64,000 bases of DNA, from positions 1,565,570 to 1,629,569 of the forward strand of contig OY282565.1 in NCBI GenBank assembly GCA_958296445.1, written 5' to 3'. The DNA is from an uncultured Dehalococcoidia bacterium (lineage in GTDB: Bacteria > Chloroflexota > Dehalococcoidia > Lucifugimonadales > UBA3495). This document shows, one piece after another, positions 1-64,000 of this stretch. Numbering within the stretch: the first letter of the stretch is position 1; every line of letters begins with the position of its first letter. Made by a program: the position numbers and the translations under genes. Under the pieces are notes generated by a model. The model was not told the DNA's origin, did not search any database, and worked only from the letters and a program-made list of their open reading frames with translations.

Positions 1-377
1 TTCCGGCGGGTTTGGGGGCCAAGGTTGGCAAGCCGGACAGCCCGGTGGTCTGCGTCACCGGGGACGGCGGCTTTCAGTATAACTTTCAGGAACTGGCTAC
101 CGCCGCCCAATACGATATTCACCCGGTCATTCTGATGTTCAATGACAACGCTTGGGGCGTTCTGAAAAAATACCAGCAGGACCGTTTCGGCGACCGCCTT
201 TTCGCTACGGACTTGGTGAATCCCGATTTCGTAAAGCTGTTTGAGTCTTATGGGTTTGGGGGATCCCGGGTTTCCACGGTGGGGGAGCTGGCGTTGGCGC
301 TGGAGGCTGCGTTGTCCTGCGGCGAGACGCATTTGGTTGAGGTGGCGATACCGGACGGGTTTGGGGCTTTGGTGTAA
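1..377 (+). CDS. C-terminal fragment of a thiamine-pyrophosphate-dependent enzyme (acetolactate synthase-like); 5' end lies outside the window
   Basis: Open to the window edge. Contains the TPP-binding motif region 'VTGDGGFQYNFQELATA...MFNDNAWG', typical of the ThDP C-terminal domain. Confidence 0.7.
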   Translation, partial: PAGLGAKVGKPDSPVVCVTGDGGFQYNFQELATAAQYDIHPVILMFNDNAWGVLKKYQQDRFGDRLFATDLVNPDFVKLFESYGFGGSRVSTVGELALALEAALSCGETHLVEVAIPDGFGALV

Positions 378-430
378 TGGGTTGACATATCCGCCCTACG
401 GCTTCAGACTCAAGAAAAAGGAGCTAAAGG

Positions 431-883
431 ATGGGAAATGCTAATTTCAAGGACGCTCTGCGAGACTTAATCGAGAAAAATGGTGGCCTAGACCGAGGTA
501 ATTTGGATCGGCTATCTGATAAAATCAGAGAGGTCAAACCAGATTTTTCTGCGGCCTACCTGCGAAGGCTACTGTCTGGACATCCTCCTAGACGCGAAGA
601 CCGCGAGGCGATTTCGCAGGTTTTGGAACCGGAATCTGAAAGATGGATGTCTATGTACTGGGATGTTGAAGAAGTGGATAAGAGGGAACTAGCTAGATTG
701 GCATCGCAACATACAAAAAGCCCTGTACTTGCCAAAGAGCTCGTTGACGGCCTCTTGGATCGCGTGAGTTATCGCGACAAGAAGTTGTCGGAAAATGATG
801 TTCACAGAATTTTTGAAGAGTTGCACTGGGGAAAGATGCAAGAAGTTGAAATTGACGTATTTCAACTTCAGGGGCAATTTTAA
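431..883 (+). CDS. Small XRE-like helix-turn-helix protein (putative partner of the downstream ImmA/IrrE peptidase)
   Basis: 150-aa ORF. 'SAAYLRRLLSGHPPRREDREAISQVL' resembles an XRE HTH. Visibly lower GC than the flanks. The stop lies 3 nt before the next gene. Confidence 0.45.
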   Translation: MGNANFKDALRDLIEKNGGLDRGNLDRLSDKIREVKPDFSAAYLRRLLSGHPPRREDREAISQVLEPESERWMSMYWDVEEVDKRELARLASQHTKSPVLAKELVDGLLDRVSYRDKKLSENDVHRIFEELHWGKMQEVEIDVFQLQGQF

Positions 884-885
884 CT

Positions 886-1728
886 ATGGCACGCACAGAG
901 AAGAATGCCCTACAGCAAGTAGTCGAAACATTTTCATTGGAAGCACTTCCTCGGTCGGTAGATTTGAATGAACTGGCAGTCAAATTTGGCGTATCCTCTG
1001 TAGAAGTGGACACCATCTCTTCAGAAGCTATGCTAGTTCCTAGTGCAGACGGCTACAAGATAATCTTGAAAAAATCCGATTCACCTAGCGGTCTCACTAG
1101 GCAGAGATTTTCATTTGCCCACGAGCTGGGACATTTACTGCTAAAATCTGTCGGATACAGCGGCAATTCCAGTTCTGGCGCCAAACATCGTGAAAAGCAC
1201 GGCTATAACGAAGAAGAAAGGCTATGCGATCAGATTGCTGCCGAAATCTTGATGCCCGGCGTCGCATTTACTTCTGATGCCGCAGAGTCTGAATGGTCTT
1301 TGAGCAAACTTAGCCATTTGGCTGGAATGTACGGCACTTCCATTCCGGCTACCGCCAGACGGATGATTGGTCTTATACCAGAGCCGTGTGTTATGGGGAT
1401 ATGGAAGCCCGCTGCCTCTGATACAGAAACCCATAGCCTGCAACAATCATTTGGAACACAAAGCAGATATGGAGTGCCCAACGCAACGCGCTTGTCCCGC
1501 CTGCGGTTGTGGCTAATAGCTCGAGCCGCAAATAGTCGAAGAGTGGAATCCGGTATTTTGCCACTCCTTGCCCGGAACCGGCCTTCGGCTTCTCCGCCTG
1601 ATGTTCCCGCTGATGCTTGGGCTTGGGGGAAAGATGAATTTCGCCGAGTTATGGTCTTCTATTATCCTGAAAGGAAACTGACGGATGATATGTTGACTAT
1701 TGCAAATGCAACTTGGCGGTCGATGTGA
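886..1728 (+). CDS. ImmA/IrrE-family zinc metallopeptidase (DUF955/COG2856-like)
   Basis: HEXXH motif in the typical context 'FSFAHELGHLLL', with a downstream 'EERLCDQIAAEILMP'. Adjacent to the HTH gene. Confidence 0.75.
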   Translation: MARTEKNALQQVVETFSLEALPRSVDLNELAVKFGVSSVEVDTISSEAMLVPSADGYKIILKKSDSPSGLTRQRFSFAHELGHLLLKSVGYSGNSSSGAKHREKHGYNEEERLCDQIAAEILMPGVAFTSDAAESEWSLSKLSHLAGMYGTSIPATARRMIGLIPEPCVMGIWKPAASDTETHSLQQSFGTQSRYGVPNATRLSRLRLWLIARAANSRRVESGILPLLARNRPSASPPDVPADAWAWGKDEFRRVMVFYYPERKLTDDMLTIANATWRSM

Positions 1729-3248
1729 GTCAATCAGCGCATACACAGCCAGAATCATCTGGGCATCAAATCTCTTTCTTTCAAGATACTCCCCCGGCGG
1801 GGCAAAATCTTAGCGGCAATGCTGTACCCCCGGCCCTTGGCTCCTCCGATACATCTGAGGCCAGTACTCCTTACCCCCGGCAGGTGTATCCGCTGGATGC
1901 GCGGCTATATTCGGAGGAGCAGATTGCTGTTGCTTTTGCTATGACGTCGCGGCGGGCTGAGTCTTTTGATGAGATTGCGCGGCAGGTTAGCGAGGAGACG
2001 GCGGCCGATTTTCATGAGCGTTGGGTGGTGGGGTACGGGCACGCTTCGGTGGCGGAACACGCCGTGGTTCATTTGGCGGTGGAGAACATTTCCCGCTTGG
2101 CCTGCGATGGGCTGGAAGATAACCGTTTGGCTTCCTATACCGAAAAGTCGTCGCGGTATCAGGTGATGCCCGACGATTATTTTCATATTCCTGCTGAGTT
2201 GGACGGGTATCCCGGTATGCGGGAGGAATATGAAGGGGCTTGCCGTTATCTTTTTGATGCATACCGGAAGCTGATTGACGGTTGCGTGGAGTATTTGCGG
2301 GGCGTCCGTAGGCAGGGGGCGCGGGAGGGCGATTCGGCTTACCGGCTGCGCGTCCGGCGTATTGCTACCGACGGCTGCCGGGCGGTTTTGCCGGCGGCGA
2401 CTTTGACTAACGTGGGGGTTACGGCCAACGCCCGCACTCTGGAACACGGCATATCGAAGTTGCTGTCGTCGGGGCTGGAGGAGGAGCGGCAGTTGGGGCT
2501 GGCGATGAGGGAGCAGGGGCGGGCGGTTACGCCTACGCTAATCAAGTATGCGGAGGAAACGCCGTATCTGGAGCGGCTTCAGCGACGCGGGGGCGGGTTG
2601 GCGGATTCGCCGGATTCCGTTGATGGGCCGTCGCCGGTTGAGGTGCGGCTGGTTCATTGGGACGGGCAGGCGGAGGAAAAGCTGGCGGCGGCGTTGCTGT
2701 ACGGCGTTTCCGGGCTGGATTATCCGGCGGTCTGGGAGTGGGTGCAGGGGATGACGGGGGCGGAACGGCAAGGCGTTATTGACGATGCTTTGTCCGGTAT
2801 GGGCCCTTATGACGCGCCGCCGCGTGAATTGGAAGTTGTGGATTATACATTTGAGTTTTTGCTGGATTATGGGGCGTTCCGGGAGTTCCGGCGGCACCGG
2901 ATGCAGACTTATTTGCCGCAGGCGTTGACGGTGGCGCACGGGGTTCGGACGCCGACGGTGGTTGCGGAGGCGGGGCTGGAGCCGTTGCTGGTTGACGCTG
3001 CGGGGGTTGCGGAGCGGGCTTTTCATAGGATATATGAAGTGTCTCCGGCGGTGGCGCAGTATGTGGTTACTCACGCCCATAACCGGCGGGTGGTTTCGAA
3101 GCTGAATTTGCGGGAATGTTATCACTTGTTCAAGCTGCGGACTTCGGCGATGGCGCATGAGTCGATCCGCGTTCCTATGCTGGAGGCGCTGGGGTTGGCG
3201 CGGGAACGGCATCCGGGGTTGTTCCGGGGGTTGCGGTTGCGGGATTAG
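1713..3248 (+). CDS. thyX: Long-form (two-lobed) ThyX-like FAD-dependent thymidylate synthase family protein
   Basis: ThyX-type motifs are split over the two halves: 'HASVAEHAVVHL...NRLASYTEKSSRYQ' in the first and 'FREFRRHRMQTY...ECYHLFKLRTSAMAHESIR' in the second. Start is uncertain (TTG 1713 or GTG 1725). Overlaps the ImmA 3' end. Confidence 0.6.
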   Translation: MAVDVSQSAHTQPESSGHQISFFQDTPPAGQNLSGNAVPPALGSSDTSEASTPYPRQVYPLDARLYSEEQIAVAFAMTSRRAESFDEIARQVSEETAADFHERWVVGYGHASVAEHAVVHLAVENISRLACDGLEDNRLASYTEKSSRYQVMPDDYFHIPAELDGYPGMREEYEGACRYLFDAYRKLIDGCVEYLRGVRRQGAREGDSAYRLRVRRIATDGCRAVLPAATLTNVGVTANARTLEHGISKLLSSGLEEERQLGLAMREQGRAVTPTLIKYAEETPYLERLQRRGGGLADSPDSVDGPSPVEVRLVHWDGQAEEKLAAALLYGVSGLDYPAVWEWVQGMTGAERQGVIDDALSGMGPYDAPPRELEVVDYTFEFLLDYGAFREFRRHRMQTYLPQALTVAHGVRTPTVVAEAGLEPLLVDAAGVAERAFHRIYEVSPAVAQYVVTHAHNRRVVSKLNLRECYHLFKLRTSAMAHESIRVPMLEALGLARERHPGLFRGLRLRD

Positions 3249-3403
3249 GCGGGGGACGTTCCCACCCTTGCCCTTCCCCGGATGGGGGAGGGGGTTTTTT
3301 CAGGGGAAGGGTGTCGTCGGCGTGCGGTGAGATTCTTCGCTTTGCTCAGAATGACAGACATTTGCTTAGGGTGATGGGCATTTGCTTGGAATGACAGAGA
3401 AAG

Positions 3404-3919
3404 TTATGGTTGGGACAGGCGGGCGGTGAAGTTGGCTAGGCGGGCGCCTAGGTTTTGGGCTTGGGCTAGGTCGTTGGGGGTGGGGGGGCCGGCGGCGGTG
3501 GCGCCGTAGTAGGAGCCGGAGGTTCGCATTCGGTCTGACCAGGGGAGGCCGACAATGAGCATTCCGCAGGCGAGCATCCAGTGGATTAGCTGGCGCAGGG
3601 TGGTCTCTAGGCCGGAATGCCGCCCGGTGCCGGTGGTGAAGGCTGCGCCTGGGCGTCCGGCTAGGGCGCGTTCTTCCCACAGGTCGCCTTGGTCGTCCAG
3701 CCATTGCTTGAAAGAGCCGGTGATGCCGCTCCAGTTGGGGGAGCCTAGAATCAGCCCGTTGGCGGCCAGCAGGTCGTTGCGGGTTGCTTCGTTGATGGTT
3801 TTTAGCGACGGTTTCGCTAGGCTGGATGCTGCCACGCCTTGGGCGGCGGCCTGGGCTATGCTTTCGATGCTGCGGCCTTTGGGGTCATAGAGTATTAGGA
3901 CTGAATGAGGGGATGGCAT
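3404..3919 (-). CDS. Flavodoxin-like fold NAD(P)H:quinone oxidoreductase (WrbA-like)
   Basis: 'VLILYDPKGRS...LILGSPNWSGITGSFKQWLD...AAFTTGTGRHSGLETT' matches the WrbA/flavodoxin pattern. Start was moved to the internal ATG at 3919 (MPSPHSV). Confidence 0.65.
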   Translation of the reverse strand: MPSPHSVLILYDPKGRSIESIAQAAAQGVAASSLAKPSLKTINEATRNDLLAANGLILGSPNWSGITGSFKQWLDDQGDLWEERALAGRPGAAFTTGTGRHSGLETTLRQLIHWMLACGMLIVGLPWSDRMRTSGSYYGATAAGPPTPNDLAQAQNLGARLANFTARLSQP

Positions 3920-3939
3920 TGTTGCGTCCATTGGTTGGG

Positions 3940-4062
3940 TTAGGGGTCGGAGCAGTCGCGGGTGTAGCCGCAGTTGGGGCAGCGGATTTTGCATTTCCGG
4001 GCCACCATTTCGGCGCCGCAGATTTCGCAGCTAAGGTCGTTGGCGGTGGGTTGTTGGCGCAT
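3940..4062 (-). CDS. Small zinc-ribbon protein (40 aa)
   Basis: 'CEICGAEMVARKCKIRCPNCGYTRDC' gives two CxxC pairs. Lies directly upstream of the WrbA-like gene on the same strand. Confidence 0.35.
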   Translation of the reverse strand: MRQQPTANDLSCEICGAEMVARKCKIRCPNCGYTRDCSDP

Positions 4063-4140
4063 TGGGTTTGCTCCTGTTTTGGATGGAATGAGTATAACAA
4101 CCGCGCGTGGGGTGGGCCAATGGGCAAGTGTCATTAAAAA

Positions 4141-4407
4141 TTGTTGCGGGGTTTTTTGCGGCGGGGTGCTAGGGCGCACGGCTGTGCGCCCCTACGGGTG
4201 CGGTGGGATGCTAGGGCGCATGGTTGCGGGTGGCGTTAAAACGGGGGCGGGATTTTTTGCGGCGGGGTGCTAGGGCGCACGGCTGTGCGCCCCTACGGGT
4301 GCGGTGGGATGCTAGGGCGCATGGTTACGGGTGGCGTTGAAAATGGGGGTGGGGTTTTTGTGGCGGGATACTGGGGCGCACGGCTGTGCGCCCCTACTGG
4401 TGCGGTG
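4141..4407. repeat. About 101-bp tandem repeat (about 2.6 units) carrying the GGGCGCAC-GGCT-GTGCGCCC hairpin; continues at 5825-5935 beyond the IS insertion
   Basis: 'gcggcggggtgctagggcgcacggctgtgcgcccctac' recurs at 4158, 4259 and, degenerate, about 4360. Confidence 0.85.
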
Positions 4408-4453
4408 GGTTCTGTTGCATTTGCTGGGTAGCTGGCAAGGAAAGCGCGGCGCT

Positions 4454-4921
4454 CTACGCCGTGACGTCGCGTTCCAGCTCCCAAATGGCTTTGACCTTCT
4501 GTTCCATCCTCAAGGCTTTCTGAAGATTGTCAATCGCATCTGTCACCCAACTGTCAACACTGGCACGTGCTTCCTCTATGGATTGCGGATGGTTCTCCTT
4601 GCATTGGGGGTCGCTGCACACGCAATAAAAGTAAATGGTGAAATCGCCCGGCGCGGATTGCTTCCTTTCGTAATCCCACCCGGCAATAAACGGATCCCCG
4701 AGGTAGCCCCCCGTCTTAACCCATTCCCTGATGTCAACGCTTTCAGCCATAGCGTCCCATTCCTCGCCAATCACGCCTTGATTCCCTAACAGGATGTAGG
4801 AGTTAATTTTCGCCCAATGCCAGATTTGCTTTTTCTCGAAAGCCACCGGGCAATTGATGAGTAGCCTGTTCCCGTACTCAGGGACATTGATTTCCGCCTC
4901 GTTAGGCCAGAATTTCGTCAT
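4454..4921 (-). CDS. Hypothetical protein (passenger gene inside the IS6-family element)
   Basis: 155-aa ORF inside the IRs. It starts 3 nt after the transposase stop. I recognise no family. Contains 'CVCSDPQCKENH'. Confidence 0.5.
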   Translation of the reverse strand: MTKFWPNEAEINVPEYGNRLLINCPVAFEKKQIWHWAKINSYILLGNQGVIGEEWDAMAESVDIREWVKTGGYLGDPFIAGWDYERKQSAPGDFTIYFYCVCSDPQCKENHPQSIEEARASVDSWVTDAIDNLQKALRMEQKVKAIWELERDVTA

Positions 4922-4923
4922 TG

Positions 4924-5817
4924 CTATATCCCTCCAGCATTATTGACTTTCACCGCGGCCACGTCTTCCCAATCCTTGAATGGCAATTCCGCCCCGGCCG
5001 CTTCCGCCGGCCGCTTTCCCTTCAGGCTTTCGTGGGGGCGGAAATAATTGTAGTGGAGTACCAGCCCGTCAATGTAGGATTGCCCGGTTTCCCGCTTTTT
5101 CAATGCCCGTAGCGTCTTATCCCGGTCTCGCAGTGTGCCTTGCAGTCGCTCGCTCAGATTGTTGTTGATTTCCGCCCGTATGCCCTTGCTCACCACGTGC
5201 TTGACCGGGCGGGTTGGAAATGCCCGCGGCAACGCATCCCGGTATGACCGCAACCCATCCGTCTTGACTTGCTGGGGCGGATTTTCCGCCCGTTCCCTTG
5301 CCAGACTCAAGGCCGTCGCCGCGGCGCGTGTCGTCCTTACCGGGGATAGATACGCCGCCAGCACAAACCGGCTGTCGCTATCCATCACGTTGAATAACCA
5401 GTAATTCTTGCCGCCGACATTGACCACCAGTTCATCGGCAACCCATACGTCTCCGGTGGCAACCTTCATTGGCTTAACGATTTCATCCGCCCTTTCCGTC
5501 AATTCCCTAACCCATCGGTAGACTGTTGCCGGGTTGGTTTTCCTGTCAAAGTATTGCCCGATGTTTTCCGCCGTGCGCCTGTAGGATAGGCCGTCAAAGT
5601 ACATATCTACCGCGGCCCCCTTTTCGTGCGGGGTGGCGTGGGGATGGATGGGCGTCGGCGGATTGACGGGTTTCCCGTTTTCGTCAAGGATGATTACCCG
5701 CTTGCCCTTGCCTGAAGTCCGGCAGGTTTCGCAGGCAAGGCCGCTTTTTCGCTTACAGGATGACCCGCACAAATGCCCCATCGCTGGTATGCTATGCCAA
5801 CTACCCAGCAAATGCAA
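4924..5817 (-). CDS. IS6-family DDE transposase with an N-terminal Cys-rich (zinc-finger-like) segment
   Basis: DDE context: 'VWVADELVV', 'VKTDGLRSYRDAL' and 'NNNLSERLQGTLRDRDK'. N-terminus reads 'CGSSCKRKSGLACETC'. The start lies inside the right IR; an alternative ATG is at 5781. Confidence 0.8.
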   Translation of the reverse strand: MHLLGSWHSIPAMGHLCGSSCKRKSGLACETCRTSGKGKRVIILDENGKPVNPPTPIHPHATPHEKGAAVDMYFDGLSYRRTAENIGQYFDRKTNPATVYRWVRELTERADEIVKPMKVATGDVWVADELVVNVGGKNYWLFNVMDSDSRFVLAAYLSPVRTTRAAATALSLARERAENPPQQVKTDGLRSYRDALPRAFPTRPVKHVVSKGIRAEINNNLSERLQGTLRDRDKTLRALKKRETGQSYIDGLVLHYNYFRPHESLKGKRPAEAAGAELPFKDWEDVAAVKVNNAGGI

Positions 5818-5997
5818 CAGAACCGTGCGGTGGGATGCTAGGGCGTACGGCTACGGGGTGGCGTTAATAACGGGGGAGGGATTTTTTGCGGCGGGGTGCT
5901 AGGGCGCACGGCTGTGCGCCCCTACGGGTGGGGTTAAAGGCGGCCCAAGGTGGGATTCTTCGCTTTGCTCAGAATGACAGGTAGGTGGCGGTGGGGG

Positions 5998-6900
5998 TTA
6001 GGGTAGGGGGGTTTCTAGGATTGTGTTGGTTGGGGTGGGGGGGTTGGTTTGGGCTAGGGGGCCTTGGGTTAGTTGGACGGAGTCGAATTGGGTTAGGGGG
6101 TTGTTGGGGTTTAGGGCTAGGGTGCCCCAGCCGCGTTCATCTATGTCCATATCGCCGGCCCGGATTTTTTCTGCGCCTTGGGTTAGCCATACTTGATAGG
6201 CTGAATCGCTGTTTAGGGGGTCTAGGTTGGATGCCATAATTACGCCGGTTGAGCCGTCGCCGGATAGTACCAGTACGCCCCGGGATGGGCTGTTGGGTTG
6301 CATGGGGTTCATTACTAGGGACTGGTTGCCGGGTTGGGCTAGGGTGTTTTGCAGGAACTGGAGGCTGCCTTGCATTTGGGTAACGGTATCCGATGCTTGG
6401 GCTAGGCGGGCGGTGGCGGTGGCCTGATTCTGTCCCATTGCTTGGCGTAGCTGGACGTTTTCCGCTTCCATTTCGGTCATTTGGCCCGACATCTGGATGT
6501 TGAGGGTGATTACGAAGGCGACTAGGGCGATGGCGGCGACGGCGGTTACGGGCATCAGCAGGCGCCCCCAACGGCTGCCTAGGGCCGAGTAGATACCGTT
6601 CCAGCTTGGCGGGCGGCGGCGATTGGATACCGATACCCTTTGCGGGGGCGGCGGCGTTTCGCCGGGGGGCAGCAGTTCTATGGAGGCCAGCAGACGGGTT
6701 CGCACTCGCTCCGGCGGCGCGTGGGCTGGGGCGGTGTAGGCTAGGGCGGCGGCGGTTTGGAGGTGGCCGTCAATGACCGCGGCGCACTGCTGGCAGTCCT
6801 CGAGGTGGTCGAGGACGGTCTGCTCTTCGTCCGGCTCTAGGGCGTCTAGGGCGAAGGGTTCGAGCAGGTCGGCGGGGTGGGTGGCGTTATTCGTCGTCAT
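5998..6900 (-). CDS. Anti-sigma factor (zinc-finger/RskA-like, single transmembrane helix)
   Basis: N-terminus 'LDHLEDCQQCAAVIDGH' (HxxxCxxC), a central TM segment 'LLMPVTAVAAIALVAFVITL', and an RskA-like 'YQVWL' C-terminus. Lies downstream of the ECF sigma gene. Confidence 0.75.
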   Translation of the reverse strand: MTTNNATHPADLLEPFALDALEPDEEQTVLDHLEDCQQCAAVIDGHLQTAAALAYTAPAHAPPERVRTRLLASIELLPPGETPPPPQRVSVSNRRRPPSWNGIYSALGSRWGRLLMPVTAVAAIALVAFVITLNIQMSGQMTEMEAENVQLRQAMGQNQATATARLAQASDTVTQMQGSLQFLQNTLAQPGNQSLVMNPMQPNSPSRGVLVLSGDGSTGVIMASNLDPLNSDSAYQVWLTQGAEKIRAGDMDIDERGWGTLALNPNNPLTQFDSVQLTQGPLAQTNPPTPTNTILETPLP

Positions 6901-7185
6901 CTTCTTGTAGCGCAGTTCGCAGTTTTTGCGTTGGCGGAGGGTTCGAGCAGGTCGGCGGGATGGGTGGCGTTATTCGTCGTCATCTTCCTGTAGCGCGGTT
7001 CGCAGTTTTTGCGTTGGCGGAGGGTTCGAGTAGGTTGGGGGGATGGGTGGCGTTATTCGTCGTCATTTTCCTGTAGCGCGGTTCGGAGTTTTTGCGTTGG
7101 CGGAGGGTTCGAGCAGGTTGGCGGGGTGGGTGGCGTTATTCGTCGTCATCTTCTTGTAGCGCGGTTCTTAGTTTTTGCATTGCTA
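6853..7185. repeat. 83-bp tandem repeat, 4 units, spanning the sigma-factor 3' end and the anti-sigma 5' end
   Basis: The motif 'ggcgttattcgtcgtcat' has its 'cat' at 6898, 6981, 7064 and 7147, exactly 83 nt apart. Confidence 0.9.
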
Positions 7186-7795
7186 GGCGGACTCTGGTTT
7201 TTACGGTTCCTAGGGGTTGGGAGAGTCTTTCGGCCATTTCGGATTGGGAGTAGCCCTCGAAGTAGGCCAGCTCGATGACTTCGCGCTGGTTGTCGGGTAG
7301 GGTTTCTAGGGCGCGGATTATGCGCTCCCGCTCTAGGTTTTGGGATACTTGGGACTCTACTGAGGGGTCGCCGGAGGGCAGCCTTTCTAGGGTGTCGTAG
7401 CCTTCCGGGTCGGTTAGGGTGTCGGCGCGGCGGCGGGAGCGGATGACGTCCACTACGCGGTGGTGGGCGACGCTCATTATCCAGGAGCGGGGGTTGCCCC
7501 GGCTGGCGTTGAAACTTTCGGCCTTTAGCCAGATGTTCAGGAAAACGTCTTGGGTCACTTCTTCGGCTAGGGGGGGTTGTTTTAGCATACGCAGGGACAG
7601 GGAATAAACGGGGGTCATATATCGGGTGTACAGGGTGTTGAGGGCGTCTTTGTCTTTGGCGGCGATGCGCTCCAGTAGCTGATTATCGTCGGGTTCACCG
7701 GGCGCGGGCGGTTCACCGGGCGCAGGTGGTTCGCCGGGCGCGGGCGTTGGGCCGGTTGGAGGTAGGGGGCGCTGGGCCGCCAATTCATCGTCCAT
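7136..7795 (-). CDS. ECF-type RNA polymerase sigma-70 family factor
   Basis: Region 2 'TQDVFLNIWLKAESF...SWIMSVAHHRVVDVIR' and region 4 'REVIELAYFEGYSQSEMAERLSQPLGTVKTRVRLAMQKLR'. Confidence 0.85.
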   Translation of the reverse strand: MDDELAAQRPLPPTGPTPAPGEPPAPGEPPAPGEPDDNQLLERIAAKDKDALNTLYTRYMTPVYSLSLRMLKQPPLAEEVTQDVFLNIWLKAESFNASRGNPRSWIMSVAHHRVVDVIRSRRRADTLTDPEGYDTLERLPSGDPSVESQVSQNLERERIIRALETLPDNQREVIELAYFEGYSQSEMAERLSQPLGTVKTRVRLAMQKLRTALQEDDDE

Positions 7796-7838
7796 ATCAG
7801 TATACGTCGGTTATGCCGTACCGGATTCAGGGCGGGCG

Positions 7839-8723
7839 TCAGTTGAGCCGGTTCAGGGTGATGCGGATGGATTGGGCCCAATTCTTGACTTGGGGGGCGT
7901 CGGGGGCGTGGGGGGATTCCCGCAGGTAGGTTTCTAGGCTGCGGAGGGCGGCGCGGTATTGTTGTAGGTGATATTGGGTTTCGGCTAGGTCTTTGTGCAG
8001 GGGCGTTGCTTGGGGGTTTACCATAATCATACGCTGGATGACGGCTGCGGTTTTTTCCGGGGGGCCGGAACGCTCGTAGACGACTTTCAGGTTGTTAAGC
8101 AGGCGGAATAGAAATTCGTATTTGGTGCAGGGGGCTAGGTAGGCGTCGCTCCAGGTCATACGGTGGCCGAACAGTCCCTCGGCTAGGCGGCGGCAGTCGG
8201 CGGCGGTTAGGGCTGCGCCGCGGTTGAAAGGGTCGAAATATATTTCCGCGTTGTCCAGTCCAACCAGGAAATGGCCGGGCATAGCTACTCCGCGGCAATG
8301 GAGGCCGAGGCGCCGGGTTACTTCTAGGAAGAGGAGCGACAGGGTGATGGGTATGCCGGTGTGGGTGTCCAGCACGCGGTTGAAATAGCTGTTGTCGGGG
8401 TTGTAGTAGTCGGCGGCGTTTCCTTGAAAGCCTAATTCTTGGAAAAGGTAGCGGGCGGTTAGATGGGCCAGCTCTGCGGGCGGCAGTTCTTGGGGGGCTT
8501 GCTGGCGGACGGCTTGGGCTAATGCGTCTAGGCGGCGCAGGTGCTCGGCTATGTCCAGATTGGGGTATTCCTCTCCGGCTACCAGCAGGGCGGCGCGGCC
8601 TAAGTCTAGGTCTTCCTCGGGGCGGGCTATTAGGCGGGCGAACTCCTGGCGGAAGCCGTCGGCGTTGGGGGGGCCGCTTTCGGGATCGGTCATTGGGTTA
8701 TCCTCGTTTTGGTTGGCTGTCAT
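7839..8723 (-). CDS. SirB1/transglutaminase-like plus TPR family protein
   Basis: 'YYNPDNSYFNRVLDTHTGIPITLSLLFLEVTRRLGL...GVAMPGHFLVG' matches the SirB1 N-terminal pattern. Confidence 0.55.
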   Translation of the reverse strand: MTANQNEDNPMTDPESGPPNADGFRQEFARLIARPEEDLDLGRAALLVAGEEYPNLDIAEHLRRLDALAQAVRQQAPQELPPAELAHLTARYLFQELGFQGNAADYYNPDNSYFNRVLDTHTGIPITLSLLFLEVTRRLGLHCRGVAMPGHFLVGLDNAEIYFDPFNRGAALTAADCRRLAEGLFGHRMTWSDAYLAPCTKYEFLFRLLNNLKVVYERSGPPEKTAAVIQRMIMVNPQATPLHKDLAETQYHLQQYRAALRSLETYLRESPHAPDAPQVKNWAQSIRITLNRLN

Positions 8724-8795
8724 TCTGGGCGCAAGGGAAGGATCCTGGCTTGGGCGGTGAGACCCTTCGCTTTGCTCAGGGTGACAGGGTGTTGC

Positions 8796-10175
8796 TTAGG
8801 GTTGGATGGTCAAGCTGTCGAAGACTGGCTCTAGGTTGGGTAGGTTGTCTAGGGAGTATAGGGTTTCTAGGGCTTGGTTGCACTGGTTGTTGGTTAGGTG
8901 GGTGCCGGCGAAGTTGCGGAATTTGGATTCTACTTCGGGGTCGGTCATTGGGTTGCGGCGGTGGCCGCGGGGCCAGGCGGTGTGGGCGGTGTGGGCGGTG
9001 CCGTCGCGGGCGGTTAGGGTGATGCGGCAATTATATTCGCCGGGGTAGCGGGCGGTGAAGTCGGGTTCCTCGGCTAGGGTCATACGGGACATAATGTTTA
9101 GCAGGGCGGGGCTGGTGATGCGCTCGTAGGTGAAGCTGGCCGGGTTTACCGGGCCGTGCCGTAGGGCGGAGGCGACCAGCCAGGGGATGCTGTGGTCGGC
9201 GGTTTCGCGGGTTTTGGGGGCCCATTTTTCCGGCTCGCTGGATGCGGTGCTGGCGGCTACTTGGTAGGTGTCTATGTGGATGGAGCGGATGTCGTCGGCG
9301 GGGATTTTTTCCCGCAGTTGGAGGGCTAGGCCGATGGGGGCCTGGGTGTGAATCTGGGAGGGGTAGGCTTTGAAAATGGTGCGGGTGATGCGAAAGGGGT
9401 CGTCGTTGTTGCGGGCGCGGTTTAGGGGGAAGTCGGGGATTTGGACGGGGCGGCCTACGGCCTGTTCCCACAGGCCGCGGCGTCCCTCGAAGGGTTCGGC
9501 GGGGCCGGTCATTCCGCGGGCGGCCAGCAGGGCGGCGAAAACCGCGGAGCGGGAGGCGCTGGCGGCGGCGCAACCTTTCCACATTGAGAGTTCGCCGGTG
9601 CGGGTGACGCCGAGGGGGAGGTGGGGGGAAAGGGCCAGGGAGATGGCGTTGCCGGTCTGTTCTTGGTTCAGGCCCATCACCCGGGCCGCGCCGCAGGCTG
9701 CGCCGATGACGCTGAAAATTCCTTGATCCCAGCCCAAATCTCCGGCGACTACTTGGTCGGACAGACGGCAAAAGACTTCGTAGGCTAGGGCGATGGCGGT
9801 GATTACCGCGGGGCCGTCGCTTTGCAGGGGGGCGGCTAGGGCCAGGACGGCGGGGATCATATCGCTGGGGTGGCCGCCGCCGGGCGAGAAGTAGGAGTCG
9901 TTGCAGTCTAGGTAGCGGACGGCGACGCCGTTGGCGAAAGCGGCTAGGTCGGGCGTGGTGCTGTGGGGCGTTCCCAGCAGGGGCGAGGGCGTATTGCCGT
10001 GGACGCCATCGGCTAGGCTGCGGGCGATCTGCGCGGGTTCGGAATCGTAGCCGCCGATAGCGCAACCCATTGTGTCAACTAGGGTGCGCTTTACCTGCTC
10101 CACTACGGTTGGGCCGAGTTCGTCATAGGTTAGGGCGCAGGCGTAGGCGCTTAGCATTTCGGTTGTGCGATCCAT
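8796..10175 (-). CDS. MmgE/PrpD family protein (2-methylcitrate dehydratase-like)
   Basis: 459 aa. 'VKRTLVDTMGCAIGGYDSEP' and the overall length are typical of MmgE/PrpD. Confidence 0.7.
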   Translation of the reverse strand: MDRTTEMLSAYACALTYDELGPTVVEQVKRTLVDTMGCAIGGYDSEPAQIARSLADGVHGNTPSPLLGTPHSTTPDLAAFANGVAVRYLDCNDSYFSPGGGHPSDMIPAVLALAAPLQSDGPAVITAIALAYEVFCRLSDQVVAGDLGWDQGIFSVIGAACGAARVMGLNQEQTGNAISLALSPHLPLGVTRTGELSMWKGCAAASASRSAVFAALLAARGMTGPAEPFEGRRGLWEQAVGRPVQIPDFPLNRARNNDDPFRITRTIFKAYPSQIHTQAPIGLALQLREKIPADDIRSIHIDTYQVAASTASSEPEKWAPKTRETADHSIPWLVASALRHGPVNPASFTYERITSPALLNIMSRMTLAEEPDFTARYPGEYNCRITLTARDGTAHTAHTAWPRGHRRNPMTDPEVESKFRNFAGTHLTNNQCNQALETLYSLDNLPNLEPVFDSLTIQP

Positions 10176-10299
10176 TGGTTTTCTCTCTTGTTGGATTGTT
10201 AAACGCAGAGGACGCGGAGGATTCGCAGAGGGCGCAGAAGTTATCGGATAATCATAAATTCTTTGCGCTCTCTGCGTGCTTGGCGTTGAAAATTTGGGG

Positions 10300-11145
10300 T
10301 TAGCGCAGGACGGCTTCGGCCATGCGCTCCAGTTGCTTGCCCATTTCGTAGTCGTTGGCGACGTGGTCGGGGCGTACTACTACGCGGTCGGCGCCGGCGT
10401 TTAGGTAGGATTGGACGGTGGGGCCGTCGGCGGGCTGGCCGTAGACGCTGATGGTGATGGATTTGGGGTCGCGGCCTACTTCGGCGGCCATTGCGTCGAG
10501 GCGGCGGCGGCTGTCTTCGACTTCGGCGGGGGTGACGCGGTTGGGGAGCCAGCCGTCGGCGTGGGAGACGATGCGGCGTAGGACGTTGCGGGCCATTCCG
10601 CCGATGATGATGGGTGGGTGGGGCTGCTGGGCGGGCTTGGGGTAGGATTTTACGGGGGGGAAGTTGTAATAGTGGCCGTGGTATTCGGCTTCGTCTTTAG
10701 TCCAGAGTTCTTTCATTACTTCGAGGGCTTCGCGGGTTTGGGTCCAGCGATGGTCGAAATCGCCGCCGAAGATTTCGGTTTCCTCGCGGAGCCAGCCGGT
10801 GCCGATGCCGAAGAGGAAGCGGCCGCCGCTGAAGCGGTCGAGGGTGGCGATTTCTTTCGCCAGGAGGAGGGGGTTGCGCTCGGGAACGAGGGTGATGCCG
10901 GTGCCGAGCTTGATGCGGGATGTGGCGCCGGAGGCGCGGGCGAGGGCGATGTAGGGGTCGGTGAAGTGGGAGTAAGTCCAGGGGATTTCGCCGCCGGTGG
11001 CGGGGAAGGGGCTGTTGCTTTGCACGGGGACGGCGGGATGTTCGGCGTACCAGATGGACTCGAAGCCGAGTTCTTCGGCTTTTTGGGCCATAAAGGCGGG
11101 GTCGATGGTGTAGGCGGGCAGTGGGGTGGAGACTCCGACGGTCAT
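10300..11145 (-). CDS. LLM-class (luciferase-like) F420/flavin-dependent oxidoreductase
   Basis: 'ELGFESIWYAEH...LATLDRFSGGRFLFGIGTGW' matches the luciferase-like monooxygenase pattern. Confidence 0.7.
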   Translation of the reverse strand: MTVGVSTPLPAYTIDPAFMAQKAEELGFESIWYAEHPAVPVQSNSPFPATGGEIPWTYSHFTDPYIALARASGATSRIKLGTGITLVPERNPLLLAKEIATLDRFSGGRFLFGIGTGWLREETEIFGGDFDHRWTQTREALEVMKELWTKDEAEYHGHYYNFPPVKSYPKPAQQPHPPIIIGGMARNVLRRIVSHADGWLPNRVTPAEVEDSRRRLDAMAAEVGRDPKSITISVYGQPADGPTVQSYLNAGADRVVVRPDHVANDYEMGKQLERMAEAVLR

Positions 11146-11151
11146 TTTGGT

Positions 11152-11610
11152 TTACCTCCTGGCGGCGTATGCCATTACGTTTTGGGGTACGGGGAGCAGG
11201 TAGGGCAGCAGCAGCGCGGCGGCCCCGGTGAGTTGGACGGAAACGGGATGCCCCTGGCCGTCGCAGGTTACGGTTAGGTTGTCGGCGATGGGGTGGGACG
11301 CGGCCGGGGTTTTGGCGTTGAACAGGCGCAGGATGTCGCGCTCCCGGTCATAGGATACTTGAGGCATCCACTGCGTAGGGGGCCAGGCGTTGCCGAATTC
11401 GTCGGGCAACAGGTGGGGCAACAGCGTTTCCGCGCCGTCCAGCAGTTCGATGGCGGACGGCCCGATATCTATGCGGCGGCCGGTATCGTCCCGCTTGAGG
11501 CAGAAGACTGCTAGGTTGTCGGCGATGGTGCGGGCGCCGTTGGCCCCTCGGCCATCGGAGAGATACAGGGTGTTGGAGAGGTAGGATACTCTCAATTGCG
11601 GTTTTTTCAT
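11152..11610 (-). CDS. Hypothetical protein with two DUF2283-like repeats
   Basis: Two internal repeats end in '...IELLDGAETLLPHLLP' and '...VQLTGAAALLLPYLLP', a DUF2283-like signature. Start was moved to ATG 11610 (MKKPQLRVSY). Confidence 0.45.
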   Translation of the reverse strand: MKKPQLRVSYLSNTLYLSDGRGANGARTIADNLAVFCLKRDDTGRRIDIGPSAIELLDGAETLLPHLLPDEFGNAWPPTQWMPQVSYDRERDILRLFNAKTPAASHPIADNLTVTCDGQGHPVSVQLTGAAALLLPYLLPVPQNVMAYAARR

Positions 11611-11706
11611 ATCGCTCTTATTTTCCGAGGAAATTGCGAAATTTCCGGCTGGCACCCTGAGAGAAGGGAAGGGTCTCACTGGCTAGGGCGGGATTCTTCG
11701 CTTTGC

Positions 11707-13224
11707 TCAGAATGACAGATAATCAGCTAAAATTCCCCGGACTTGCAATTGCTGCCGGAGGTAGTCCATGCTGCGGTTGCCTTTGATGGCGTTGCAGGTG
11801 TGGCACATTAGTTGCAGGTTGCTTATGACGTGCTGGCCGCCTCTGGATAGGGGGGTGATGTGGTCTATGGTTAGGACGTGCAGGGGGAGTTCGTGTTCGC
11901 AGCCGACGCAGCGTTTTTTTTGGGTGGCGTACATGAGTTCTTTTTCGGATCGGGGGTTGGCGGGAAAGTCCGGTTTTAGGTCGGTGCGCTGGCTTGGGGC
12001 GGTTAGAATCAGCGGGCTCCAGTCTTCCCAAGATTTGCTGTCGTCTTCGGCCATAGGTATTTGCAGTTCCCGTTTGGCGCGGTCTTTCAGGACTTCGGCG
12101 GCTTGGGGGGCGATGTCTATGCCGATCCATTGCCTTGCCAGCTTTTCGGCGGCGATGCAGGCGGTGGCGCAGCCGCAGAAGGGGTCTAGAATCAGGTCGC
12201 CCGGGTTGGATGACGCTTTGATGATACGCTCCAGCAGAGCCAGCGGTTTTTGGGTGCGCCATCCGGTATATTCGCCGCCTTTGGTGGAATAGTTGGTGAA
12301 TCCCAAGGGTTCGACGAACAGGTTTTGGGGCGGATTTCCGGCGTCGGCGTCGGCATACCGCTTTAGGCCCGGCCATACTCCTTTTGTGGGGTGATGTATT
12401 AGTCCGGCTTGGTCTAGAGCGTCCAGACGTTGATGTATGCCTTTAATTTCCCGATAGCCGGGGATGAAATTTTGCTCTATGTACTCGGCATACTGGCCGG
12501 TTTTTGGGGCTGACCAGTGCCTTCCTCTTGCGGTTACGTTGTATTTTTTCCAGGGATGACCGGATTCTCCGTTGGAAGTTCCTGCCCCGGTTAAGTCGGC
12601 GCTCCGGTATCGTCCGCGTTCATCTTTGGAGGGATATGCTGTCAGGAGTTCGTCGTCACTCTTTGGGGTAGTGACAAGATTCCAGCAGGGATTGGGGCCT
12701 TTGGAGTACAAAAACAGGTGGTCTAGGATGCGCCCGTAGCGGTTGGGGTCGTTGTGGGAAGTGGCCCGTTTCCAGACGATATTGTTGATGTAGTTTCCTG
12801 AGCCAAAGAGGGCGTCCATTACTCCTTTGAGGTAGTGGCTGGCCGTATCGTCGCAGTGCAGGTAGATGCTTCCGGTGGTTTTCAGTACGCGGTGCATTTC
12901 CAGCAGGCGGATAGCCATAAAGGTGAGGTAGCCGGCCATGCTTTCGCTGTGGGAGAGTTTGGCGCCGTTGATTAGGTGGAACAGGGCGGGGCGGCGGTAT
13001 TCGATTTCGTCGATCCATTCCTCTTTCATATCGTCGAGAGTCCAGACGTCGTCGAACTCCGCGCCTTTGGCTTCGCTGTCCAGCGGGGCGGCGTAGGATT
13101 GGTCGGACTTGAAGGGCGGGTCGAGATAGATCAGGTCAATGCACTCCGAGTTTATGCCTCGGAGGATGTCTAGGTTGTCCCCGGTGAATATGGTGCGGGA
13201 TGGCACGTTGCAGGCGGTTGGCAT
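11707..13224 (-). CDS. Beta-class N4/N6 DNA methyltransferase fused to a C-terminal HNH nuclease domain
   Basis: Motif IV 'DLIYLDPPF' is N-terminal and motif I 'LDPFCGCATACIAAEKLARQWIGIDI' follows it. C-terminal HNH: 'CVGCEH...DHITPLSRGGQHVISNLQLMCHTCNAIKGN'. Confidence 0.8.
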   Translation of the reverse strand: MPTACNVPSRTIFTGDNLDILRGINSECIDLIYLDPPFKSDQSYAAPLDSEAKGAEFDDVWTLDDMKEEWIDEIEYRRPALFHLINGAKLSHSESMAGYLTFMAIRLLEMHRVLKTTGSIYLHCDDTASHYLKGVMDALFGSGNYINNIVWKRATSHNDPNRYGRILDHLFLYSKGPNPCWNLVTTPKSDDELLTAYPSKDERGRYRSADLTGAGTSNGESGHPWKKYNVTARGRHWSAPKTGQYAEYIEQNFIPGYREIKGIHQRLDALDQAGLIHHPTKGVWPGLKRYADADAGNPPQNLFVEPLGFTNYSTKGGEYTGWRTQKPLALLERIIKASSNPGDLILDPFCGCATACIAAEKLARQWIGIDIAPQAAEVLKDRAKRELQIPMAEDDSKSWEDWSPLILTAPSQRTDLKPDFPANPRSEKELMYATQKKRCVGCEHELPLHVLTIDHITPLSRGGQHVISNLQLMCHTCNAIKGNRSMDYLRQQLQVRGILADYLSF

Positions 13225-13289
13225 CGGTTGGCTATTCCTGATGGGTGGTTGGGTTAGTTTGCTCAGGGTGGCGGGCGGGGGTGTTTGGG

Positions 13290-13829
13290 TTAGGCGGCTT
13301 TTTCTTTTTCCCGGTTTAGCGCGATGTCTAGGAATGGTTTTAGGAGCAGTTGGGCGTTTTCTAGGTCTAGGGCTACTAGGCTGCCGTTTTCGTTGTAGTG
13401 GGCGGTCATTCCTTGGGCGGCGGGCTGGCTGGTGTGAATGATTACCGGGTCGTTGGTCTGGATTCTCAGTTTTTGGGTTTCGGGAGTGTAGAATACAAAG
13501 ACGTCTTCCACGGGATCGCCCGAGTTGGGGCCGGAGTTCAGGAAAATGGAGCTTTTTTTGGTGATGGTGCCGGGTTGGGTTTCGTCGGGATGGCGGGCGG
13601 CTTCGATGAGGGGTTCTAGGGCGTTTTCTGCGCCATCCAAGTCTAGGGCCACTAGGCGGTTGCCTTTGTCGTAGTGGGCTACCATATAGTTGGCGGTGGA
13701 TTCGCTTTCGTGGATTCGCACCAGACTGCCGGCTTGAATGGATAGGTATTTGACTTGGGGAGTGTAGAACACTACAACTTCCGGCAACGGTTCCGTTGGA
13801 TCCCTAGGGCTTACTATGTATTTCTCCAC
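13290..13829 (-). CDS. Hypothetical protein with two DUF2283-like repeats (putative antitoxin-type partner)
   Basis: Internal duplication: 'VVFYTPQVKYLSIQ...NRLVALDLDGAENALEPLIE' and 'VFVFYTPETQKLRIQ...GSLVALDLENAQLLLKPFLD'. Overlaps the upstream gene by 16 nt. Confidence 0.5.
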   Translation of the reverse strand: MEKYIVSPRDPTEPLPEVVVFYTPQVKYLSIQAGSLVRIHESESTANYMVAHYDKGNRLVALDLDGAENALEPLIEAARHPDETQPGTITKKSSIFLNSGPNSGDPVEDVFVFYTPETQKLRIQTNDPVIIHTSQPAAQGMTAHYNENGSLVALDLENAQLLLKPFLDIALNREKEKAA

Positions 13830-14140
13830 GGTCTTCCTCCATATCTGTCTGAGAGTTTTCTATTTGCGTAACAAGTGAGCAGTGCGCCAGTGATTTCATC
13901 TCCTAAGAACACCACTGCAATCCACTGATTGAATGGTAACACGCGCCCAACAAGAATTGTCCTAACTTCCCCGTCCGGCATAATTGTCTGCCGTCGGTCA
14001 TACGGGTCATATATGACCTGCATAACCCATTCGGGCCGAATGTCAGGATGCCGTTGATTAGTGGTTTCTCCGTGGATCGGGACTTTGGGCAGTGCCTCGT
14101 ATTCCCGGCGCAGTTGCAGGATTTCGTTCAGTTCTTCCAT
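13814..14140 (-). CDS. DUF4258-like small protein (toxin-type fold, tentative)
   Basis: 108 aa from ATG 14140 (MEELNEIL). Lower GC. Starts 5 nt after the STAND gene stop. The tail '...WIAVVFLGDEITGALLTCYANRK' resembles the DUF4258 C-terminus. Confidence 0.4.
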   Translation of the reverse strand: MEELNEILQLRREYEALPKVPIHGETTNQRHPDIRPEWVMQVIYDPYDRRQTIMPDGEVRTILVGRVLPFNQWIAVVFLGDEITGALLTCYANRKLSDRYGGRPWRNT

Positions 14141-14145
14141 ACCCG

Positions 14146-17100
14146 TTACAGAATCACGGACTCCTCGGTGTCTAGGTCGTTGGGGGGTTGTTGGCCGGTG
14201 AAGTTTTGCCACCAGTTGGCGAAGGGTTGGGGGCCGTATTTGGTGCGGAGGCGGGCTAGGTGGATGCGGGCCTGGGCGATTACGGGGAGGTTGTGGGTTG
14301 CGGCGAGTTGGTAGGTGCGGGCGGCCCAGGAGAGGGCGGCGTCTAGGTCGTCGCGGTCTTCGGCGGCCATTCCTAGCTGGCCGTAGGTGCGGGCGGTGCG
14401 GGGGGTGTCTTGGATTTCCTCGAAAATTTCGCGGGCGCGGTGATACCAATGTTCGGCGTCGTCCAGCTTTTTTTGCTCGTGGAACAGGACGCCGAGTTGG
14501 CGGCATTCGTCGCCTGCGCTGCGCCAGTCGCCCAGCTTTTCGTATTTTTCTAGGGCCAGGGTGTACCAGTGTTCGGCGTCTTCGGGGAACATTTGGCGGC
14601 CCTGCTCCAGCAGGCCGAGGTAGTGAAATTCTAGGGCCATCTGGGTTTCGTTGCCCATACGGTCGCTGAGGGTTAGGGATTGCTTGTACCAGTTTTCGGC
14701 GTCGTCGAACTGATATTGGGCGTGGGCTACGGTGCCTAGGGCGTGGTAGATCAATACTGAGGTTTCTTCGTCGCGGGCTTCCTCCAGGATTTCGCGGGCG
14801 CGGTGATACCAGCTTTCCGCTTCCTGATACTCGAAACGGAATTGGGCGCAGAGGCCGAGGGAGCGGTAGTCTTTGACCATTTCCTCGACGTCTTCCAGCC
14901 TTTGGTGGATGTCCAGGGATTTGGAGAACCAGTCGCGGGCTTCGGTGTAGCGGCGCTGGTACTGGCGCAGCAGTCCCATACTATAGTAGTCGTCGGCGAC
15001 CGGGGCGCGGTCTTCGCCGTTTTCGATGATTGCTAGGGAGCGGGTGAACCATTCCTCGGCTTGGTCGAGCTGCCAGCGTTTCAGGGCGACTTCGCCGGTC
15101 TGGTGGTAGACGGCGGCGGCGCGGGGGTCGGCGTCGGCGTCGGCGTTGGGCTGGGCGGCGAAGTAGTCGAGGAGTTGGCGGTTCATAGCGTCGGCGCGTT
15201 CCAGTTCGCCGGTTTCGATGCACTCTAGGGCTTCGGTTCCGAGGAGGTAGAGCCATAACTCGATGGCGCCGTTGGCCTGGGCGGCGGCGGCGGTGGTTCC
15301 GGCGGACTCCAGCAGTTGGCGGCGCAGGCGGCGCAGTTCGGGGTAGCGTTTTTGCATCCGGTATACTTGGGCCAGGGGCTGGGTCAGGAGTTGGGCGTTG
15401 TCCCACTGGCGGGTTTCTAGGGACAGGGCTAGGGCCTGGGTGAGGTTGCCTTCCTCGGCTAGGATGGCGGTGGTGCCGGAGTCTTGGTTTTCGTAAAGGG
15501 TTTCCATAAAGTAGTCGGCGGTGTCGGCGTAGACGCGGACGAATTCGGCTTCGAGTTGGGCGACGCGGGCCGGGGGGAGTTGGCGGTAGAGGGCGCGGCC
15601 ATAGAACCAGGACATTGCGGGGTGAATCTGGTAGACGCTGGGGGTGATGGGTTCGAGGAAGCCGTCGTCGCGGGCGGAGCGCAGGAGGGTGCGGCAGGCG
15701 CCCCAGCCCATTTGCTCGCCCATCACCGAGCGGTAGACGTTTTCTTGGGTGATGTGGGTAAGGATGTCCATCATCACGCGGCTGCGGAACAGGGAGAGGA
15801 AGGGCAGATGGGTGCGGCTGCGGCGGGGCATCCGGGAAAAGGCGTGGTCAAGCAGGGCGGTCAGGTAGACGGGGCGGCCATCCTCGCCGGGGGCGGGCTG
15901 GTGGTTTTCGATGGCCCGGCGCAGTTCGGCGAGCAGCACCGAGGCCGGAATTTCTTTGAGTAGCGGAATCGCTACTTCCATTGCTAGGGGGTGGCCTTCC
16001 AGCAAGTCCAGCAGCTCTAGAAATTCGGGGCCTAGGCGGGCGGCGTCAATGTTGCTTTCCTCGATAAGGCGGGTGGCGAATTCTAGGCGGTCTTGGCTGG
16101 CGAGGCCGGGCAGGGTATAGCTGCCGTGGGGGGTGGACAGCCAGGGTTCGGGGTTGCGGCGGCTTACCAGCAGGACGCCGCCCTTGCCCCTTTGGCTCTC
16201 TGTTTCGCTCTCCGGGGGGGAACCGGCGGTTGGGGCGGATAGTTCGGCTAGGAATTGGTCTAGTTCGGCCAGCTCGCTGTCGTCGAGCAGCCCGGTTCCG
16301 GGGGTGGGGAAGCCTGCTAGGTTTTCTACGCCATCCCATACCAGCAGGGTTTGGTGTTCCCGCAGGTAGTCCAGCAGCCAGCGGCGGCGGGCGGGGGCAG
16401 GCAGGTCGCCGAATTCTAGGCCGGCGAGGGCGGCGCCGGTTTCGTGAAGTGCTTTGTCCAGCCCGGCGCCTACGTCGAAGGTGGTGTGAAAGACGCCGCT
16501 GGGCCGGTTGCCGCTTTTTTCCAGCCAGGCGGCCAAGCCTAGGGCGGTTTCCGATTTGCCGACGCCTACCGGGCCGGTTAGCAGCACTACGGGGTTGGCG
16601 TCGAGGGCCTGCTCCAGATCCAGGATTTCGCGGCGGCGGCCAATCAGCCCGTAGGGGCCGCCCCGGGGGAGCTGGCGGGGCGGGGCTTCGGGGGTGGCGG
16701 GCAACATTCCGGGGATGACGCGCTCGGGCTCCTCGGCTTTGACGGCGGCGGGGGTGTAGCGGGCGGATTGGTAGACTAGGGGGGTTATCCAGTCCCAAGA
16801 CGGCATTGGCCCGGCGGCGGAGGGGCGGCGGGGATGCTCCATCAGGGCGCGGCGGGCGGCGGATACGGCGGCGGCGGCGCCGGCCCCGCGGGCTATGGCG
16901 GCGTAGAAGGCGTCGGCGAACAGCTTGCGCCCCGAACCGCCTAGGGGGATGGGGAGGAGGGTCACTTCGGGGGGGCCGGACGTAGCCAGCTCTTGGCCGG
17001 CTACGTATGAGTAGTCAATGGCGGAGCAGGTTAGCAGCACGGCGGGGATTCCGGCGGCCGCGACGGCTTGGGACAGGCGGTCAATGGGGACGTGGGGGCC

Positions 17101-17817
17101 GATGCCGCGGAGTGCGGTGCCTTCGTTGCTGATTTCTAGGCCGTCCAAGTGGAGCAGGTGGTAGTGGCCGGGGCGCTCTGCTAGGTGGGCTTCTAGGGCT
17201 TCGACGGAGGCCGGGCGCAGGCAGTCTAGGGTGACTTCGACGTCTAGGGATTCCATTGCGCTCAAGGCTTCGGTGGCGATGCCTTGGGCGGCGGGGGGAC
17301 ATAACATAAGGACGTTGAATTGGGTTTCGCTGAGGGATGGGCCGGAAAACTGCGGGAGTTGGTCGGCGGGGGCGGGATGGCGGGTGATGGATTCGGCGCG
17401 GGCGGCTAGGTAGCCGACTTGGGGGTCGTTGATGAGTTCCCAAGGGAGGGAAAGGAACTCGGGGCGGGCGGAAATGATGGACAGGCGGAAGGGGCGGGTT
17501 TCAGGGGGGTTGAGGCGGGCCAGAATATCGGCGGCTTGGGTGGTGGCCCGGAAAACGGTTTCCAGCATCAGCCGGCCGAGGTTGCGCAGGCCGGCTTCGG
17601 CGGCCTCGGCCCGGGGGCGCGATTCGCCGAAGGGCTCCGACGGGTAGCTGGTGAACAGCCAGGCTAGTTCTAGGAGTTCCTCGTCGGTTAGGGGAAAGGG
17701 GAAGGAGACGGGCGGCGCGGATGCGCGGCTGCCGGAGTCGTCTACTATAGAAAGCTGAAGCCGGCCGCTTTCGGGCAAGTCCAGGATTTCCAGCGTATCG
17801 GCCAAGGGTTCCTCCAT
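14146..17817 (-). CDS. STAND-class NTPase: N-terminal CHAT/caspase-like domain, P-loop NB-ARC/NACHT-like module, C-terminal TPR array
   Basis: 1223 aa. Walker A 'LLTGPVGVGKSE' and Walker B-like 'LLVWDGVENL'. The N-terminus has possible His/Cys dyad contexts 'HYHLLHLDG' and 'AVLLTCSA'. At least 7 TPR-like units of the pattern 'Y..LG......Y..AE.WY..S/AL'. Confidence 0.7.
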   Translation of the reverse strand: MEEPLADTLEILDLPESGRLQLSIVDDSGSRASAPPVSFPFPLTDEELLELAWLFTSYPSEPFGESRPRAEAAEAGLRNLGRLMLETVFRATTQAADILARLNPPETRPFRLSIISARPEFLSLPWELINDPQVGYLAARAESITRHPAPADQLPQFSGPSLSETQFNVLMLCPPAAQGIATEALSAMESLDVEVTLDCLRPASVEALEAHLAERPGHYHLLHLDGLEISNEGTALRGIGPHVPIDRLSQAVAAAGIPAVLLTCSAIDYSYVAGQELATSGPPEVTLLPIPLGGSGRKLFADAFYAAIARGAGAAAAVSAARRALMEHPRRPSAAGPMPSWDWITPLVYQSARYTPAAVKAEEPERVIPGMLPATPEAPPRQLPRGGPYGLIGRRREILDLEQALDANPVVLLTGPVGVGKSETALGLAAWLEKSGNRPSGVFHTTFDVGAGLDKALHETGAALAGLEFGDLPAPARRRWLLDYLREHQTLLVWDGVENLAGFPTPGTGLLDDSELAELDQFLAELSAPTAGSPPESETESQRGKGGVLLVSRRNPEPWLSTPHGSYTLPGLASQDRLEFATRLIEESNIDAARLGPEFLELLDLLEGHPLAMEVAIPLLKEIPASVLLAELRRAIENHQPAPGEDGRPVYLTALLDHAFSRMPRRSRTHLPFLSLFRSRVMMDILTHITQENVYRSVMGEQMGWGACRTLLRSARDDGFLEPITPSVYQIHPAMSWFYGRALYRQLPPARVAQLEAEFVRVYADTADYFMETLYENQDSGTTAILAEEGNLTQALALSLETRQWDNAQLLTQPLAQVYRMQKRYPELRRLRRQLLESAGTTAAAAQANGAIELWLYLLGTEALECIETGELERADAMNRQLLDYFAAQPNADADADPRAAAVYHQTGEVALKRWQLDQAEEWFTRSLAIIENGEDRAPVADDYYSMGLLRQYQRRYTEARDWFSKSLDIHQRLEDVEEMVKDYRSLGLCAQFRFEYQEAESWYHRAREILEEARDEETSVLIYHALGTVAHAQYQFDDAENWYKQSLTLSDRMGNETQMALEFHYLGLLEQGRQMFPEDAEHWYTLALEKYEKLGDWRSAGDECRQLGVLFHEQKKLDDAEHWYHRAREIFEEIQDTPRTARTYGQLGMAAEDRDDLDAALSWAARTYQLAATHNLPVIAQARIHLARLRTKYGPQPFANWWQNFTGQQPPNDLDTEESVIL

Positions 17818-17939
17818 GACGCGGGGCGGGCGGATGGGGCTAGGCGCGGCGGTGGTGAGGGGTTGATGCCCGCTTGTGCGGTGTGGTGCTTATACTATCA
17901 TTGCCCGGATACCCCGTCCAACGGAGGGGGTGAGGTTGC

Positions 17940-18180
17940 GAAATTCGGCTTTGTCGCTCTGAGCTAAGGGAAGGGTCTCGGCGCCCCAAGGTGGGATTCT
18001 TCGCTTTGCTCAGAATGACAGATAGCTTGCTCAGAATGGCAGGGGATTGCTCAGAATGGCAGGGGATTGCTCAGAATGACAGGGGATTGCTTGGAGTGAC
18101 GGATAGCTTGCTCAGAATGACAGGGCTTTGCTCGGAGTGACGGATAGCTTGCTCAGAATGACGGGGCTTTGAAGGGGCGG
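17940..18180. repeat. Family-1 intergenic repeat block with iterated 'ttgctcagaatgacag' sub-repeats
   Basis: The core 'ggtgggattcttcgctttgctcagaatgacag' is followed by about 9 degenerate 20-25 nt iterations. Confidence 0.85.
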
Positions 18181-18183
18181 GGG

Positions 18184-18951
18184 CTATTGGGCGGTGAAGC
18201 CGCCGTCTACGGCCATGGCTAGGCCGGTTACTAGTGAGGCGGCGGGGGAGCATAGCCAGGTTACGGATTCGGCTATTTCCTCGGGGGTGCCTAGGCGTCC
18301 GATGGGTTGGCGGATGGGGATGGTGGCTTCGTAGTCGGCTTCGCGGCCCCCGATTAGGCGGCTCATCATAGGGGTGTCTATGATGCCGGGGCAGACGGCG
18401 TTGATTCGGATGCCGTCTTGGGCGTATTCGAGGGCGGCGGCTTTGGTTAGGCCGACTACGGCGTGCTTGCTGGCGACGTAGGCCGATAGGCGGCGGGAGC
18501 CGACCAGTCCGGCGGCGGAGGCGGTGTTGACGATGGCCCCGCCGCCCTGCTGAATCATCTGGGGTATTTCGTGCTTTAGGCAGAGCCAGACGCCTTTGAC
18601 GTTTACATCGATCAGCCGATCCCACTGATCTTCGGGGTATTCGTGGAGGCGGCCGGCCATAAAGCCTTCGATGCCTGCGTTGTTGTAGGCGCAGTCGAGC
18701 TTTCCGTAGGCTGCCACTGTTTGGGCTATGAGGGCGGCTACGTCGTTGGGGCGGGAGACGTCGGCTAGGATGACCGTTCCGTCGCCGCCCATTGCTTTGA
18801 TGTCGCTCAGGGTTTCCTCGGCGCCGTCGGCGTTTATGTCGGAAACGACCACGGTGGCGCCCTCGCGGGCCATTACTAGGGAGGTGGCGCGGCCGATGCC
18901 GGAGGCGGCGCCGGTGACTAGGGAGATTTTGCCTTGCAGCAGACCTGGCAT
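18184..18951 (-). CDS. SDR-family oxidoreductase (FabG-like)
   Basis: 'GKISLVTGAASGIGRA' (TGxxxGxG), 'NNAG' and 'YVASKHAV' (YxxxK). Start was moved to ATG 18951. Confidence 0.85.
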   Translation of the reverse strand: MPGLLQGKISLVTGAASGIGRATSLVMAREGATVVVSDINADGAEETLSDIKAMGGDGTVILADVSRPNDVAALIAQTVAAYGKLDCAYNNAGIEGFMAGRLHEYPEDQWDRLIDVNVKGVWLCLKHEIPQMIQQGGGAIVNTASAAGLVGSRRLSAYVASKHAVVGLTKAAALEYAQDGIRINAVCPGIIDTPMMSRLIGGREADYEATIPIRQPIGRLGTPEEIAESVTWLCSPAASLVTGLAMAVDGGFTAQ

Positions 18952-18983
18952 TGGTTTGACTCCTTTGGGCTTGTTTTGCGGGG

Positions 18984-19550
18984 CTATGCTTGCTGAAAAA
19001 TCTGGGATAGGGGCAGATCCAGCCCCGGGAGGGTTGTTGACTGGATAGTTTCGCCGGGGCCGTGGATTCGTAGCCGTTGCCATTCTCCGTTTTGCAGTTG
19101 CAAGACCTCTACGGTTTGGGCTTGGGGGGAGACTAGCCAGCATTCTAGGACGCCGATTTGGGCGTAGTCGGACAGCTTGCCCTTGATTTCGGCCCGGGTG
19201 TTGCCGGGGGAAAGGATTTCTACTACTAGGTCGGGGGCGCCGTGAATCCGGTCGTCTTGGACGATGTTGGCTCTTTGGTTGCTTATGAACAGCAGGTCGG
19301 GCTGGCGGGTGCGCAGGGGGTCGCGTTGTATGATGATGTCTAGGGGGGCGTACAGTACTTCGCCCAACCCGCGCTCGCTGACGAATTGGTGGACAGGCAG
19401 GTAGATTTTGGCGGAGGTTCGCTGATGGTAGATGTTGGGCGCGGCGGACATAATCACTTCGCCGTCCACGATGTCGAAGCGCAACATTGTTTCAGGCTCG
19501 TTGAGGTATTCTTGATAGGTGAGTTTGGTTCCGGTTTGCAGGGTGGTCAT
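18984..19550 (-). CDS. Uma2-family (DUF820) putative endonuclease, solitary copy
   Basis: 'RQPDLLFI...APDLVVEILSPGNTRAEIKGKLSDYAQIGVLECWLV' is the typical Uma2 PD-(D/E)xK-like core. Confidence 0.8.
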   Translation of the reverse strand: MTTLQTGTKLTYQEYLNEPETMLRFDIVDGEVIMSAAPNIYHQRTSAKIYLPVHQFVSERGLGEVLYAPLDIIIQRDPLRTRQPDLLFISNQRANIVQDDRIHGAPDLVVEILSPGNTRAEIKGKLSDYAQIGVLECWLVSPQAQTVEVLQLQNGEWQRLRIHGPGETIQSTTLPGLDLPLSQIFQQA

Positions 19551-19568
19551 TGGGGCGGCTCCTGCGGG

Positions 19569-21287
19569 CTAGGTTTCGCCGGCGCGGCGGGCGTCGGCTC
19601 GCCAGTCGTCGGGGCTGGGTTCGCGGTCTATGGCGACGTCCACCACTGCCGGGAGGCCGGAGGCTTGGGCTTGGCGTAGGGCGTCGGGGAGGTCGCGGGA
19701 GTCATCGACGTGGATGCCGAAGGCGCCGAAACCGCGGGCTATGGCGGCGTTGTCGGTGGGGTAGAACTCGGAGGCTATTTCTTGGCCGCGGGGCTGGTGG
19801 TCCAGCACCATACCTAGGGCGTTGTCGTTGAAAACCACGCAGGTGATGGGGAGGTCGTACTGCATGGCGGTGGAGAGGGCGTTTACGGTCATCATATAGC
19901 CGCCGTCGCCGGTGACGGCGGTGACCGGGCGGTCGGGGTAGGCGAGCTTTAGGGCGACTGCGGCGGGCAGGGCCCAGCCCATTCCGGCGGTGCCGCCGGG
20001 GCAAAAGAAAGTGGCGGCTTCCCGGGCCTGGTAAAGGTGGGCCATCCAGGTGCGGTTGTTGCCGGCGTCTAGGGCAAAGACGGTGGAGGGCGCGGAGTTG
20101 GAGTTGAGCAGCGAAACTAGGCGCTGCGGGGTGACGGGCGAGCTGTCGCGGTGCATTTCGGGGTCGTCGTAGAAAGCTAGGGCGTCTTTGCGGGCGGGCA
20201 TTGAGGCCGTCCACTCGTTGCGCTGGGCGGCGTTGGCTTGGGCGGCTTCTTGGGAGGCGGCCACCAGTTGGTTGAGGATGCGGCCGGCGTCGCCTACTAG
20301 GCCCAGCTCTACGGGGAAACTCCAGCCGGCGTTGCGCTCGTCAATGTCAATCTGGATTACCCTTTGTCGGCGGGGGTCGAAAATGTCGGGGCGTTCCCGG
20401 ACGGTTTCTTGGGAGCGGAGCAGGGCGCCGACTACGATAACGGTGTCGGCTTCGCCGACGACGCGGTTGGCGACGGCCTGGCCGTAGGTGCCGACCATAC
20501 CGACGGAGAGGGGGTGGGTTTCGGCGATGGCGCTCTTTCCTTTATAGCTGGTGGCGACGGGCATACCCCAGAGTTCGGCGAGTTGTTGCAATTGGGCGTG
20601 GGCTCCGGCTACGTGCACTCCGTTGCCGGCGACCAGCACCGGGCGGCGGGACTGGGAGAGTATTTCCACCACCCGCTGCACGTCGGCGGGGGAGCTTTCG
20701 GGCTTGGCGGTGTTGAGGAAACCGGCGGCGTTGTGGATGAAGGGCGGGGATTCTAGGTCTACTTGGCCGCCGATGGCCGCGGAGCGCATCACTACCGAGG
20801 AGGGGCCGGGGCGTCCGCTGATGGCGTGCTTGATCGCCATTTGGGTTGCCAGCACGGCTTCCTTGGGGCTGGCGGCTAGGGCGGTGTATTTGCTCATTGA
20901 CTTGAATATGTTGGGCAGGTCAATGCTGCCGTATTCGCCGGCGCCGGACTGGTTGGCGGGGCGCTGGGCGGAACCGCCGTCGGAGGTGTCGGTAAGCACC
21001 AGCATAGGGGAGCTGCTGAGCATGGCTTCCATAATGCCGAAGGAGGCGTTGGAGCCGATGAACAGCCCTTGCCCCATAACGACGGCTGGTTTGCCGGTGG
21101 CGCGTCCGTAGGCGTCGGCCATAATGGCGGCGGCCTGCTCGTGGCGGACTAGGATGGTTTTGATGCGGTCTTCGCGCCCGTAGAGCAGTTGGAAAATCTG
21201 GCCGGTGCCGCCGCCGGGTATGCCGAAGACGTATTCGACGCCGGCTTCTTCAAGGGTCTGGACGATCATTTCGCTGGCTGTGGGCAT
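19569..21287 (-). CDS. Thiamine-pyrophosphate-dependent enzyme (acetolactate synthase large-subunit-like)
   Basis: 572 aa. N-terminus 'IVQTLEEAGVEYVFGIPGG' and C-terminal ThDP motif 'VTGDGGYMMTVNALSTA...VFNDNALG'. Confidence 0.8.
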   Translation of the reverse strand: MPTASEMIVQTLEEAGVEYVFGIPGGGTGQIFQLLYGREDRIKTILVRHEQAAAIMADAYGRATGKPAVVMGQGLFIGSNASFGIMEAMLSSSPMLVLTDTSDGGSAQRPANQSGAGEYGSIDLPNIFKSMSKYTALAASPKEAVLATQMAIKHAISGRPGPSSVVMRSAAIGGQVDLESPPFIHNAAGFLNTAKPESSPADVQRVVEILSQSRRPVLVAGNGVHVAGAHAQLQQLAELWGMPVATSYKGKSAIAETHPLSVGMVGTYGQAVANRVVGEADTVIVVGALLRSQETVRERPDIFDPRRQRVIQIDIDERNAGWSFPVELGLVGDAGRILNQLVAASQEAAQANAAQRNEWTASMPARKDALAFYDDPEMHRDSSPVTPQRLVSLLNSNSAPSTVFALDAGNNRTWMAHLYQAREAATFFCPGGTAGMGWALPAAVALKLAYPDRPVTAVTGDGGYMMTVNALSTAMQYDLPITCVVFNDNALGMVLDHQPRGQEIASEFYPTDNAAIARGFGAFGIHVDDSRDLPDALRQAQASGLPAVVDVAIDREPSPDDWRADARRAGET

Positions 21288-21467
21288 TGCGCCTCCCGGT
21301 GGTTATTCCTTATATACGCATATTATAAGGAAGGCTTGGGATTGGGGGGATTGTCTGGGTCGGGATTTTTCGTATCCAGTGAATTTTGGTTTGGGTGGTT
21401 GCGCCTGGGATACGGATGCTTTGCGGTTGGGATGATACCCTTGCCTTATAAGGCGGTCAAGGAAAGA

Positions 21468-21668
21468 GAAAATTGCGAAATCCCCCTTTGGCACCCTGAG
21501 CGTAAGGGAAGGGTCTCACCGCCCAAGGCGAGATTCTTCGCTTTGCTCAGAATGACAGAGCTTTGCTCAGAATGACAGAGCTTTGCTGAGAGTGGCAGAT
21601 AGATTTGCTCAGGATGGCGGATAGCTTGGTCATAATGACGGATATCGGAAGTAATTTCGCAATTTTCT
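21468..21668. mobile_element. MITE-like family-1 repeat element with terminal inverted repeats GAAAATTGCGAAAT
   Basis: 'gaaaattgcgaaatc' at 21468 pairs with 'atttcgcaattttc' ending at 21668. The interior holds the hairpin core 'ctgagcgtaagggaagggtctc...gagattcttcgctttgctcag' plus iterated tails. Confidence 0.7.
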
Positions 21669-21795
21669 CAAGGAAAGGGGCTTGGGGGATGCTTGGGGGG
21701 TTCTGGAGTTGGGGTTGTTCTTGACCGGGAATCGGGGCGGGCGTATTATCAGCGCTGTTCTTGGTGGACATAATCGGTATGGCGGGAGAAGGGTT

Positions 21796-23490
21796 ATGCG
21801 AGGGGGCGACGCGGTTATTCGCGCTCTGGAGAAAGAGGGGGTTCGATATATTTCCGGTTTTGCCGGGGGCGGGGAGGCGCCGCTGTGGCCGGCGCTGCGG
21901 GCTTCGCCGACGATTCAGGTGTTTTCGGCCCGGCATGAGCGTATGGGGGTGGAAATCGCCGACGGCTACGCTCGGGCTACCGGGCAGGTGGGGGTGGCGC
22001 TGACCGGCACCGGGCCGGGGGCGACTAACACGCTTACCGGCATCGCCGGGGCCTATGCCGACAATATCCCGGTGTTGCTGCTGATGGGGCAGCATCCTTT
22101 GGGCAGTATGGGCCGGGAGATTCAGCAGGAAGTGCCGTCGAGCATTTTTGACAATTTCGTTAAGTGGAAAGGCACGATGTCGCGGGTTGAGGACATACCG
22201 GCGATAATGCGCCGGGCCTTTACCAACCTGCGCTCCGGGTCGCCGGGGCCGGTGGTGCTGGAAATGCCGCAGGATGTGTTGCTGTCGGAGGCGCCGGACG
22301 AAATACTGAACTACGAACCCGTCGGGCCGGGGCGTCGGGCCGCGCCGGACGCAGGGGATATTGAGCGGGCCGCCGATATACTGCTGAATGCCCGGCTTCC
22401 TATAATGAACGTGGGCGGCGGGGTGCTGGCGGCGGAGGCTTGGGACGAGGCGATGGAGCTGGCGGAGCTGCTGGCGATGCCGGTCGCCAGCACGCTGGTG
22501 GGCAAGGGCGCGTTCCCGGAAAATCACCCCCTTTCTTTGGGCGGCGGCGTGTATCCGCGCAGCAAGTATGCCTCGGGCGCGGCGCTGATTATGAACCGCA
22601 AGGCGGACGCGGTGCTGGCGGTGGGCAATTCCTTTCGCTTGCCCAACGCCACCGACGGGCGGCCTATTCCGGCAGGGGTGAGTCTGATTCACATAAACGC
22701 CGACTCCGGCGACCTGAACAAGATATACCAGGCCGACGTTCCTATTCTGGCCGACGCCAAGCTGGCGCTGCGCGGGCTGATTGACGCGGTGCGCGAGCGG
22801 ATGGGGCCGGGCGGCCCGCCATCGGCGGCGAACCGGGAGGAAATCGTAGCCGAGATAGGGGAGGCGCGGGCCAAGTGGCTGGGGGAGTGGGAATCCACCT
22901 TTAACGACGACTCGGTTCCCACCAACGGCTATCGGGTGGTTCAGGAACTGCTGAAACTGGTGGATACCGACCGGACTATCGCGTTGCATGACGCGGGCGG
23001 CAGCCGGGGCTATCTTTCGCCTTTCTGGCCCGCGACTAGGCCGCGCAACTATATCGGGATGGGCGGTATGGCGGCTATGGGGTGGTCTATGGCGGCGGCG
23101 ATTGGGGTCAAGCTGGGGCGGCCGGATCATCTGGTGTTCAATGTGCTGGGGGACGCTTCTTTTGGGATGGTGGGGATGGAGCTGGAGACGGCGGTTCGGA
23201 TGGGGCTGCCGACGCTGACGGTGGTGCTGAACAACGGCGGCACCGGCGGCGGGCTGATGGCGATGGCCCGGGACAACGCGGCGCCGCCGACTATGGCCGA
23301 ACTGGGCGGCAACTTTTCGCTGGTGGCGCAGGGATTGGGGGCCCACGCCGAGCGGGTGGAGCATCCGGCGGAACTGCCGGACGCCTTCCGCCGGGCGATC
23401 GCGGCCACCGAGAACGGGCAGGCCGCGCTGGTGGAGGTCACCATCCGCCCCTTGCCTACCCCGGAAACCCGCGAGGACTGGACGCTGTAA
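21796..23490 (+). CDS. Thiamine-pyrophosphate-dependent enzyme (acetolactate synthase-like paralog)
   Basis: 'VIRALEKEGVRYISGFAGG' and the ThDP motif 'VLGDASFGMVGMELETA...VLNNGG'. Start set at ATG 21796, after the RBS-like 'gggagaaggg'. Confidence 0.8.
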   Translation: MRGGDAVIRALEKEGVRYISGFAGGGEAPLWPALRASPTIQVFSARHERMGVEIADGYARATGQVGVALTGTGPGATNTLTGIAGAYADNIPVLLLMGQHPLGSMGREIQQEVPSSIFDNFVKWKGTMSRVEDIPAIMRRAFTNLRSGSPGPVVLEMPQDVLLSEAPDEILNYEPVGPGRRAAPDAGDIERAADILLNARLPIMNVGGGVLAAEAWDEAMELAELLAMPVASTLVGKGAFPENHPLSLGGGVYPRSKYASGAALIMNRKADAVLAVGNSFRLPNATDGRPIPAGVSLIHINADSGDLNKIYQADVPILADAKLALRGLIDAVRERMGPGGPPSAANREEIVAEIGEARAKWLGEWESTFNDDSVPTNGYRVVQELLKLVDTDRTIALHDAGGSRGYLSPFWPATRPRNYIGMGGMAAMGWSMAAAIGVKLGRPDHLVFNVLGDASFGMVGMELETAVRMGLPTLTVVLNNGGTGGGLMAMARDNAAPPTMAELGGNFSLVAQGLGAHAERVEHPAELPDAFRRAIAATENGQAALVEVTIRPLPTPETREDWTL

Positions 23491-23591
23491 GGGACGGAGT
23501 TGAAACGCCGAGGGCGCAGAGAACGCCGAGAATCGTTAGGAAAATCTTGGCGTTCTTGGCGTCCTCGGCGTTAAGCAAAAGGAGTTGGGCC

Positions 23592-24701
23592 GTGAAGAGT
23601 ATTGAGATTGACCGCGGCAAGCGGCTGAAGGAAGAACCGGAGAAGGGGCATAACCGCTGGCACCCGGACATTTCGCCGGTGCTGGAGGCCGCGCCGGGGG
23701 AGGAGGTGTTGCTGGAGACCCGGGACGCATCCGACGGGCAGATGGGCCCGGATGTGACGGTGGCCGACTTTGACCGCTTCGATACCAAGGTGGCGCATCC
23801 GCTGACCGGGCCGGTTTACGTAACGGGGGCGGAGGCGGGCGACCTGCTGGAGATTGAGTATGTGGATATAATCCCGCAATCTTACGGCTGGACTCGCAAC
23901 CGGCCGGGGGCGGGCTTTCTGCGGGATTTGTTTCAGGAACCTTACGCGGTTCACTGGCGGATAGCGGACGGCTGGGCGACTTCGGAGCAACTGCCGGGGG
24001 TGCGGATTCCCAACGGCTCTTTTATGGGGACGGCGGGGATTGCGCCGTCGCGGGAGCAGATGGAGGCGTGGGCCCGGCGGGAGGCGGATTTGGTGCGGCG
24101 GGGCGGGATGGCGGCGCCGCCGGACCCGGAGGACGCGATTCCGGCGGGGGGCGCCATTGCCGTTGAGGGGCTGCGGACGCTGCCGCCGCGGGAGAACTGC
24201 GGCAACGTGGACGCCAAGCAGTTGACCAAGGGTTCCCGGCTGTTGATTCCGGTCAATGTTCCCGGCGCTCTCTATTCCTGCGGCGACGGCCACTTTGCTC
24301 AGGGGGACTCGGAGTGCTGTATCACCGCCATTGAGATGGGGGCGAGCGCCGTGGTGCGGTTTCATTTGCATAAGGGTGAGGCGGCGCGACATAACATCCG
24401 CTGGCCCCGCTATACCCATCCCGGCTACTTTCTGCCGCCGGAGTGGGCCGCGCCGCGCAACTTTATCGCCACGATGGGGATGCCGATACGGGAAGACGGC
24501 ACGCAGGAGGGGGAAGACCTGACTCTGGCGGCTCGCAACGCGCTGGTTAATATGATAGAGCTGCTACAGGAGCGGGGCTGGAGCCGGGAACAGGCATACG
24601 TCATTTGCAGCGTGGCGGTGGATCTGAAGATAAGCAACGCGGTGGACCTGCCTAATGTGACCGTTTCGGCATTTCTGCCGGAAGACATATTCCAGGGGTA
24701 G
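23592..24701 (+). CDS. Acetamidase/formamidase (FmdA/AmdA) family protein
   Basis: 'GHNRWHPDI...LETRDASDGQ...HPLTGPVYVTGAEAGDLLEIE...CGNVDAKQL...GDGHFAQGDSECCITAIE'. Start is GTG 23592, after the RBS 'aaaaggag'. Confidence 0.75.
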   Translation: MKSIEIDRGKRLKEEPEKGHNRWHPDISPVLEAAPGEEVLLETRDASDGQMGPDVTVADFDRFDTKVAHPLTGPVYVTGAEAGDLLEIEYVDIIPQSYGWTRNRPGAGFLRDLFQEPYAVHWRIADGWATSEQLPGVRIPNGSFMGTAGIAPSREQMEAWARREADLVRRGGMAAPPDPEDAIPAGGAIAVEGLRTLPPRENCGNVDAKQLTKGSRLLIPVNVPGALYSCGDGHFAQGDSECCITAIEMGASAVVRFHLHKGEAARHNIRWPRYTHPGYFLPPEWAAPRNFIATMGMPIREDGTQEGEDLTLAARNALVNMIELLQERGWSREQAYVICSVAVDLKISNAVDLPNVTVSAFLPEDIFQG

Positions 24702-24731
24702 GTTCGTGGGGGCCGGGGTTGGGGCGACATA

Positions 24732-24762
24732 AAGCCGCCCGCGTGATGCGGGCGGCTTTTTT
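24732..24762 (+). terminator. Rho-independent terminator candidate after the formamidase gene
   Basis: Perfect 10-bp stem agccgcccgc/gcgggcggct with a 5-nt loop, followed by TTTTTT. Confidence 0.7.
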
Positions 24763-24792
24763 GTGGGGACAGACAGGGGCTTGGACGGCTGG

Positions 24793-25017
24793 TCAACTGA
24801 CTCGTTTGACTTCCAGGATTTCGTCGGGGGAGATGGCGATGCGCCTTACATTTATACCTAGCTTGAGCAACCAGTAGCCTAGGGTGGCTTTGCTGACCCC
24901 CAACTCCTCGGCGGTAGCCGACAAGCCGAGCTCGTTGACCTTTTCCGGGAGCAACCGCTCCAGGGGGCGCTGATGTTCCTTTTCTACCCGTAGCATAAGT
25001 TTGGTTTTTCGCGCCAC
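24793..25017 (-). CDS. Small helix-turn-helix DNA-binding protein
   Basis: 74 aa with a GTG start. 'GLSATAEELGVSKATLGYWLLKLGI' is a classic HTH. Confidence 0.5.
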   Translation of the reverse strand: MARKTKLMLRVEKEHQRPLERLLPEKVNELGLSATAEELGVSKATLGYWLLKLGINVRRIAISPDEILEVKRVS

Positions 25018-25280
25018 GATTTCACTCCTATCTTGGCCTGCCCAAGCCGGAACCTGTCTGTTGAGTACCAGTACAGTACCACGGGCCTAGATATGTGTCA
25101 AGCATTTGCCAAACAATTTCCTAAACGTGTTTAAGAATCATTTAGGCTATCTCTATGACAGCTATGGAACTTCGCTAACCTTTGGGCGCAGGCTTGAAAT
25201 TGGGGTGTCCGGGCGGGATGTCCGGCGGCGCCGGGCTAGGGCGGCGGGAATTTGCTTTCCGGGCCGCGGGCGGGGTTCGG

Positions 25281-25309
25281 TTGACACCCCGGCCATTGTT
25301 TCTTAGGCT
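25281..25309 (+). promoter_or_regulatory. Sigma-70-like promoter candidate for the dehydratase gene
   Basis: TTGACA at 25281-25286, a 17-nt spacer, then TAGGCT at 25304-25309. Confidence 0.35.
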
Positions 25310-25330
25310 GGATACCCAACCCAATGAGAG

Positions 25331-26311
25331 GTGAGGCGCGTTATGCAGTCCCCAACCATCCGCGATGTGTACCGAGCTAGGCAGACCATTGCCCCGTATT
25401 TCCAACGTACCCCGTTACACTACTCCCTCGGATTGAGTGAGTTGCTGGAGGCCGAGGTGTACCTGAAGCATGAGGAATATCTCCCGCTGGGGGCCTTCAA
25501 GTCGCGGGGGGGAATCAACCTGCTGTCCAATCTGAGCGACGAAGAGCGGCGGCGCGGGCTGATAACCGCGTCCACCGGCAATCACGGGCAGTCCATTGCC
25601 AGCGCCGGGCGGGAATTCGGGGCGCGGGTGCTGATTGGGCTGCCGGAAAAGGCCAATCCGGTCAAGGTGGCGGCGATGCAGGCCCTGGGAGCAGAACTTA
25701 TATTCCACGGCGACAACTTCGACGATGCTAGGGAGCATTGCGAGCGGCTGGCCCGGGAAGAGGGCTACCGCTATGTTCACGCGGTCAACGAGCCGCTGCT
25801 CATCGCCGGGGTGGGGACTGCGGCCCTGGAAATCATTGAAGACCTGCCGGAAGTTGACGTAATGATGCTGCCTCTGGGCGGCGGCTCCGGCATTTCGGGG
25901 GCTTGCATCGTTGCCAAGGCGGTTGACCCGTCCATTGAGGTCTACGCGGTGCAGTCGGAGGCGGCTCCGGCGGCCTATTTGTCTTGGAAGCAGGGGGAGA
26001 TAGTGCAGGCGCCGATGGACACCTTCGCCGAGGGGGTGGCTACGCAGTCGGGCTACGAACTGCCGCAGAGCATAATGGCGGAGCTGCTGGACGATTTTCT
26101 GCTGGTGAGCGATGACGACATAAGGCGGGCCATCGGGCTGCTGGTGGAGAAGGGGCATACGCTGGCGGAACCGGCCGGGGCTACGGCGCTGGCCGGGGCG
26201 GTGAAGCACGCCGGGCGGCTGCGGGGGAAGAAGGTTGCCATCACCATCAGCGGGGCCAACATTACCGCCGAGCGGCTGGCGGAAGCGTTGAAAGTGTACC
26301 AAGCGGGATAA
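25331..26311 (+). CDS. PLP-dependent threonine/serine dehydratase family protein
   Basis: 'LPLGAFKSRGGINLL' (PLP lysine context) and 'STGNHGQS'. The alternative ATG start at 25343 is probably the real one. Confidence 0.75.
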   Translation: MRRVMQSPTIRDVYRARQTIAPYFQRTPLHYSLGLSELLEAEVYLKHEEYLPLGAFKSRGGINLLSNLSDEERRRGLITASTGNHGQSIASAGREFGARVLIGLPEKANPVKVAAMQALGAELIFHGDNFDDAREHCERLAREEGYRYVHAVNEPLLIAGVGTAALEIIEDLPEVDVMMLPLGGGSGISGACIVAKAVDPSIEVYAVQSEAAPAAYLSWKQGEIVQAPMDTFAEGVATQSGYELPQSIMAELLDDFLLVSDDDIRRAIGLLVEKGHTLAEPAGATALAGAVKHAGRLRGKKVAITISGANITAERLAEALKVYQAG

Positions 26312-26426
26312 GTGTAACAGGGTAGTGCAGGAGCTAGTACGCGCTACACTGTAGTACATATTTGAGTACACAGTACTGAGTTGCCTTGCGGTATTAGTGT
26401 ACTTGCCGTTGCCGCAGAATCATTGA

Positions 26427-26449
26427 GGGGCGCCGATACCCGGCGCCCC
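26427..26449. terminator. GC-rich hairpin between convergent genes (possible bidirectional terminator)
   Basis: ggggcgccg-atacc-cggcgcccc followed by TTTTA. Sits between the ends of 25331..26311(+) and 26452..27459(-). Confidence 0.45.
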
Positions 26450-26451
26450 TT

Positions 26452-27459
26452 TTACCTTTCCGAGAAGTACCGAGCCAGCTCGTCCCGGGGGAAAAGGGGT
26501 AAGGGTACTTCCTCGCCGGCGCGGGTAAACAGTACACACCCCTCGTCGGCGGGCAGCATCTGGCCGATTTCCCAGGCGTTGATACCCGAGCGTTCCAAGG
26601 CGTGTAAAAGGCTGGGTGTATATTGGGCGTGTAGCGTTACCAGCATTGCGCCGGAGGCCAGCAGGCCCAAGGGGTGTAGTCCGAGGGCGGTACACACTTC
26701 GGCGGTTTCGGGGAGTACGGGTACACTATCCTCTTCCACGGCCAGTCCCAGGCCGGAGGCTGCGGCCAGCTCGTGCAGTGCGGTAATCAGGCCGCCCTCG
26801 GTGATGTCGTGCAACGAATGTACCGGCATTTGCGTACTGATTTGCGCGTCGTGTAGTACACTTATTCCGGGGGTATCGAGCATTGTTGCACATTTGGCAA
26901 TTACACTTTCGCTAATACCGGCCTGGCGCAGTTCCCCGGCGCAGTCCCGGGCCAGCAGGGCAGTACCCTCGATTGCCAGCCCTTTGGTGATAACGATGCT
27001 GTCGCCTTCCTGGGCGCCGCCAGTGGTAATGAGCCGGTCGGGCGCCACTTCGCCGAGCATTGTTCCCATTACGATGGGGCGCTGGATGCCGTGGGTGACC
27101 TCGCTGTGGCCGCCGATGAGGGTTACGCCGAGGGCTTGGCAGCTTTCCATAACATCGTTGAACAGCTTTGCGGCGGCGTCGAAATCGAAGGTTTCCGGCA
27201 CGAGGAGGGTTGCTAGGAACCAGCGGGGGGTTGCGCCGGTGCAGGCGACGTCGTTGGCGCAGACTTGGACGGCGTACCAGCCGGCGCGGTCGGCGGCGAA
27301 GGTGACCGGGTCGCTCTTGGCAACCAGCAGGCGGTCGCCGAAGTCTAGGGCGGCGGCGTCCTCGCCTACCAGCGGGCCTAGGATTACGCGCGGGTCGCTG
27401 GAGTGGGCGGAGCGCAGCAGACGCTCCAGCAGTTCCGGGGGAAATTTGCCGACATTCAT
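26452..27459 (-). CDS. AIR synthase-related protein (PurM/HypE/ThiL superfamily)
   Basis: 'GEDAAALDFGDRLLVAKSDPVTF...YAVQVCANDVACTGATPRWFL...GVTLIGGHSEVT'. Confidence 0.65.
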   Translation of the reverse strand: MNVGKFPPELLERLLRSAHSSDPRVILGPLVGEDAAALDFGDRLLVAKSDPVTFAADRAGWYAVQVCANDVACTGATPRWFLATLLVPETFDFDAAAKLFNDVMESCQALGVTLIGGHSEVTHGIQRPIVMGTMLGEVAPDRLITTGGAQEGDSIVITKGLAIEGTALLARDCAGELRQAGISESVIAKCATMLDTPGISVLHDAQISTQMPVHSLHDITEGGLITALHELAAASGLGLAVEEDSVPVLPETAEVCTALGLHPLGLLASGAMLVTLHAQYTPSLLHALERSGINAWEIGQMLPADEGCVLFTRAGEEVPLPLFPRDELARYFSER

Positions 27460-27723
27460 CCGTTTCTCCCGTTATATCCCGTTTTGGGCCGGTTGGCCGG
27501 TTATATCCCGTTTTGGCCTGTTTTGGCCCGCTGGCAAATGGCGAACCTATTATGTCAAAAGGCCCCAAAACGGCCTGTAAGACAACATAACGTATCTTGT
27601 GCGAACCAACCAGTGTGGCGAATTATGGGGGGCGGACAACGAAATAGGGGGCATATTGGAGGGGTTTGTTATGTATACCGAGGACGGGCCGGGGGCGTCG
27701 GGGCGGTTGGGGGATGCCGGGGG

Positions 27724-28977
27724 TTACTGCCAGCCGTTGGCGTATTCCCCGGTCATCAGCAGGGGGCCGTCGAGGTTGACGAGCTGGTTTTCGATTTCGC
27801 GGAGCAGGCCGTCGAGGTTCCAGCCTTTTTGCGCCGAGACCAGGACGCCGGGCGCCGCGTCTTGGTTCCAAGGGGCGGCGATGCCGGACGGGGACGGGGG
27901 CGGGGCGGCCTGGGTGTTGCCGGGGGTTGCGGCCGGGTTGTCGGCGGGGGGCAGCAAGTCCATTTTATTTATGACAAGCAGGCGGGGGCGGCGGCCTAGG
28001 CCCAGCTCGTCTAGGGTTTGCTCGACTACTTCGGTCTGCTCCGGGGCTTTGGGGTGGGAGACGTCAATGACGTGGAGGAGGACGTCGGCGCGGTCGAGTT
28101 CGTCGAGGGTGGCGCGGAAGGCGGCGATGACGTTGGGGGAGAGCTTTTGGATGAAGCCGACGGTGTCGCTGAGGAGGAGGGGGGCGCCGGAGGGCAGCCG
28201 GACGCGGCGGGTGACGGGGTCGAGGGTGGAAAAGAGCTGGTCGGCGGCTAGGGAGGGGGCGCCATTGGCGGCGGCGGAGCCGGGGGGAATCAAAGCGTTG
28301 AACAGGGTGCTTTTGCCGGCGTTGGTGTAGCCGACTAGGGTGGCCATGGGGATGGCCGATTTCCGGCGGCGGTCCATATGCAGGGTGCGGCGGCGGCGCA
28401 CGCCGTCCAGTTCGGAGCGTATTTTCTGGATGCGGCGGCGAACTAGGCGGCGGTCGGTTTCGATCTGGGTTTCGCCGGGGCCGCGGGTGCCGATGCCGCC
28501 GCCCAAGCGTTCTAGGTGGGACCACTGGCCGGCGAGCCGGGGGAGCAGGTATTCGTGCTGGGCCAGCTCCACTTGGAGCTTGCCTTCGTAACTGGAGGCG
28601 TGGCGTCCGAATACGTCAAGAATCAGGGCGGTGCGGTCTATGACTTTTACGCCCTTTTGCTCGCCCGGCCTAGGGGAAAGGGTTGAGGCTAGGGCGGCTT
28701 CTAGGTTCCGTTGCTGGGTGGGGGTTAGTTCGTCGTCAAAGATTACGACGCCGGCGGATTCTTGTCTTATTATGTCGCGCAGTTCGTCGAGCTTGCCTTT
28801 GCCGACGTAGGTGGGGGTGAGGCGGTCGGTCCGCTGGCTGATGACGCCGGCCACCTCGGCCCCGGCCGACTCGGTGAGGTGGCGCAGTTCGCCTAGGGTG
28901 TCGTCCAGGGTCCAAAGCTGGTCGCGGCCCTTTAATTCGACGGCTACTAGGATGGCGCGTTCCCGCTCGGGGGACAC
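27724..28977 (-). CDS. hflX: GTPase HflX
   Basis: HflX N-terminal domain 'RAILVAV...EELRHL', a '[19 protein letters not shown]' segment, G1 '[16 protein letters not shown]' and G4 'NKMD'. Confidence 0.85.
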
Positions 28978-29070
28978 GTCAACAAGCCGCGCGGCCTTGG
29001 CCGCCCGTTTGGGGGTCTCCGGGTTATGTATGGTAGCCGGGGCTTGGCGCGGTTTGGACTTGGCGATGGG

Positions 29071-30249
29071 CTAACCTCCTTGGGGGGCGGGAATCGTCCA
29101 CGCTTCGATGCGCTGGCAGCCCTTTTCCACTTGTTCGTCGGGGGTGGTCAGGGACAAACGGATGTAGCCCTCTCCGTAGCGGCCATAGCTGGAGCCGGGG
29201 GTGACTACTACGTCTAGGTCTTCGAGCAGGCGTTGGGCGAACTCGGCGGAGGTGAAACCGGGGGGGACTTTGGCCCAGATATACAGGCTGGCCCGGGGGA
29301 CGTCAACTTCCATTCCGGCGTTGCGGACGGCCTGCACTACTCGGTCGCGGCGGCGCTGGTAGATTTCCACGTTGTCGGTGACGCAGTCTTGGGGGCCGGT
29401 CAAGGCTTCGATCGCCATTTCCTGGACTGCCTGGGGGACGCCGGAGTCTAGGTTGGCTTTGATTTGGAACAGGGCGCGAATCATATCGGCGTTGCCGACG
29501 GCCATGCCGATGCGCCAGCCGGTCATATTGTAGGTTTTGGACAGGGAATGGAACTCGATGCCGATGTCTCTGGCGCCGTCCACTTGCAGGTAGCTGGCGG
29601 CCTGATAGCCGTGGTAGCCGACTTCGCTGTAGGCGGCGTCGTGGAGCAGGGCGATGTCGTTTTCGCGGCAGAAGGCGGCGGCGGCGGCGAGGTCTTCGGC
29701 GCTGGCGACGGCGCTGGTGGGGTTGTTGGGGTAGTTGAGCCACATCACTTTGGCGGCGCGGGCGATGTCGGTGGGGATGGCGTCCAGCTCGGGCAGCCAT
29801 CCGTTGCTTTCGTAGAGGGGCATTATGTAACTTTCGGCTCCGGCGAACATCGTGCCGACGCCGTAGACGGGATAGGCCGGGTCGGGAACTAGGGCGATGT
29901 CGCCGGGGTCGAGGAAGCAGAAGGCGGCGTGGCCGATGCCTTCCTTGGCGCCAATCAGGGGGAGAACTTCGGTGTCCGGGTCGAGCTTTACGCCGAAGCG
30001 GATGTCGTACCAGTGGGCGATGGCGCGGCGCATTTCGGGCAGGCCGTCGGTTTCGGGGTAGCGGTGGTTGGGGGGATGCTGGGAGGCGGTCAACAGCCGG
30101 TCTATGATGGGCTGCGGCGTGGGGATGTCGGGGTCGCCGATGCCGAAGGTGACGACGTCGGCGCCGGCGGCCCGCTTGGCCGCGATGATGCGGGAGATTT
30201 CGACGAAGGGATAGGGTGCCAGTTTGCCCAAGCGGTCGGAGAATTTCAT
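29071..30249 (-). CDS. dapL: LL-diaminopimelate aminotransferase (DapL-type class I aminotransferase)
   Basis: 'MKFSDRLGKLAPYPFVEISRIIAAKRAAGADVVTFGIGDPDIPTP' and 'SLSKTYNMTGWRIG' (PLP lysine). Confidence 0.75.
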   Translation of the reverse strand: MKFSDRLGKLAPYPFVEISRIIAAKRAAGADVVTFGIGDPDIPTPQPIIDRLLTASQHPPNHRYPETDGLPEMRRAIAHWYDIRFGVKLDPDTEVLPLIGAKEGIGHAAFCFLDPGDIALVPDPAYPVYGVGTMFAGAESYIMPLYESNGWLPELDAIPTDIARAAKVMWLNYPNNPTSAVASAEDLAAAAAFCRENDIALLHDAAYSEVGYHGYQAASYLQVDGARDIGIEFHSLSKTYNMTGWRIGMAVGNADMIRALFQIKANLDSGVPQAVQEMAIEALTGPQDCVTDNVEIYQRRRDRVVQAVRNAGMEVDVPRASLYIWAKVPPGFTSAEFAQRLLEDLDVVVTPGSSYGRYGEGYIRLSLTTPDEQVEKGCQRIEAWTIPAPQGG

Positions 30250-30337
30250 CTTGGCGGCCTCTGTTGCTTAATTATTGTGGGATTGCGGGGTTTGGATTAA
30301 ACCGGCGATGGGTTGGATGACACGGTTGGCGCTTTCG

Positions 30338-30925
30338 CTAGGCCAGTAGCGGGCCGAAAATGTTGGCTATGGATAGGGCGAAGCCGGGGAGGATTTGGGA
30401 TTGGAGGGTTTGGCCCATTGTGTAGGTGGCTATGGTGGTTGCGGATTGGGGGGTTAGGCGCAGGACTTCGATTGTGCGGGCGGGGAAGTTTACCAGCCAG
30501 CATTCCGGGACGCCTATGCTGCGGTAGTCGGATAGCCGTTGCGTTATGTCGCGGCGGGTGTTGCTGGGGGAAAGAACCTCGACTACTAGCAGCGGGGGGC
30601 GTTCTAGGAAGGGGCGGCCTACTAGGTCGGACGGGCGGGTTATGCCGGTCAATTCGGCGTTCACTACCAGAATATCCGGCTGGCGGACTCGTAAGGGTTC
30701 CCGTTGAATTAGCACGTCGCACGGGGCCGTTAGCACTATGCCGAGATTCCTTTCCCGCACAAATGGCGAGAGCTGCGTCGCAATCTCAAATTCAAGCCAG
30801 GGGTGTTCACCCATTGGGCCGGGGGGCATTAGCAGGACTCCGTCCACAACCTCGCAGCGTTGTTTGGTTTCGGGTAGGGCTTGCCATTGGTCGAAGGTTA
30901 ATTTTTTGGTGCTTGTGGTGGTCAT
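30338..30925 (-). CDS. Uma2-family (DUF820) putative endonuclease, array copy 1 (most downstream in transcription)
   Basis: 588 nt. Starts MTTTSTKKLTFDQWQALPETKQRCEVVDG. Core 'RQPDILVV...LLVVEVLSPSNTRRDITQRLSDYRSIGVPECWLV'. ATG at 30925. Confidence 0.8.
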   Translation of the reverse strand: MTTTSTKKLTFDQWQALPETKQRCEVVDGVLLMPPGPMGEHPWLEFEIATQLSPFVRERNLGIVLTAPCDVLIQREPLRVRQPDILVVNAELTGITRPSDLVGRPFLERPPLLVVEVLSPSNTRRDITQRLSDYRSIGVPECWLVNFPARTIEVLRLTPQSATTIATYTMGQTLQSQILPGFALSIANIFGPLLA

Positions 30926-30942
30926 TGGGTTGTTTCCTGCTG

Positions 30943-31530
30943 CTATTTTAGGAGTGGGCCGAAAATGTTGGCTATGGGTAGGGCGAAGCCGGGCAGGATT
31001 TGGGATTGGAGGGTGTCGGCTATGCCGTAGGTGGCGATGGTGGTTGCGGTGTCGGGGGTTAGGCGCAGGACTTCGATTGTTCGGGCGGGGAAATCGGCCA
31101 GCCAGCACTCGGGGACGCCTATGCTGCGGTAGTCGGCCAGGCGTTGCGTTATGTCGCGGCGGGTGTTGCTGGGGGACAGGACTTCTACCACCAGCAGCGG
31201 GGGGCGTTCTAGGAAGGGGCGGCCTACTAGGTCGGACGGGCGGGTTATGCCGGTTAATTCGGCGTTCACTACCAGAATATCGGGTTGGCGGACTCGTAAG
31301 GGTTCCCGTTGAATCAGGACGTCGTAGGGGGCCGTTAGCACTATGCCGAGATCCCTTTCCCTCACAAATGGCGAGAGATGCCTCACGATTTCTAGGCCAA
31401 GCCATTGGTGTTCACCCATTGGGCTGGGGGGCATTAGCAGGACTCCGTCCACAACCTCGCAGCGTTGGTTGGTTTCGGGTAGGGCTTGCCATTGGTCGAA
31501 GGTTAATTTTTTGGTGCTGATGGTGGTCAT
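30943..31530 (-). CDS. Uma2-family putative endonuclease, array copy 2
   Basis: 588 nt, same frame architecture. ATG at 31530. A 17-nt spacer with AGGAAA lies upstream. Confidence 0.8.
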   Translation of the reverse strand: MTTISTKKLTFDQWQALPETNQRCEVVDGVLLMPPSPMGEHQWLGLEIVRHLSPFVRERDLGIVLTAPYDVLIQREPLRVRQPDILVVNAELTGITRPSDLVGRPFLERPPLLVVEVLSPSNTRRDITQRLADYRSIGVPECWLADFPARTIEVLRLTPDTATTIATYGIADTLQSQILPGFALPIANIFGPLLK

Positions 31531-31547
31531 TGGGTTGTTTCCTGCGG

Positions 31548-32135
31548 CTATTTTAGGAGTGGGCCGAAAATGTTGGCGATGGGTAGGGCGAAGCCGGGGA
31601 GGATTTGGGATTGGAGGGTGTCGGCTATGCCGTAGGTGGCGATGGTGGTTGCGGATTGGGGGGTTAGGCGCAGGACTTCGATTGTGCGGGCGGGGAAGTT
31701 TACTAGCCAGCACTCGGGGACGCCTATGCTGCGGTAGTCGGCCAGCTTTTCCTGAATCTGGCGGCGGGTGTTGCTGGGGGACAGTATTTCCACTACCAGG
31801 TCGGGGGGCGATTCGATGCGCTGTATGTCGGCTAGGTCGGATTCACGCCTGACGCCAGCGCGGGCGGCGCTTAGGTAGAAAATGTCCGGTTGCCTCACCC
31901 GCAGGGGTTCTTTGCTAATCAGCACATCGCACGGGGCCATTATCGCTAGGCCCAAGCCATTTTCTTCTACGAAAAGCGATACGGGCCTGATTATCCGAAG
32001 TCCAAGTATCTGGTGTTCGGGTGTTGGGCTGGGGGGCATTAGCAGGACTCCGTCCACAACCTCGCAGCGTTGCTTGGTTTCGGGTAGGGCTTGCCATTGG
32101 TCGAAGGTTAATTTTTTGGTGCTGATGGTGGTCAT
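31548..32135 (-). CDS. Uma2-family putative endonuclease, array copy 3
   Basis: 588 nt. Carries the central variant 'FYLSAARAGVRRESDLADIQRIESPPDLVVEILSPSN'. Confidence 0.8.
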   Translation of the reverse strand: MTTISTKKLTFDQWQALPETKQRCEVVDGVLLMPPSPTPEHQILGLRIIRPVSLFVEENGLGLAIMAPCDVLISKEPLRVRQPDIFYLSAARAGVRRESDLADIQRIESPPDLVVEILSPSNTRRQIQEKLADYRSIGVPECWLVNFPARTIEVLRLTPQSATTIATYGIADTLQSQILPGFALPIANIFGPLLK

Positions 32136-32152
32136 TGGGTTGTTTCCTGCGG

Positions 32153-32740
32153 CTATTTTAGGAGCGGGCCGAAAATGTTGGCTATGGGTAGGGCGAAGCC
32201 GGGGAGGATTTGGGATTGGAGGGTTTGGCCCATTGTGTAGGTGGCGATGGTGGTTGCGGCTTCGGGGGTTAGGCGCAGGACTTCGATTGTTCGGGTGGGG
32301 AAATCGGCCAGCCAGCACTCGGGGACGCCTATGCTGCGGTAGTCGGCTAGGCGTTGCGTTATGTCGCGGCGGGTGTTGCTGGGGGAAAGGACTTCTACCA
32401 CCAGCAGCGGGGGGCGTTCTAGGAAGGGGCGGCCTACTAGGTCGGATGGGCGGGTTATGCCGGTCAATTCGGCGTTCACTACCAAGACATCGGGTTGGCG
32501 GACTCGTAAGGGTTCCCGTTGAATTAGCACGTCGTAGGGCGCGGATAGGGCGATGCCTAGCCCGTTGTCCCTTACGAATGGTCTGAGACTTAGCAGAATT
32601 TCATCGGCTATCCAGGGGTGTTCACCCATTGGGCCGGGGGGCATTAGCAGGACTCCGTCCACAACCTCGCAGCGTTGTTTGGTTTCGGGTAGGGCTTGCC
32701 ATTGGTCGAAGGTTAATTTTTTGGTGCTTGTGGTGGTCAT
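32153..32740 (-). CDS. Uma2-family putative endonuclease, array copy 4
   Basis: 588 nt. Has a unique segment 'GPMGEHPWIADEILLSLRPFVRDNGLGIALSAPY'. Confidence 0.8.
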   Translation of the reverse strand: MTTTSTKKLTFDQWQALPETKQRCEVVDGVLLMPPGPMGEHPWIADEILLSLRPFVRDNGLGIALSAPYDVLIQREPLRVRQPDVLVVNAELTGITRPSDLVGRPFLERPPLLVVEVLSPSNTRRDITQRLADYRSIGVPECWLADFPTRTIEVLRLTPEAATTIATYTMGQTLQSQILPGFALPIANIFGPLLK

Positions 32741-32757
32741 TGGGTTGTTTCCTGCCG

Positions 32758-33345
32758 CTATTTTAGGAGCGGGCCGAAAATGTTGGCTATGGGTAGGGCG
32801 AAACCGGGGAGGATTTGGGATTGGAGGGTGTCGGCTATGCCGTAGGTGGCGATGGTGGTTGCGGCTTCGGGGGTTAGGCGCAGGATTTCGATTGTCCGGG
32901 TGGGGAAGTTTACCAGCCAGCATTCTAATACGCCGATGCTGCGGTAGTCGGCCAGCTTTTCCTGAATTTGGCGGCGGGTGTTGCTGGGGGAAAGTATTTC
33001 CACCACCAAGTCGGGGGGCGATTCGATGCGCTGTATGTCGGCTAGGTCGGATTCACGCCTGACGCCAGCGCGGGCGGCGCTTAGGTAGAAAATATCCGGT
33101 TGCCTTACCCGCAGGGGTTCTTTGCTAATCAGGACATCGCACGGGGCCATTATCGCTAGGCCCAAGCCATTTTCTTCTACGAAAAGCGATACGGGCCTGA
33201 TTATCCGAAGTCCAAGTATCTGGTGTTCGGGTGTTGGGCTGGGGGGCATTAGCAGGACTCCGTCCACAACCTCGCAGCGTTGTTTGGTTTCGGGTAGGGC
33301 TTGCCATTGGTCGAAGGTCAATTTTTTGGTGCTTGTGGTGGTCAT
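32758..33345 (-). CDS. Uma2-family putative endonuclease, array copy 5
   Basis: 588 nt. Its central part is nearly identical to copy 3. Confidence 0.8.
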   Translation of the reverse strand: MTTTSTKKLTFDQWQALPETKQRCEVVDGVLLMPPSPTPEHQILGLRIIRPVSLFVEENGLGLAIMAPCDVLISKEPLRVRQPDIFYLSAARAGVRRESDLADIQRIESPPDLVVEILSPSNTRRQIQEKLADYRSIGVLECWLVNFPTRTIEILRLTPEAATTIATYGIADTLQSQILPGFALPIANIFGPLLK

Positions 33346-33362
33346 TGGGTTGTTTCCTGCGG

Positions 33363-33950
33363 CTATTTTAGGAGCGGGCCGAAAATGTTGGCTATGGGTA
33401 GGGCGAAGCCGGGGAGGATTTGGGAGCTTAGGGTGTCGGCTATGCCGTAGGTGGCGATGGTGGTTGCGGATTCGGGGGTTAGGCGCAGGACTTCGATTGT
33501 CCGGGCGGGGAAGTTTACTAGCCAGCATTCGGGGACGCCGATGCTGCGGTAGTCGGCCAGGCGTTGCGTTATGTCGCGGCGGGTGTTGCTGGGGGAAAGG
33601 ACTTCGACTACTAGCAGCGGGGGGCGTTCTAGGAAGGGGCGGCCTACTAGGTCGGACGGGCGGGTTATGCCGGTCAATTCGGCGTTCACTACTAGGACAT
33701 CCGGTTGGCGAACTCGTAAGGGTTCCCGTTGAATCAGCACGTCGTAGGGGGCCGTTAGCACTATGCCGAGATCCCTTTCCCGCACAAATGGCGAGAGATG
33801 CCTCACGATTTCTAGGCCAAGCCAGGGGTGTTCACCCATTGGGCTGGGGGGCATTAGCAGGACTCCGTCCACAACCTCGCAGCGTTGTTTGGTTTCGGGT
33901 AGGGCTTGCCATTGGTCGAAGGTTAATTTTTTGGTGCTGATGGTAGTCAT
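33363..33950 (-). CDS. Uma2-family putative endonuclease, array copy 6
   Basis: 588 nt. Its central part is close to copy 2. Confidence 0.8.
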   Translation of the reverse strand: MTTISTKKLTFDQWQALPETKQRCEVVDGVLLMPPSPMGEHPWLGLEIVRHLSPFVRERDLGIVLTAPYDVLIQREPLRVRQPDVLVVNAELTGITRPSDLVGRPFLERPPLLVVEVLSPSNTRRDITQRLADYRSIGVPECWLVNFPARTIEVLRLTPESATTIATYGIADTLSSQILPGFALPIANIFGPLLK

Positions 33951-33967
33951 TGGGTTGTTTCCTGCTG

Positions 33968-34555
33968 CTATTTTAGGAGCGGGCCGAAAATGTTGGCGAT
34001 GGGTAGGGCGAAGCCGGGGAGGATTTGGGATTGGAGGGTTTGGCCCATTGTGTAGGTGGCGATGGTGGTTGCGGATTCGGGGGTTAGGTGCAGGACTTCG
34101 ATTGTGCGGGCGGGGAAGTTTACCAGCCAGCATTCTAATACGCCTATGCTGCGGTAGTCGGCTAGTTTTTCCGTTATGTCGCGGCGGGTGTTGCTGGGGG
34201 ACAGTATTTCCACCACTAGGTCGAGGGGCGATTGGATAAGCTGTATGCCAGCTAGGTCGGACTCGCGTCTTACGCCAGCGCGGGCGGCGCTTAGGTAGAA
34301 AATATCCGGTTGCCTTACCCGCAGGGGTTCCTTGCTAATCAGTACATCGCACGGGGCCATTATCGCTACGCCTAGCTCTCTTTCCCGCACAAACGGGGAG
34401 AGCTGCATCGCAATGTCAAGGCGAAGTATCTGATACTCAAGGGTTGGGTTGGGCGGCATTAGCAGGATTCCGTCCACAACCTCGCAGCGCTGCTTGGTTT
34501 CCGGCAACGCTTGCCATTCGTCGAATGTCAGCCTTTTGGCGCTGGCAGGGTTCAT
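33968..34555 (-). CDS. Uma2-family putative endonuclease, array copy 7 (first in transcription; most divergent N-terminus)
   Basis: 588 nt. Starts MNPASAKRLTFDEWQALPETKQRCEVVDGILLMPP. Its ATG (34553-34555) overlaps the dapF stop as TGATG. Confidence 0.8.
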   Translation of the reverse strand: MNPASAKRLTFDEWQALPETKQRCEVVDGILLMPPNPTLEYQILRLDIAMQLSPFVRERELGVAIMAPCDVLISKEPLRVRQPDIFYLSAARAGVRRESDLAGIQLIQSPLDLVVEILSPSNTRRDITEKLADYRSIGVLECWLVNFPARTIEVLHLTPESATTIATYTMGQTLQSQILPGFALPIANIFGPLLK

Positions 34556-35406
34556 CAGACAGGCCAGTCTCCGGTGAATACTTCGGTGGCGGGGCCTTCC
34601 ATTATTACTTCGCCTGCGCCGTCCCAGGTTATGGTTAGGGGGCCGCCGGGTAGGGTTATGTTTACTGTGTCGGGGCAGTGGTTGGATAGGCGGGCGGCTA
34701 CGGCTATGGCGCAGGCGCCGGTGCCGCAGGCTAGGGTTTCGCCGCTGCCGCGTTCCCAGACCCGGGCGGTTAGCTTGCCGGGGGCGTCTAGGTTGACAAT
34801 CTCAAAGTTGACGCGGCGGGGAAAGATGGGGTGATGCTCTACTTTGGGGCCGATGGTGTGCAGGGGGAAGTCGGCTACGGGCTGGCTGATGAAGGTTACG
34901 GCGTGGGGGTTGCCCATCGAAACGAAGCTTAGGGGGAGGTCGTAGCCGTCTATCGTAAAGGGGTGTTCCAGCACCGGGGGCGGGGGTTCGCCGTCTAGGG
35001 CTACCGGAATTTGGGCGGGTTCAAGGATGGGGGCGCCCATTGCCACCCGGGCGCCGGTGATGCGGGAGCCGCCGTTGGCGTAGGTGGGGGTGACGGTGCG
35101 GATGCCGGCCAGGGTTTCGACGGTGAGGCTGCCGCTAGGGGGGGCGGCGATGTCGCGCTCGATGGCGTATTTGGCGAAACAGCGGATGCCGTTGCCGCAC
35201 ATTTCGCCTTGGGAGCCGTCGGCGTTGAACATTATCATCTTTAGGTCGGCTATGCCGGAGTCGGCAATGAGAATCAGGCCGTCGCTGCCGACGCCGAAAT
35301 GCCGGTCGCTCATGCGGCGGGACAGTTCGGGCCAGTTTTGTTCTTGGGAGCGGGCGTCTATATATATGTAGTCGTTGCCCGCGCCTTGCATTTTGGTGAA
35401 TTGCAT
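34555..35406 (-). CDS. dapF: Diaminopimelate epimerase
   Basis: 'MQFTKMQGAGNDYIYID...FGVGSDGLILI...FNADGSQGEMCGNGIRC...ERGSGETLACGTGACA'. Both catalytic Cys contexts are present. Start was moved to ATG 35406. Confidence 0.9.
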   Translation of the reverse strand: MQFTKMQGAGNDYIYIDARSQEQNWPELSRRMSDRHFGVGSDGLILIADSGIADLKMIMFNADGSQGEMCGNGIRCFAKYAIERDIAAPPSGSLTVETLAGIRTVTPTYANGGSRITGARVAMGAPILEPAQIPVALDGEPPPPVLEHPFTIDGYDLPLSFVSMGNPHAVTFISQPVADFPLHTIGPKVEHHPIFPRRVNFEIVNLDAPGKLTARVWERGSGETLACGTGACAIAVAARLSNHCPDTVNITLPGGPLTITWDGAGEVIMEGPATEVFTGDWPV

Positions 35407-35961
35407 TGGGGTGGGCTCCTTTTGTGGCGTTGGCCTTTTTGGCCCCCTGAGCGGAGCGGATGGTCTCACTGCTCAGGGGTGGGATTCTTCGCTTTGCTCA
35501 GAATGACAGGGTTTTGCTCAGTGGCGGGGTTTGCATTTTGGTGAATTGCATTGGGGTGGACTCCTTTTGGGGCGTTGGCCTTTTTGCTGCCCTGTCCCCT
35601 GTGTCGCCCTGAGCGGAGCGGAGGGTCTCACTGGCCAAGGTGAGATTCTTCGCTTTGCTCAGAATGACAGGGTTTGCTCGGTGGCGGGGTTTGCTTGGGA
35701 TGATGGGGTTTGCTCGTTGCCCGCGCCTTGCATTTCAGAATGGCGGGGTTTGCTAGGTGGCGGGGTTTGCTTGGGATGATGGGGTTTGCTCGTTGCCCGC
35801 GCCTTGCATTTCAGAATGGCGGGGTTTGCTCGGTGGCGGGGTTTGCTTGGGATGACGGGGTTTGCTCGTTGCCCGCGCCTTGCATTTTGGTGAATTGCAT
35901 TGGGGTGGGCTCCTTTTGTTGGCCTGTGCGGGTTGGTGGTGGTGGGTTGGGGGTTGTTGGG
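35407..35961. repeat. Composite repeat region made of duplicated dapF 5'-end/leader segments interleaved with family-1 repeat cores
   Basis: 'ttgcattttggtgaattgcattggggtgg(g/a)ctcctttt' occurs at 35384-35425 (genuine), 35531-35575 and 35879-35920. The fragment 'gttgcccgcgccttgcatttcagaatggcgggg' occurs at 35715 and 35795. Confidence 0.85.
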
Positions 35962-36942
35962 TCATTGTATCACAGGGGGTTGGGGGGCTGGCGGTTGGAG
36001 GAATTGGGCGACGGCTTGGGCGGCTTGGTGGGGGAGGGCGGGGTTGGTGGCGCAGAGCCAGTGGATGCGGGGGTCGGTGGGCTTGAACCAGGTGTATTGG
36101 CGGCGGGCTAGGCGGTGGGTTTTTAGCTTGGTTTGCCGTATCGCTTGTTCTAAGGGCAGTGCGGCGGTTAGGTGTTGGCCCAGTTCGCGGTAGCCGGGGC
36201 TGTCTAGGGGGCCTTGGCCGGGGGGGAATCCGGCGGCTAGTAGTTGCTCTACTTCTTGGAGGAATCCGTCTTGCATCATTTGGTCAACGCGCCGGTCTAT
36301 GCGCTGGTAGAGGGCTTCGCGGGGCATCGTTAGCCCTAGGATTAGGGTTTGGGTTGGCGGCGTTGACGGGGTGGGGGGCGGCAGTTGGGAGGGGGGCTGG
36401 CCGGTAGCGTGGTAGATTTCTAGGGCGCGGATGACGCGGCGGACGTTGCGGGGGTCTAGGGCGGCGGCGCGGGTTGGGTCTATGGCGGCCAGTTGGCGGT
36501 GCAGGGCGTCGGGGCCTAGGCGGGTCGCTTCGGCTTCCAGTCGGGCCCGCAGTTCGGGGTTGGGGGGCGCGGGGGGGACGGGCTGGCCGTTGACTAGGCC
36601 CCAGACGTATTGCCCGGTGCCGCCGCAGACGATGGGCAGCTTTCCTCGCTGTCGGATGTTGCGCAGGGATTCGGCGGCGTATATAAGGAATAGGCCCAAG
36701 CCGAAATTGTCGGACGGGTCTAGGATGTCTACTAGGTGATGGGGGGCTTGGCGGCGTTCCGCGCCGGTGGGTTTGGCGGAGCCGATGGTCATGCCGCGGT
36801 AGACTTGGCGGCTGTCGGCGTTGATTATTTCGCCGTCGAACCGGCGGGCTAGGGCGACGGCGAGGGCCGTCTTGCCGACGGCGGTGGGGCCGACGATGCA
36901 GACTAGGGGGCCGGTTTGCGGTGGGGGGTGGTTGTCGGTCAT
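35962..36942 (-). CDS. miaA: tRNA dimethylallyltransferase
   Basis: 'CIVGPTAVGKTALAVALARRFDGEIINADSRQVYRGMTIGSAKP' is the typical MiaA N-terminus. Confidence 0.9.
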   Translation of the reverse strand: MTDNHPPPQTGPLVCIVGPTAVGKTALAVALARRFDGEIINADSRQVYRGMTIGSAKPTGAERRQAPHHLVDILDPSDNFGLGLFLIYAAESLRNIRQRGKLPIVCGGTGQYVWGLVNGQPVPPAPPNPELRARLEAEATRLGPDALHRQLAAIDPTRAAALDPRNVRRVIRALEIYHATGQPPSQLPPPTPSTPPTQTLILGLTMPREALYQRIDRRVDQMMQDGFLQEVEQLLAAGFPPGQGPLDSPGYRELGQHLTAALPLEQAIRQTKLKTHRLARRQYTWFKPTDPRIHWLCATNPALPHQAAQAVAQFLQPPAPQPPVIQ

Positions 36943-37149
36943 AGATGGCCTTTTGTCATTTTGCTCAGAGTGACAAAGGGGGCGCTCAGGGTGACAAAGG
37001 GGTTGCTCAGGGTAGTAAAGGGTTGCTCAGGCACTTTCTGTCATTCTGAGCAAAGAGAAGAATCTTGGCTTGAGCGGTGAGGCCCTTCGCTTTGCTCAGG
37101 GTGACAAAGGGTTGCTTAGGGTGACAAAGGGTTGATTTGGCGGCGGCGG

Positions 37150-38790
37150 CTAGTCGGGTTGGCCGAGTTTTGGTTGGCGGCCTTGGGGGGGGCGGGCGCG
37201 TTGGGCGGGCTGGTAGTCGGCGGGGCGGGGGGGCAGGTCGAAGTTTTGGCCGGACAGCATTTCGCCGATGGTGCGTAGCTGGATTTTGGGGAAATCGCGG
37301 GCCCATAGGTCGGAGTGGTAGAAACCGGCGCCGACGGCTTCTTGGCGCATATCCCGGGTGGGCGGTTCTAGGGATATGAACAGTCCCAGGGCGGCCTGCT
37401 CCCGTTCTACTACGCCTTTGAGGTCGCGGATTTGGGGGGATGATACCCGCCCGCCCTTGACTTGGATGACGGCTTTTTGGGGGGTGCGGCGCGGGCCGTC
37501 TAGGAAGTAGAGCATACCGTCAACGCCGCGGTCGGGGCCGCGCTTTTGTTCGGATTGCGGCTGCGCCTGTAGCAGGGATACGGCCCAGAACTGGAACTGG
37601 TAGGGGTCTTGTTCCCAGAGGGCGCGGGCGCTGCCTTCGTCCTGCGGTTCGCCTACTACGGCGTAATCGCGGCCGGCTTCTAGGGCGAAGGCGGTTTTCA
37701 GGCGGTTTTTCATCAGGGCTACGGCTAGGTGGGTTATGTCTATTCCCAGCCACTGGCGGCCGAGCTTGTGGGCGGCGGCTACCGCCGTGCCGCAGCCGCA
37801 GAACGGGTCAAGCACTACGTCGCCCTCGTTGGACGAGGCGCGGATGATGCGCTCTAGCAGGGCTTCGGGCTTTTGGGTGGGGTAGCCTAGTCGCTCTTTG
37901 GCTTGGGATGCGACTGCCCCTATGTCTGTCCATATATCTTGTAAAGGGATTCCCGGCATTTCGTCAAGGTATCTTTTATATGCCGGGACTGCTCCTGGCC
38001 GCGTCTGAACGATGCGGCCGGCGTCAATCAATTCCTGCATTCTTTCTTTGGAATAGCGCCAATAACGGGTGACTCCCATAACTTCATAGCTGGGGTTTCC
38101 TTTGGCTGCGCCGCCGGGCCCGGTTAGGTTATCCAATCTATAGCGGCGTCCGGTGTCGGGTTCCTCGTAGCGATAAGACTGGTCTACGTACTCTTGGTCG
38201 TATTGAGTATAGGTTGGGTTCCAAGTCCAGTTGGAAGTCTTGGTATAAAACAAAATCGTATCGTGAACCCGCCCGTGCTGCCGCCTGCCCTGCCGGGTGT
38301 CGCTGTGGGCGCTGGTGCGCTTCCAAGTTATATCGGTTCGGAAATTCTGTTGCCCAAACACGGTGTCCATAAGCAGTTTCAGGTAATGGCCGGCGGTGGG
38401 GTCGCAGTGGAGGTAGATGCTGCCGGTGGGTTTGAGGGCGCGGCGCAGTTCGACTAGGCGGGGGGCCATCATTGTGAGGTAGGCCATCATAGCGTTGCGG
38501 CCGATGAACTGGCGGAAGGCGGTAATCATATCCTTGACTGCGGGTGGGACGTTTGGGTTGGCGATTATGTCTTGCTCGAAGGTGTGTTCGGTTTCTTGGG
38601 TCCATTCCCAGGTGTCGGTGAAGGCGCGGATTTGGGCTGGGGAATCCTCGCCGGTTTTTTCGCGGAAGAGGACGTTGTAGGATGCGTTGGAGTTGAAGGG
38701 TGGGTCGAGGTAGACGAGGTCTACGGAGGCGTCGGGGACGCGCTCGCGGAGGACGGGTAGGTTGTCGCCGTAGAAGAGGGCGTTGGGCAT
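37150..38790 (-). CDS. Beta-class N4/N6 DNA methyltransferase fused to a C-terminal Mrr-like (PD-(D/E)xK) restriction-endonuclease domain
   Basis: '[16 protein letters not shown]' and '[26 protein letters not shown]'. C-terminus '[12 protein letters not shown]...[23 protein letters not shown]...GLFISL'. Start was moved to ATG 38790. N-terminal half is paralogous to 11707..13224. Confidence 0.8.
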
Positions 38791-39452
38791 CAGGGGGCCT
38801 CGCGGGCTAGGCGCTCGGCGTCGCGGATGTAGTCGGCGGTGTCGCGGATGTCGTGGATGAGCAGGTTGACCGGCTCGACGTTGCGCTCGACTACGGCGGT
38901 CTGGTAGATGTCGTGGGATATTGTGGCGTAGCGGCCTTTTATGGGCCGCAAGTCTTGGTTTTGCTCCCGGTTCTGCCAGACAAGGCGCGTCAGGCAGTCG
39001 TAAGTCCATTTTTCGTCGTCCGGGGTGGTTTCCACGCCGGTTCGGGCCAATATCAGGGCGTTGGTGGCCTGTAAAGCGGCGGCCCAAGCCTTTTCCGCCG
39101 ACTTGTGCAGGAGTTCGCGGTTCCAGAGTTGGTTGGCCTCATCCAAGTATTGGACGGCCTCGGAGTAGGTGGCGTGGGCCTTGGCAAACAGGTCGGTCAC
39201 TCGCTTGGTTTCCAGCATATTTGCGTTCTCCGGGTTTTGGCTGCCCAGGCTGCGTATTCCGGCTGAAGTTTGCCCGACGGTGGGCATCCGCCCGGTGCGG
39301 GCGAGGATCAGGGCGTCGGTGGCCCGCTTGGTGGCGCCCCAGGCGGCTTCGGCGGCGATGCGGTGCTTGCCGAGCTCCAGGATTTCGATGGCGTCGGCGT
39401 AGAGCGCCCAGGCGTCGGCGAAGATGGCGGCGGCTTGGTCGGGTTCTGGCAC
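38790..39452 (-). CDS. PaREP1/HEPN-like helical protein (one partial plus one full repeat)
   Basis: Two 'AxEAAWGA / [22 protein letters not shown]' signatures. GTG start at 39452, preceded by AGGAGA. An internal ATG at 39218 is an alternative start. The stop overlaps the methyltransferase ATG as TGATG. Confidence 0.5.
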
Positions 39453-39484
39453 GGGGTCTCCTAGGGTTTGGCTGGGACGGCGGT

Positions 39485-39901
39485 TCAGGGGGCCTCGCGG
39501 GCTAGGCGCTCGGCGTCGCGGATGTAGTCGGCGGTGTCGCGGATGTCGTGGATGGTGAAGTCCAGGGGGTCTACGCTGCCGTTGCATAGCACTAGGTCGA
39601 AAAGATAGACGGACAGGTGGGCGTACCTGTCTTTCAGATCCTCGAGCCCCGGAACTTCTTTGGCCAGGCGCGACAGCAAGCCATAGGTATCGGCGTCGCT
39701 GCCGGGTTTGGGTTCGATGCCGGTGCGGGCGAGAATCAGGGCGTTGGTGGCCTGGTTGGCGGCGGCCCACGCTTTTTCCGCTGATCTAAGCAGTTCGCGC
39801 TTGTCCCAATGCTTTGTTGCGTCGTCCAGCCGCGCTAGGGAATCCGCGCTATTGACGCGGGCTTCGTCCAGTAGAGCGACAACCTGTTTGGTTTTTAACA
39901 T
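39485..39901 (-). CDS. PaREP1/HEPN-like helical protein
   Basis: 138 aa. '[22 protein letters not shown]'. The last ~70 nt are identical to the 3' end of 38790..39452. Confidence 0.5.
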   Translation of the reverse strand: MLKTKQVVALLDEARVNSADSLARLDDATKHWDKRELLRSAEKAWAAANQATNALILARTGIEPKPGSDADTYGLLSRLAKEVPGLEDLKDRYAHLSVYLFDLVLCNGSVDPLDFTIHDIRDTADYIRDAERLAREAP

Positions 39902-40010
39902 ACGTTTTCAGCCTCTGCCGCGGCCAATTGCTCCGTGGCGCGGATGTAGTTGGCGGCGGCTTGGTCGGGTTCTGGCACGGGGTCTCCTAGGGTTTGGCTG
40001 GGACGGCGGT

Positions 40011-40337
40011 TCAGGGGGTGCCTTGTTTTTTCATGTGCTTCAGGGACAGCCAGGTTCCAGTATCGAACTCCTGAAGGATGGCGAAATAGTTGGTGGCGTC
40101 CGGGCCTTGGCCCACTTTGCGCTGGTCAACGGCTAGGAGGCCGCCCAAGACTTCAAGCGCCCGGCTCAAATGGGCTGTTATGTTATCCGTTTCGTTATGG
40201 CGCATCAGCTCTTCTTGGATTTCCGCCAGTGAGTAGGCGAAATCCGGCCGCTCGGCGAGAAAGTGGTAGACTAGACGCATTACTTGTTCGCATTCCGCGG
40301 TTATTTCAAGCTCGAATTGGCGTCTGGTAACAGGCAT
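40011..40337 (-). CDS. Hypothetical small protein (possible winged-helix)
   Basis: 108-aa ORF, lower GC, same strand and tightly spaced with its neighbours. I recognise no family. Confidence 0.4.
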   Translation of the reverse strand: MPVTRRQFELEITAECEQVMRLVYHFLAERPDFAYSLAEIQEELMRHNETDNITAHLSRALEVLGGLLAVDQRKVGQGPDATNYFAILQEFDTGTWLSLKHMKKQGTP

Positions 40338-40357
40338 AGGGTCGCCTCCTTGGTAAG

Positions 40358-40612
40358 TTATTGGCCTACGTTTGGTATAGTATACACCCGGATGCCCACC
40401 ATAAATTTCGACTCAATCAGGTTGGCATCAACCAAATCTTCCAGAGTCAACACAACTTCGGCAGGGGTGACTCGACGCTCGTAGACCTCTAGGAGCGCAT
40501 ACAGGATCTCGTCGGCAGTAAAGGCTTCGTCGTTGCGAGCCTTTAGATACTGCAAAATCGGCACCCCGAAGTTGAGGCGCTCATCGTCGTATTCTTGTCG
40601 GCTTATGGGCAT
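40358..40612 (-). CDS. Hypothetical small protein (possible winged-helix)
   Basis: 84-aa ORF, lower GC. Starts 4 nt after the tpiA stop. 'ILQYLKARNDEAFTADEILYAL' resembles a wHTH recognition region. Confidence 0.4.
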   Translation of the reverse strand: MPISRQEYDDERLNFGVPILQYLKARNDEAFTADEILYALLEVYERRVTPAEVVLTLEDLVDANLIESKFMVGIRVYTIPNVGQ

Positions 40613-40616
40613 TGGG

Positions 40617-41390
40617 TTATGCCTTTGGGGTGGCGAAGGCGGCGGCTACTTGTAGGAACTGGTTGGCTTGGAGGCTGGCGCCGCCTACTAGGGCGCCGTG
40701 GATGCCGGGCTGGGCGGCGAAGGCGGCGGCGTTGGCGGGGTTGACGCTGCCTCCGTATAGCAGGGGGACGGCGTCGGCGGCGTCGCCGAAAAGGTCGCGG
40801 AGGGCGTCTAGGATGGCGCCGCCCATAATTTCCCCGGCGATTTCGGGGGTGGCGGCGCGGCCGGCGCCGATGGCCCATACGGGTTCGTAGGCGATTACTA
40901 TGTCGGTTATGTCCGGTACGTCGGCTACTCCGGCCAGCACTTGGCCTTCTACTACGTCGGCGGCTTGGCCCGATTCCCGGTGTTCTAGGGTTTCGCCGAC
41001 GCAGACTATGGGGCGGAGTCCGGCGAGGAGGGCGGCGCGGGTTTTGCGGTTGACCAGTTCGTCGGTTTCGCCGAAAAGCTGGCGGCGCTCGGAGTGGCCG
41101 AGGATGACGTACTGGCACAGGCCGCGCAGCATTTCGGCGGATACCTCGCCAGTGAAGGCCCCGGAAGGCTCGAAGTGCATATTCTGCGCCCCTACTCCGA
41201 CCCGGGTTGCGCCTGCGGATGGGCCGGTTACTGCGTCGCGCACTGCCGCTAGGGAAACGAAGGGCGGGCAGATTACCAGCTCGACGCCGTTGGCGTTGGC
41301 GGCTCCGGCGGCCACATCAGCGGCCAGGGCGGCGGCCTGGGCTAGGGTGGTGTTCATTTTCCAGTTTCCGGCGACGATGGAGCGGGGCAT
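40617..41390 (-). CDS. tpiA: Triosephosphate isomerase
   Basis: 'IVAGNWKMN', 'ILGHSERR' and '[12 protein letters not shown]'. Start was moved to ATG 41390. Confidence 0.9.
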
Positions 41391-41501
41391 AGCGATACCT
41401 CTGGATGTTGGATTGAGCGGAGGGAATAAGGCATTGCGGCGTTGCGCCATTGCGTTTATTCCCGGTTCCTCCGGCTTGGCGTTAGGGGTTTTCCGGCGGG
41501 G

Positions 41502-42707
41502 TTATGGGCCGTACTTCGCCATTTTTCCGGCGTGGGACATTCCGAGGAGCATTACGTTGGTGGCGGGGATGCTGCCGATGGAGCCTTGGCGGCAGGCGCG
41601 TTCATTGAAGGCGGGGATTCCCTCGCCCCGGGTTAGGTGGGAGTGGAGCATAAAAGGCACGGGATGCCAGCTATGCCCGGCGGTGATGGCGGGGGTGGCG
41701 TGGTCGCCTGCGACTATAAATACGTCGGGCTGTAGCTCGCGGATTGCCGGGATTAGGGGGTCGAGCTCTTCCAGGCACCGGACTTTGGCGTTGAAATCGC
41801 CATCCTCTCCGGCGGCGTCGGCCGGTTTGTAGTGGATAAAAAAGAAATCGTGGGCGTCGAAGTTCCGGCGCATTGTTTCCACTTCGTCGGCGAATTGGCG
41901 GCCGGTGGGGATGACTTTCATTCCGGCGACGGTGGCGAGGCCGCGATACATAGGATAGGCGGCGATGGCGGCGGGGTTCATGCGGTAGACTTGGCCCATC
42001 GGGGGCAGGGTGGGCATTTGGGCGAAACCGCGCAGCAGGAGCATATTGGCGCGGTCTTCTTCGGACATCAGATAGGCCGCCTGTTCGACGAATTGATTGA
42101 CTAGGGCCGCGGTGTGTTCCGCGCCGCCGTTTAGGGGGCGCACCGGGAGGGCGGGAACGCCGGTTTGTTGCGGGTCGGTTTCGGTTACGGCTTCGGACAG
42201 CCCCTCGCCGCGCAGCCGCAGCACAAAGCGGTAGTCCTGCACCGGGAACACGTCCACCTGAACGCCGTCCAGTTGGATGCGGTCGAGGCGGTGGCAGATG
42301 GGGGCGCTGAGTTCGGTGGGGATGCGCCCGGCGCGGCGGTCGGTGAGCAGCCCTTGGGAGTCTATGGTGCAGAAGTTGCCGCGGGCGGCTACGTCGCCGG
42401 GCTGGAGCTCGACGTCTATGCCTAGGGCTTCTAGGGCGCCCCGGCCGATGATGTGCTTTAGGGGGTCGTATCCGAACAGGGCCAGGTGTCCGGGGCCGCT
42501 GCCGGGGGCCACGCCGGGAAGCACCGGGGTGGTCAGGCCGCAGGCGCTTTCTTGGGCCATAGCGTCTAGGTTGGGCAGGCGGGCGGTTTCCAGTTCCGAC
42601 AGGCCGGTGTCGGGGTGGGCTAGGCCGCCCAGCCCGTCCACCACCAGCAGCACAATTTTTGACGGCGTGTTGAGGTAGCAGTCGCGCAGTTCTTGGAGGT
42701 CTATCAT
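41502..42707 (-). CDS. apgM: Cofactor-independent phosphoglycerate mutase, archaeal ApgM type
   Basis: 401 aa. '[12 protein letters not shown]...PNLD...[14 protein letters not shown]...AGDHATP' matches the ApgM pattern. Confidence 0.8.
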
Positions 42708-42752
42708 TGCCTTCGGTTCTCCTTATTGAGTGAGGGCGGGTTCCGCGTATTG

Positions 42753-43952
42753 TCAGGATGCGTCGGGGAGGGCGGCGATGGCGGGCAGTTCTAGGCCGCC
42801 CAAAAACTCTAGGGAGGCGCCGCCGCCGGTGGATACGTGGGTCATACCGTCTACCAGTCCTAGGGCTTCGACGGCTTCGGCGGTGGAGCCGCCGCCGACT
42901 ACGCTGGTTATGCCGGGCGCGTTGGCGATTGCCTGGGCCACGGCGCGGGTGCCTTCGCTGAAGCGGGGCATCTCGAACACGCCCATCGGGCCGTTCCATA
43001 TAACGGTGCGGCACTGTTGCAGGCGTTGGGCGAATTGCGCGGCGGCGGAGGGGGCGATGTCCATAATAAAGGCGCCATCCGGCACTTGAGTTGCGGGCGT
43101 GACTCGAACATCGGCGGGTTCGGGGGCGAATTCGCTGGCGACCACTACTTCGGCGGGCAGATGCACCTGGATGTTGCGGCGGGCGGCGGCGTCCAGCATT
43201 TCGCGGGCGAACTCTAGGCGATCTTCCTCGACCGGGGACGCCCCGACGCTGTGGCCTTGGGCCTTTAGGAAAGTTACGCACATTCCGCCGCCGATGAACA
43301 GGTGGTCGAGTTTGTCCAGCATATTTTGCAGCAGGAGGATTTTGTCGCTGACCTTGGCGCCGCCGAGCAGAGCGGCTAGGGGTTTTTCCGGGGCGTCTAG
43401 GGCTCGGCCCATAGAGTTTACTTCCTTTTCGACCAGAAAACCCATAGCCGAGGGCAGGTATCGGGGGACGCCGACGGTGGAGGCGTGGGCGCGGTGGGCC
43501 ACGGCGAAGGCGTCCATTACGAAATAGTCGGCCAAGGCGGCTAGGGATTGGGCAAAGGCGGGGTCGTTGGCTTCCTCGCCGGGGTGGAACCGCAGGTTTT
43601 CCAGCAGGGCGACGTCGCCGGGGGACATTGCGGCGATGGCGGCGTCCACTTCCGGCCCGGTGATTTCCGGCAGGCTTTTGACTGGGTGGCCTAGCAGGTA
43701 GGCTAGGCGGTCGCCTACCGGGGCTAGGCGCAGGGCGTCGTCAACTTTTCCTCGGGGACGCCCCAAGTGGGAGCATAGAATCGTGCGGCAACCTTGGCCG
43801 ATGAGGTGGCGGATGGTGGGCAGGGTGGCGCGGAGGCGCTGGTCGTATCCGGCGATGGCTTCGATTCCCTGCTCGATGGGGATGTTGAAATCCACCCGCA
43901 CCAGCACCCGGCTGTTGGCTGGGTTGAGTTGGGACAGAGTGCGCTTAACCAC
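42753..43952 (-). CDS. pgk: Phosphoglycerate kinase
   Basis: 'VRVDFNIP...SHLGRPRGK...FHPGEE...GGAKVSDKI...WNGPMGVFE...GGGST'. Confidence 0.9.
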   Translation of the reverse strand: MVKRTLSQLNPANSRVLVRVDFNIPIEQGIEAIAGYDQRLRATLPTIRHLIGQGCRTILCSHLGRPRGKVDDALRLAPVGDRLAYLLGHPVKSLPEITGPEVDAAIAAMSPGDVALLENLRFHPGEEANDPAFAQSLAALADYFVMDAFAVAHRAHASTVGVPRYLPSAMGFLVEKEVNSMGRALDAPEKPLAALLGGAKVSDKILLLQNMLDKLDHLFIGGGMCVTFLKAQGHSVGASPVEEDRLEFAREMLDAAARRNIQVHLPAEVVVASEFAPEPADVRVTPATQVPDGAFIMDIAPSAAAQFAQRLQQCRTVIWNGPMGVFEMPRFSEGTRAVAQAIANAPGITSVVGGGSTAEAVEALGLVDGMTHVSTGGGASLEFLGGLELPAIAALPDAS

Positions 43953-43983
43953 TTGCGTCTCCCGTATGCTTAATTTCCGGCGC

Positions 43984-45024
43984 TTAATTTCCGGTTAGGG
44001 CCCACTGGCCCAGCTCGTTGAGCAGGGCCATATCGCCGGGGGGCAAGCCGGCCCCGGACGCGGCGGCTAGGGCGTCGTCCAGCAGTTGTTGCGCCTGGGC
44101 TTCGGCGGCGGCGCGGGAGCCGGTTTCGTCGAGGATTGTTACCATCCGGCGGGCGTCATCCGGTTCTAGGACGCGCTTCATATAGATGGCGCCCAACTCC
44201 CGGCGGGCGGCGATGCTGCCATGCTCTAGGGCGTGAATCAGGGGCAGGCTTTTTTTCTTGCTGATGATGTTGCTGGCGGTTAGGCCGTCGCCTTGTTCGC
44301 CCCATAGCTGGCGGATGTCGCGGGTTATCTGCCAAGCGGCGCCTAGGCGCACCCCCGAGTGCCGTAGGGCGTCGCATTGGGAATCGGGGGCGCCGGCGGC
44401 TAGGGCGCCGGATTCGGCGGCGCAGCCGGTTAAGGCGCCGGCCTTGCGGTTGACCATTTCCAGATAGGCGGCTTTGGTGACCATTAGCTGGGCCTGAAAT
44501 TCCAGGTCTAGGTATTGCCCTTCGCAGAGGGCAAGGCAGGCCGAGTCTAGGGAGCGGACGGCCCGCAGAACGCGATCGGGGGGCGTACCCTGCTGGGCCA
44601 GCCGCATAATGGCGGCGCGGCCCAAAGCGTGCAGGCCGTCCCCGGCGTTGATGGCTTGGGCGGGGCCCCAAACCCACCAGATGCTGGGGCGGTCAACGGT
44701 TTCGGCCCGCCCAATCTGGACTTCGCCGTGAACCAGGGTGAAGTGATGCACCAGCTCCACCCCGGCGGCGGCGGGCAGGGCCGGGCGGAAATCGTCGGCT
44801 AGGGATTGGCAGGATGCTAGGGCCACCGCGCCTTGGAAGTGCAGCGGCGGGCCGCCGCCGGGCTGGGGGATTCCCTGCTGGTCAACCCAGCCGAGGTGAT
44901 AGCGCAACAGGTTGTAGAGGAACCCCTCGCGGCCGGCAAAGATGCCGCGCAGTTCCTGCTCTACTGCCTGCCGGTATTCGTCATATTGGGCAATCATATT
45001 CACCCTAATTTGAGAGAGTTGCAT
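43984..45024 (-). CDS. Polyprenyl synthetase-family protein with both Asp-rich motifs degenerate
   Basis: Family-like 'ELVHHFTLVHGEVQ' sits where 'LIHDDxxD' is expected. 'GAAWQITRDIRQLWG' sits where 'FQxxDDxxD' is expected. Confidence 0.6.
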   Translation of the reverse strand: MQLSQIRVNMIAQYDEYRQAVEQELRGIFAGREGFLYNLLRYHLGWVDQQGIPQPGGGPPLHFQGAVALASCQSLADDFRPALPAAAGVELVHHFTLVHGEVQIGRAETVDRPSIWWVWGPAQAINAGDGLHALGRAAIMRLAQQGTPPDRVLRAVRSLDSACLALCEGQYLDLEFQAQLMVTKAAYLEMVNRKAGALTGCAAESGALAAGAPDSQCDALRHSGVRLGAAWQITRDIRQLWGEQGDGLTASNIISKKKSLPLIHALEHGSIAARRELGAIYMKRVLEPDDARRMVTILDETGSRAAAEAQAQQLLDDALAAASGAGLPPGDMALLNELGQWALTGN

Positions 45025-45105
45025 CCTAACTTCAGATACGGCGACCCGTGACGAAGTGTTGGATGTTGCCCGCTGTGTAGCACTCGCAGCTTAGAGGCGT
45101 GGCGC

Positions 45106-45798
45106 TCACGATTCACTCCCGTTGGTTAGTTCGGTTATGCGCTTGGGGTTCTTGGGTGACAGCGGGTAACACGATTCTAGGCTGTTCAATCCTTCCAAGA
45201 CTTGGATTAGCTGACGCCTCGTCTCGGGGCGGCATTGAACCAGAGCCTTTATCAGTCCTTGAATCTTGCGGTCCGCATTAAGTTGAGCCGAGCTGATTTG
45301 TTGCCGTTGTGGTCTATTGATGATGCCTACTTGGTCGAATACTTTCGCGCTCCATGGATAAGCCCATTTGATTCCCTGCCCATCGGTGTTGGAAGGGGCT
45401 AGGGCTTTGAGTTCGTCCTCGTTGCGCACAGGCACTTGCACGACTTCCACACCGCGTTTTTGCAATAGTGCCAGCTTCTCCATTTTCGCCGGTGTAGGTT
45501 GCGCGGTTACCACCACTTCAATGACCCGCACCGGACGCAGGTCTTTGTCCAGCAACCCCAAATCCGGGATGCAACCACCGATGGGCTGCATTGAATCAGG
45601 TATGACCACTCTGGCGACGCCATCCATCAGGTTGCCGGACATACTGCCGTCAATCGTCTTGACCACCACCGCATCACTACCCTGCAACGCATCCCAGAGC
45701 AGGCCCACAGCGTATTCGTGGAGGAACGATACAGGGAACGCTGGTGTCCCAACGTTCTTGCTCCATTCGGCTTCGGTTAACATTTGATGATTCGGCAT
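45106..45798 (-). CDS. Hypothetical protein (possible PD-(D/E)xK-like nuclease fold)
   Basis: 230-aa ORF, lower GC. 'IPDLGLLDKDLRPVRVIEVVVT' is a weak D...E motif. Confidence 0.35.
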   Translation of the reverse strand: MPNHQMLTEAEWSKNVGTPAFPVSFLHEYAVGLLWDALQGSDAVVVKTIDGSMSGNLMDGVARVVIPDSMQPIGGCIPDLGLLDKDLRPVRVIEVVVTAQPTPAKMEKLALLQKRGVEVVQVPVRNEDELKALAPSNTDGQGIKWAYPWSAKVFDQVGIINRPQRQQISSAQLNADRKIQGLIKALVQCRPETRRQLIQVLEGLNSLESCYPLSPKNPKRITELTNGSES

Positions 45799-45833
45799 TA
45801 CCTGTCCCTCGCGTAGATTTAGGTATGGGTTCC

Positions 45834-46064
45834 TTAATTTAACGGGTGTTCAGAAGTACCGCAATCTCTTGGAGGGGGATGGCGCCTTCCTGATACGGTG
45901 TCGTTTCCGGCGGTCAGGCGCGGCGGTAAGGTGTCGGCCCGGTGCAGCACCAGCGTTAGGGGGCCGGGCCAGTAGGATTCGGCCAGGATGCGGGCGGTGG
46001 CCGGCGTTTCCCGGGCTACGGCGGATAGCTGCTCCGAATCCGCCAGTAGCACGGGCAAGGTCAA
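45834..46064 (-). pseudogene. Truncated copy of the 3' part of tsaC (YrdC/Sua5 domain)
   Basis: 'PVLLADSEQLSAVARETPATARILAESYWPGPLTLVLHRADTLPPRLTAGNDTV' parallels residues of the intact gene at 47856..48488. Its nucleotide stretch aligns to 48175-48305 at high identity by eye, with an internal deletion. Confidence 0.7.
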
Positions 46065-46088
46065 GCAGCATTTTGCTGGGCGCGGTTT

Positions 46089-47846
46089 TTACTGGGTTGC
46101 GGGGTAGCCGGTGGGCGGGGTTGTGCCGTGGAATATGGAGTAGTCGGATATGGGGATGCGCTCTCCGGCTGCGCTGGCCCATACTACTATAGTATAAACG
46201 CCGTTGCCGTGCTGGCTGATGACTTCGGCTAGGTCGGCGGCGGCGGAAAATTGCTGTCCGCTGGCCGTCCATTGCGACGCGGTGATCCAGGGGACGGTCA
46301 GGGTTTGGGCGGGACAAGCGAGCCAGGCGTCGCGGGCTTCTCGGGTGAGTTGGTGGGATTCGTTGTAGGAAATTGGCGCCGGGGCGTCGGGCGGCAGCCG
46401 GTAGGGGTGAAGGCAGCCCCGGTAGGTTGTGCTGTACCAGTGTTCGGGATAGTAGCCGGGGGCGGCCAGCGGGGGGCGCAGGCTGGCGACCCGGAGGTAG
46501 GCGCGGCTGTAAGTTCGGGATAGCTGCCCCCGGGTTAGCGGATGCGGCGGCGGGTCGTAGTGGACGTCTATGCCGAGGTCTGTGTCGTTGGGGAAAGATG
46601 CGCCGTTTCCGGTGGCGCCGGACAGGGACAGGATGCCGTTTTCGATGTTGGGCAGCCGGTCATACTCGATATAGTCGCCCTCAAAGCCCAAGACAAAGGT
46701 AGAGTTGTAGGTGTCCCAGGCTAGGCCGATGTTGACCTTTTTGTTGCGCCGGTCAAGAACGTCGGGGTTGTCCTCGGCCAAGTTTTCCGTCCAATTGAGG
46801 ATTTCCGTCTTGATGTCGCTTTTAGCCCGGTATCCGTCGGACGATGTAATACAGTAGTTCAAGCCGGTTAAGAATGTGTGGTAGGACTGATGGCCGCCGG
46901 CCAGAGTATAGCGCATTTCCGGGTTGAGGCCGTTGCTGCCCCAGTGGGACAAGAAGCAGTTTTCTAGGGAGTCCTCGGCGTGCAATTGGGCGGCGGCGTT
47001 GTCGCCTAGAACCAGCGGGGGCGCTCCGGCTTCCTCGCGCTGGGCGTTAATCAGGGATAGGAGATACAGTTTTTCGCTGTGGTGACGCAAGGGCGGCGGC
47101 GTGGGGGTGGAGTTGGGTATCGGTATCGGGGCGGACGCCGGGCTCGGTGTGGGCATAGATGTAGACGTGGGCGTTGGAATGGGAATGAGAGTCGGCGCCG
47201 GTATCGGCGTAGACGTTGGGCGCGGCGTGGGCGCGGGTGTGGGCATAGGCGAAACCGTGGCAGCAAGCGGCGCTGGCGTAAGGGTGGGCGGGATTGTGGC
47301 GGCCGACGGCATTGGCGTGGGCGTGGGCGTTGAAATGGCGGGGTTGGCTGCCGGGGACGTTTCTTGGGCCTGCCCGGAACCGTTGCCCGAATCCTCTTGT
47401 CCTCGCAGATAGAAGAATGCCCCGGCTCCGACAGCCAGCAGAAGGAATGCGATTAGGAACGGGATTAAGCATCCGCGCCTGGAACCGCCGGGGGTTCCGG
47501 TGTTGCTTGGGCGCGTGTTCTGGGTAGGTTCGTTGCTGGGTATGCCGCCGGCTGGGCGCGTGTTCTGGGCAGGTTCGCCGTTGGGTATGCCGCCGGCTGG
47601 GCGCGTGTTCTGGGCAGGTTCGCTGTTGGGTATCCTGCCGCCTGGGCGCGTGTTTTGGGTAGGTTTGTTGTTGGGTATCCTGCCGCCTGGGCGCGTGTTC
47701 TGGGTAGATTCGCTGCTGGGAGGCGGCACCGGCGGCCGTCTCCGGGATGGGGCCGGTCTATTTCCGGCGCGGCGGGCTTCCTCGCAACTAACACAAGTGC
47801 AGGCTGGCGGATGATTGCGATGATACCAGTTAGTGCGATTCGGCAA
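46089..47846 (-). CDS. Membrane-anchored CAP/SCP (YkwD-like) domain protein with an N-terminal Cys cluster and 15-aa tandem repeats
   Basis: N-terminal 'CTCVSCEE'. About 5 repeats of '(K/E)P(T/A)QNTRP(G/A)G(R/G)IPN'. TM segment 'LIPFLIAFLLLAVGAGAFFYL', then a Pro/Thr linker. CAP-like 'LINAQREEAGAPPLVLGDNAAAQLHAEDS...SHWGSNG'. Confidence 0.6.
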   Translation of the reverse strand: MPNRTNWYHRNHPPACTCVSCEEARRAGNRPAPSRRRPPVPPPSSESTQNTRPGGRIPNNKPTQNTRPGGRIPNSEPAQNTRPAGGIPNGEPAQNTRPAGGIPSNEPTQNTRPSNTGTPGGSRRGCLIPFLIAFLLLAVGAGAFFYLRGQEDSGNGSGQAQETSPAANPAISTPTPTPMPSAATIPPTLTPAPLAATVSPMPTPAPTPRPTSTPIPAPTLIPIPTPTSTSMPTPSPASAPIPIPNSTPTPPPLRHHSEKLYLLSLINAQREEAGAPPLVLGDNAAAQLHAEDSLENCFLSHWGSNGLNPEMRYTLAGGHQSYHTFLTGLNYCITSSDGYRAKSDIKTEILNWTENLAEDNPDVLDRRNKKVNIGLAWDTYNSTFVLGFEGDYIEYDRLPNIENGILSLSGATGNGASFPNDTDLGIDVHYDPPPHPLTRGQLSRTYSRAYLRVASLRPPLAAPGYYPEHWYSTTYRGCLHPYRLPPDAPAPISYNESHQLTREARDAWLACPAQTLTVPWITASQWTASGQQFSAAADLAEVISQHGNGVYTIVVWASAAGERIPISDYSIFHGTTPPTGYPATQ

Positions 47847-47855
47847 GGGTTTTCC

Positions 47856-48488
47856 TCATTTTAGGGTTCGGGTGATTTCGCTGAAGGGGATGGCGCCTTC
47901 CCGGAGCAGCCGGGGGGCGTCGCTAGTGAGGTCAATGATGGTGGAGGGGGCGCCTGCGGGGGTTGGGCCGATGTTTAATATGAGATCCACGCGCCCGCCG
48001 ATTTGGTGGCGCAGTTCCTCGATGCTGCGGGGGTCGGGGGCGCCGCTGATGTTGGCGCTGGTGCCGGTGATGGGGCGCGAAAGCCGCCGGGCCAGCTCGC
48101 GGGGCAGGGGGTGGGCCGGAACGCGGACTGCTACGGTGTCGCTTCCGGCGGTCAGGCGCGGCGGCAAGGCGCGGGCGCGGCGCAGCACTAGGGTCAGGGG
48201 GCCGGGCCAGTAGGATTCGGCTAGGATGCGGGCGGCGTCGGGCGTTTCCCGGGCTACGGCGGATAGCTGCCCGGAATCGGCGAGCAGCACGGGTAGGGCC
48301 AAGCCGTCGGGCCGTTCCTTGATGGCGAATACCCGCTCGATGGCGCCGGGGCTGAAGGCGTCGGCGGCTAGGCCGTAGAGGGTGTCGGTGGGGATGGCGA
48401 TGACGCCGCCCGTCCGCAACAGGCGGGCGGCCAGTTGGATGTCCTGCTCCGGCGGGGCGGGCGGGTTTTCCGGTTGGGCGGCGGTCAA
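47856..48488 (-). CDS. tsaC: L-threonylcarbamoyladenylate synthase (TsaC/YrdC family)
   Basis: 'GGVIAIPTDTLYGLAADA...KERPDGLALPVLL...YWPGPLTLVL...VAVRVPAHP...TSANISG'. Confidence 0.85.
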   Translation of the reverse strand: MTAAQPENPPAPPEQDIQLAARLLRTGGVIAIPTDTLYGLAADAFSPGAIERVFAIKERPDGLALPVLLADSGQLSAVARETPDAARILAESYWPGPLTLVLRRARALPPRLTAGSDTVAVRVPAHPLPRELARRLSRPITGTSANISGAPDPRSIEELRHQIGGRVDLILNIGPTPAGAPSTIIDLTSDAPRLLREGAIPFSEITRTLK

Positions 48489-48593
48489 CTGCGGTACAGT
48501 CCAATGCCGGGATTTGGGGGCCGTCGGCTGGTTTTTAGTATAACATTTGACGCCGGGGGGCCGGGGATTGGGTTGGATTTGGGGATTTTTCGT

Positions 48594-48687
48594 ATTGTCT
48601 GAATCAGGATTTACCGGATTTAGGGATTTTCGGGATTTTCCCCATCGGGCGAATCCTGTAATCCTGAGAATCCTGATTCAGACAATC
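48594..48687. repeat. Family-3 palindromic element (GTCTGAATCAGGATT...AATCCTGATTCAGAC)
   Basis: The terminal inverted repeats are visible directly. Other copies lie at 57959-58050 and 63221-63357. Confidence 0.8.
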
Positions 48688-48758
48688 TTGGCCCATCCCC
48701 GGGAATTGGGCGGGCTTGGTTGACAGGCCAAGGCTGCCCGATTAACCTGAGTGGTGTT

Positions 48759-49193
48759 ATGTCTGTGCCTGAATCGGTTGATCCTAGACGGTTGAGAATT
48801 ACTAACGAGGCGGGAACCGAGGGGACACTTATCGGCTTTCGTTGCCGGGAGTGCGGGGTTTCGGTTTTTGGCCCGGCTACGTTCTGTCAAGCCTGCACTT
48901 CGTTTGAGCTGGAGGCGGCGGACTTGGGGCGGGTTGGGACGCTGTTCAGCTATACGATTGTGCGTATCCCGCCGGCCGGGTGGCCGGGTGCGGTTCCTTA
49001 TGTGCTTGGGCAGGTGGAGCTGCCGGACGGCCCGCAAGTGCTGGCGGAAGTGATTGATTGCGAGCATTCCGCCCTCGCTATTGGTATGCCGGTGGAGCTG
49101 GCGATTGAGGCGGTTGGGGCCCCGGCGGCCAGTGGCGGGGGGAGCGGCGGCGCGGATAAGTTGGTGTACAAGTGGCGGCCTGCGGGGGCGTAG
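48759..49193 (+). CDS. Zn-ribbon/OB-fold protein (DUF35 family, thiolase partner)
   Basis: 'CRECGVSVFGPATFCQAC', then the OB-fold 'GTLFSYTIV...YVLGQVELPDGPQVLAEV'. Start is ATG 48759, or the upstream TTG 48720. Confidence 0.7.
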   Translation: MSVPESVDPRRLRITNEAGTEGTLIGFRCRECGVSVFGPATFCQACTSFELEAADLGRVGTLFSYTIVRIPPAGWPGAVPYVLGQVELPDGPQVLAEVIDCEHSALAIGMPVELAIEAVGAPAASGGGSGGADKLVYKWRPAGA

Positions 49194-49434
49194 CTGGGAG
49201 ACGCCCCCACCCTAACCCTCCCCCGGAGGGGGAGGGAATTCTGCCGGGGGTGTTTTGGGTATAGCGAATAATCACGGCTTGGGCGGTGAGACCCTTCGCT
49301 ACGCTCAGGGTGACAAAACGGGCAGGGTGGCATAGGGTGCAGGGTGATATAAGGGTGCAGGGTGGCATAGGGGAATTTCGCAATTTTCTTGGTGATATTG
49401 AAAAGGGCTAGGAACCTCTGCGGAGGTGGAGATT

Positions 49435-50589
49435 ATGGCGCGGCTTCGACCTGGGCGCGAGGTGGTGGTGGTTGGGGTGGGTTTGCACCCCTTTGGGCGC
49501 TTTCCCGGCAAGGATTTGAGCGAGCTGGCTCTGGAGGCGGTGGTTGAATCGCTGAAAGACGCCGGGGTTCGGTGGCGGGATATTCCCATCGCCTACTTTG
49601 GACACGTCTATTATCAGGGGATGTCGCTGGGGGAAACTACGCTGTCCAAGCTGGGGCTTACCGGTGTGCCTATTGTCAATGTGGAAAACGCCTGCTCCAG
49701 CGGCTCTACCGCTTTCTGGCAAGCCTACTGGGGAATCACTACCGGAATGTATGATATGGCCCTGGCTTTCGGGGCGGAGAAGGTGCCTCGGGGGCCGGTG
49801 ACCGTGACCCCGGACGACGCGCCGGAACGCTACATCGGCGGCGACCACATGATGGCCGGGTACGCTCTGCGGGCCCGCCGCTATATGGAGGAAACCGGGG
49901 CGCCGGTCACTGCTCTGGCCCAGATTTCGGTCAAGGCGCGGCAGAACGCGGCCTTGAATCCTTATGCCCATCGCAAGGACACCTACTCGCTGGAGGAGGT
50001 GTTGCAGTCGCGGCTGGTGGCCGACCCGCTGACTTTGTACCAGTGCTGCCCGACCAGCGAGGGCGCGGCGGCGGCGGTTCTTTGCGCCCGGGATGCGCTG
50101 CGCGGCTACGGGATTGACGCATCGCGGGCGGTGTCGGTTGCGGCGGCGGTGCTTACTTCCGGGGAATACAACGGGCGGGGCGCCGACCATTCGGCGTTTA
50201 GCCCATACCGCACCGAACCGGCGGCTTTGCAAGCATACGAGATGAGCGGGCTGGGGCCGGAGGACGTGGATTTGTGCCAGGTTCACGATGCCGCCACCAT
50301 CGGCGAGTTGCAACAAATCGAGTCGTTGCACCTGACGCCCTTTGGGGAAGCCTGGCAGGCGACGGTGGAGGGCCGCACTGCGCTGACGGGCGACATCCCG
50401 GTCAACACCGACGGCGGGCTGCTGGCTATGGGGCATCCCTTTGGCGCATCGGGCATCCGAATGATTCACGAAACGGTGACGCAACTGCGGCAGGAGGCCG
50501 GCCCGCGCCAAGTGGCCCGCGCCCGCGTCGGCGTGGCCCAATGCTCCGGGGCCGGCGATGTTACCACTGTCCATATTCTTAAGAAGTAG
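49435..50589 (+). CDS. Thiolase-fold protein (SCP-x/lipid-transfer type acetyl-CoA acetyltransferase-like)
   Basis: 'VVVVGVGLHPFGRF', 'VENACSSGSTAF' and 'NTDGGLLAMGHPFGASG'. Confidence 0.8.
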   Translation: MARLRPGREVVVVGVGLHPFGRFPGKDLSELALEAVVESLKDAGVRWRDIPIAYFGHVYYQGMSLGETTLSKLGLTGVPIVNVENACSSGSTAFWQAYWGITTGMYDMALAFGAEKVPRGPVTVTPDDAPERYIGGDHMMAGYALRARRYMEETGAPVTALAQISVKARQNAALNPYAHRKDTYSLEEVLQSRLVADPLTLYQCCPTSEGAAAAVLCARDALRGYGIDASRAVSVAAAVLTSGEYNGRGADHSAFSPYRTEPAALQAYEMSGLGPEDVDLCQVHDAATIGELQQIESLHLTPFGEAWQATVEGRTALTGDIPVNTDGGLLAMGHPFGASGIRMIHETVTQLRQEAGPRQVARARVGVAQCSGAGDVTTVHILKK

Positions 50590-50702
50590 GGGGATTGATT
50601 AACCACAGAGGACACAGAGGGCGCAGAGGTTTTTTTCTGTATCTCCGTGCGCCCGGTGTTCTCTGGGGTTAATTTTCCTTTTCGCGGCGGGTTTGTCTAG
50701 CG

Positions 50703-50999
50703 ATGCCTAGTTATGTGATACTGGCCGCTATGAAGGGCCGGTTCGTGTCGGATTTCGGCAATACTTATGACAACTTCCAGATGATGGGTTATGTTAGCCG
50801 TCCGCAGGGGGAAACCGCTTTTGACGCGGTGGCGGCTTTTTTCGACCAGCCGCCCTATCCTATCCAGTGGCAGGATGTGGAGTATCTGTGGGCTGAGCTG
50901 CTGGGCGAGACGCCGGACAACGCTCATTATGGCGACTATGACCGCGTTTATGTTGAGTCGCTGCGGGAGCGGTGGGAGCGGGGTACGCCCTCACCCTAG
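50703..50999 (+). CDS. Hypothetical protein
   Basis: 98-aa ORF with plausible composition. I recognise no family. Confidence 0.35.
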   Translation: MPSYVILAAMKGRFVSDFGNTYDNFQMMGYVSRPQGETAFDAVAAFFDQPPYPIQWQDVEYLWAELLGETPDNAHYGDYDRVYVESLRERWERGTPSP

Positions 51000-51060
51000 C
51001 CCTCTCCCTCCGGGAGAGGGGATTTTTATGCCCTTTCCCGCAGTGGGGAGAGGGGGTTTT

Positions 51061-51837
51061 TTAGTTGGCTTCGGCCCTTAGCTTGGTGAACTCGGTGCGG
51101 AATCCTTCGGTTATGGCGCGGCGGTCGGTGCCGTGTAGGACGAATCTGGCGCCCTGCTGTATCCAGTAGGCGGAAAGCTCGGGGGACTGGTGATGGACTA
51201 GGGTGGCGATGCCTTTGGCTTCCGATGCGTCTATGACGCGCTTTACTGTCTGCCGGTATTCGGGGCGGTCGTACTGGTCGGGGAAACCTAGGGATATGCT
51301 CATGTCGTTGGGGCCGACAAAGATGCCGTCAATGCCGGGGACGTCTAGGATGGCGTCTAGGTTGTTGACGGCGGCGACGCTTTCGATGCCGATGATGGCG
51401 ATGCTGTTGCGGTTGCGCTCCTCTAGGTAGGCGCGGGTGGCGTCGCTTACGTGTTCGCCGGACTCAACCACGCGGTCAACGGCTTCGCCTTTTAGCGGGC
51501 GCCACTTGGCGGCGGCCACTACTTCCCGGGTCTGCTCCACGGTTTCGCAGTAGGGGGCCAGGATGCCTTGGGCGCCGGCGTCCATCGCCATCGTGACGTA
51601 GTGGGAATCGGGGATGGGGATGCGGACGATAGGCACTACTCCGCTGGTGTTGAACATCGCAAGGTAGTCGCCCAGCTCGGCCCGGCTGCGGGGGTTATGC
51701 TCGGTGTCTATGACGGCGTAGTCCAGCCCGACGCCGGACAGCACGGGAACCCAGCGGGGGCTGCGGCCAATGGTAATCATCGTTCCGAAAACGCGCCCGC
51801 CGTCTTTGAGTGTCTGCTTCAGCTCTGCGCCATTCAT
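51061..51837 (-). CDS. HpcH/HpaI-family aldolase
   Basis: 'GRVFGTMI...YAVIDTEHNP...VRIP...GILAPYCET...IGIESVAAVNNLDAIL...GIDGIFVGPNDMS'. Confidence 0.75.
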   Translation of the reverse strand: MNGAELKQTLKDGGRVFGTMITIGRSPRWVPVLSGVGLDYAVIDTEHNPRSRAELGDYLAMFNTSGVVPIVRIPIPDSHYVTMAMDAGAQGILAPYCETVEQTREVVAAAKWRPLKGEAVDRVVESGEHVSDATRAYLEERNRNSIAIIGIESVAAVNNLDAILDVPGIDGIFVGPNDMSISLGFPDQYDRPEYRQTVKRVIDASEAKGIATLVHHQSPELSAYWIQQGARFVLHGTDRRAITEGFRTEFTKLRAEAN

Positions 51838-52060
51838 TTTCCATTCTCTGATTCAGGAAGTTTTGGGATTCGCCGCCTGCTCTAGGGCGGCGCGATGGGC
51901 AGTATAGCATACCGGGCCGGGCTTTCCGGCTGGGGGTGGTATACTCGGATGATTGGGAAATTTTGCTTTGGCGTTCTGAGCGTAGGGAAGGGTCTTGCCG
52001 CCCAAGGTGAGATTCTTCGCTTTGCTCAGAATGACAGGATGACAGACGGCGGGGGGATGC

Positions 52061-53248
52061 TTGACAGGAATCCAGTATATTGACCGGCAAGAGGTTTGGG
52101 CGCGGGCTGCGGGTGGGTTGTTGGGGGAGACGGCTCTGGCCGTTGATACCGAATCCAACAGTATGTTCGCCTATAGGGAGCGCATTTGTTTGGTGCAGAT
52201 TGCTTATAGCGGGGGCGTTATTATCTTGGATCCGCTGGCGGTGGGGGACTTGTCGGCGTTGGGGCGGTTGCTGGCCTGCGCGGGTACGGTTAAGACGCTG
52301 CATGGCGCATCCTATGACTTGGCCTGCTTTTATAGGGGATATGGATTCCGGGTTGAGAACCTGTTTGATACGGAGGTGGCGGCGCGGTTTCTGGGGCTGC
52401 CGCAGACGAACTTGGCGTCGTCGCTGCAAAGCTGTTTGGGGGTATCCATACCCAAGGATTCGGGCTTGCAGCGTTCCGACTGGAGCAGGCGTCCGCTGGA
52501 GGCAGAGGCGCTGGAGTACGCCGCCGCCGATGTGCGGGATTTGTTGCGGCTGGCCGACGGGTTTCGGGCCCGGCTGGAAAAGCTGGGGCGGCTGGATTGG
52601 GTGTCGGAGGAATGCCGGCGGCTGACGCAGGGCCCGGGGCAGCCGTCGGCTCCGGCGGAACCCGCTTTCCTGCGGGTGAAGGGCGCCTACCGGCTGGGGC
52701 CGCGGGAGCTGGCGGTGCTGCGGGAACTGTGGAGTTTCCGCGAGGCCGAAGCGCAGCGGCGCGACCTGCCGCCTTTCAAGGTTCTGGGCGGCGATGCTCT
52801 GTTGGCATTGGCGCAGTCGTCCCATCCGGCTCAAGCATTTCCGGCGGAAATCCCCGGCCTTTCTGCCGGTGTATGGCGGCGGCTTGGCCCCGGAATCGCG
52901 GCGGCCATTGAACGGGGCCGGAACGGGCCGGAGTTTCACCGCCCGCCCGACGCCGGGCGGCGACTCCAGCATACGCCGGAGTCGGGAACCCGCTTGCGGG
53001 GCTTGAAAAACTGGCGGGACGGCCGGGCCGCCGGATTGGGAATAAACCCGTCGTTGCTTTGGCCTACGCGCAGTCTGGAGCGGATGGCTATGGAGCCGCC
53101 GGAACCGGGCGGGCAAGGGCCGGGCGGCGGCGACCCGGATGTGCGCGACTGGCAGCGCCGGGAGTTTGGCCCGGAACTGGACGCCTTGTGCGCTTTGGAG
53201 TTATGGCGGCAGGGCAGGGCGGTCACCCCGCCCGCGCCGGATGATTAG
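52061..53248 (+). CDS. rnd: Ribonuclease D (DEDD 3'-5' exonuclease plus HRDC)
   Basis: 'LAVDTESNSMFAYRERICLVQIA', 'HGASYDL', 'YAAADVRDLL' and a later HRDC-like 'FKVLGGDALLALAQ'. TTG start; the exact start is uncertain. Confidence 0.75.
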   Translation: MTGIQYIDRQEVWARAAGGLLGETALAVDTESNSMFAYRERICLVQIAYSGGVIILDPLAVGDLSALGRLLACAGTVKTLHGASYDLACFYRGYGFRVENLFDTEVAARFLGLPQTNLASSLQSCLGVSIPKDSGLQRSDWSRRPLEAEALEYAAADVRDLLRLADGFRARLEKLGRLDWVSEECRRLTQGPGQPSAPAEPAFLRVKGAYRLGPRELAVLRELWSFREAEAQRRDLPPFKVLGGDALLALAQSSHPAQAFPAEIPGLSAGVWRRLGPGIAAAIERGRNGPEFHRPPDAGRRLQHTPESGTRLRGLKNWRDGRAAGLGINPSLLWPTRSLERMAMEPPEPGGQGPGGGDPDVRDWQRREFGPELDALCALELWRQGRAVTPPAPDD

Positions 53249-53256
53249 GGATGCCG

Positions 53257-54351
53257 CTAGGCCCTGGCCCGCTGGTTGATGGTCAGCAGGTTTTGGCAGA
53301 AACGGGCGGTCGCCATCATGTCGGGTATGATGACGTATTCGTTGACGGTGTGCATTTCGTTGGTAGCCATCCCGACAACGACGCACTCTACGCCGTTGAG
53401 GCGCATGGCGTTGGCGTCGGTGCCGCCGCCGGAGGGTCGGATGTCGGGCGGTAGGGACATATCCCGCAGTTGGCCGGTGACCAGCCGGACGATGGCCTCG
53501 TTGGGGTCTAGGAGGTACATCTGGAACATCATTTCCAGTTCCTCCCGGATGGTGGCGTCTTGATACTTTTCGCGGGCCTTGCGCATTGACTCGGTCACCT
53601 GCATTCGTAGCAGGTCAATGGTTTCGGTGTTGTGGCTGCGGAATTCGCCGCCGAAGCTGGCCTCTACCGGCACGGCGTTGCGAACCGTTCCGCCGGTGAC
53701 TAGGCCGACGTTGAAGGTGGTTTCCTCGTCCAGCCTTCCGTTGGGCAGGTCGTTGATGATTTCGGAGGCGATGCGGATGGCGGACAAGCCCTTTTCCGGT
53801 TCGACGCCGGCGTGGGCGCCGCGCCCGGTGATGTTGACGTCGAACTTTATGTAGGTGGGGCTGGCGCCGGTGATGGTGTTGACCGGCCCGTTGCCGTCGA
53901 ACACTACGGCGTCGCGGCAGCGAATCATTGAGTAGTCTAGGTTGGCCGCGCCGACCAGCCCGATTTCCTCGCCGCGGGTCAGCACTACCTGCACCGGGCG
54001 GCGGGGGCTGCCGTCTTGGGCTACGCTTTCTAGGCCCTCGAGGATGGCGGCTAGGCCGGCCTTGCAGTCGCCGCCCAGAATCGTCGTGCCGTCGGACACG
54101 ATGCGGTCGCCGCGGACTTCGGGCTTGATGCTCCGGCCCGGCTCCACGGTGTCCATATGCGCCGACAGCATCAGGGGGTCGGCCCCTTCCTCGGACGCAA
54201 TCACGTTGCCGTGGGCGTCGCGCTCGACGGTGAAGCCGAGGCGCTCTAGGCGTCCGGTGAGGTGCTGGGCAATGGCCTCTTCTTCGTCCGAGGGGCTGTC
54301 AATCTTGACCAACTCGCAAAAAGAGTCTACTAGGCGTTCCTGTTCAATCAT
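53257..54351 (-). CDS. M20/M25/M40-family metallopeptidase (peptidase T-like)
   Basis: 'LVKIDSPSDEE...DAHGNVIA...LSAHMDTV...GGDCKAG...RGEEIGLVGA'. Confidence 0.7.
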   Translation of the reverse strand: MIEQERLVDSFCELVKIDSPSDEEEAIAQHLTGRLERLGFTVERDAHGNVIASEEGADPLMLSAHMDTVEPGRSIKPEVRGDRIVSDGTTILGGDCKAGLAAILEGLESVAQDGSPRRPVQVVLTRGEEIGLVGAANLDYSMIRCRDAVVFDGNGPVNTITGASPTYIKFDVNITGRGAHAGVEPEKGLSAIRIASEIINDLPNGRLDEETTFNVGLVTGGTVRNAVPVEASFGGEFRSHNTETIDLLRMQVTESMRKAREKYQDATIREELEMMFQMYLLDPNEAIVRLVTGQLRDMSLPPDIRPSGGGTDANAMRLNGVECVVVGMATNEMHTVNEYVIIPDMMATARFCQNLLTINQRARA

Positions 54352-54394
54352 TTCCTAACCTCTGGCAGGTTCCGGTTGTTGCGTATTATACATT

Positions 54395-55198
54395 ATGCTG
54401 GGGTATGTCTTGATTTGGGAGGGAAGCGCGATGTCGGGGGAACCGGGCGAGGGCGAAGGGGACAACCGGCGGCGGGAAGCGACGGATGCGCTGGACGCGC
54501 TTACCGCAGAGATAGCCGCCTGCCGTCGCTGCGCCCGGCTGGTGGAACACCGCGAGCGCATCGGCGAGGTGAAGCGGGCGTCTTATGCCGGGTGGGACTA
54601 TTGGGCTAGGCCGGTGCCGGGCTTTGGCGACCCGATGGCGCCGTTGCTGGCGCTGGGGCTGGCCCCGGCGGCCCACGGGGGCAACCGCACCGGGCGGGTG
54701 TTCACGGGCGACGCTTCGGCTACGTTTCTCATTAAAGCTATGCACCAGGCCGGGCTGGCTAATCAGCCGGTTTCGGACCATAGGGAGGACGGGCTGGAGT
54801 ATGCCGGGGTGTACGTTTGCGCGGCGGTGCGCTGTGTGCCGCCCGGCGACCGCCCTACGCCGGAGGAGCAGCGAACCTGCCTGCCCTACTTGGCGCGGGA
54901 AATGAGGCTGCTGCCCAACCTGCGGGTGGTGCTGGCCTTGGGGCAAATCGCTTTTCAGGCCGCGCTGCGGGCGATAACGGCTCTTGGGACGGCTGAGGAC
55001 GCCGGGCGGCGTCTCAGGGGGAAGTTCCGGCACGGCGAGGTATACCGCTTTGGGCCGGGGCTGCCGCTGGTCGTCGCCTGTTACCATCCCAGCCCCCGCA
55101 ACACCAACACCGGGCGGCTTTCGATGGAGCAACTGGTGGAGACGCTGGCAATGGCGAAGGGGCTGAGCGAGGGGGGGGTTGCGGCGGGAAACTGGTAG
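54395..55198 (+). CDS. Uracil-DNA glycosylase superfamily protein (family 5/UdgB-like)
   Basis: 'CRRCARL...GLAPAAHGGNRTGRVFTGD...CYHPSPRNTNTG'. The start may be the internal ATG at 54431. Confidence 0.65.
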   Translation: MLGYVLIWEGSAMSGEPGEGEGDNRRREATDALDALTAEIAACRRCARLVEHRERIGEVKRASYAGWDYWARPVPGFGDPMAPLLALGLAPAAHGGNRTGRVFTGDASATFLIKAMHQAGLANQPVSDHREDGLEYAGVYVCAAVRCVPPGDRPTPEEQRTCLPYLAREMRLLPNLRVVLALGQIAFQAALRAITALGTAEDAGRRLRGKFRHGEVYRFGPGLPLVVACYHPSPRNTNTGRLSMEQLVETLAMAKGLSEGGVAAGNW

Positions 55199-55269
55199 GG
55201 CGTAGGGGATTCGAACCCCTGATCTCCGCCTTGAGAGGGCGGTGTCCTGGGCCGCTAGACGAACGCCCC
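55194..55269 (-). tRNA. tRNA-Glu (anticodon CUC), CCA encoded
   Basis: The reverse complement GGGGCGTTCGTCTAGCGGCCCAGGACACCGCCCTCTCAAGGCGGAGATCAGGGGTTCGAATCCCCTACGCCCTACCA folds as a cloverleaf. Anticodon loop is CTCTCAA. It closely resembles canonical bacterial tRNA-Glu. Confidence 0.85.
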
Positions 55270-55608
55270 ACCACACGATGGCCGCCCCTTGGCCCATAGG
55301 GGGACAGCTAGGGGAATATATCAAATTGGGCCGGGGTTGTAAAGGGTTGCGGGTTTTGGGGGGCGGTTGCGGAATTGGCCTTTGTCACGCTGCCGCTTCG
55401 TCCCTTGCCGCTTTGCCACCCTGCCCTTTTGTCACCCTGAGCGAAAGCGAAGGGTCTCGGCGGCATAGGGGAGATTCTTCGCTGCGCTCAGAATGACAGG
55501 GGGCTGTTCAGAATGACAGGGGGTTGTTCGGGATGACAGGGGGTTGTTCGGGATGACGGGGGGCGGGAGGGGATATTTTTTCAGTCGGCTTATAGGGCGT
55601 TGCCGGGG

Positions 55609-55637
55609 TTGCGCCGGGGGCCGTTGCTACGTATAAT
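55609..55637 (+). promoter_or_regulatory. Sigma-70-like promoter candidate for the tRNA-Val/Leu/Arg cluster
   Basis: TTGCGC at 55609-55614, a 17-nt spacer, then TATAAT at 55632-55637. This lies 20 nt upstream of tRNA-Val. Confidence 0.5.
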
Positions 55638-55656
55638 TGAGTATGTCCCGATTAGG

Positions 55657-55733
55657 GGGCGGTTAGCTCAGTTGGTCAGAGCGCCTCGTTCACACCGAGG
55701 AGGTCGGAGGTTCAAGTCCTCCATCGCCCACCA
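55657..55733 (+). tRNA. tRNA-Val (anticodon CAC), CCA encoded
   Basis: GGGCGGTTAGCTCAGTTGGTCAGAGCGCCTCGTTCACACCGAGG...GGTTCAAGTCCTCCATCGCCCACCA. Anticodon loop is TTCACAC. Confidence 0.85.
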
Positions 55734-55780
55734 GGTTGCGGGGCTGTTGGGAGCCGGGGCTGCGGCCCGGGTTCCGGGGA

Positions 55781-55866
55781 GCCGAGGTGGCGGAATGGCA
55801 GACGCGCTGCGTTCAGGGCGCAGTGTCCTTACGGATGTGTGGGTTCAAATCCCTCCCTCGGCACCA
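55781..55866 (+). tRNA. tRNA-Leu (anticodon CAG), long variable arm, CCA encoded
   Basis: GCCGAGGTGGCGGAATGGCAGAC...CTGCGTTCAGGGCGCAG...GGTTCAAATCCCTCCCTCGGCACCA. Anticodon loop is TTCAGGG. Confidence 0.85.
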
Positions 55867-55889
55867 TTATCGGCATTAAGCACTGGCGC

Positions 55890-55965
55890 GCGCTTGTAGC
55901 TCAGAGGATAGAGCGCTGCCCTGCGGAGGCAGAGGTCGTGAGTTCGAATCTCGCCAAGCGCGCCA
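55890..55965 (+). tRNA. tRNA-Arg (anticodon GCG), CCA encoded
   Basis: GCGCTTGTAGCTCAGAGGATAGAGCGCTGCCCTGCGGAGGCAGAGGTCGTGAGTTCGAATCTCGCCAAGCGCGCCA. Anticodon loop is CTGCGGA. Confidence 0.8.
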
Positions 55966-56003
55966 CTTTTTTCTTGCCCCTTTCGCCTTGAGTCGTCCAT
56001 TAA

Positions 56004-56140
56004 GAAAATTGCGAAATTTCCTTTTGTCACCCTGAGCGAAGCGAAGGGTCTCACTGCGCAGGGCGGGATTCTTCGCTTTGCTCAGAATGACAGGTGGCTC
56101 GCTTAGAATGACAGACGGCGGAAGTAATTTCGTAATTTTC
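56004..56140. mobile_element. MITE-like family-1 repeat element (short copy) with TIRs
   Basis: 'gaaaattgcgaaattt' at 56004 pairs with 'aatttcgtaattttc' ending at 56140. The interior holds 'cctgagcgaagcgaagggtctc...ggattcttcgctttgctcag'. Confidence 0.7.
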
Positions 56141-56157
56141 TCGCCCGCTCGCATTTG

Positions 56158-56991
56158 TCATACCCGCTCGAATTTTTGCGCCCGCTGGTTGGCGGTGTCT
56201 ATGCCGTAGATGCTGCCTTGGGAGTCGGTGCAGACTTGGTGGGCGCCCTCGAAGGTTCGGCCGCGGGCCAGTAGCTCGCCGTCAAGGGTGTAGAGGCTGA
56301 TGCGCGGAATCTGGTCGGTGACGTAGACTATCTGCGCCGCGTCTATGTGTACCCCCATCGGGCATTTGAAGTCGTCCCATTGGGCCAGGAATTGGCCCTC
56401 GGCGGTGAACACCTGTACCCGGTGGTTTTCCCGGTCGGCCACGTAGAGGCGGCCGTCTTGGGATGCGGCGATGCTGTGCGGCACCATAAACTGCCCCGGC
56501 CCGCGCCCCGGGCTGCCGAAGCTGCTCAGGTAATCACCGGCGGGGCTGAAGCGGTGTACGCTGGAGTTGCCGTAGCCGTCGGCTACGTACAGCTCGCCCG
56601 ACGGCGCGACGCATACGTCCGCCGGGTGGTTGAAGGGCGCCTGTAGCTCCGCCTTGTCCCGGGTGCCTAACGACCGGAGCAGCCGCCCGCTAGTGTCGTA
56701 CTGCAATACTTGATGGGCGTCGCGGTCGGTGAGATAAACGCTGTCGTCCGGGCCGACGTAGATGTGATGCGCGTCGGCAGGCACGCCGTCCTGCCGCGGC
56801 CACGGCTCCAAGAAATGCCCGTTGCGGTCGAACACCAGCACCGGCGGCCCTTGCCGCTGGAACACGTACACCCGGTCCAGCGAATCCACCGCCACCCCGC
56901 TGGGGGCTTGCAGGGTCATTCCTTCGGGCAGTTTGGCCCATCCCGGCTGGTACTCGTAGCGGTATTCGCCTGCGCCGATGGTTGTTGCCAT
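56158..56991 (-). CDS. NHL-repeat beta-propeller protein
   Basis: Repeated units of the type 'P.GVAVDS.DRVYV.D..NHRV..F', for example 'LYVADRENHRVQVFTAEG' and 'VYLTDRDAHQVLQYDTSG'. Confidence 0.65.
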   Translation of the reverse strand: MATTIGAGEYRYEYQPGWAKLPEGMTLQAPSGVAVDSLDRVYVFQRQGPPVLVFDRNGHFLEPWPRQDGVPADAHHIYVGPDDSVYLTDRDAHQVLQYDTSGRLLRSLGTRDKAELQAPFNHPADVCVAPSGELYVADGYGNSSVHRFSPAGDYLSSFGSPGRGPGQFMVPHSIAASQDGRLYVADRENHRVQVFTAEGQFLAQWDDFKCPMGVHIDAAQIVYVTDQIPRISLYTLDGELLARGRTFEGAHQVCTDSQGSIYGIDTANQRAQKFERV

Positions 56992-57155
56992 ATCATCCTC
57001 GCTTTCTGTGATATTGCCCGTGGGGGCGGGCGCACGGCTGTGCGCCCCTACCTGTCGGGATTCTCAGGATTAAGGGATTTGCCGGATGGGGAAGTTTGCT
57101 ATACTGCCGTTGCTGGCCTGGTTTATGTCATATTACTTCATCCGGGAGGGTTTCT

Positions 57156-57932
57156 GTGGGAATTGAAGGTTCGGTGATAATCGTTACCGGCTCGTCGGTT
57201 GGGCTGGGGGCGGCTACGGCCCGCGCTGCCGCGGCCAAGGGGGCGCGTTTGCTGATTAACTACACCAAAAGCGAGGCTGAGGCTGAGGGGACGGCGCAAG
57301 CCTGCCGCGATTTGGGGGGCGACGCGGTGTTGTGTCAAGGCAATGTGGCCGAGGACGCCGACTGCCGCCGGATGGCGTCGGTGGCTTTGGAGCGGTGGGG
57401 CCGGATTGACGGGCTGGTGAACAACGCCGGGTCGTCGGTATTCGCCAGCGCCGCCGATTTGGAATCGCTGTCGGGCGAGGATTTTCTGAATATCTACGCG
57501 GTCAATGTGGTGGGCGCTTACCAGATGATACGCGCCGTCGCGCCCCACCTGAAGGCGCAGGGAAAGGGCGCAATCGTCAATGTGTCGTCCATTTCGGCCA
57601 TCACCGGCGGGGGCAGTTCCATCGCCTACGCCGCATCCAAAGCCGCCCTTAACGCTATGACCATATCGCTGGCCCGCGCTCTGGCCCCGCAGATACGGGT
57701 CAACGCGGTCTGCCCCGGCCCTGTTCCGACCCGCTGGTGGGGCGACGGGCTGGGCGAGGAGGGGGCGCAAAGGCTGTTTCAGAGTTTCGAGGCGCAGGTT
57801 CCGCTCGGGCAGGCGCCCACGGCGGACAGCGTGGCGGAAACGGTGGTGTGGCTGCTGGAGGCCGCCAGACACGTTACCGGAGAGACGATAATGATTGATT
57901 CGGGGATGCACCTGATAGGTTTCAAGCCGTAA
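57156..57932 (+). CDS. SDR-family oxidoreductase
   Basis: 'VIIVTGSSVGLGAATA', 'NNAG' and 'YAASKAAL'. GTG start at 57156, after the RBS 'gggaggg'. Confidence 0.8.
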   Translation: MGIEGSVIIVTGSSVGLGAATARAAAAKGARLLINYTKSEAEAEGTAQACRDLGGDAVLCQGNVAEDADCRRMASVALERWGRIDGLVNNAGSSVFASAADLESLSGEDFLNIYAVNVVGAYQMIRAVAPHLKAQGKGAIVNVSSISAITGGGSSIAYAASKAALNAMTISLARALAPQIRVNAVCPGPVPTRWWGDGLGEEGAQRLFQSFEAQVPLGQAPTADSVAETVVWLLEAARHVTGETIMIDSGMHLIGFKP

Positions 57933-57958
57933 GACAAGATCTTTCGATTCTTGAACGG

Positions 57959-58050
57959 GATTGTCTGAATCAGGATTTTCAGGATTTCGGAATTTTCAGG
58001 ATTGTTCCAATCCGGTAAATCGTATAATCCTGAAAATCCTGATTCAGACA
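57959..58050. repeat. Family-3 palindromic element
   Basis: 'ttgtctgaatcaggattttcagg...cctgaaaatcctgattcagacaa'. Confidence 0.8.
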
Positions 58051-58074
58051 AAGAATTGGCAGGAGGGCGAAAGC

Positions 58075-58965
58075 GTGGCTAATGAGAGTCCTTTGGAGAT
58101 GGGCGGAGCCGGTGGCGTTGGGCCGGAGCTGGTGGATTATCTTTTGTACGAGCCGGAGGATTCGGGGATTCTCTGGATTAAGTTCAACCGGCCGGAGCGT
58201 ATGAATGCGCTCATTGGCAATTCGCAGGAAAGCGGCACCGTCGCCAAGGTGGGCGAGTATATGCGGGCCGGCGATGATGACCCCAACATCCGGGTCATTG
58301 TGCTGACCGGCGTGGGGCGCGGGTTCTGCTCCGGGGCCGATATGCGCCGCGACACCGACCCGGCGGTCACCGGCGACAACTTCATTGGCAACCGGGGGAC
58401 GGAGCAAGGGCCGGACGCAGCCCGGCAACACTTTTTCCACGGCTTCACCCACCTGCACCGCGATATATCGCTGATACGCAAGCCTACCATCGCTATGGTC
58501 AACGGCCCGGCGGTCGGTTCCGGGATGGATATGGCGCTGCATTGCGACATCAGGGTAGGCTGCGAAAACACCCGCTTTATCGGCTACCAGCAGTTGGGCC
58601 AAATCATCGAAAACGGCGGCAGCTATTACTTGCCCAAGCTGGCCGGGCTGGGCCGCGCTCTGGAGTTCGCTTATACCGGCCATTTGGACGCGCAACGGGC
58701 CTATGACTGGGGGCTGCTCAACTATCTGGTGCCGTCGGATGAGCTGGAGCAGACCACCCGCGACTTGTGCGACCGCATAATGCGAACCCCGCCGATGGTG
58801 CAGTGGATCAGTAAGCGCATAATGCGCACGGCAATGGACACCAGCTTGGAGAATACTATGGTGCTGACGTCCAACGCCGGGGGGATACTGAACGGGTCGG
58901 ATGACGCTGAGGAGGCGCGGCGGGCGTTTCTGGAGAAGCGGGCGCCGGTGTTCCGGGGGCGGTAG
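58075..58965 (+). CDS. Enoyl-CoA hydratase/isomerase (crotonase) family protein
   Basis: 'ILWIKFNRPERMNAL...VIVLTGVGRGFCSGADM...TIAMVNGPAVGSGMDMALHCDIR'. GTG start at 58075, after AGGAGGG; ATG 58099 is an alternative. Confidence 0.8.
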   Translation: MANESPLEMGGAGGVGPELVDYLLYEPEDSGILWIKFNRPERMNALIGNSQESGTVAKVGEYMRAGDDDPNIRVIVLTGVGRGFCSGADMRRDTDPAVTGDNFIGNRGTEQGPDAARQHFFHGFTHLHRDISLIRKPTIAMVNGPAVGSGMDMALHCDIRVGCENTRFIGYQQLGQIIENGGSYYLPKLAGLGRALEFAYTGHLDAQRAYDWGLLNYLVPSDELEQTTRDLCDRIMRTPPMVQWISKRIMRTAMDTSLENTMVLTSNAGGILNGSDDAEEARRAFLEKRAPVFRGR

Positions 58966-59022
58966 AGCGGGCTGGCGTAGCTTTTGCTGAGGAAAATTCA
59001 GGCATCTAGGGAGGAGTCGTAT

Positions 59023-59430
59023 ATGTCCACGCCTGCGATGGAGCCGGCGGAAACCGGCGATGTTGTAATTGACCACCAGCAGCGAGCCGTATATTTCTTG
59101 CAGAAAGGCCGCGAGTTTCTGGCTGGTGGCGATTTGCATCAAGCGTCCGAAAAGGGATGGGGGGCGGCGGCGCATATAGTAAAAGCGGTTGCCGCCACCT
59201 ATGGGTGGAGCTACGAGAGCCACGATGAGTTTGATGCCATGCTGGAACAGGCGTCGGCGCTGGCGAGAAACGACCGGATTCACGACCTCGGCAACGCCGC
59301 CCACTATCTGCACCGCAACTATTACAAACGCAAGGCGTTGCTGAATCCCGACAGGATCCGGCGCAATCTGGACAACGTGGATGAACTGATAAATTTGCTG
59401 CGGCCGCTATGCCGGGGCAGTAGGGAGTAA
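59023..59430 (+). CDS. PaREP1/HEPN-like helical protein
   Basis: 'GDLHQASEKGWGAAAHIVKAVAATYGW...HDEF...AHYLHRNYY' matches the PaREP1-type signature. RBS is GGGAGGAG. The stop lies 3 nt before the McrB-like start. Confidence 0.5.
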   Translation: MSTPAMEPAETGDVVIDHQQRAVYFLQKGREFLAGGDLHQASEKGWGAAAHIVKAVAATYGWSYESHDEFDAMLEQASALARNDRIHDLGNAAHYLHRNYYKRKALLNPDRIRRNLDNVDELINLLRPLCRGSRE

Positions 59431-59433
59431 CGA

Positions 59434-60915
59434 ATGACGTCTAGGCCACAAACAGATCCGCGGCGGCCCTGCTGGATTGTTGGAACTGCCTATGGCGGAA
59501 CGGATGATCAGACGCCCCGTTTGTTGCGGGAAGGCATTTGGGAAAACGGCTGGGGTGTATATGGTGATGACAGGCTCCTTGAGCAGGTAAACTCTATGCG
59601 GCCAGGAGACCGCATCGCAATCAAGGCGGTTTTCGCCCAAAAGCGCAATCTGCCATTCCCTAACCCGGGGGAGTACACTGTTGGGGGAATGTACATCAAG
59701 GCAATTGGGGTAGTCACGAATAATCCCGGTGACGGCATTTACGTCAATGTTGATTGGACGTCCGTCAACCCGCCTCGCGTCTGGTACTTCAGCCAGTTTC
59801 GCCAAACACTGCACAGAATTGTTCCGGGGGCGTCTTGGGAAACGGATGCGCTGATTGACTTTACCTTTAACAACAAGCCTCAAGACATTAACCGATTCCG
59901 AAACGCCCCTAAATGGCGGGAGAAATTCGGCCAACTAATCGTCACTCAGAATGTTGCCGTTCCCGTCGCCCAAAATCCGGTGGCAGAATCCGACGATGAT
60001 GACGCGGGGGATGATGATTCTCCCGCGCCATACTCTATTGACGACATCATAGCCGACGGCTGCTTTCTGGAGCGCACCCGGTTAGCGGACATCGTTGAAC
60101 ACTGGCACTCCAAGAAAAACCTGATACTGCAAGGGCCGCCCGGCACCGGCAAGACTTGGCTGGCCCGCAAGCTGGCCTACGCTCTGATAGGGCAAAGGGA
60201 CGAAAGCCAGGTGCAGGCCGTGCAGTTTCATCCCAACCTGTCTTATGAGGATTTTGTGCGGGGGTATCGTCCGTCGGGCGATGGCAAGCTGGCCTTGATG
60301 GACGGGCCTTTTCTGAATATGGTTGAGGCCGCCCGCCAAGACCCCAATTCGGATTACGTGATAGTGATTGAGGAAATCAATCGGGGCAATCCGGCGCAGG
60401 TTTTCGGCGAAATGCTTACGCTGCTGGAGGCCGATAAGCGCAAGGAAAGCGAAGGGCTGGGCCTGAGTTACCGCGGGCGCGATGATGAGCGGGTATATGT
60501 GCCGCCTAACCTGTATGTCATCGGCACAATGAACATTGCCGACCGTTCCCTTGCGCTGGTGGATTTGGCCTTTCGCCGCCGTTTCGCCTTTGAGGATTTG
60601 GAACCCGAATTTGGCCGGACGTGGCTGGAGTGGGTGCGCGATAACTGCGGTGTTGACGGCCAGTTTCTGGCGGATGTGCGGCGGCGGATGCTTGCCTTGA
60701 ATCAACAAATCGCCGGTGACCGTAGCTTGGGCCGCCAATTCCGCGTGGGCCATAGTTATGTCACGCCATCGGCGGGCGATGCTATACGGGACGCCGCGGC
60801 GTGGTTTCGCCGGGTGGTGGAAAAGGAAATCGGCCCCTTGCTGGACGAATACTGGTTCGATTCCCCGGATACGGCGCGGCAGGCCAAAGACGATTTGCTG
60901 GCGGCCGGGCCGTAA
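59434..60915 (+). CDS. mcrB: McrB-like AAA+ GTPase subunit with a non-canonical (possibly PUA/EVE-like) N-terminal domain
   Basis: 'LILQGPPGTGKTWLARKLA', 'VQFHPNLSYEDFVRGYRP', 'VIVIEEINRGNPAQVFGEMLTLLE' and 'LYVIGTMNIADRSLALVDLAFRRRFAF'. Confidence 0.8.
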   Translation: MTSRPQTDPRRPCWIVGTAYGGTDDQTPRLLREGIWENGWGVYGDDRLLEQVNSMRPGDRIAIKAVFAQKRNLPFPNPGEYTVGGMYIKAIGVVTNNPGDGIYVNVDWTSVNPPRVWYFSQFRQTLHRIVPGASWETDALIDFTFNNKPQDINRFRNAPKWREKFGQLIVTQNVAVPVAQNPVAESDDDDAGDDDSPAPYSIDDIIADGCFLERTRLADIVEHWHSKKNLILQGPPGTGKTWLARKLAYALIGQRDESQVQAVQFHPNLSYEDFVRGYRPSGDGKLALMDGPFLNMVEAARQDPNSDYVIVIEEINRGNPAQVFGEMLTLLEADKRKESEGLGLSYRGRDDERVYVPPNLYVIGTMNIADRSLALVDLAFRRRFAFEDLEPEFGRTWLEWVRDNCGVDGQFLADVRRRMLALNQQIAGDRSLGRQFRVGHSYVTPSAGDAIRDAAAWFRRVVEKEIGPLLDEYWFDSPDTARQAKDDLLAAGP

Positions 60916-62006
60916 TGGTTGGGGCAGTAATATCGGGGCGGAGCCGGATTCCGGTAAGGAATATCTGGCTGTTGCTGCTTTACGCATCGGAGTTGTTCCG
61001 CCATCTGGATAGCAGCAGCAGGGCCGGGGTTGAGGATAACCCGGACGATATACCCGACCTGATAGCGGAAATTCTGGCCCGCGAGGTTGAGCGGCGGTTG
61101 GCGCGGAATCTGAGTACGGGATGGCGGACGCGCCAGGCCGATATAACCCGCGTCCGGGGCCGCATTGACTTGCGGCGCACGGAAACCCGCCGCCTGCTGG
61201 AGCGGGGCCGCGTGGCCTGCCGGTTCGACGAGCTTACCCTTGACACGCCCCGCAACCGTCTGGTGCGGGCGGCTCTGGTTAGATTGGCCGTCATTGCCGG
61301 GCGCAAGGATGTGGTCACCCGCTGCCGTTCCTTGGCGGCGCGGCTGGAGCGGTTGGGCGTGGGTGCCGGGAAACCGCCTCGAACCGAGGTTTCGGTAGAC
61401 ACATTCGGGCGTTGGGACGCCAGCGACCGTTTGATGGTGGCCGCCGCCAAGCTGGCCTTTGATTTGGCGTTGCCTAATGAACAACCGGGCGCAACGGCCT
61501 TGACATCGCCGTACCGGGAAATCGGGTGGCTGAGGCGACTGTACGAAAAGGCCGTTGCCGGATTTTATGACGTGGTTCTATCGCCCGGCGGATGGCGCGT
61601 TAATCACGGCAAAACTATTTATTGGCCGCACACCAATTCAACGCCCGGCGTTACAAATATACTGCCGTCAATGAAAACCGACATCACGCTGGAGCATCCC
61701 GGCTTGCGCCGCCGCATAATTGTTGACACGAAATTTACCGACATTCTAGTTTCCGGGCAATACGGGAACGAATCGTTGAGAAGCGGTTATATCTATCAGA
61801 TATACGCTTACCTGCGCTCTCAAGAAAACGGGAATGACCCGCTATCGCTCGATGCTTGCGGCCTGTTACTGCATCCGGCTATAGACGGGATGGTAGACGA
61901 ATCCGCGGTTATTCAGGGGCATCTTATCCGGTTCGCCACTGTTGATTTGGGGGCGGCTGCTGCGGAAATAAGGCGGCAATTGTTGGTTGTGATAGATCGG
62001 CCCTAG
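60915..62006 (+). CDS. mcrC: McrC-like nuclease subunit
   Basis: The ATG overlaps the mcrB stop as TAATG. 'IPVRNIWLLLLYASE' is the McrC N-terminal signature. C-terminal PD-(D/E)xK is 'MKTDITLEH...RRIIVDTKFT'. Confidence 0.7.
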   Translation: MVGAVISGRSRIPVRNIWLLLLYASELFRHLDSSSRAGVEDNPDDIPDLIAEILAREVERRLARNLSTGWRTRQADITRVRGRIDLRRTETRRLLERGRVACRFDELTLDTPRNRLVRAALVRLAVIAGRKDVVTRCRSLAARLERLGVGAGKPPRTEVSVDTFGRWDASDRLMVAAAKLAFDLALPNEQPGATALTSPYREIGWLRRLYEKAVAGFYDVVLSPGGWRVNHGKTIYWPHTNSTPGVTNILPSMKTDITLEHPGLRRRIIVDTKFTDILVSGQYGNESLRSGYIYQIYAYLRSQENGNDPLSLDACGLLLHPAIDGMVDESAVIQGHLIRFATVDLGAAAAEIRRQLLVVIDRP

Positions 62007-62138
62007 CCATTTTGCCCGTTGGGGCGGGCGCACGGCTGTGCGCCCCTACGGGTGCGGTTTGCGATATTGTTGGTGGGTGTTGGGGCGCGGTTGTGCGCCC
62101 CAACGGGTTCGATTGCGACACGTTGGGGCAGAGGGGAT

Positions 62139-63134
62139 TTACGCGGCTGCTGCTAGGGCGCCTACGGCTATGGAGGGTAGGCTTAGGGGTAGTTGCTGCC
62201 AGGTTTGGCCTTGGTCTTGGCTTTGGTAGAGCTGGCCGCCGTCGGTGCCGGCGTAGACTTCGTTGGGGTTGTTGGGGCGCCACTGGAAGGCCACTACCAT
62301 ATCCTCGGGGTCGTCGCCGCTGCCTAGGTCGGCTACCAGTTGCCAGGTTTGGCCGCCGTCGGTGGAGCGGTAGAACTGGGGGGATTTGCGGCGGGCGTTT
62401 TCGGATACTGTGACCAGGACTAGGTCGGCGTCGTCGGGGGCGGCGGCTATGTGGAGGGTGTAGCGGCGTTGCAGGCCGCCGTTTATCGGCGCCCACTGGT
62501 CGCCGCCGTTGTCGCTGCGGTAGGGGGCGCTGGCGGTGGCGGCGTAGACCCGCTGCGGGCGGTCGCTGCCGAGGTGGAGGCAGTGGATGTCGTCGTCTAG
62601 GCCGGGCAGTTGTTGCCAGCTATGGCCGCCGTCTTGGGAGCGGACTACGCCGCCGACTTCGATTCCGGCGTAGAGCAGGTTGGCGTCGGCGGGGGATGCC
62701 CGCAGGTCGCGGACGTGGGAGTCGCGGGTTGGGGCGTGGAAACCCCACTGGGCGGCTTCGGGGACGGCGCGGAACTCGGGGCGTTCCTGCCAGCTATCGC
62801 CGCCGTCTTTGGACTGGAAAATGGCGGCCGGTTCGCTGCCGGCGTAGACCGTTTCGGGTTCTAGGGGGTGGGCCAGCACGCTGTGGGCGTAGTCGCTGGG
62901 GTATGAGTCGGCGCGGTTCCAAGTGGCCCCGGCGTCGTCGGTGCGGTAGACGCCGGCCTCGTAGGCGGCCAGCCAGGCGCGTTCCGGGTTCAGCGGGCTG
63001 ACGGTCAGCCGGGCGGCGGCGTGGGGCAGCGGCGTAACCGGCCCCTGTTGCCAGGTTTTCCCGTCATCCTCGCTGCTGACGGCGCATACCCCGTCGTGCA
63101 TTCCCACGTAGATCAGGCGCTTCGCTTGCGTCAT
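62139..63134 (-). CDS. BNR/Asp-box repeat beta-propeller protein (Ycf48/sialidase-like fold)
   Basis: Seven Asp-box-like motifs: 'SEDDGKTW', 'TDDAGATW', 'SKDGGDSW', 'SQDGGHSW', 'SDNGGDQW', 'STDGGQTW' and 'SQDQGQTW'. Confidence 0.65.
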   Translation of the reverse strand: MTQAKRLIYVGMHDGVCAVSSEDDGKTWQQGPVTPLPHAAARLTVSPLNPERAWLAAYEAGVYRTDDAGATWNRADSYPSDYAHSVLAHPLEPETVYAGSEPAAIFQSKDGGDSWQERPEFRAVPEAAQWGFHAPTRDSHVRDLRASPADANLLYAGIEVGGVVRSQDGGHSWQQLPGLDDDIHCLHLGSDRPQRVYAATASAPYRSDNGGDQWAPINGGLQRRYTLHIAAAPDDADLVLVTVSENARRKSPQFYRSTDGGQTWQLVADLGSGDDPEDMVVAFQWRPNNPNEVYAGTDGGQLYQSQDQGQTWQQLPLSLPSIAVGALAAAA

Positions 63135-63220
63135 TTTTCCGTCCTCTCTTAGGTCAAGGATGGTTGGAGCTTGGGGCGATTATATGCCATATTGGGCCGG
63201 GGGGTTTGATTCTTGGGGGG

Positions 63221-63357
63221 ATTGTCTGAATCGGGAATTTCGGGATTAGGGGATTCGATGGATGGGGATTTGTCTGAATCAGGATTTTCAGGATTAAAGG
63301 ATTCACCGGATGGGGAAATCCTGAAAATCCTCGAATCCTGAAAATCCTGATTCAGAC
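63221..63357. repeat. Family-3 palindromic element (about 1.5 copies)
   Basis: A partial 'gattgtctgaatcgggaatttcggg...' is followed by a full 'tttgtctgaatcaggattttcagg...cctgaaaatcctgattcagac'. Confidence 0.8.
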
Positions 63358-63543
63358 GAAAAATGAGGTGGTTGCGAAATTCCTGGGTGGCGGAGGGCGA
63401 GGGCGCACGGCTGTGCGCCCTCTACGTATGCTATAATGCGACGTCCAGCAGTGGCCTGCGGCGGGGTGCGGTGCGCCGGGGGGTTGGATTTTGGTTCTAG
63501 AGCGGGGTGGCGGGATTGAGGGTCGCAAGGTTGTTCGCATAAT

Positions 63544-64000
63544 AATGGTTGAAAGGGGAAAAGTTGGCTTGGCCGCGGGGAATAATCTCTTGGCTGCTTT
63601 GGCCATGCGGTACAAGAACATTTGTGCGGGGGGGTAATTTATTTTTCTTGGCTACGCAACGCTCTGTTTGTGCTGTTGATTGGCGGCGTCTTGGCCTACG
63701 GGGCCGGGTTCGCCTGGTATATGCTGGCAAAATTTGAGCTGGTCAACCTCATCCGGGACGTAAACAAAGACGACACCTTCTATTACTTTCAGATAGCTTA
63801 TAACTTGGCCTCGGGGAACTTCTCCACCTTTGACGGGGGGATTACCCGCACCAACGGCTATCATCCTCTCTGGATGTTTCTCATTACGCCGTTTTACTGG
63901 ATGTTGGACAAGGAAGCGGCGTTGTTCGGCATCAAGGCGTTTGAGATTATGCTCATCGCGGGCGGGGCCGCTTTGGTTGTGTTGGCCGCCCGGCTGGCGC
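63544..64000 (+). CDS. Integral membrane protein, 3' end outside the window (possibly a glycosyltransferase-39/ArnT-like protein)
   Basis: Not in the supplied ORF track because it has no stop in the window. My translation from ATG 63544 in frame 1 runs open to 64000: '...ALFVLLIGGVLAYGAGFAWYML...YYFQIAYNLASGNFSTFDGGITRTNGYHPLWMFLITPFYWML...'. An in-frame stop lies at 63517. Confidence 0.45.

Follow-up and report, generated by a model that had tools for sequence, protein, structure and literature searches.

Simple-sequence contingency loci consist of units of 1–9 bp and bring about phase variation by slipped-strand mispairing. Regulons can also differ between strains through mutation of a regulator itself, as natural mutations of the anti-sigma factor reportedly raise expression of the SigK regulon in Mycobacterium bovis. 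Tandem units of larger size are located between the co-transcribed regulator genes senX3 and regX3, where they constitute a MIRU-VNTR (Supply et al., 1997, as summarised in PMC12548453), which in Mycobacterium tuberculosis strains is composed either of three 77-bp units or of two 77-bp units and one 53-bp unit (PMC4213456). The MIRU ORFs are coupled at -4, which is thought to render the insertion harmless, and translational coupling in general is reported to be best at a spacing of -4 to +3 nt, to be weaker with longer overlaps and to be little or absent beyond 30–40 nt (PMC12548453).

By analogy of layout, this array at senX3-regX3 is the closest known parallel to the locus addressed here, a tandem array at the junction of an ECF sigma factor gene and its anti-sigma factor gene in an uncultured Dehalococcoidia bacterium. 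Literature searches turned up no description of an array of this type between a sigma and an anti-sigma gene. The stretch of DNA analysed, 64,000 nucleotides in length, is referred to as the window, and all coordinates are those of the window if not stated otherwise (Table 1).

An array of 83-bp units between intact sigma and anti-sigma genes

The product of the upstream gene matches Sigma70_r2 (PF04542), Sigma70_r4_2 (PF08281) and Sigma70_ECF (PF07638), and the product of the downstream gene possesses a C-terminal RskA_C domain (PF10099) together with one hydrophobic segment and, in its N-terminal part, the sequence HLEDCQQC, read from the translation, a putative zinc-binding motif of the HxxxCxxC type. 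With regions 2 and 4 as the only sigma regions, an RskA partner and an adjacent, co-directional arrangement of the genes, the two constitute an ECF sigma/RskA-type anti-sigma pair, and the identity that the earlier note on this DNA had assigned from the letters alone is borne out by the Pfam matches of both partners. The adjacency of the two genes is kept in all relatives. A Shine-Dalgarno-like motif is missing at the usual distance from the anti-sigma start; instead, AAGAAG or AGGAAG directly abuts the ATG. The sigma gene itself contains an 18-bp repeat (7692–7746, minus strand; 3.1 copies), which is in frame and encodes PGEPPA in an N-terminal extension, with an equal copy number in the two close strains L022 and L023 described below; the more distant sigma orthologues align from about residue 22–36 onward only.

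Both flanking genes of the array are intact and only their junction is altered. Each unit contains the last 14 sigma codons and the first 16 anti-sigma codons, and in the alignment of the units on the coding strand the sigma tail QKLRTALQEDDDE, followed by the stop codon TAA, overlaps by 14 nt with the start ATGACGACGAATAA, from which the anti-sigma head MTTNNATHPxxLLEPxA is read. The final 14 codons of the functional sigma gene are situated inside the first unit. Successive ATGs are found at 7149, 7066, 6983 and 6900, and the sigma TAA is located 11 nt beyond the first of these, which gives the 14-nt overlap. The resulting geometry is a hop of -14 into mini-ORF 1 and then three hops of -4 up to the anti-sigma gene, the ATG of which is 235 nt away from the sigma stop. 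The 50 nt upstream of this true anti-sigma ATG are as in a single junction, since each unit copies the native start context.

The 333-bp array matches itself alone in the 4.0-Mb single-contig genome, and a 27-mer across the junction is absent from the genome-contig and metagenome-contig collections. The description given by the earlier note, namely four 83-bp copies with the ATGs and the 14-nt overlap at these positions, 28-codon mini-ORFs linked by ATGA, outer copies as the only ones that join full genes, and a relay that follows from 83 being 2 mod 3, holds in all its parts: Tandem Repeats Finder returns 4.0 copies, all coordinates agree, three of three mini-ORFs are seen in the ORF list as well as in the sequence, the unit alignment together with the ORFs assigns only the outer copies to full genes, and the frame arithmetic yields the relay.

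Table 1. Features at and next to the sigma/anti-sigma junction.
Feature	Position	Strand	Description and basis
ECF sigma gene	7136..7795	minus	219 aa, C-terminus QEDDDE followed by the stop; ORF and Pfam
Anti-sigma gene	5998..6900	minus	300 aa, N-terminus MTTNNATHPADLLEPFA...; ORF and Pfam
Tandem array	6850..7182	minus	period 83, 4.0 copies, 93% matches, no indels; Tandem Repeats Finder
Unit 1	7100..7182	minus	true sigma tail and stop (TAA 7136-7138), start of mini-ORF 1
Unit 2 (internal)	7017..7099	minus	unit alignment
Unit 3 (internal)	6934..7016	minus	unit alignment
Unit 4	6851..6933	minus	true anti-sigma start (ATG 6900-6898); ancestral Phe16 codon retained
Mini-ORF 1	7149..7063	minus	28 codons, MTTNNATHPANLLEPSANAKTPNRATGK; ATG 14 nt inside sigma end; TGA overlaps next ATG
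Mini-ORF 2	7066..6980	minus	28 codons; ATGA link at each end
Mini-ORF 3	6983..6897	minus	28 codons; TGA overlaps anti-sigma ATG
101/60-bp array	4149-4409 and about 5825-5935; L022 5051-5705; L023 none		
IS6-type transposase (DDE_Tnp_IS240)	4924-5817	minus	Pfam; just downstream of anti-sigma gene

Related genomes possess one junction

A comparison of orthologous loci, as the earlier note had proposed, finds a single junction elsewhere and unit numbers that differ between close strains. Coordinates of the sigma and anti-sigma matches were surveyed in each of the genus's 40 species genomes, and a single overlapping or abutting junction is present in 37 of 37 other species having the pair. A base-by-base reading of 20 congeners places the anti-sigma ATG inside the sigma end in every one of them, with an overlap of 14 nt in 19 and of 11 nt in one. 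In the species collection, more than 55 Dehalococcoidia/Chloroflexota loci equally possess one junction, usually with the 14-nt overlap. The relatives, which are MAGs, go by the labels Dehalococcoidia, Chloroflexota or SAR202, and several have isolate names that look sponge-derived. As the single junction extends across the relatives, the amplification is derived, while the single overlap is ancestral and strongly conserved; among the genomes compared, amplified junctions occur in one species-level lineage only.

An independent amplification in L081, a more distant Dehalococcoidia MAG, was considered and rejected, as an apparent gap of 156 nt between the two genes is a tblastn artefact and the usual 14-nt overlap is found there. 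The sigma orthologue of this MAG is broken up into two frames that overlap (1492..1974 and 1971..2144 of L081), by a frameshift or an assembly error.

Unit number and unit divergence among close strains

Close strains were found via the 90% cluster of the anti-sigma protein, the three members of which are the window genome (W), a 2.3-Mb contig (L022, here B) and a 67-kb contig (L023, here C). Exact-protein look-ups with the window sigma and anti-sigma proteins gave no match, and a search with the sigma protein for further strains retrieved only proteins at most 88% identical. The flanks of W, B and C are 96–97.5% identical, and the arrays consist of four units in W, seven (7.0) in B and four in C, so that the copy-number variation predicted by the earlier note does exist between conspecific strains. 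All 15 units of the three strains are exactly 83 bp long and free of indels, with 17 variable sites among them.

At matching unit positions, W and C differ by 1, 3, 3 and 3 nucleotides, which amounts to 10 differences in 332 nt (3.0%) and equals the divergence of the flanks; units within one array are 6–8% divergent. The latter value implies that turnover is slow, and the unit-by-unit orthology of W and C implies that the four-unit state is older than the split of these two strains and that homogenisation has not occurred since. Judged by the divergence of the arrays, the variation in copy number is one on an evolutionary timescale. Recombination between the units, including the functional end units, is indicated by 12 site pairs that fail the four-gamete test and by mosaic units in strain B, where the second unit (B2) resembles the terminal unit of the window strain (W4) and the third (B3) resembles the first (W1); B3 has a CTA-AGA variant that W and C possess in their functional sigma tail.

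Two derived changes are found at nearly all internal junctions, ATG to ACG at unit position 3, by which a Met codon of the sigma frame is lost, and TTC to TCC at unit position 79, which converts Phe16 to Ser. These two changes, which lie next to the breakpoint, point to a first duplicate that had already aged when it was amplified.

Integrity of the mini-ORFs and variation within the units

Across the three strains, 12 of 12 mini-ORFs are intact. Since only about 5% of substitutions would disrupt a link, 15–30 neutral changes keep all links with P 0.2–0.45, and the integrity of the relay is no more than chance would leave; the 12 intact mini-ORFs together with the absence of indels might point to selected maintenance of the relay. 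No conservation is seen in the mini-peptides, since every change in the mini-ORF tails is non-synonymous, and functional mini-peptides were rejected on these grounds. The internal anti-sigma heads show P10, N11 and S16, none of which is ever present in the terminal functional unit.

A different pattern is observed in the sigma tail, where five shared variants (CTG/CTC/CTA, CGA/AGA, ACC/ACT, CAA/CAG) are all synonymous in the sigma frame and non-synonymous in the frame of the mini-ORFs, even though the sigma frame is not used in the internal copies; two singletons alone change a sigma residue. The shared variants occupy unit positions 13, 14, 19 and 28, which in unit 1 correspond to window positions 7169, 7168, 7163 and 7154. 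The synonymous bias has a P of about 0.001–0.005 for the five changes and of 0.01–0.06 with the singletons included, values which are post hoc and concern a choice among three frames. Purely neutral internal units do not account for this pattern, which, given the small sample, is to be taken as a lead. The simplest account is that segments exchanged with the functional first unit bring variation into the internal ones, as is supported by the shared CTA-AGA variant. A +1 slip on GCAAAAACT from the mini-ORF into the sigma frame was considered as a cause of the pattern, and nothing supports it. Antisense ORFs of 38 aa on the plus strand have third positions misaligned with the variable sites and were treated as mechanical by-products.

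The RNA of the array is less structured than shuffled sequences (z +1.68; below 96 of 100 shuffled controls in folding), for which reason RNA structures that hide the start codons were rejected. An internal promoter of the sigma-70 type was not found in the units, and the terminator-like hits are on the non-coding strand.

A genome rich in tandem arrays

With a minimum period of 25 and a minimum of 2.5 copies as the threshold, 326 tandem arrays are present in the window genome; their combined 119.6 kb make up 3% of the 4.0 Mb, and the sigma-junction array is the sole one among them with a period-linked stop/start chain into a long ORF. The period is divisible by 3 in 199 of the 326 arrays. Literature on tandem-repeat richness in sponge Chloroflexi was searched for, and nothing relevant was found. 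Adjoining the anti-sigma gene downstream is a 101/60-bp array, which comprises 2.6 units in W, where an IS6 element lies beside it, and about 650 bp in B and is not present in C. As the gene lists of L022 and L023 are devoid of a transposase at this place, the IS6 insertion looks specific to the window strain. From the 326 arrays and the variable neighbouring array it follows that the formation, persistence and variation of minisatellites are a general trait of the lineage and not a peculiarity of the junction.

Origin of the array and alternative readings

The reading preferred here, to which a probability of roughly two in three is assigned, is that the array is a lineage-specific, junction-derived VNTR which is tolerated as an automatic relay probably keeps translation coupled, and the number of which drifts. 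In a sponge-type Dehalococcoidia lineage, the genome of which has an unusual wealth of tandem arrays, the conserved 14-nt overlap and its surroundings, 83 bp in all, would have been duplicated in tandem and subsequently amplified through unequal recombination. With the breakpoints in two neighbouring genes, one intact copy of each is always left, the sigma gene first and the anti-sigma gene last, and a chimeric ORF with an anti-sigma head and a sigma tail arises between the intact copies. Relative to the anti-sigma frame, the sigma frame is shifted by plus 2. At a period of 2 mod 3, as with 83, the chimera reads the third frame and stops at the TGA within the next ATGA, while a period of 1 mod 3 would bring it into the sigma frame, with the 14-nt overlap restored, and a period of 0 mod 3, for the consensus unit, would let it run in frame through the next ATG. 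By this frame arithmetic of the duplication, the ATGA relay needs no selection to arise.

We infer translation of the mini-ORFs, and the coupling by them, from the arrangement of starts and stops in the sequence. Ribosomes that end sigma translation would start on mini-ORF 1 as they formerly did on the anti-sigma gene, and the -4 overlaps would pass them on to the true anti-sigma start, perhaps with some loss per hop. In this manner the relay would tie anti-sigma to sigma translation across the 235-nt gap, which would itself otherwise be uncoupling, and the array may be tolerated because the coupling would be kept. The copy number (4, 4 and 7) drifts between strains on an evolutionary timescale and may shift the ratio of sigma to anti-sigma somewhat.

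The earlier note had gone further and proposed a slipped-strand rheostat. In the adaptive form of this proposal each unit would be a lossy reinitiation step, the number of units would set the anti-sigma/sigma ratio and with it the basal activity of the ECF regulon, and strains would be selected for different settings, with which the occurrence of four versus seven units in conspecific strains, the complete set of intact mini-ORFs free of indels and the persistence of the array, which could have been deleted down to one unit, over about 3% strain divergence are consistent; the conserved overlap of the relatives, moreover, hints that coupling of expression is important. Nevertheless, the units give no support to a fast or adaptive switch, as those within an array are so far apart that change must be slow, the two four-unit arrays are orthologous with a divergence equal to that of their flanks, and the relay is no more intact than expected by chance. 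Neither is such behaviour special to the junction, since persistence and variation are common to the 326 comparable arrays of the genome, including the neighbouring non-coding one, which also varies between strains. With the native start context in every unit, the anti-sigma start region is unchanged, and the final hop of -4 is of the spacing that is reported as most efficient (PMC12548453). An adaptive rheostat is therefore regarded as unlikely. Chances are slim, too, for a copy-number-dependent attenuator, in which a fraction of the ribosomes would pass each ATGA hop, so that strains with four and seven units would differ in anti-sigma per sigma and in basal activity of the ECF regulon, while exchange between internal and first units would keep the internal sigma tails compatible with the sigma protein; this exchange would explain the five synonymous sigma-tail variants.

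On the other hand, the array might be without effect on either gene, a silent spacer with mini-ORFs that are weakly translated or not translated, while free ribosomes start the anti-sigma gene. The preferred reading is weakened to the extent that RNA of low structure may give free ribosomes access to each ATG, by which the relay would possibly be irrelevant, and the poor folding of the array relative to 96 of 100 shuffles, the single-junction sequence in the 50 nt before the true ATG and the lack of conservation in the mini-ORF peptides all agree with a spacer. Against it stand the missing Shine-Dalgarno-like motif at the usual distance and the location of the start codon within the upstream gene in all relatives, a layout of coupled pairs in which independent initiation is unusual, so that a silent spacer is judged quite improbable. 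That a single junction was wrongly expanded by the assembler, an artefact which the earlier note had itself considered, draws on nothing beyond the general risk that repeats pose in metagenome assemblies. It has practically no probability, as 17 sites vary between units, the array is present in three separate assemblies that differ in unit number and in strain-specific variants, its diverged seven-unit and four-unit versions coming from two assemblies independent of the window, and the window genome is a single 4.0-Mb contig.

Comparison with known systems

In common with contingency loci, the repeat number at the junction is heritable, variable and in principle able to alter expression. The units, however, are not short, near-identical switching units, but are 83 bp long with copies 92–94% alike, and by frame arithmetic any whole number of units would leave both genes and the relay in place. 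Furthermore, the number has been stable over about 3% divergence in two strains (W and C), the unit-by-unit orthology of which argues against rapid change in copy number.

The three hops from mini-ORF 1 onward resemble the NTGA type of -4 coupling (reviewed in PMC12548453), while the first hop keeps the ancestral -14. Ordinary stop/start coupling differs in that here four successive hops are lined up via peptides without conserved sequence.

As in the Mycobacterium SigK/RskA system, an ECF sigma factor is paired with a membrane anti-sigma factor that has an RskA C-terminal domain, and SigK/RskA provides a precedent for tuning of an ECF regulon at the strain level through the anti-sigma factor. 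There, the difference is an amino-acid substitution in the anti-sigma factor, whereas here the proteins are unchanged and the junction alone is altered. If the unit number alters the sigma/anti-sigma ratio, the array would be a simple heritable reset of an ECF stress regulon between sponge-associated strains; if the ratio is unaffected, it would show clearly, by an example from nature, why duplications of this kind are tolerated. In either case, the locus draws attention to a genome with 3% minisatellite DNA.

With the MIRU-VNTR at senX3-regX3, the junction array shares tandem units of 50–100 bp between two co-transcribed regulator genes, a short ORF per unit in the same direction, the stop of which overlaps the next start at -4, and a tandem number that varies between strains (4, 7 and 4 units). 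MIRUs, though, are dispersed and apparently mobile, while the junction unit is found at one locus in its genome, is built from the ends of the flanking genes themselves and resides in a host of the Chloroflexota/Dehalococcoidia. Because the unit is the coding sequence of the flanking genes, it goes back to local duplication and not to insertion, and homology with MIRUs is not expected. A MIRU-like layout, with strain-variable units and relay mini-ORFs between two regulator genes, can thus arise without a mobile element, as tandem duplication of an overlapping junction suffices and would almost automatically save both genes and a form of coupling.

Follow-up and report, generated by a model that had tools for sequence, protein, structure and literature searches.

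Do the five co-oriented genes at this locus of an uncultured Dehalococcoidia bacterium make up one defence system, or have unrelated genes come to lie side by side? The first-pass annotation of the window (the whole 64,000-nucleotide stretch of DNA analysed here) put them forward as a candidate defence cluster. We consider it likely that the locus is instead a conserved chromosomal block around a STAND gene, with a variable slot holding independent cargo of selfish or defence type: a toxin-antitoxin (TA) module, a methylase-HNH fusion and an orphan DUF2283-like gene.

Layout of the locus

The features on which the argument draws are as follows.

14146..17817, minus strand: STAND gene (CHAT-like / NB-ARC-type P-loop NTPase / seven TPRs), 1223 aa; Pfam TPR_12 1.7e-27
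16822..17559, minus strand: CHAT-like (caspase-fold) domain of the STAND protein, residues ~87-332
15898..16665, minus strand: P-loop STAND NTPase core, motifs read directly
14245..15159, minus strand: TPR array, seven ~42-aa units; Pfam TPR_12, TPR_10, TPR_MalT and direct reading
13814..14140, minus strand: putative toxin, 108 aa, of a family without Pfam coverage, distantly DUF4258-like
13290..13829, minus strand: putative antitoxin with two DUF2283-like domains, 179 aa; halves alike, DUF2283 in partners
11707..13224, minus strand: methylase-HNH fusion (beta-class N6/N4, DPPF motif), 505 aa; Pfam, PADLOC
11152..11679 as listed, 11152..11610 from ATG, minus strand: second tandem DUF2283-like ORF, halves 33% identical
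11640..11718, minus strand: dispersed REP-like palindromic element, overlapping the methylase-HNH stop
17995..18019, minus strand: another copy of the REP-like core, upstream of the STAND gene, exact 25-nt match

All five genes are present where they had first been placed, and the spacings are as claimed: 5 nt from the STAND stop to the start of the 108-aa gene, 16 nt shared by the 108- and 179-aa genes, and 65 nt between the latter and the methylase-HNH gene. Profile searches bore out the labels TPR, P-loop/NB-ARC NTPase, methylase plus HNH and tandem DUF2283-like, with CHAT recovered at family level and DUF4258 weakly.

The putative toxin-antitoxin pair

The 108-aa gene is indeed low in GC (GC 0.49, GC3 0.50), and its product is rare, with only 61 matches among 1.84 billion representative sequences. 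The protein has no match in Pfam, NCBIfam or PADLOC, and none of its 31 homologues carries a Pfam domain; its description as DUF4258-like holds at the level of sub-threshold matches (best in-family score E 0.11, below the Pfam cut-off), and not as a Pfam assignment for the window protein. A distant relative, P0106, reaches 21.7 bits against DUF4258, and the gene downstream of it likewise encodes a DUF2283-like partner. With an AF2 model (pLDDT 84.9) as query, the top PDB match in Foldseek was 7vd7_A, the toxin chain of a solved TA complex (probability 0.99, TM 0.52/0.58); this is the sole convincing PDB match, and it is to a TA toxin chain as such, not to a named family. Judging by fold and weak profile matches, this alpha/beta protein is probably a BECR/DUF4258-like RNase. 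DUF4258 has been listed among the BECR-fold TA toxin families, with its activity given as unknown (Gerdes 2025, PMC11980606), and the partners of E. coli DUF4258 proteins are encoded exclusively downstream (PMC10790755). The window's family shares with DUF4258 (PF14076) modules a small alpha/beta protein of ~80-110 aa, a toxin-first order with the partner immediately downstream, and the motif register H-P-x-[IV]-x-x-E-W-[IV], aligning to profile positions 13-64. However, it scores below the Pfam cut-off, its N-terminal helix is longer, its C-terminus bears an invariant YGGRPW, and it was seen only in Dehalococcoidia/Chloroflexi genomes.

The 179-aa partner consists, as proposed, of two DUF2283-like repeats, its halves being 44% identical over 66 aa (pairwise E 8e-19) and joined by a ~30-aa linker. 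The window's DUF2283 score of 21.4 bits lies just below the Pfam cut-off; across the partner proteins DUF2283 is the sole Pfam family matched (12 of 35 at E <= 0.01, best E 3.2e-7), and 10 of 15 homologues carry a precomputed PF10049 annotation. The structural model is poor (pLDDT 48.5), and the predicted secondary structure gives each repeat five strands and a helix. The repeats fit the profile of the small beta-rich DUF2283 (PF10049) proteins, yet each ends in a family-specific helix, VLKPFVDAIL, and about a third of modules carry two copies fused in tandem. These tandem antitoxins (~13 of ~43 modules) fall into three separate sequence groups and turn up at STAND-free loci too (L003, L014, L020 and others), most loci having a single-domain partner; N-domains group with N-domains or single-domain partners, and C-domains with C-domains. 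The tandem antitoxin recurs as a variant of a partner that normally has one domain, and its two linked domains would probably work as a covalent dimer in binding the toxin. No paper in the literature searched describes DUF2283 as an antitoxin.

Taken together, sequence and predicted fold support the earlier suggestion of a TA-like pair with a DUF2283-like partner. In most loci the two genes overlap by 16 or 19 nt, with a conserved junction TAYGGAGGNNGNCC(G/A)TGG, and the codons of the toxin's invariant YGGRPW motif contain both the GTG start of the antitoxin and its GGAGG ribosome-binding site; translation of the antitoxin is therefore coupled to that of the toxin. All 35 genome loci with the pair are in Dehalococcoidia/Chloroflexi MAGs, some of which hold several copies, and T-A-T-A tandems occur. 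The pair adjoins the STAND gene in only 6 of ~41 loci. In the other ~35 it sits beside unrelated housekeeping genes with no STAND gene within 8 kb, a STAND gene within that distance being found at syntenic loci only. Its upstream neighbours include MetH (gap 3 nt), RRF (21), BacA (26), a response regulator (31), an SBP (45) and CoxM (-8), and at one locus it is found within an ABC-transporter gene cluster, flanked by the genes for the SBP and the permease. We propose that the pair would be a toxin-first, type II-like TA module, carried as cargo independent of the STAND gene, and that its 5-nt spacing reflects a family habit of lying close behind co-oriented host genes rather than a functional partnership.

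Could the two proteins instead form a benign accessory unit, for example a regulator/chaperone pair riding with host operons? The toxin matches no Pfam toxin family at threshold, its partner has no recognisable DNA-binding domain, and the pair keeps stable syntenic sites in several genomes, ~9 loci having it at the 3' end of coxM, and so appears less mobile than typical TA modules. We nevertheless regard a benign role as unlikely, considering the structural match to a TA toxin chain, the multiple copies, tandem arrays, foreign GC and toxin-first overlap, and the fact that the only recurring profile hints are to DUF2283 and to DUF4258, a member of the BECR-fold TA toxin list (Gerdes 2025, PMC11980606).

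The STAND gene and its variable slot

The 1223-aa protein has the CHAT-like, P-loop STAND and TPR architecture first ascribed to it. The claim of at least seven TPRs is matched by seven ~42-aa units with the motif A-x-x-W-[FY] at residues ~900-1190 (TPR_12 E 1.7e-27). The CHAT score of the window's protein, 21.6 bits, is just below the Pfam cut-off of 24, which is exceeded in the orthologues L004 (29.5 bits) and L068 (35.4 bits). The NTPase core gives weak Pfam matches to AAA_22/nSTAND3/AAA_16, and its motifs (Walker A GPVGVGKS, Walker B LLVWDG, VLLVSRR and the GxP motif EGHPLAM) are invariant across orthologue alignments; the ARC region has a weak profile match to the plant NLR ADR1 (E 0.027). 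The canonical CHAT dyad positions, His223 (HYHLLHLDG) and Cys264 (LLTCSA), are filled in the window's species only, where the Cys is fixed across three 99%-identical sequences; the Cys occurs in 1 of 52 distinct orthologues, the remainder having Ala or Gly.

In its order of caspase-fold N-terminus, NB-ARC-like P-loop NTPase and C-terminal TPRs, the protein resembles the antiviral STAND NTPases (Avs/NLR-like) and CHAT-STAND-TPR proteins. Unlike these, it is encoded by a syntenic core gene and not by a patchily distributed island gene, no Avs model matched it in the PADLOC search, and its family lacks the catalytic Cys in 51 of 52 orthologues; the idea of an Avs-like sensor coupled to the pair finds no support. 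Since the caspase-like domain lacks this residue in almost all orthologues, a nucleotide-switch scaffold or signalling protein is more likely than a protease-armed antiviral sensor.

Orthologues at 43-57% identity were found in 73 marine metagenome loci, with the same flanking genes wherever flanks were captured, in the block order adh_short - STAND - luciferase-like monooxygenase - PrpD and with a variable slot directly downstream of STAND. Among the 47 loci where this slot is measurable it is empty (24-218 nt) in 13 and ~2.0-2.9 kb long in 34, every one of the latter inspected encoding a ~656-aa protein (confirmed as Abhydrolase_10 in one example). Toxin, antitoxin and methylase-HNH have no match in any of the 73 loci. 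The codon composition of the STAND gene is native (GC3 0.78, like its neighbours), whilst that of toxin (0.50), antitoxin (0.63) and methylase-HNH (0.68) suggests a foreign origin; the orphan DUF2283-like gene stands at 0.79. STAND belongs to the vertically inherited core of a marine Dehalococcoidia lineage and lies outside the cargo.

Six related genomes do carry cargo in the slot beside the STAND gene: a neighbourhood conserved in no other genome had been named beforehand as a refuting outcome, and this did not arise, since the arrangement recurs in five genomes other than the window's (L002, L004, L005, L006 and L116). The STAND-toxin gap is 5-6 nt in the window, L002, L004, L005 and L116 and 14 nt in L006, the shorter spacing being kept although the STAND proteins have diverged substantially (N-terminal domains 38-55% identical), and every STAND-linked module has a tandem antitoxin or a duplicated T-A-T-A array. 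Within this STAND-linked subclade, STAND and the pair might be transcribed together and might have become coupled to some degree.

Would this amount to one multi-gene antiviral system, in which an NLR-like STAND sensor controls a DUF4258-like/tandem-DUF2283 TA effector, perhaps together with the methylase-HNH? Such a system would suit the co-orientation, the short gap, the tandem antitoxins or duplicated arrays and the His and Cys of the window's CHAT-like domain. Yet the pair is found in 0 of 73 other STAND orthologue loci, most of its own loci are free of STAND, some of these having tandem antitoxins, and the five other STAND-linked genomes lack the Cys; add the missing Avs match, the discordant codon composition and the independent gain and loss of the methylase-HNH, and we rate this reading very improbable. 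It is already largely refuted by distribution, and a single defence cluster of the five genes is not supported.

The remaining cargo and the repeat element

The methyltransferase-HNH fusion was correctly recognised, with Pfam N6_N4_Mtase (E 7.6e-39) and HNH_5 (2e-13) in one polypeptide and a PADLOC match to MTase_II (8e-54); the HNH motifs CxxC...DH...N...H..CxxC are present, and the nuclease is apparently intact. The same window encodes a paralogue, a 38%-identical methylase fused to an Mrr_cat nuclease, and no plasmid or phage record in the collections searched covers both the methylase and HNH domains. The gene turns over: it is present in the window and L002 (84% identical), deleted in L005 with a 3' remnant left, and absent from L004, L006 and L116. 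From its domains, it is probably a restriction-modification-like or selfish methylase-nuclease. Like Type IIC-like restriction-modification enzymes, it unites DNA methylase and nuclease in a single chain. In classical Type IIC/IIG enzymes the nuclease is N-terminal and of the PD-(D/E)xK type and the methylase is gamma-class, whereas in this fusion the methylase is beta-class and comes first, followed by the HNH at the C-terminus.

The second double-DUF2283 protein also stands (halves 33% identical, E 8e-8; DUF2283 E 0.048). Its likeliest start is the ATG at 11610 (152 aa; L002 counterpart 150 aa), the GTG at 11679 lying inside the repeat element. No toxin gene lies next to this one, and 6 nt separate its end from the luciferase-like gene; counterparts of 150 aa and 184 aa occur in L002, L005 and L116.

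The repeat element proved genuine, its 25-nt core occurring 11 times in the window vs 0 expected. The REP-like unit forms a ~75-nt hairpin (-24.7 kcal/mol, z -2.5), and one copy supplies the last codons and stop of the methylase-HNH. It is also very improbable that toxin, antitoxin, methylase-HNH and orphan gene arrived together as one mobile element bounded by these repeats: cores at 11692-11716 and 17995-18019 and the below-genome GC3 of the first three genes would agree with it, but the repeats bracket the native STAND gene too and recur about once per 6 kb throughout the window, GC3 is native in the orphan gene, relatives hold different cargo subsets, no integrase or transposase was found among the slot genes read, and the same four-gene block has so far not been found at non-syntenic sites.

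To conclude, the cargo beside this conserved STAND gene is a set of ordinary TA and restriction-modification-like genes, with some new family-level details.

The five-gene arrangement and its dispersed repeat

Five neighbouring ORFs on the minus strand had been proposed, in a first-pass annotation, to form a single STAND-based defence cluster. An ORF reading of the window recovered all five as described there, together with their spacings: 5 nt separate the STAND gene from the candidate toxin gene, the toxin and antitoxin genes overlap by 16 nt, and 65 nt lie between the antitoxin and methylase-HNH genes. None of the five proteins has a source name on record, and a promoter and terminator scan of positions 11000-18300 found none exceeding shuffled expectation. 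The ORFs are:

14146..17817, minus strand: STAND gene, 1223 aa
13814..14140, minus strand: candidate toxin, 108 aa
13290..13829, minus strand: candidate antitoxin (partner), 179 aa
11707..13224, minus strand: methylase-HNH, 505 aa
11152..11679 as first called, minus strand: orphan tandem DUF2283-like gene

For the last of these, a start at ATG 11610, giving 152 aa, is more likely, because the GTG at 11679 falls inside a repeat and the counterpart at the homologous locus L002 has 150 aa. This repeat, which lies between the methylase-HNH and orphan genes, is a palindromic dispersed element whose 25-nt core, GTCATTCTGAGCAAAGCGAAGAATC, is present in 11 copies, with 0 expected, over the 64-kb window (at 3331, 5954, 11692, 17995, 21532, 35483, 35644, 37040, 52011, 55473 and 56067). 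The core belongs to a ~75-nt REP/MITE-like element that gives a long hairpin when folded, and the copy at 11692-11716 provides the last codons and stop of the methylase-HNH gene. Copies are mostly intergenic, and short TGTCATTCTGAGCAA-like mini-repeats often precede them. The window as a whole is strongly and uniformly asymmetric between strands: each 1-kb bin has a positive plus-strand GC skew, reaching +0.34, and the cumulative curve climbs without a reversal. Of the long ORFs listed for the stretches inspected, 8-22 kb and 34.5-41.5 kb, most are on the minus strand.

A core STAND gene next to a variable slot

STAND orthologues with 43-57% identity are encoded in 73 marine metagenome loci, flanked, wherever the flanks were captured, by adh_short or Uma2 upstream and by a luciferase-like monooxygenase and PrpD downstream; the same synteny is found in 5 genomic loci. 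When the toxin, antitoxin and methylase-HNH were searched by tblastn against the 73 metagenome loci, none matched (0/73). From this shared synteny, and from the missing pair, it follows that the STAND gene is a vertically inherited core gene adjoining a variable slot, i.e. the interval to the luciferase-like gene. This interval could be measured in 47 loci, being empty (24-218 nt) in 13 and ~2.0-2.9 kb long in 34. All large-slot loci inspected contain a conserved ~656-aa protein (L042:5998-7968, a copy confirmed to match Abhydrolase_10; also L049, L054, L062, L090, L093, L098, L101 and L114), and some hold an additional, unannotated protein of 225-249 aa. The toxin-antitoxin pair fills the slot in a single subclade only.

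Base composition at third codon positions (GC3) also sets the STAND gene apart from the cargo: it is high in the STAND gene (0.78), the luciferase-like gene (0.82) and the gene of the 152-aa protein (0.79), and lower in the methylase-HNH (0.68), the antitoxin (0.63) and above all the toxin (0.50). With its synteny across 73 metagenome and 5 genomic loci and its native GC3, the STAND gene does not show the patchy, island-like spread expected of defence genes. No Avs model in PADLOC-DB matched the protein, which drew a generic TPR match (5.3e-10) and noise-level matches only; this, the syntenic core distribution and the native GC3 do not support the Avs-like sensor first suggested. The window also holds two Uma2-family (PF05685-like) genes, at 18984..19550 and 33968..34555 (minus strand), copies of which flank the STAND locus in relatives.

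Domains of the STAND protein

The TPR part of the original domain assignment is secure: TPR_12 is matched at E 1.7e-27 in Pfam, alongside TPR_2, TPR_10 and TPR_1, and seven units of ~42 aa can be read directly. The P-loop STAND NTPase is likewise borne out by direct reading of Walker A, Walker B and ARC-type (hhhTTR-like, GxP) motifs. Four motifs are conserved in orthologue alignments, namely GPVGVGKS (Walker A), LLVWDG (Walker B), VLLVSRR and EGHPLAM, which we take to be the P-loop, kinase-2, RNBS-B and GLPLA motifs of NB-ARC proteins. The Pfam scan of the protein gave no NB-ARC match, and only sub-threshold AAA_22, nSTAND3 and AAA_16 for the NTPase; a PDB profile search with this region returned generic P-loops and one weak plant-NLR match, to the ARC region of ADR1 (E 0.027).

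The CHAT-like assignment of the N-terminus stands in part. The window protein covers the CHAT profile (PF12770) almost in full (positions 6-273 of 289) but scores 21.6 bits, under the Pfam cut-off of 24 that two orthologues exceed (L004, 29.5 bits; L068, 35.4 bits), and the His-Cys dyad expected of a CHAT peptidase is not conserved across 52 distinct orthologues: the histidine mostly is, whereas the cysteine occurs in 1 of the 52, that of the window species. There, Cys264 sits in LLTCSA and is fixed across three 99%-identical sequences; the remaining orthologues, including STAND proteins of the five other genomes in which the pair is adjacent, lack it and have Ala or Gly at this site (LINASS, LINGGG). 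Since a single nucleotide suffices for Gly-to-Cys, Cys264 may be neutral. Judged from these sequences, most members of the family cannot act as cysteine proteases, and this CHAT-like/NB-ARC/TPR protein would more likely serve as an ATP-switch scaffold or signalling protein.

Distribution and context of the pair

All 35 of 35 genome loci carrying the pair come from Dehalococcoidia/Chloroflexi MAGs. The combination of STAND gene and pair does recur in other genomes, and only these syntenic loci (L002, which is also L007; L004; L005; L006; L116) have a STAND homologue no more than 8 kb from the pair. At all other loci the pair stands directly behind unrelated, co-oriented genes, at no fewer than 10 unrelated sites: it overlaps the CO-dehydrogenase flavoprotein gene (CoxM) by 8 nt in several genomes, and elsewhere follows MetH (gap of 3 nt), ribosome recycling factor (21 nt), BacA (26 nt), an OmpR-type regulator (31 nt) or an ABC solute-binding protein (45 nt). 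The 5-nt spacing behind the STAND gene probably reflects the same tendency of this family to settle right after a host gene of like orientation. At L117:4138-7573 the pair splits an ABC-transporter cluster, with the solute-binding gene on one side and the permease gene on the other; modules overlapping or close to the stops of housekeeping genes were seen at L003:7034-8330 and L041:5382-8333. Because modules lie inside an ABC-transporter cluster or hard against the stops of housekeeping genes, this suggests that they rely on transcription of the host gene cluster. Several genomes have two or more copies, with toxin-antitoxin-toxin-antitoxin tandems in L004 and L016.

The candidate toxin family

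The 108-aa protein matched nothing in Pfam, NCBIfam or PADLOC, and its family alignment matched nothing in a PDB sequence-profile search. The family is small, with 31 word-indexed homologues and 61 matches in 1.84 billion representatives. It had been called DUF4258-like, but the gathering score of PF14076 (25 bits) is not reached: the profile appears in 2 of 23 family members at E 0.11, scores 21.7 bits on the distant relative P0106, and is found at E 0.1 with the distant-subfamily consensus. These sub-threshold matches all share one alignment register; a search from the bridging P0106 for true DUF4258 members returned 2 matches only. DUF4258 itself has been placed among the BECR-fold TA toxin families, activity unknown (PMC11980606), and a 2026 preprint moves it to a colicin-like branch (10.64898/2026.08.28.747851).

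The AF2 model of the protein (pLDDT 84.9) has helices followed by a four-stranded sheet, and its sole convincing PDB neighbour is 7vd7_A (prob 0.99, E 0.068, TM 0.52/0.58), which in a Salmonella TA complex is the toxin chain. No RelE, ParE, HigB or BrnT entries were among the top 50 fold matches, an approximate E. coli RelE query did not retrieve 7VD7, and full-text and broader literature searches found nothing on the family of 7VD7. Against BFVD, the fold search gave uncharacterised viral proteins only. We infer that the 108-aa protein would be toxic, perhaps as an RNase.

A dual-coding junction and tandem candidate antitoxins

In most loci the partner gene begins ahead of the toxin stop, with 16 or 19 nt shared, and the nucleotides of the junction are conserved across the family. 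The invariant C-terminal YGGRPW of the toxin is encoded by TAYGGAGGNNGNCC(G/A)TGG, which holds a GGAGG Shine-Dalgarno sequence and, 5-6 nt on, the GTG or ATG start of the partner (13814..13860 in the window; the same in L002-L017). As these codons contain both ribosome-binding site and start, protein motif and coupling signal are the same nucleotides.

Both DUF2283-like proteins of the window are internally duplicated, as had been noted from the sequence: the halves are 44% identical in the 179-aa protein and 33% in the 152-aa protein. The window antitoxin itself scores 21.4 bits against the DUF2283 (PF10049) cut-off of 23; the family match comes through its relatives, with DUF2283 found in 12 of 35 partners at E <= 0.01 (best 3.2e-7), no other Pfam family matched by partners, and PF10049 precomputed for 10 of 15 homologues. 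For the 179-aa protein, AF2 gave a model too poor (pLDDT 48.5) to take into a fold search. A mention of DUF2283 in PMC4755241 concerns ICE regulators, may mislabel another DUF, and was set aside.

Most modules have a single-domain partner of 78-114 aa, and ~13 of ~43 have a tandem one of 179-205 aa, seen both with and without a STAND neighbour. By sequence, the tandem antitoxins form three groups (that of the window clade; L003/33/36/40; L014/20/22/32), within which N-domains cluster with N-domains or with same-site single-domain partners, and C-domains with C-domains. This clustering indicates that the tandem form, by duplication or by fusion of adjacent modules, arose more than once; its recurrence hints at a dimeric action of the partner, which would presumably neutralise the toxin by binding.

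Overall the pair has the layout of a type II TA module: small, adjacent, co-oriented genes, translational coupling, multiple copies and varied contexts. Could it instead be a non-toxic accessory? No toxin profile is matched above its cut-off and the modules keep to syntenic sites with unusual stability, both of which would fit such a role; set beside the type II layout and the fold match to a TA toxin chain, we consider this unlikely, if the best of the alternatives.

The methylase-HNH and related enzymes

The proposed methyltransferase-HNH fusion is real, with N6_N4_Mtase (7.6e-39) and HNH_5 (2e-13) matched by Pfam in one protein, and the catalytic motifs can be read directly (DPPF and FCGCAT in the methylase; CxxC, DH, N and CxxC in the HNH). 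It is found in the window and in L002 (84% identity), leaves a 26-aa 3' remnant in L005, and is absent from L004, L006 and L116; in L004, a PemK-type TA occupies the place where it would sit. Searches against plasmids and phages gave thousands of methylase-only matches, none spanning both domains. The protein is a putative restriction enzyme or selfish nuclease. At 37150..38787 (minus strand), the window encodes a second fusion, whose beta-class N6_N4 methylase is 38% identical to that of the methylase-HNH and whose C-terminal nuclease is Mrr_cat/NA-iREase1, not HNH. That one genome has paralogous methylases joined to exchanged nuclease modules suggests that single-chain restriction-modification enzymes are modular here. 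Just upstream of the second fusion, 38790..39901 (minus strand) holds two adjacent paralogous ORFs with a common C-terminal motif, the 138-aa copy having no match in a Pfam scan.

Discussion

Taken together, we think it probable that the locus consists of a core STAND protein and a slot of independent cargo. A CHAT-like/NB-ARC/TPR protein, putatively an ATP-switch scaffold or signalling protein, would be followed by a variable slot that gathered a toxin-first type II-like TA module, a single-chain methylase-HNH and an orphan tandem DUF2283-like gene, each on its own account. That STAND gene and pair work as one system, as the single-cluster proposal held, is improbable: although their junction is conserved within the subclade, where STAND-toxin co-transcription is likely, the distribution contradicts it whether viewed from the toxin, most of whose loci have no STAND homologue within 8 kb, or from the STAND gene, with the pair in 0 of 73 metagenome loci. 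Slightly less probable still is a single composite mobile element, as relatives hold different subsets of the cargo and the repeats are ubiquitous.

We can also imagine, as a long shot ranking below each of these, that the TA module was recruited by, and is co-transcribed with, the STAND gene in the six-genome subclade, and that in the window species, where the CHAT-like domain would have regained a cysteine at the catalytic position, the activated STAND protein cleaves the ~30-aa linker of the tandem antitoxin and frees the toxin. If true, the locus would show the birth of a TA abortive-infection switch triggered by an NLR.

Under the favoured reading of core gene and independent cargo, the locus is no new kind of system but a variant of a known one. 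What is new lies in the details: the toxin family, seen only in Dehalococcoidia/Chloroflexi genomes, is not covered by Pfam; the toxin C-terminus and the start signals of the antitoxin are dual-coded; tandem antitoxins recur; and modules lie embedded among the genes of host clusters. Tightly spaced, co-oriented genes can look like a multi-gene defence system where, as is probable here, a selfish TA module sits behind a conserved host gene, and a core CHAT-like/NB-ARC/TPR gene of marine Dehalococcoidia without the catalytic cysteine cautions against calling every bacterial STAND protein antiviral.

Follow-up and report, generated by a model that had tools for sequence, protein, structure and literature searches.

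The window, by which we mean the whole 64,000-nucleotide stretch analysed here, encodes two beta-class DNA methyltransferases (MTases), P0001 and P0002, that continue at their C-terminus into nuclease-fold domains of different kinds, raising the question of whether they are restriction-modification (R-M) enzymes made of a single polypeptide, or methylases that carry a nuclease fold for another purpose. The host genome is a single contig of 4.0 Mb with 61% GC. Among publicly available genomes, MAGs of Dehalococcoidia (Chloroflexota) are closest to it, and some of them bear names that we recognise as those of sponge metagenome bins; from these few names we presume that the relatives include sponge-associated lineages.

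An earlier note, made from the sequence alone, had described the N-terminal ~400 residues of the two proteins as paralogous and joined to different nuclease folds, HNH in P0001 and Mrr-like in P0002. Indeed, BLASTP aligned the proteins over 409 columns with 38% identity (E 1e-75), an alignment that reaches up to the nuclease domains but not into them. The Pfam profile N6_N4_Mtase (PF01555, cut-off 26.7 bits) matches P0001 with 134.4 bits (E 7.6e-39) and P0002 with 152.3 bits (E 2.5e-44). Downstream of it, P0001 matches HNH_5 (E 2e-13, 50.5 bits, cut-off 27.5) and HNH (E 1.6e-10, 41.4 bits, cut-off 21.4), and P0002 matches Mrr_cat at residues 394-487 (E 7.8e-8, 32.9 bits, cut-off 21), with PF22722 (NA-iREase1) scoring nearly equal. 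The motifs quoted in the note (DPPF before FCGCxT, DHITP, IQVKGG) were all recovered in the translations. Both MTases follow the beta-class order, motif IV (DPPF, residues 35-38 in P0001 and 29-32 in P0002) being N-terminal of motif I, DPFCGC(A/G)T (~347-354 in P0001, as DPFCGCAT, and 328-335 in P0002), with a variable region between the two. By analogy, the DPPF form of motif IV suggests that both are probably N6-adenine MTases. The open frame of P0002 extends upstream of its ATG at 38790 to a TTG at 39087; we take the ATG as the correct start, since the N-termini of homologs align to it. Table 1 collects the coordinates.

Table 1. Features of the two fusion genes in the window, and positions of all fusions in the host genome.
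Feature	Position	Strand	Basis
P0001 gene, 505-aa beta-class MTase with C-terminal HNH	11707..13224	-	ORF, translation, Pfam
P0001 MTase domain, residues 29-380	12085..13140	-	Pfam; best fold matches Type III Mod 6k0w, 4zcf
P0001 central variable region, ~156-315, presumed TRD	12280..12759	-	Lowest conservation, 120 homologs
P0001 HNH domain, residues 439-493: C439xxC442, D454-H455, N469, C474xxC477-N478	11746..11910	-	Pfam
P0002 gene, 546-aa beta-class MTase with Mrr-like nuclease-fold domain	37150..38790	-	ORF, translation, Pfam
P0002 MTase domain, residues 23-358	37717..38724	-	Pfam; best Foldseek matches 4zcf, 6k0w, 7dsu
P0002 central TRD region, ~residues 159-295	37906..38316	-	Paralogs diverge centrally, ends near-identical
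P0002 Mrr-like PD-(D/E)xK domain, residues 376-512: D420, D424, Q443-V-K445	37255..37665	-	Pfam, AF2, Foldseek
PaREP1-like (HEPN-superfamily) genes, two or three, directly upstream of P0002	38790..39901	-	Pfam PaREP1; context
Mrr-like fusions, genome positions	1602719-1604359 (P0002), 1728993-1730663, 1730754-1732271, 1743533-1745026, 1745110-1746771		
HNH fusions, genome positions	1577276-1578793 (P0001), 1213416-1215071, 1667585-1669342, 1675845-1677599, 2389373-2391079, 2561447-2563303, 2660916-2662538		

Catalytic-type residues are present in both nuclease domains. The C-terminal domain of P0001 displays the pattern CxxC ... DH ... N ... CxxCN ... K of a canonical HNH (beta-beta-alpha-metal) domain, with the profile match, the catalytic His of the DH pair, the metal-binding Asn residues and the CxxC...CxxC zinc site all in place, and it aligns to the active HNH domains of Cas9d/IscB, endonuclease VII and McrA. 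None of the residues C439, C442, D454, H455, C474, C477 and N478 varies among 61 homologs, in which N469 is conserved to at least 90%. The catalytic and zinc residues are likewise retained in all seven HNH-type paralogs of this genome, whose overall identity is just 34-69%. Our literature search returned no characterised MTase-HNH fusion.

The fold of the Mrr-like PD-(D/E)xK domain proposed for P0002 is supported, and its active site proved less canonical than first described. In the AF2 model, residues 385-486 adopt an alpha-beta-beta-beta-alpha-beta topology, in which D424 opens a strand and Q443-V-K445 closes the one that follows. Foldseek matched the nuclease domains of MspJI (4f0p) and AspBHI (4oc8), and both the Mrr_cat profile and the PD-(D/E)xK core fold are thus recognised, while a PDB sequence search with the domain alone gave zero matches. 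MspJI and AspBHI are active D...QxK enzymes. They have the catalytic-domain fold and the D...QxK signature in common with the C-terminal domain of P0002; however, these Type IV enzymes read modified cytosine via an SRA-like domain, whereas the partner domain in P0002 is a methyltransferase. Among 150 representatives (50% clustering), D420, D424 and K445 show little or no variation, but position 443 is split: of 151 sequences, 77 have Q and 74 have S. In addition, NA-iREase1, an 'inactive REase' family, scores equal to or above Mrr_cat on Mrr-type domains; the literature search on iREase yielded only an unrelated Dnd paper. With the Q/S split as the chief reservation and the NA-iREase1 score as a further one, we are less confident that the Mrr type cuts DNA than that the HNH type does. 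For the S variants, a catalytic acid relocated to E464, in the manner of Cfr10I, was also considered; we rejected it, as the phage and plasmid homologs do not retain E464.

By pairwise Nei-Gojobori estimates on 76 Mrr-type and 31 HNH-type genes, the nuclease domains have dN/dS values (Mrr-like 0.19, HNH 0.16) close to those of the MTase lobes (0.13-0.16 and 0.09), with the linker and tail at 0.28-0.39. As dS is near saturation (~1), these values can be read as a ranking only. By this ranking, both halves of the proteins are under purifying selection, and the nuclease domains are maintained, not decaying.

The earlier note had described P0001 and P0002 as two paralogs with swapped nuclease modules; they are not a special pair, and the swapping is ancient. 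The 4.0-Mb genome holds 38 PF01555 matches, and reading the long ones, with domains confirmed for representatives, gave 12 MTase-nuclease fusions, seven HNH and five Mrr-like, eight of which fall within 170 kb. Beyond this genome, the families run to thousands of database sequences. A tree built from the MTase cores of the host genome can be explained by one origin of each nuclease type, with a single change for each and a support of 78-79%; one MTase-only relative groups with the Mrr-type cores. Frequent nuclease swapping was discarded, given that the tree, with this moderate support, needs just one change per nuclease type. Nuclease exchange is therefore old, and the module that moves is the central target-recognition domain (TRD).

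Four of the Mrr-type genes form two tandem pairs. Their proteins are 76-100% identical over the N-terminal ~150 and C-terminal ~250 residues, but 6-40% identical over the central ~150; the corresponding DNA is 93-100% identical at the ends and 26-54% in the centre. Such a mosaic of conserved ends and unrelated centres identifies the centre as an exchangeable TRD. In the pair at 1728993-1732271, a promoter-like upstream region with a TATAAT box was duplicated along with the gene. The central region of P0001 is the least conserved part of the protein among 120 homologs, yet is modelled by AF2 with pLDDT >90, and it occupies the TRD position of beta-class and Mod MTases.

Type III Mod subunits are the best match for both MTase cores, in sequence as well as in fold. 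For P0002, AF2 gave a usable model (pLDDT 72, pTM 0.70), whose best Foldseek matches are the Mod subunits of EcoP15I, H. pylori and Mbo45V (4zcf, 6k0w and 7dsu, respectively); the P0001 model is weak (pLDDT 64) except for its TRD and HNH parts. Type III Mod and the fusions alike place a swappable TRD centrally between conserved N and C lobes, and the mosaic of the tandem pairs resembles (phase-variable) Type III mod alleles. Type III Mod, however, pairs with a Res helicase-nuclease, whereas the fusions carry the nuclease on the Mod-like chain itself. The fusions thus fall outside Type III: the core is Mod-like, but neither the window nor 116 related loci place a Res or helicase gene next to it.

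P0001 is flanked by a luciferase-like monooxygenase gene on one side and, on the other, by two double-DUF2283 genes, a DUF4258-like gene and the gene of a 1223-aa CHAT-AAA-TPR protein. P0002 sits between miaA and tpiA with PaREP1-like genes ahead of it, and the last PaREP1-like stop codon overlaps its ATG (TGATG). Up to 5 kb from each of the two genes there is no helicase, no Res and no separate REase gene, and no integrase, transposase or target-site repeat was found beside them. Their nuclease-fold neighbours are Uma2/DUF820 genes only, which are expanded throughout the window. When ORFs were called and clustered in 80 Mrr-type and 36 HNH-type loci, no conserved partner gene emerged: around the Mrr-type genes even the most recurrent neighbour families, the syntenic tpiA and miaA or PaREP1-like genes (the latter in 8/80), are confined to at most 8 of the 80 loci, and the sole recurrent neighbour of HNH-type loci is Uma2 (15/36), a family expanded genome-wide. 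Fusion copies that are 75-78% identical occupy unrelated chromosomal contexts. We conclude that the fusion genes are stand-alone, the lack of a separate restriction partner noted earlier for the two window genes being true across the 116 related loci as well. As in Type IIC/IIG enzymes, MTase and nuclease belong to one polypeptide.

The family is large and its members come and go. Each protein has at least 8000 database relatives, and the best 120 clusters for each have the same architecture, at 60-87% identity for the HNH type and 74-87% for the Mrr type. The Mrr-like domain alone has 2642 representatives at 50% clustering; short matches to it were rejected as stand-alone nucleases, since they start inside the MTase C-lobe and are gene fragments. 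To follow turnover at the P0002 site, we classed the tpiA-miaA interval in 40 genus genomes by gene coordinates and matches to the Mrr-like domain, tpiA and miaA being present in all 40. Thirteen genomes, the host included, have a fusion that appears intact, its open frame spanning 555 aa or more; five have short or stop-interrupted remnants, eight have another insert of 0.4-2.7 kb, and the remaining 14 are empty at the site, with 25-91 bp between the two genes. Of 18 genus genomes, four have a full-length ortholog of P0001 (at least 64% identity), which in the closest relatives is in synteny with the luciferase-like gene; the block of CHAT-TPR, DUF4258-like, DUF2283, MTase-HNH and DUF2283 genes is syntenic in the closest relative and partly so in another. 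This pattern of gain, decay and loss is accessory, R-M-like turnover and not that of a clade-wide regulatory methylase. Unlike orphan regulatory MTases of the CcrM/Dam type, the fusions are not core genes of the genus, in the 40 genomes at the P0002 site or the 18 searched for P0001.

Members of the family are also found on mobile elements. Full-length Mrr-type homologs, nuclease domain included, are present in 28 phage records, at 47-49% identity over residues 3-531. Streptomyces phage Snorlax gp48 (UKH48550.1), adjoining a serine integrase gene, is 49% identical over 531 residues, with much of the TRD in common. The phage homologs are annotated plainly as DNA methylase, and some are in temperate Streptomyces phages. 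Plasmids of cultured bacteria with Mrr-type homologs include pMLa of Mesorhizobium japonicum MAFF 303099 (homolog WP_044552088.1), one of Microbacterium amylolyticum DSM 24221 (homolog WP_165137960.1), and others; these genes are solitary, annotated as DNA methyltransferase only, and some lie beside toxin-antitoxin genes. For HNH-type fusions, no full-length match was obtained in the phage or plasmid collections.

Taken together, these data lead us to favour, with some reserve, the reading that the fusions are predicted self-contained, single-polypeptide, Type IIC-like R-M enzymes built on a Mod-like core. The earlier note had already suggested self-contained R-M-like enzymes: the architecture and the stand-alone status are as it said, and R-M activity, which we infer, is the best-supported reading of them. 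The beta-class core, Type III Mod-like and probably N6-adenine-specific, would read a short DNA sequence via its central exchangeable TRD and methylate it with SAM, which would mark the chromosome of the host. Tethered to the same recognition module, the C-terminal nuclease (a beta-beta-alpha-metal finger of the HNH kind in P0001, an MspJI/Mrr-like D...QxK domain in P0002) would cut unmethylated DNA at or near the site, probably once two molecules meet, as in Type IIS/IIC enzymes. Cleavage would then depend on methylation state, and the enzymes may act against phages. New specificities would arise by replacement of TRD cassettes between the conserved frames.

The closest characterised layout, likened by its description, is that of BtgZI (Type IIC/IIS, GCGATG 10/14), in which an N-terminal MTase and a C-terminal PD-(D/E)xK variant with Q for E (D...QxK) are in one chain, the same layout and variant as in P0002 (PMC4081073). 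The BtgZI MTase is alpha-class, however, whereas P0001 and P0002 are beta-class and Mod-like with a central TRD. Type IIG/IIL enzymes (MmeI, BpuSI, Eco57I and the TaqII/TspGWI family) are like the fusions in having methylation, cleavage and recognition in one chain encoded by a stand-alone gene, and in shifting specificity by altering one recognition module. By contrast, their chain runs from an N-terminal PD-ExK nuclease through a gamma-class (NPPY/F/W) MTase to a C-terminal TRD, where the fusions have a beta-class MTase, an internal TRD and a C-terminal nuclease. P0001 and P0002 thus depart from the canonical Type IIC/IIG layout, and only the atypical BtgZI has the same order (PMC4081073). 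Our search of the literature found no biochemical or methylome data on any family member.

Some of our observations count against the R-M reading. For a 4-Mb genome, twelve single-chain restriction enzymes would be a considerable burden if all were active, and the homologs in temperate Streptomyces phages show that the family is not confined to host defence. The fusions could be solitary (orphan) MTases that write an epigenetic mark or protect from other restriction, in which a non-cutting nuclease fold aids DNA binding, dimerisation or the reading of methylation state. PADLOC matched the fusions to MTase_II, MTase_III and orphan-MTase models only, from which it follows that such tools would score them as solitary methylases. 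The scores of the 'inactive REase' family, the even split at metal-ligand position 443, the MTase-only relative among the Mrr-type cores, and the phage homologs, which could serve anti-restriction, all agree with this possibility. Yet even between deeply diverged copies no catalytic or zinc residue of the HNH domain has been lost, a domain for binding alone would have no need of near-invariant D420, D424 and K445, and the patchy distribution in the genus, with frequent decay, is unlike that of CcrM/Dam-type regulators. We regard solitary MTases as rather unlikely, although with a real share of the probability.

Selfish or phage-derived genes, whose nuclease serves the gene or a mobile element by homing-like spread, post-segregational killing, degradation of host DNA or superinfection exclusion by prophages, are in our view improbable. 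The phage records, with a serine integrase beside the Snorlax copy, the plasmid copies beside toxin-antitoxin genes, the closely similar copies in unrelated contexts and the repeated occupation of one intergenic site (tpiA-miaA) across the genus all speak for mobility; however, neither window gene has an integrase, transposase or target-site repeat beside it, no full-length HNH-type fusion was found in the phage and plasmid collections, and TRD diversification suits many targets and not one homing site. Selfish behaviour also overlaps that of R-M systems and is compatible with it. We hold it very improbable that the fusions are parts of larger multi-gene conflict systems, P0001 with the CHAT-AAA-TPR, DUF4258-like and double-DUF2283 genes and P0002 with the PaREP1-like genes. 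The overlap of the PaREP1-like stop with the P0002 start, a PaREP1-like gene adjoining another Mrr-type pair in this genome, and the synteny of the P0001 block in its relatives suggest such a link, but PaREP1-like neighbours are limited to the 8 loci above, no other HNH-type locus has the CHAT/DUF2283 genes, and the neighbours have no PADLOC family match at E <= 0.001 other than a generic TPR-repeat model on the CHAT-AAA-TPR protein.

Extending the single-polypeptide R-M reading to the whole family, it is quite possible, if slightly short of probable, that Mod-like MTases with their own C-terminal HNH or Mrr-like nuclease form a large, helicase-independent class of one-protein R-M systems whose specificity is re-programmed by TRD cassette exchange. 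This class would be abundant in Dehalococcoidia, apparently including sponge-associated lineages, would also be present in actinophages and on rhizobial plasmids, and would be scored as orphan methylases by defence-finding tools. If its members cut as predicted, thousands of genes now called 'DNA methyltransferase' would be complete restriction systems, and censuses of defence systems would undercount R-M, most of all in Chloroflexota such as the host lineage. If they do not cut, they would be a widespread case of nuclease folds recruited by methylases for another role. Given the phage homologs, one may ask which party turns the nuclease on which, and the conserved frame with its exchangeable TRD would offer new Type IIS-like specificities a natural scaffold.

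The MTase-nuclease fusions are not evenly spread along the chromosome: eight of the 12 lie within 170 kb (genome 1577276-1746771, about 4% of the chromosome), a stretch that the window covers in part. The whole genome holds 38 PF01555 matches, and its methylase load is unusually high. At the far end of the cluster, there is a 4-nt overlap between a stand-alone EVE-domain gene and the start of a tandem MTase-Mrr pair (1743533-1746771). EVE domains are readers of modified bases, and the three genes may form one operon, made up of two methylase-nuclease fusions and a modification reader. Elsewhere on the contig, a 306-aa MTase that carries no nuclease domain may be a derivative that arose through nuclease loss.

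Features of the window, the genome contig (G000:C1) and the phage Snorlax record (L132)
Feature	Location	Strand	Remark
CHAT-AAA-TPR protein (1223 aa), DUF4258-like gene and two double-DUF2283 genes, flanking the MTase-HNH gene	window 11152-17817	-	
Uma2/DUF820 genes	window 18984-19550, 30943-31713, 32758-33528, 33968-34555	-	'putative restriction endonuclease'
Repeat-built intergenic DNA flanking miaA on either side	window 35400-35943 and 36976-37131		
PaREP1-like (HEPN-superfamily) genes, two or three, in tandem	window 38790-39901	-	
MTase without nuclease domain, 306 aa	G000:C1:1210327-1211130		groups with Mrr-type cores on the tree
EVE-domain gene, stand-alone, outside the window	G000:C1:1746768-1747247		Pfam E 1.7e-54
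Streptomyces phage Snorlax gp48, full-length MTase-Mrr-like fusion	L132 3971-5617		

The gene for P0002, the window's MTase-Mrr-like fusion, lies directly downstream of the tandem PaREP1-like genes, the stop codon of the last of these overlapping its ATG (TGATG). At their 3' ends the tandem copies are nearly identical over about 95 nt, and their upstream blocks are repeated. A further PaREP1-like gene (genome 1732517-1732894) adjoins another Mrr-type pair; among the related loci, the pairing with an Mrr-type fusion was found in only eight of 80. On the other side of P0002, the repeats that flank miaA are MITE-like elements, adjoining the insertion-prone tpiA-miaA interval. They include three tandem units of 76-77 nt (window 35659-35887), several repeat families of 26-60 nt and a 74-nt inverted repeat bracketing miaA (window 35597-35670 / 37038-37111).

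Outside the genome, P0002 is 49% identical to gp48 of Snorlax, with a similar TRD; Snorlax is a temperate actinophage, and gp48 is annotated just as 'DNA methylase'. Another Mrr-type relative, P0293 (537 aa), which came from searching the representative library with the Mrr-like domain, extends beyond its nuclease domain into an additional C-terminal segment with an HExxH motif (HEVGH), which, judged by eye, is a possible ImmA/IrrE-like metallopeptidase domain.

Around P0001, the MTase-HNH fusion, the block of CHAT-AAA-TPR, DUF4258-like and double-DUF2283 genes shows synteny with the closest relative and partial synteny with a second, and was not found in the other HNH-type loci. Searched against PADLOC families (E <= 0.001), these flanking genes gave no match except that of the CHAT-AAA-TPR protein to a generic TPR-repeat model. 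Uma2/DUF820 genes lie near many of the related loci too; the window itself carries at least four in its 64 kb, and the family is strongly expanded in the lineage of this genome.

Follow-up and report, generated by a model that had tools for sequence, protein, structure and literature searches.

A seven-copy Uma2 array between dapF and dapL of a Dehalococcoidia bacterium: probable in-place expansion of an old dapF-coupled gene

Seven intact Uma2 genes of 195 aa each are located between dapF and dapL on the minus strand of the window, the 64,000-nucleotide stretch of DNA from an uncultured Dehalococcoidia bacterium that was analysed. The contents of the same slot in relatives, taken together with the conserved stop/start overlaps, argue that a single Uma2 gene coupled to dapF is old and that it expanded to seven copies at this very site. 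The explanation as a whole, in which an old coupled Uma2 gene in a slot of a housekeeping string was amplified in place and is read on the dapF-dapL transcript, is considered probable.

The gene order and coordinates of the original prediction (dapF, seven Uma2 genes, an 88-nt gap, and dapL) were re-derived and borne out, and the array does interrupt the dapF-dapL pair. The features, in the direction of transcription, are as follows.

35962–36942, minus strand: miaA (tRNA isopentenyltransferase), upstream end of the conserved co-directional string; PF01715, 260 bits
35407–35961, minus strand: miaA-dapF spacer, 555 nt, filled with repeats
34555–35406, minus strand: dapF, diaminopimelate epimerase; PF01678; TIGR00652, 265.1 bits against a cut-off of 114.65
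34553–34557, minus strand: TGATG, one-base overlap of the dapF stop and the first Uma2 start
33968–34555, minus strand: Uma2 copy 1, type I, K130; PF05685, 96 bits; E25, D84, and E116 conserved
33363–33950, minus strand: Uma2 copy 2, type II, R130; PF05685, 109 bits; PDB 9y1l, E = 3.5e-29
32758–33345, minus strand: Uma2 copy 3, type I; PF05685, 105 bits; 97% identical to copy 5
32153–32740, minus strand: Uma2 copy 4, type II
31548–32135, minus strand: Uma2 copy 5, type I
30943–31530, minus strand: Uma2 copy 6, type II; 96% identical to copy 2
30338–30925, minus strand: Uma2 copy 7, type II, last of the array; PF05685, 114 bits
33951–33967, 33346–33362, 32741–32757, 32136–32152, 31531–31547, and 30926–30942, minus strand: six 17-nt spacers, c[agc][gc]caggaaacaaccca
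30250–30337, minus strand: 88-nt gap preceding dapL
29071–30249, minus strand: dapL, LL-diaminopimelate aminotransferase; NF006756 (subfamily model), 575.6 bits against a cut-off of 507
27724–28977, minus strand: hflX GTPase, co-directional, 93 nt downstream of dapL; PF16360, PF13167, PF01926

The dapF gene is single-copy, with one match genome-wide, and its ATG is preceded at 9 nt by GGAG. The score of dapL against the equivalog TIGR03540 is 562.9 bits, just below the cut-off of 593.25. It is the sole close copy in the genome, where the next-best aminotransferase is 30% identical. The spacer between miaA and dapF contains the dapF start/leader three times, three tandem copies of a 76-nt unit, and dispersed palindromic elements; in most of the relatives for which it was computed, this spacer is only 18–100 nt. 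The 88-nt gap is conserved among congeners only in its last ~15 nt (acagaggccgccaag, the dapL Shine-Dalgarno sequence).

On the minus strand, the junction between dapF and the first Uma2 gene has the sequence ...cct gtc TGA TG aac.... The dapF stop occupies 34557–34555 and the first Uma2 ATG occupies 34555–34553, with one base in common, as had been reported from the letters. Overlaps of the TGATG form occur in many bacterial genes, and a lone one could have arisen by chance. The overlap at this locus is more than chance, since it is retained in every congener with a Uma2 gene or relic: in all 24 of them, 20 with intact Uma2 genes and 4 with a relic or deleted copy, the start of the leading Uma2 sequence shares 1 or 4 nt with the dapF stop (TGATG/TAATG or ATGA/GTGA). 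In two congeners (L071 and L074) only a 22-codon Uma2 stub remains; the stub begins at TGATG, its own TGA overlaps the hicB ATG, and hicB and hicA in turn overlap as ATGA. An 868-nt duplicate of the dapF 3' end plus Uma2, again ending in TGATG, is present in G011. Stop/start overlap with the upstream gene was also surveyed in 24 of the 59 Uma2 clusters of the genome, those with a full-length Pfam match in the first copy; the other 35 belong to a longer, partially matching class. Among the 24, only the dapF array has such an overlap, and several of the others begin 11–63 nt behind a same-strand ORF. The genus-wide overlap argues for real translational coupling and supports the suggestion in the original prediction that the first Uma2 gene is coupled to dapF.

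The earlier expectation that dapF and dapL had been adjacent before the array arose was examined by synteny in relatives. The two genes are separated by −1 to 138 nt in 10 of the 15 other families of the order and in L073, and in G034 they themselves overlap as TGATG. These arrangements support dapF and dapL as ancestral neighbours. The surrounding string miaA-dapF-[slot]-dapL-hflX is conserved, and 33 of 34 related loci have a same-strand miaA upstream of dapF. Among 26 congeneric species, the slot holds one to five intact Uma2 genes in 20, a copy with an internal deletion in one, a 5' relic only in three, and no Uma2 in two. Across about 27 species, this genome included, the copy number is 0, 1, 2, 3, 5, or 7. 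Where Uma2 is lost or truncated (four congeners), dapF and dapL are intact. The slot is empty in 10 of the 15 other families as well as in the two congeners; when the slots of G021, G023, G024, G037, G029, and G036 were searched with an HMM built from 42 locus copies, no trace of Uma2 was detected. A hicBA toxin-antitoxin pair is found in the same slot in 12 congeners.

The start-to-start period of the array is exactly 605 nt. Each 17-nt spacer carries an AGGAAA Shine-Dalgarno-like motif 7 nt ahead of the next ATG; the spacers are also 17 nt in the five-copy array of G009 and are 16 nt in the three-copy array of G010. Copies 1, 2, 3, and 7 were scanned with PF05685 and gave 96–114 bits against a cut-off of 27 over profile positions 2–171 of 172. 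Copies 4, 5, and 6 are close paralogues of the scanned copies, and a genome search with PF05685 finds all seven. In the tree the array copies fall into two species-specific clades, type I (copies 1, 3, and 5; support 100/96) and type II (copies 2, 4, 6, and 7; support 97/99). An assembly artefact was considered and rejected: the copies differ by 4–25% in nucleotides, every one of them is intact, and the 605-nt period holds exactly.

Any two copies of the array share at least 70% identity, and their identity to any other Uma2 in the genome is at most 44%. Their identity to most of the dapF-linked Uma2 proteins of congeners is 63–77%, and it is 50–53% to a divergent first-copy lineage in G002, G005, G010, and G016. 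Values of dS within the array are 0.14–0.60, against 0.65 to over 1.3 for dapL between species. From these comparisons and the slot contents of congeners, the lone dapF-coupled Uma2 gene is shown to be an old, vertically inherited resident of the slot, and the seven-copy array to have been amplified in place in this genome. The description of the array as spliced into the gene pair is therefore correct in that the array interrupts dapF and dapL, but not as a block insertion, since a single coupled Uma2 was already in place when the genus diversified. Concerted evolution among the copies could give a false appearance of recent duplication. The number and order of Uma2 gains and losses are uncertain because the two-gene species tree has poor resolution, leaving 13 of its 24 forks open. 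The GC3 of the Uma2 genes is 0.66–0.69, compared with 0.76 for dapF and 0.83 for dapL; the Uma2 genes are therefore not fully assimilated in composition.

Signals for transcription were sought across the locus. The terminator scan detected no minus-strand terminator in 27500–37200, from miaA to hflX, and the 88-nt gap contains no stable or terminator-like hairpin, its folding being no better than that of shuffles (z = +0.26). An Rfam scan of 27000–38000 at E ≤ 1 returned no match, and therefore no lysine riboswitch or other known RNA. A dapF promoter, if any, must be located in the 35407–35961 spacer or upstream of miaA; the promoter scan of the minus strand of this spacer yielded no promoter-like site. 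A poor candidate in the 88-nt gap, TTAATC-18-AATAAT, could be the promoter of dapL itself. At the 3' end of copies 1–6 appears a weak sigma-70-like site, T[AC]GCCA-18-TAAAAT (9/12 matches), in a scan whose scope does not extend to the promoter rules of this phylum. Six such sites are present, one per repeat, compared with 2.6 expected in shuffles. The array has no convincing predicted internal promoter.

These sites bear on the possibility that the array is transcribed by itself, from a weak promoter at the 3' end of each repeat, with TGATG as a by-product of compact packing. Each of the six is placed for a transcript start inside a 17-nt spacer, and the GC3 of the Uma2 genes is below that of the flanking genes. 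Since one sequence has been copied six times, however, the sites count as a single observation. Their TAAAAT belongs to the LLK-stop codons and is not retained in G009, whose five-copy array ends in ...ctggggtag. The retention of the overlap in 24 of 24 congeners and its reconstruction in the stub-hicB chain are hard to explain without coupling, and independent transcription is judged unlikely. Still less likely is that the dapF-dapL junction is a homing or insertion hotspot with repeated independent entry of mobile selfish nuclease genes. Such entry would account for the ATGA-coupled Uma2, only 46% identical, of another family (G028), for a different ORF in G029 that is TAATG-coupled to dapF and weakly matches Mrr_cat (E = 0.006, below the cut-off), and for the arrival of hicBA in the slot; COG4636 genes have been proposed as selfish elements by Feder and Bujnicki (PMC551604). 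Against it, locus copies of the genus are at least 50% identical across species and at most 44% identical to other Uma2 proteins of the same genome, and copies from sister species pair as sisters, as in G005/G016 and G001/G013. The locus shows neither a transposase nor a repeat boundary nor a target duplication, and the empty slots of G023, G024, and G037 are without a Uma2 remnant.

A role of the slot Uma2 in diaminopimelate, lysine, or cell-wall metabolism would explain the linkage to dapF, which is conserved across the genus and in one other family. This reading is very improbable. Across the 4.0-Mb genome, Uma2 matches number 124 and are spread over 59 clusters at unrelated sites, the slot is empty in two-thirds (10/15) of the other families and in two congeners, with loss or truncation in four more, and the fold and conserved residues are of the nuclease type.

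In the favoured explanation, one gene of the Uma2 family (PD-(D/E)xK nuclease fold) settled directly after dapF before the genus diversified, with the stop and start overlapping, and was inherited vertically at this site thereafter. Amplification to seven copies likely took place by unequal recombination between repeats, with gene conversion afterwards. The copies now fall into two alternating sequence types, I and II. The array, apparently without a promoter or terminator of its own, would be read within the dapF-dapL transcript. Ribosomes ending at the dapF UGA would reinitiate on the copy 1 AUG that overlaps it, copies 2–7 would be translated from the AGGAAA motifs in the 17-nt spacers, and dapL would be translated from its own conserved AGAGG. 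Because dapL is single-copy and downstream, polar disruption of the array would be expected to starve the cell of LL-diaminopimelate aminotransferase. Clean recombinational deletions alone would then be tolerated in the array, which fits the stepwise copy numbers of 0–7 and the in-frame relics in congeners.

A more far-reaching proposal, put forward tentatively and regarded as rather doubtful, is that the dapF-dapL junction is a protected harbour in which selfish nuclease and toxin-antitoxin genes without signals of their own are chained to an essential operon by stop/start overlaps. The cell would then not survive their silencing or polar disruption, and removal would be possible by clean recombinational deletion alone. 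On this proposal, two features would be marks of selection acting on the translational chain: the Uma2 stub joining dapF and hicB in two congeners, and the re-creation of TGATG by the duplicated dapF 3' end in G011.

The Uma2 proteins have the acidic residues of the PD-(D/E)xK type (first-strand E, PD, and E-x-x-S). E25, D84, and E116 are present in 7/7 array copies and, one conservative E25D aside, in every one of the 42 dapF-linked copies from relatives. At position 130, a column placed by the 9y1l alignment and not by a structure of these proteins, type I has K, and type II and most congeners have R; the catalytic Lys of the Uma2 family is described as relocated downstream of the E-x-x-S motif (PMC551604). 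Three solved structures of the Uma2 type are matched in sequence: 9y1l (E = 3.5e-29 over residues 1–190), 6okh (4.8e-16), and 3ot2 (2.6e-07). Values of dN/dS among the array copies are 0.11–0.45, and by this estimate the proteins evolve under purifying selection. The likeliest assignment is to active Mg-dependent nucleases, either selfish or defensive. The literature searches returned no relevant biochemical characterisation or functional study of the Uma2 family and nothing relevant on PDC-S03 or 9Y1L.

The locus is a clear and fairly ordinary case of accessory genes lodged in a housekeeping operon and is no new kind of system. The original prediction called an array on a housekeeping transcript unusual, which overstated the case: Uma2 "cassettes of paralogous genes" have been described (PMC2701414; also PMC551604), and the DUF820 gene sll1222 lies inside the Synechocystis hoxEFUYH operon, within a longer transcription unit (Kopfmann et al. 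2016, PMC4963859). A paper on Lyngbya hox genes merely lists a DUF820 ORF downstream of hoxW, without co-transcription data (PMC2674450). The array shares with the Uma2/DUF820/COG4636 family the full-length Pfam match, the E...PD...E-x-x-S core with a putative downstream-shifted basic residue, massive genomic proliferation, and paralogue cassettes without an antitoxin partner. It differs in its seven copies, compared with four consecutive genes as the longest run reported in 2005, and in its single site, occupied for the lifetime of the genus with 0–7 copies and overlapping the dapF stop, whereas insertion was termed virtually random (PMC551604). As in hoxEFUYH, a DUF820 gene and a type II toxin-antitoxin module (here hicBA, in 12 congeners) stand amid a metabolic operon. 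The host operon and phylum are different, and the present case, known from sequence, has a tandem array and a conserved stop/start overlap. Three array copies were scanned against the PADLOC PDC-S03 models and match them over their full length (E = 1e-27 to 1e-29); PDC-S03 is only a candidate for phage defence, and the copies here are in a housekeeping operon and not in a defence island.

In T4-like phages, free-standing homing endonuclease genes are lodged between conserved genes. By analogy, the slot Uma2 would likewise be a small promoter-less nuclease gene between conserved neighbours that is present or absent among relatives. It belongs to a different nuclease family, its inheritance looks vertical, and there is no sign of mobility or of cleavage of empty sites.

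No function is known for Uma2/DUF820, a large protein family. One orthologous site with 0–7 copies and relics, coupled to a single-copy gene of an essential pathway, provides a clean natural series. With this series it becomes testable whether coupling serves the expression and retention of promoter-less genes and which selective force favours extra copies.

The genes surrounding the Uma2 array are all carried on the minus strand and are listed below in order of transcription. The order, the coordinates and the TGATG overlap given in the original prediction were found to be correct when read from that strand of the window.

Genes and spacers of the dapF-dapL locus
35962-36942, minus strand, miaA, upstream of dapF
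555 nt, minus strand, repeat-filled spacer between miaA and dapF
34555-35406, minus strand, dapF, TIGR00652 DapF equivalog (265 bits; cut-off 114.65)
30338-34555, minus strand, seven Uma2 genes of 195 codons each (PF05685)
88 nt, minus strand, gap between the Uma2 array and dapL
29071-30249, minus strand, dapL, NF006756 LL-diaminopimelate aminotransferase subfamily (575.6; cut-off 507)
93 nt, minus strand, gap downstream of dapL, before hflX
27724-28977, minus strand, hflX, downstream of dapL

The score of dapL is slightly under the TIGR03540 equivalog cut-off (562.9 vs 593.25). Single copies of dapF and dapL are present in the 4.0-Mb genome. Full-length PF05685 matches of 96-114 bits (cut-off 27) were obtained for the four array genes scanned individually, and all seven were recovered in a PF05685 search of the whole genome. 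The array, whose copies are numbered from the dapF end, has a period of exactly 605 nt, made up of 588 nt of coding sequence and a 17-nt spacer. Every spacer contains AGGAAA, 7 nt ahead of the following ATG. The stop codon of dapF (TGA, 34557-34555) overlaps the start codon of the first Uma2 gene (ATG, 34555-34553) by one base, giving TGATG.

The miaA-dapF spacer is 555 nt long vs 18-100 nt in most relatives. Within window 35386-35961, the dapF start and its leader appear three times (35386-35449, 35531-35594, and 35880-35943), together with three tandem repeats of a 76-nt unit (35659-35887) and dispersed palindromes of the 'GAGCGGAGCGGA..GGTCTCACTG' type.

Both dapF and dapL were located in 40 related genomes, and every interval between the two was retrieved. 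One genome was used for each of the 15 other families of the order with a dapF match. In 10 of these families dapL directly follows dapF at a distance of -1 to 138 nt; in one of these genomes (G034), dapF and dapL share a TGATG overlap. The gap is 50 nt in L073, a record from an additional genome in a public collection. The two genes are 6.2 kb apart in G036 and non-adjacent in G032. Upstream, miaA precedes dapF on the same strand at 33 of 34 loci, and where the distance between them was computed it is mostly 18-100 nt; dapF and dapL belong to a conserved gene string that extends beyond the two. Because the pairing is tight in most of the other families, the adjacency is older than any insertion, and the proposal that dapF and dapL were probably neighbors before the array arose is borne out by synteny. 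The dapF-dapL interval (the slot) of G028 holds a single Uma2 gene that is ATGA-coupled to dapF. The slot of G029 (L061) is 1076 nt and holds a different ORF of 147-159 aa that is TAATG-coupled to dapF, and the slot of G037 is 679 nt with no recognizable content. A weak, sub-threshold match to Mrr_cat (restriction endonuclease; E = 0.006) was noted for the G029 ORF, which may be a different nuclease-like gene in the same position.

Within the genus, the slot was examined in 26 other species, including L071 and L074.

Content of the slot in the 26 congeners
One intact Uma2 gene: 12 species
Two Uma2 genes: 6 species
Three Uma2 genes: G010
Five Uma2 genes: G009, with 17-nt spacers as in the present genome
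In-frame internal deletion that fuses residues 1-90 to 159-195: G012
5' relic of Uma2 only: G021, L071, and L074
No Uma2 gene: G023 and G024

The seven copies found here are the highest number. Identity among the array copies is 70-97%. Against the dapF-linked copies of congeners it is 63-77% for most, and 50-53% for the divergent first-copy lineage of G002, G005, G010, and G016. Identity to any other Uma2 of the same genome is at most 44%. The dapF-linked genes are thus more similar to their counterparts in congeners than to other Uma2 genes of their own genome and therefore form one orthologous, site-tied lineage. In the protein tree, copies 1, 3, and 5 (type I; support 100/96) and copies 2, 4, 6, and 7 (type II; support 97/99) form two species-specific clades, and the five copies of G009 also split into two G009-specific clades. 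Within the array, synonymous divergence is 0.14-0.60; for dapL, compared between the present species and congeners, it is 0.65 to >1.3. Given the lower divergence within the array, its amplification, or its homogenization by gene conversion, took place inside this lineage. The identity of the nearest-neighbor copy shifts along the gene, which indicates probable gene conversion among the copies. One possible route of array growth is shown by G011 (L032, 1545-2450), where the last 285 nt (95 codons) of dapF and the Uma2 gene are present as an 868-nt duplicate that is 91% identical to the original. Ten codons from the start of hicB are fused ahead of the duplicated dapF fragment; the chimeric ORF that results overlaps the second Uma2 gene as TGATG. 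The array was not spliced in as a block. The history given in the original prediction is refined to an old single dapF-linked gene, now at 0-7 copies among the species, that was amplified in place here.

Two congeners (G013, C42:35311-36148; G015, C2:698467-699305) appear to carry dapF as two overlapping fragments, with an in-frame TGA in one. Either a long-read assembly has a sequencing indel here or the single-copy gene has a genuine frameshift.

A hicB-like gene (87 aa; PF15919, 27.3 bits) and hicA (69 aa; PF07927, 62 bits) with overlapping stop and start codons lie between Uma2 and dapL in 12 congeners (L033, L036-L043, L046, L071, and L074). The pair has decayed to fragments in four more (G022, G015, G021, and G011) and is absent from the present slot. 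The occurrence of hicBA alongside Uma2 thus identifies the slot as a collecting point for small accessory genes.

A single TGATG proves little about coupling on its own. Across the genus, however, the dapF stop codon is overlapped by every first copy, the deleted copy, and every relic, by either 1 nt (TGATG; TAATG once) or 4 nt (ATGA; GTGA once). In L071 and L074 (6846-6914), a 22-codon Uma2 stub starts at the dapF TGATG, the stub TGA overlaps the hicB ATG, and hicB overlaps hicA as ATGA. Overlapping frames thus run as a chain through the whole slot, and from dapF to hicA this chain outlasts the deletion of the nuclease gene. The fact that deletions and duplications have left it intact makes the use of termination-reinitiation probable. 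The suggested translational coupling of the first Uma2 gene to dapF is probably right, and the genus-wide conservation of the overlap provides the grounds for it.

No terminator-like site was found on the minus strand in a scan of 27500-37200, the fold of the 88-nt gap is no more stable than that of shuffled sequences (z = +0.26), and no Rfam family was matched at the locus. The minus strand shows no promoter-like matches other than one weak site (9/12 matches) that occurs six times, overlapping the last codons of copies 1-6; this site is absent from the five-copy array of G009. Upstream of dapL, conservation across the genus is limited to the Shine-Dalgarno region (acagagg). These sequence features are consistent with read-through into dapL from either dapF or miaA.

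The genome contains 124 Uma2 matches grouped into 59 clusters. Multi-copy clusters number 31, and the largest is the dapF array. It is also the only one of 24 full-length-class clusters in which the first gene overlaps an upstream stop codon. Approximately 70 of the 124 matches belong to a longer class with frames of ~250-350 aa that match only Pfam profile positions ~66-155. Arrays of up to five such genes are spaced at 810-980 nt (e.g., C1:100724-104478, 2903189-2907077, and 3449658-3453745). Outside the slot, the closest paralogue of the array (42% identity) is a solitary gene at window 19008-19514 (C1:1584577-1585083), located 18 nt behind a same-strand ORF of 577 codons.

Among solved structures, 9y1l is the closest (E = 3.5e-29), with 6okh and 3ot2 next; the three are uncharacterized proteins with a restriction-endonuclease fold. 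Residues E25, D84, and E116 are present in all 42 dapF-linked copies examined, except for a single, conservative E25D change. At position 130, a column set by the 9y1l alignment, the relocated basic residue is lysine in type I and arginine in type II. Values of dN/dS are 0.11-0.45 across all 21 array pairs, so all seven copies are maintained by selection. The GC3 of the Uma2 genes is 0.66-0.69, with 0.76 for dapF and 0.83 for dapL. The PADLOC candidate defense model PDC-S03 was matched by all three array copies scanned, and phrog_16228, an unannotated phage protein family, by two of the three. No functional study of the Uma2 family was found in a literature search.

The closest precedent to this slot comes from Synechocystis: its hoxEFUYH operon includes the DUF820 gene sll1222 and a toxin-antitoxin pair, which are read within a longer transcription unit (PMC4963859). 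Published examples of tandem Uma2 cassettes also exist. With these precedents, the rarity ascribed to an array within a housekeeping operon was overstated. What is new here is how large the array is, how long one Uma2 lineage has stayed at the single site behind dapF, and how strictly the stop/start overlap is kept while the copy number varies from 0 to 7.
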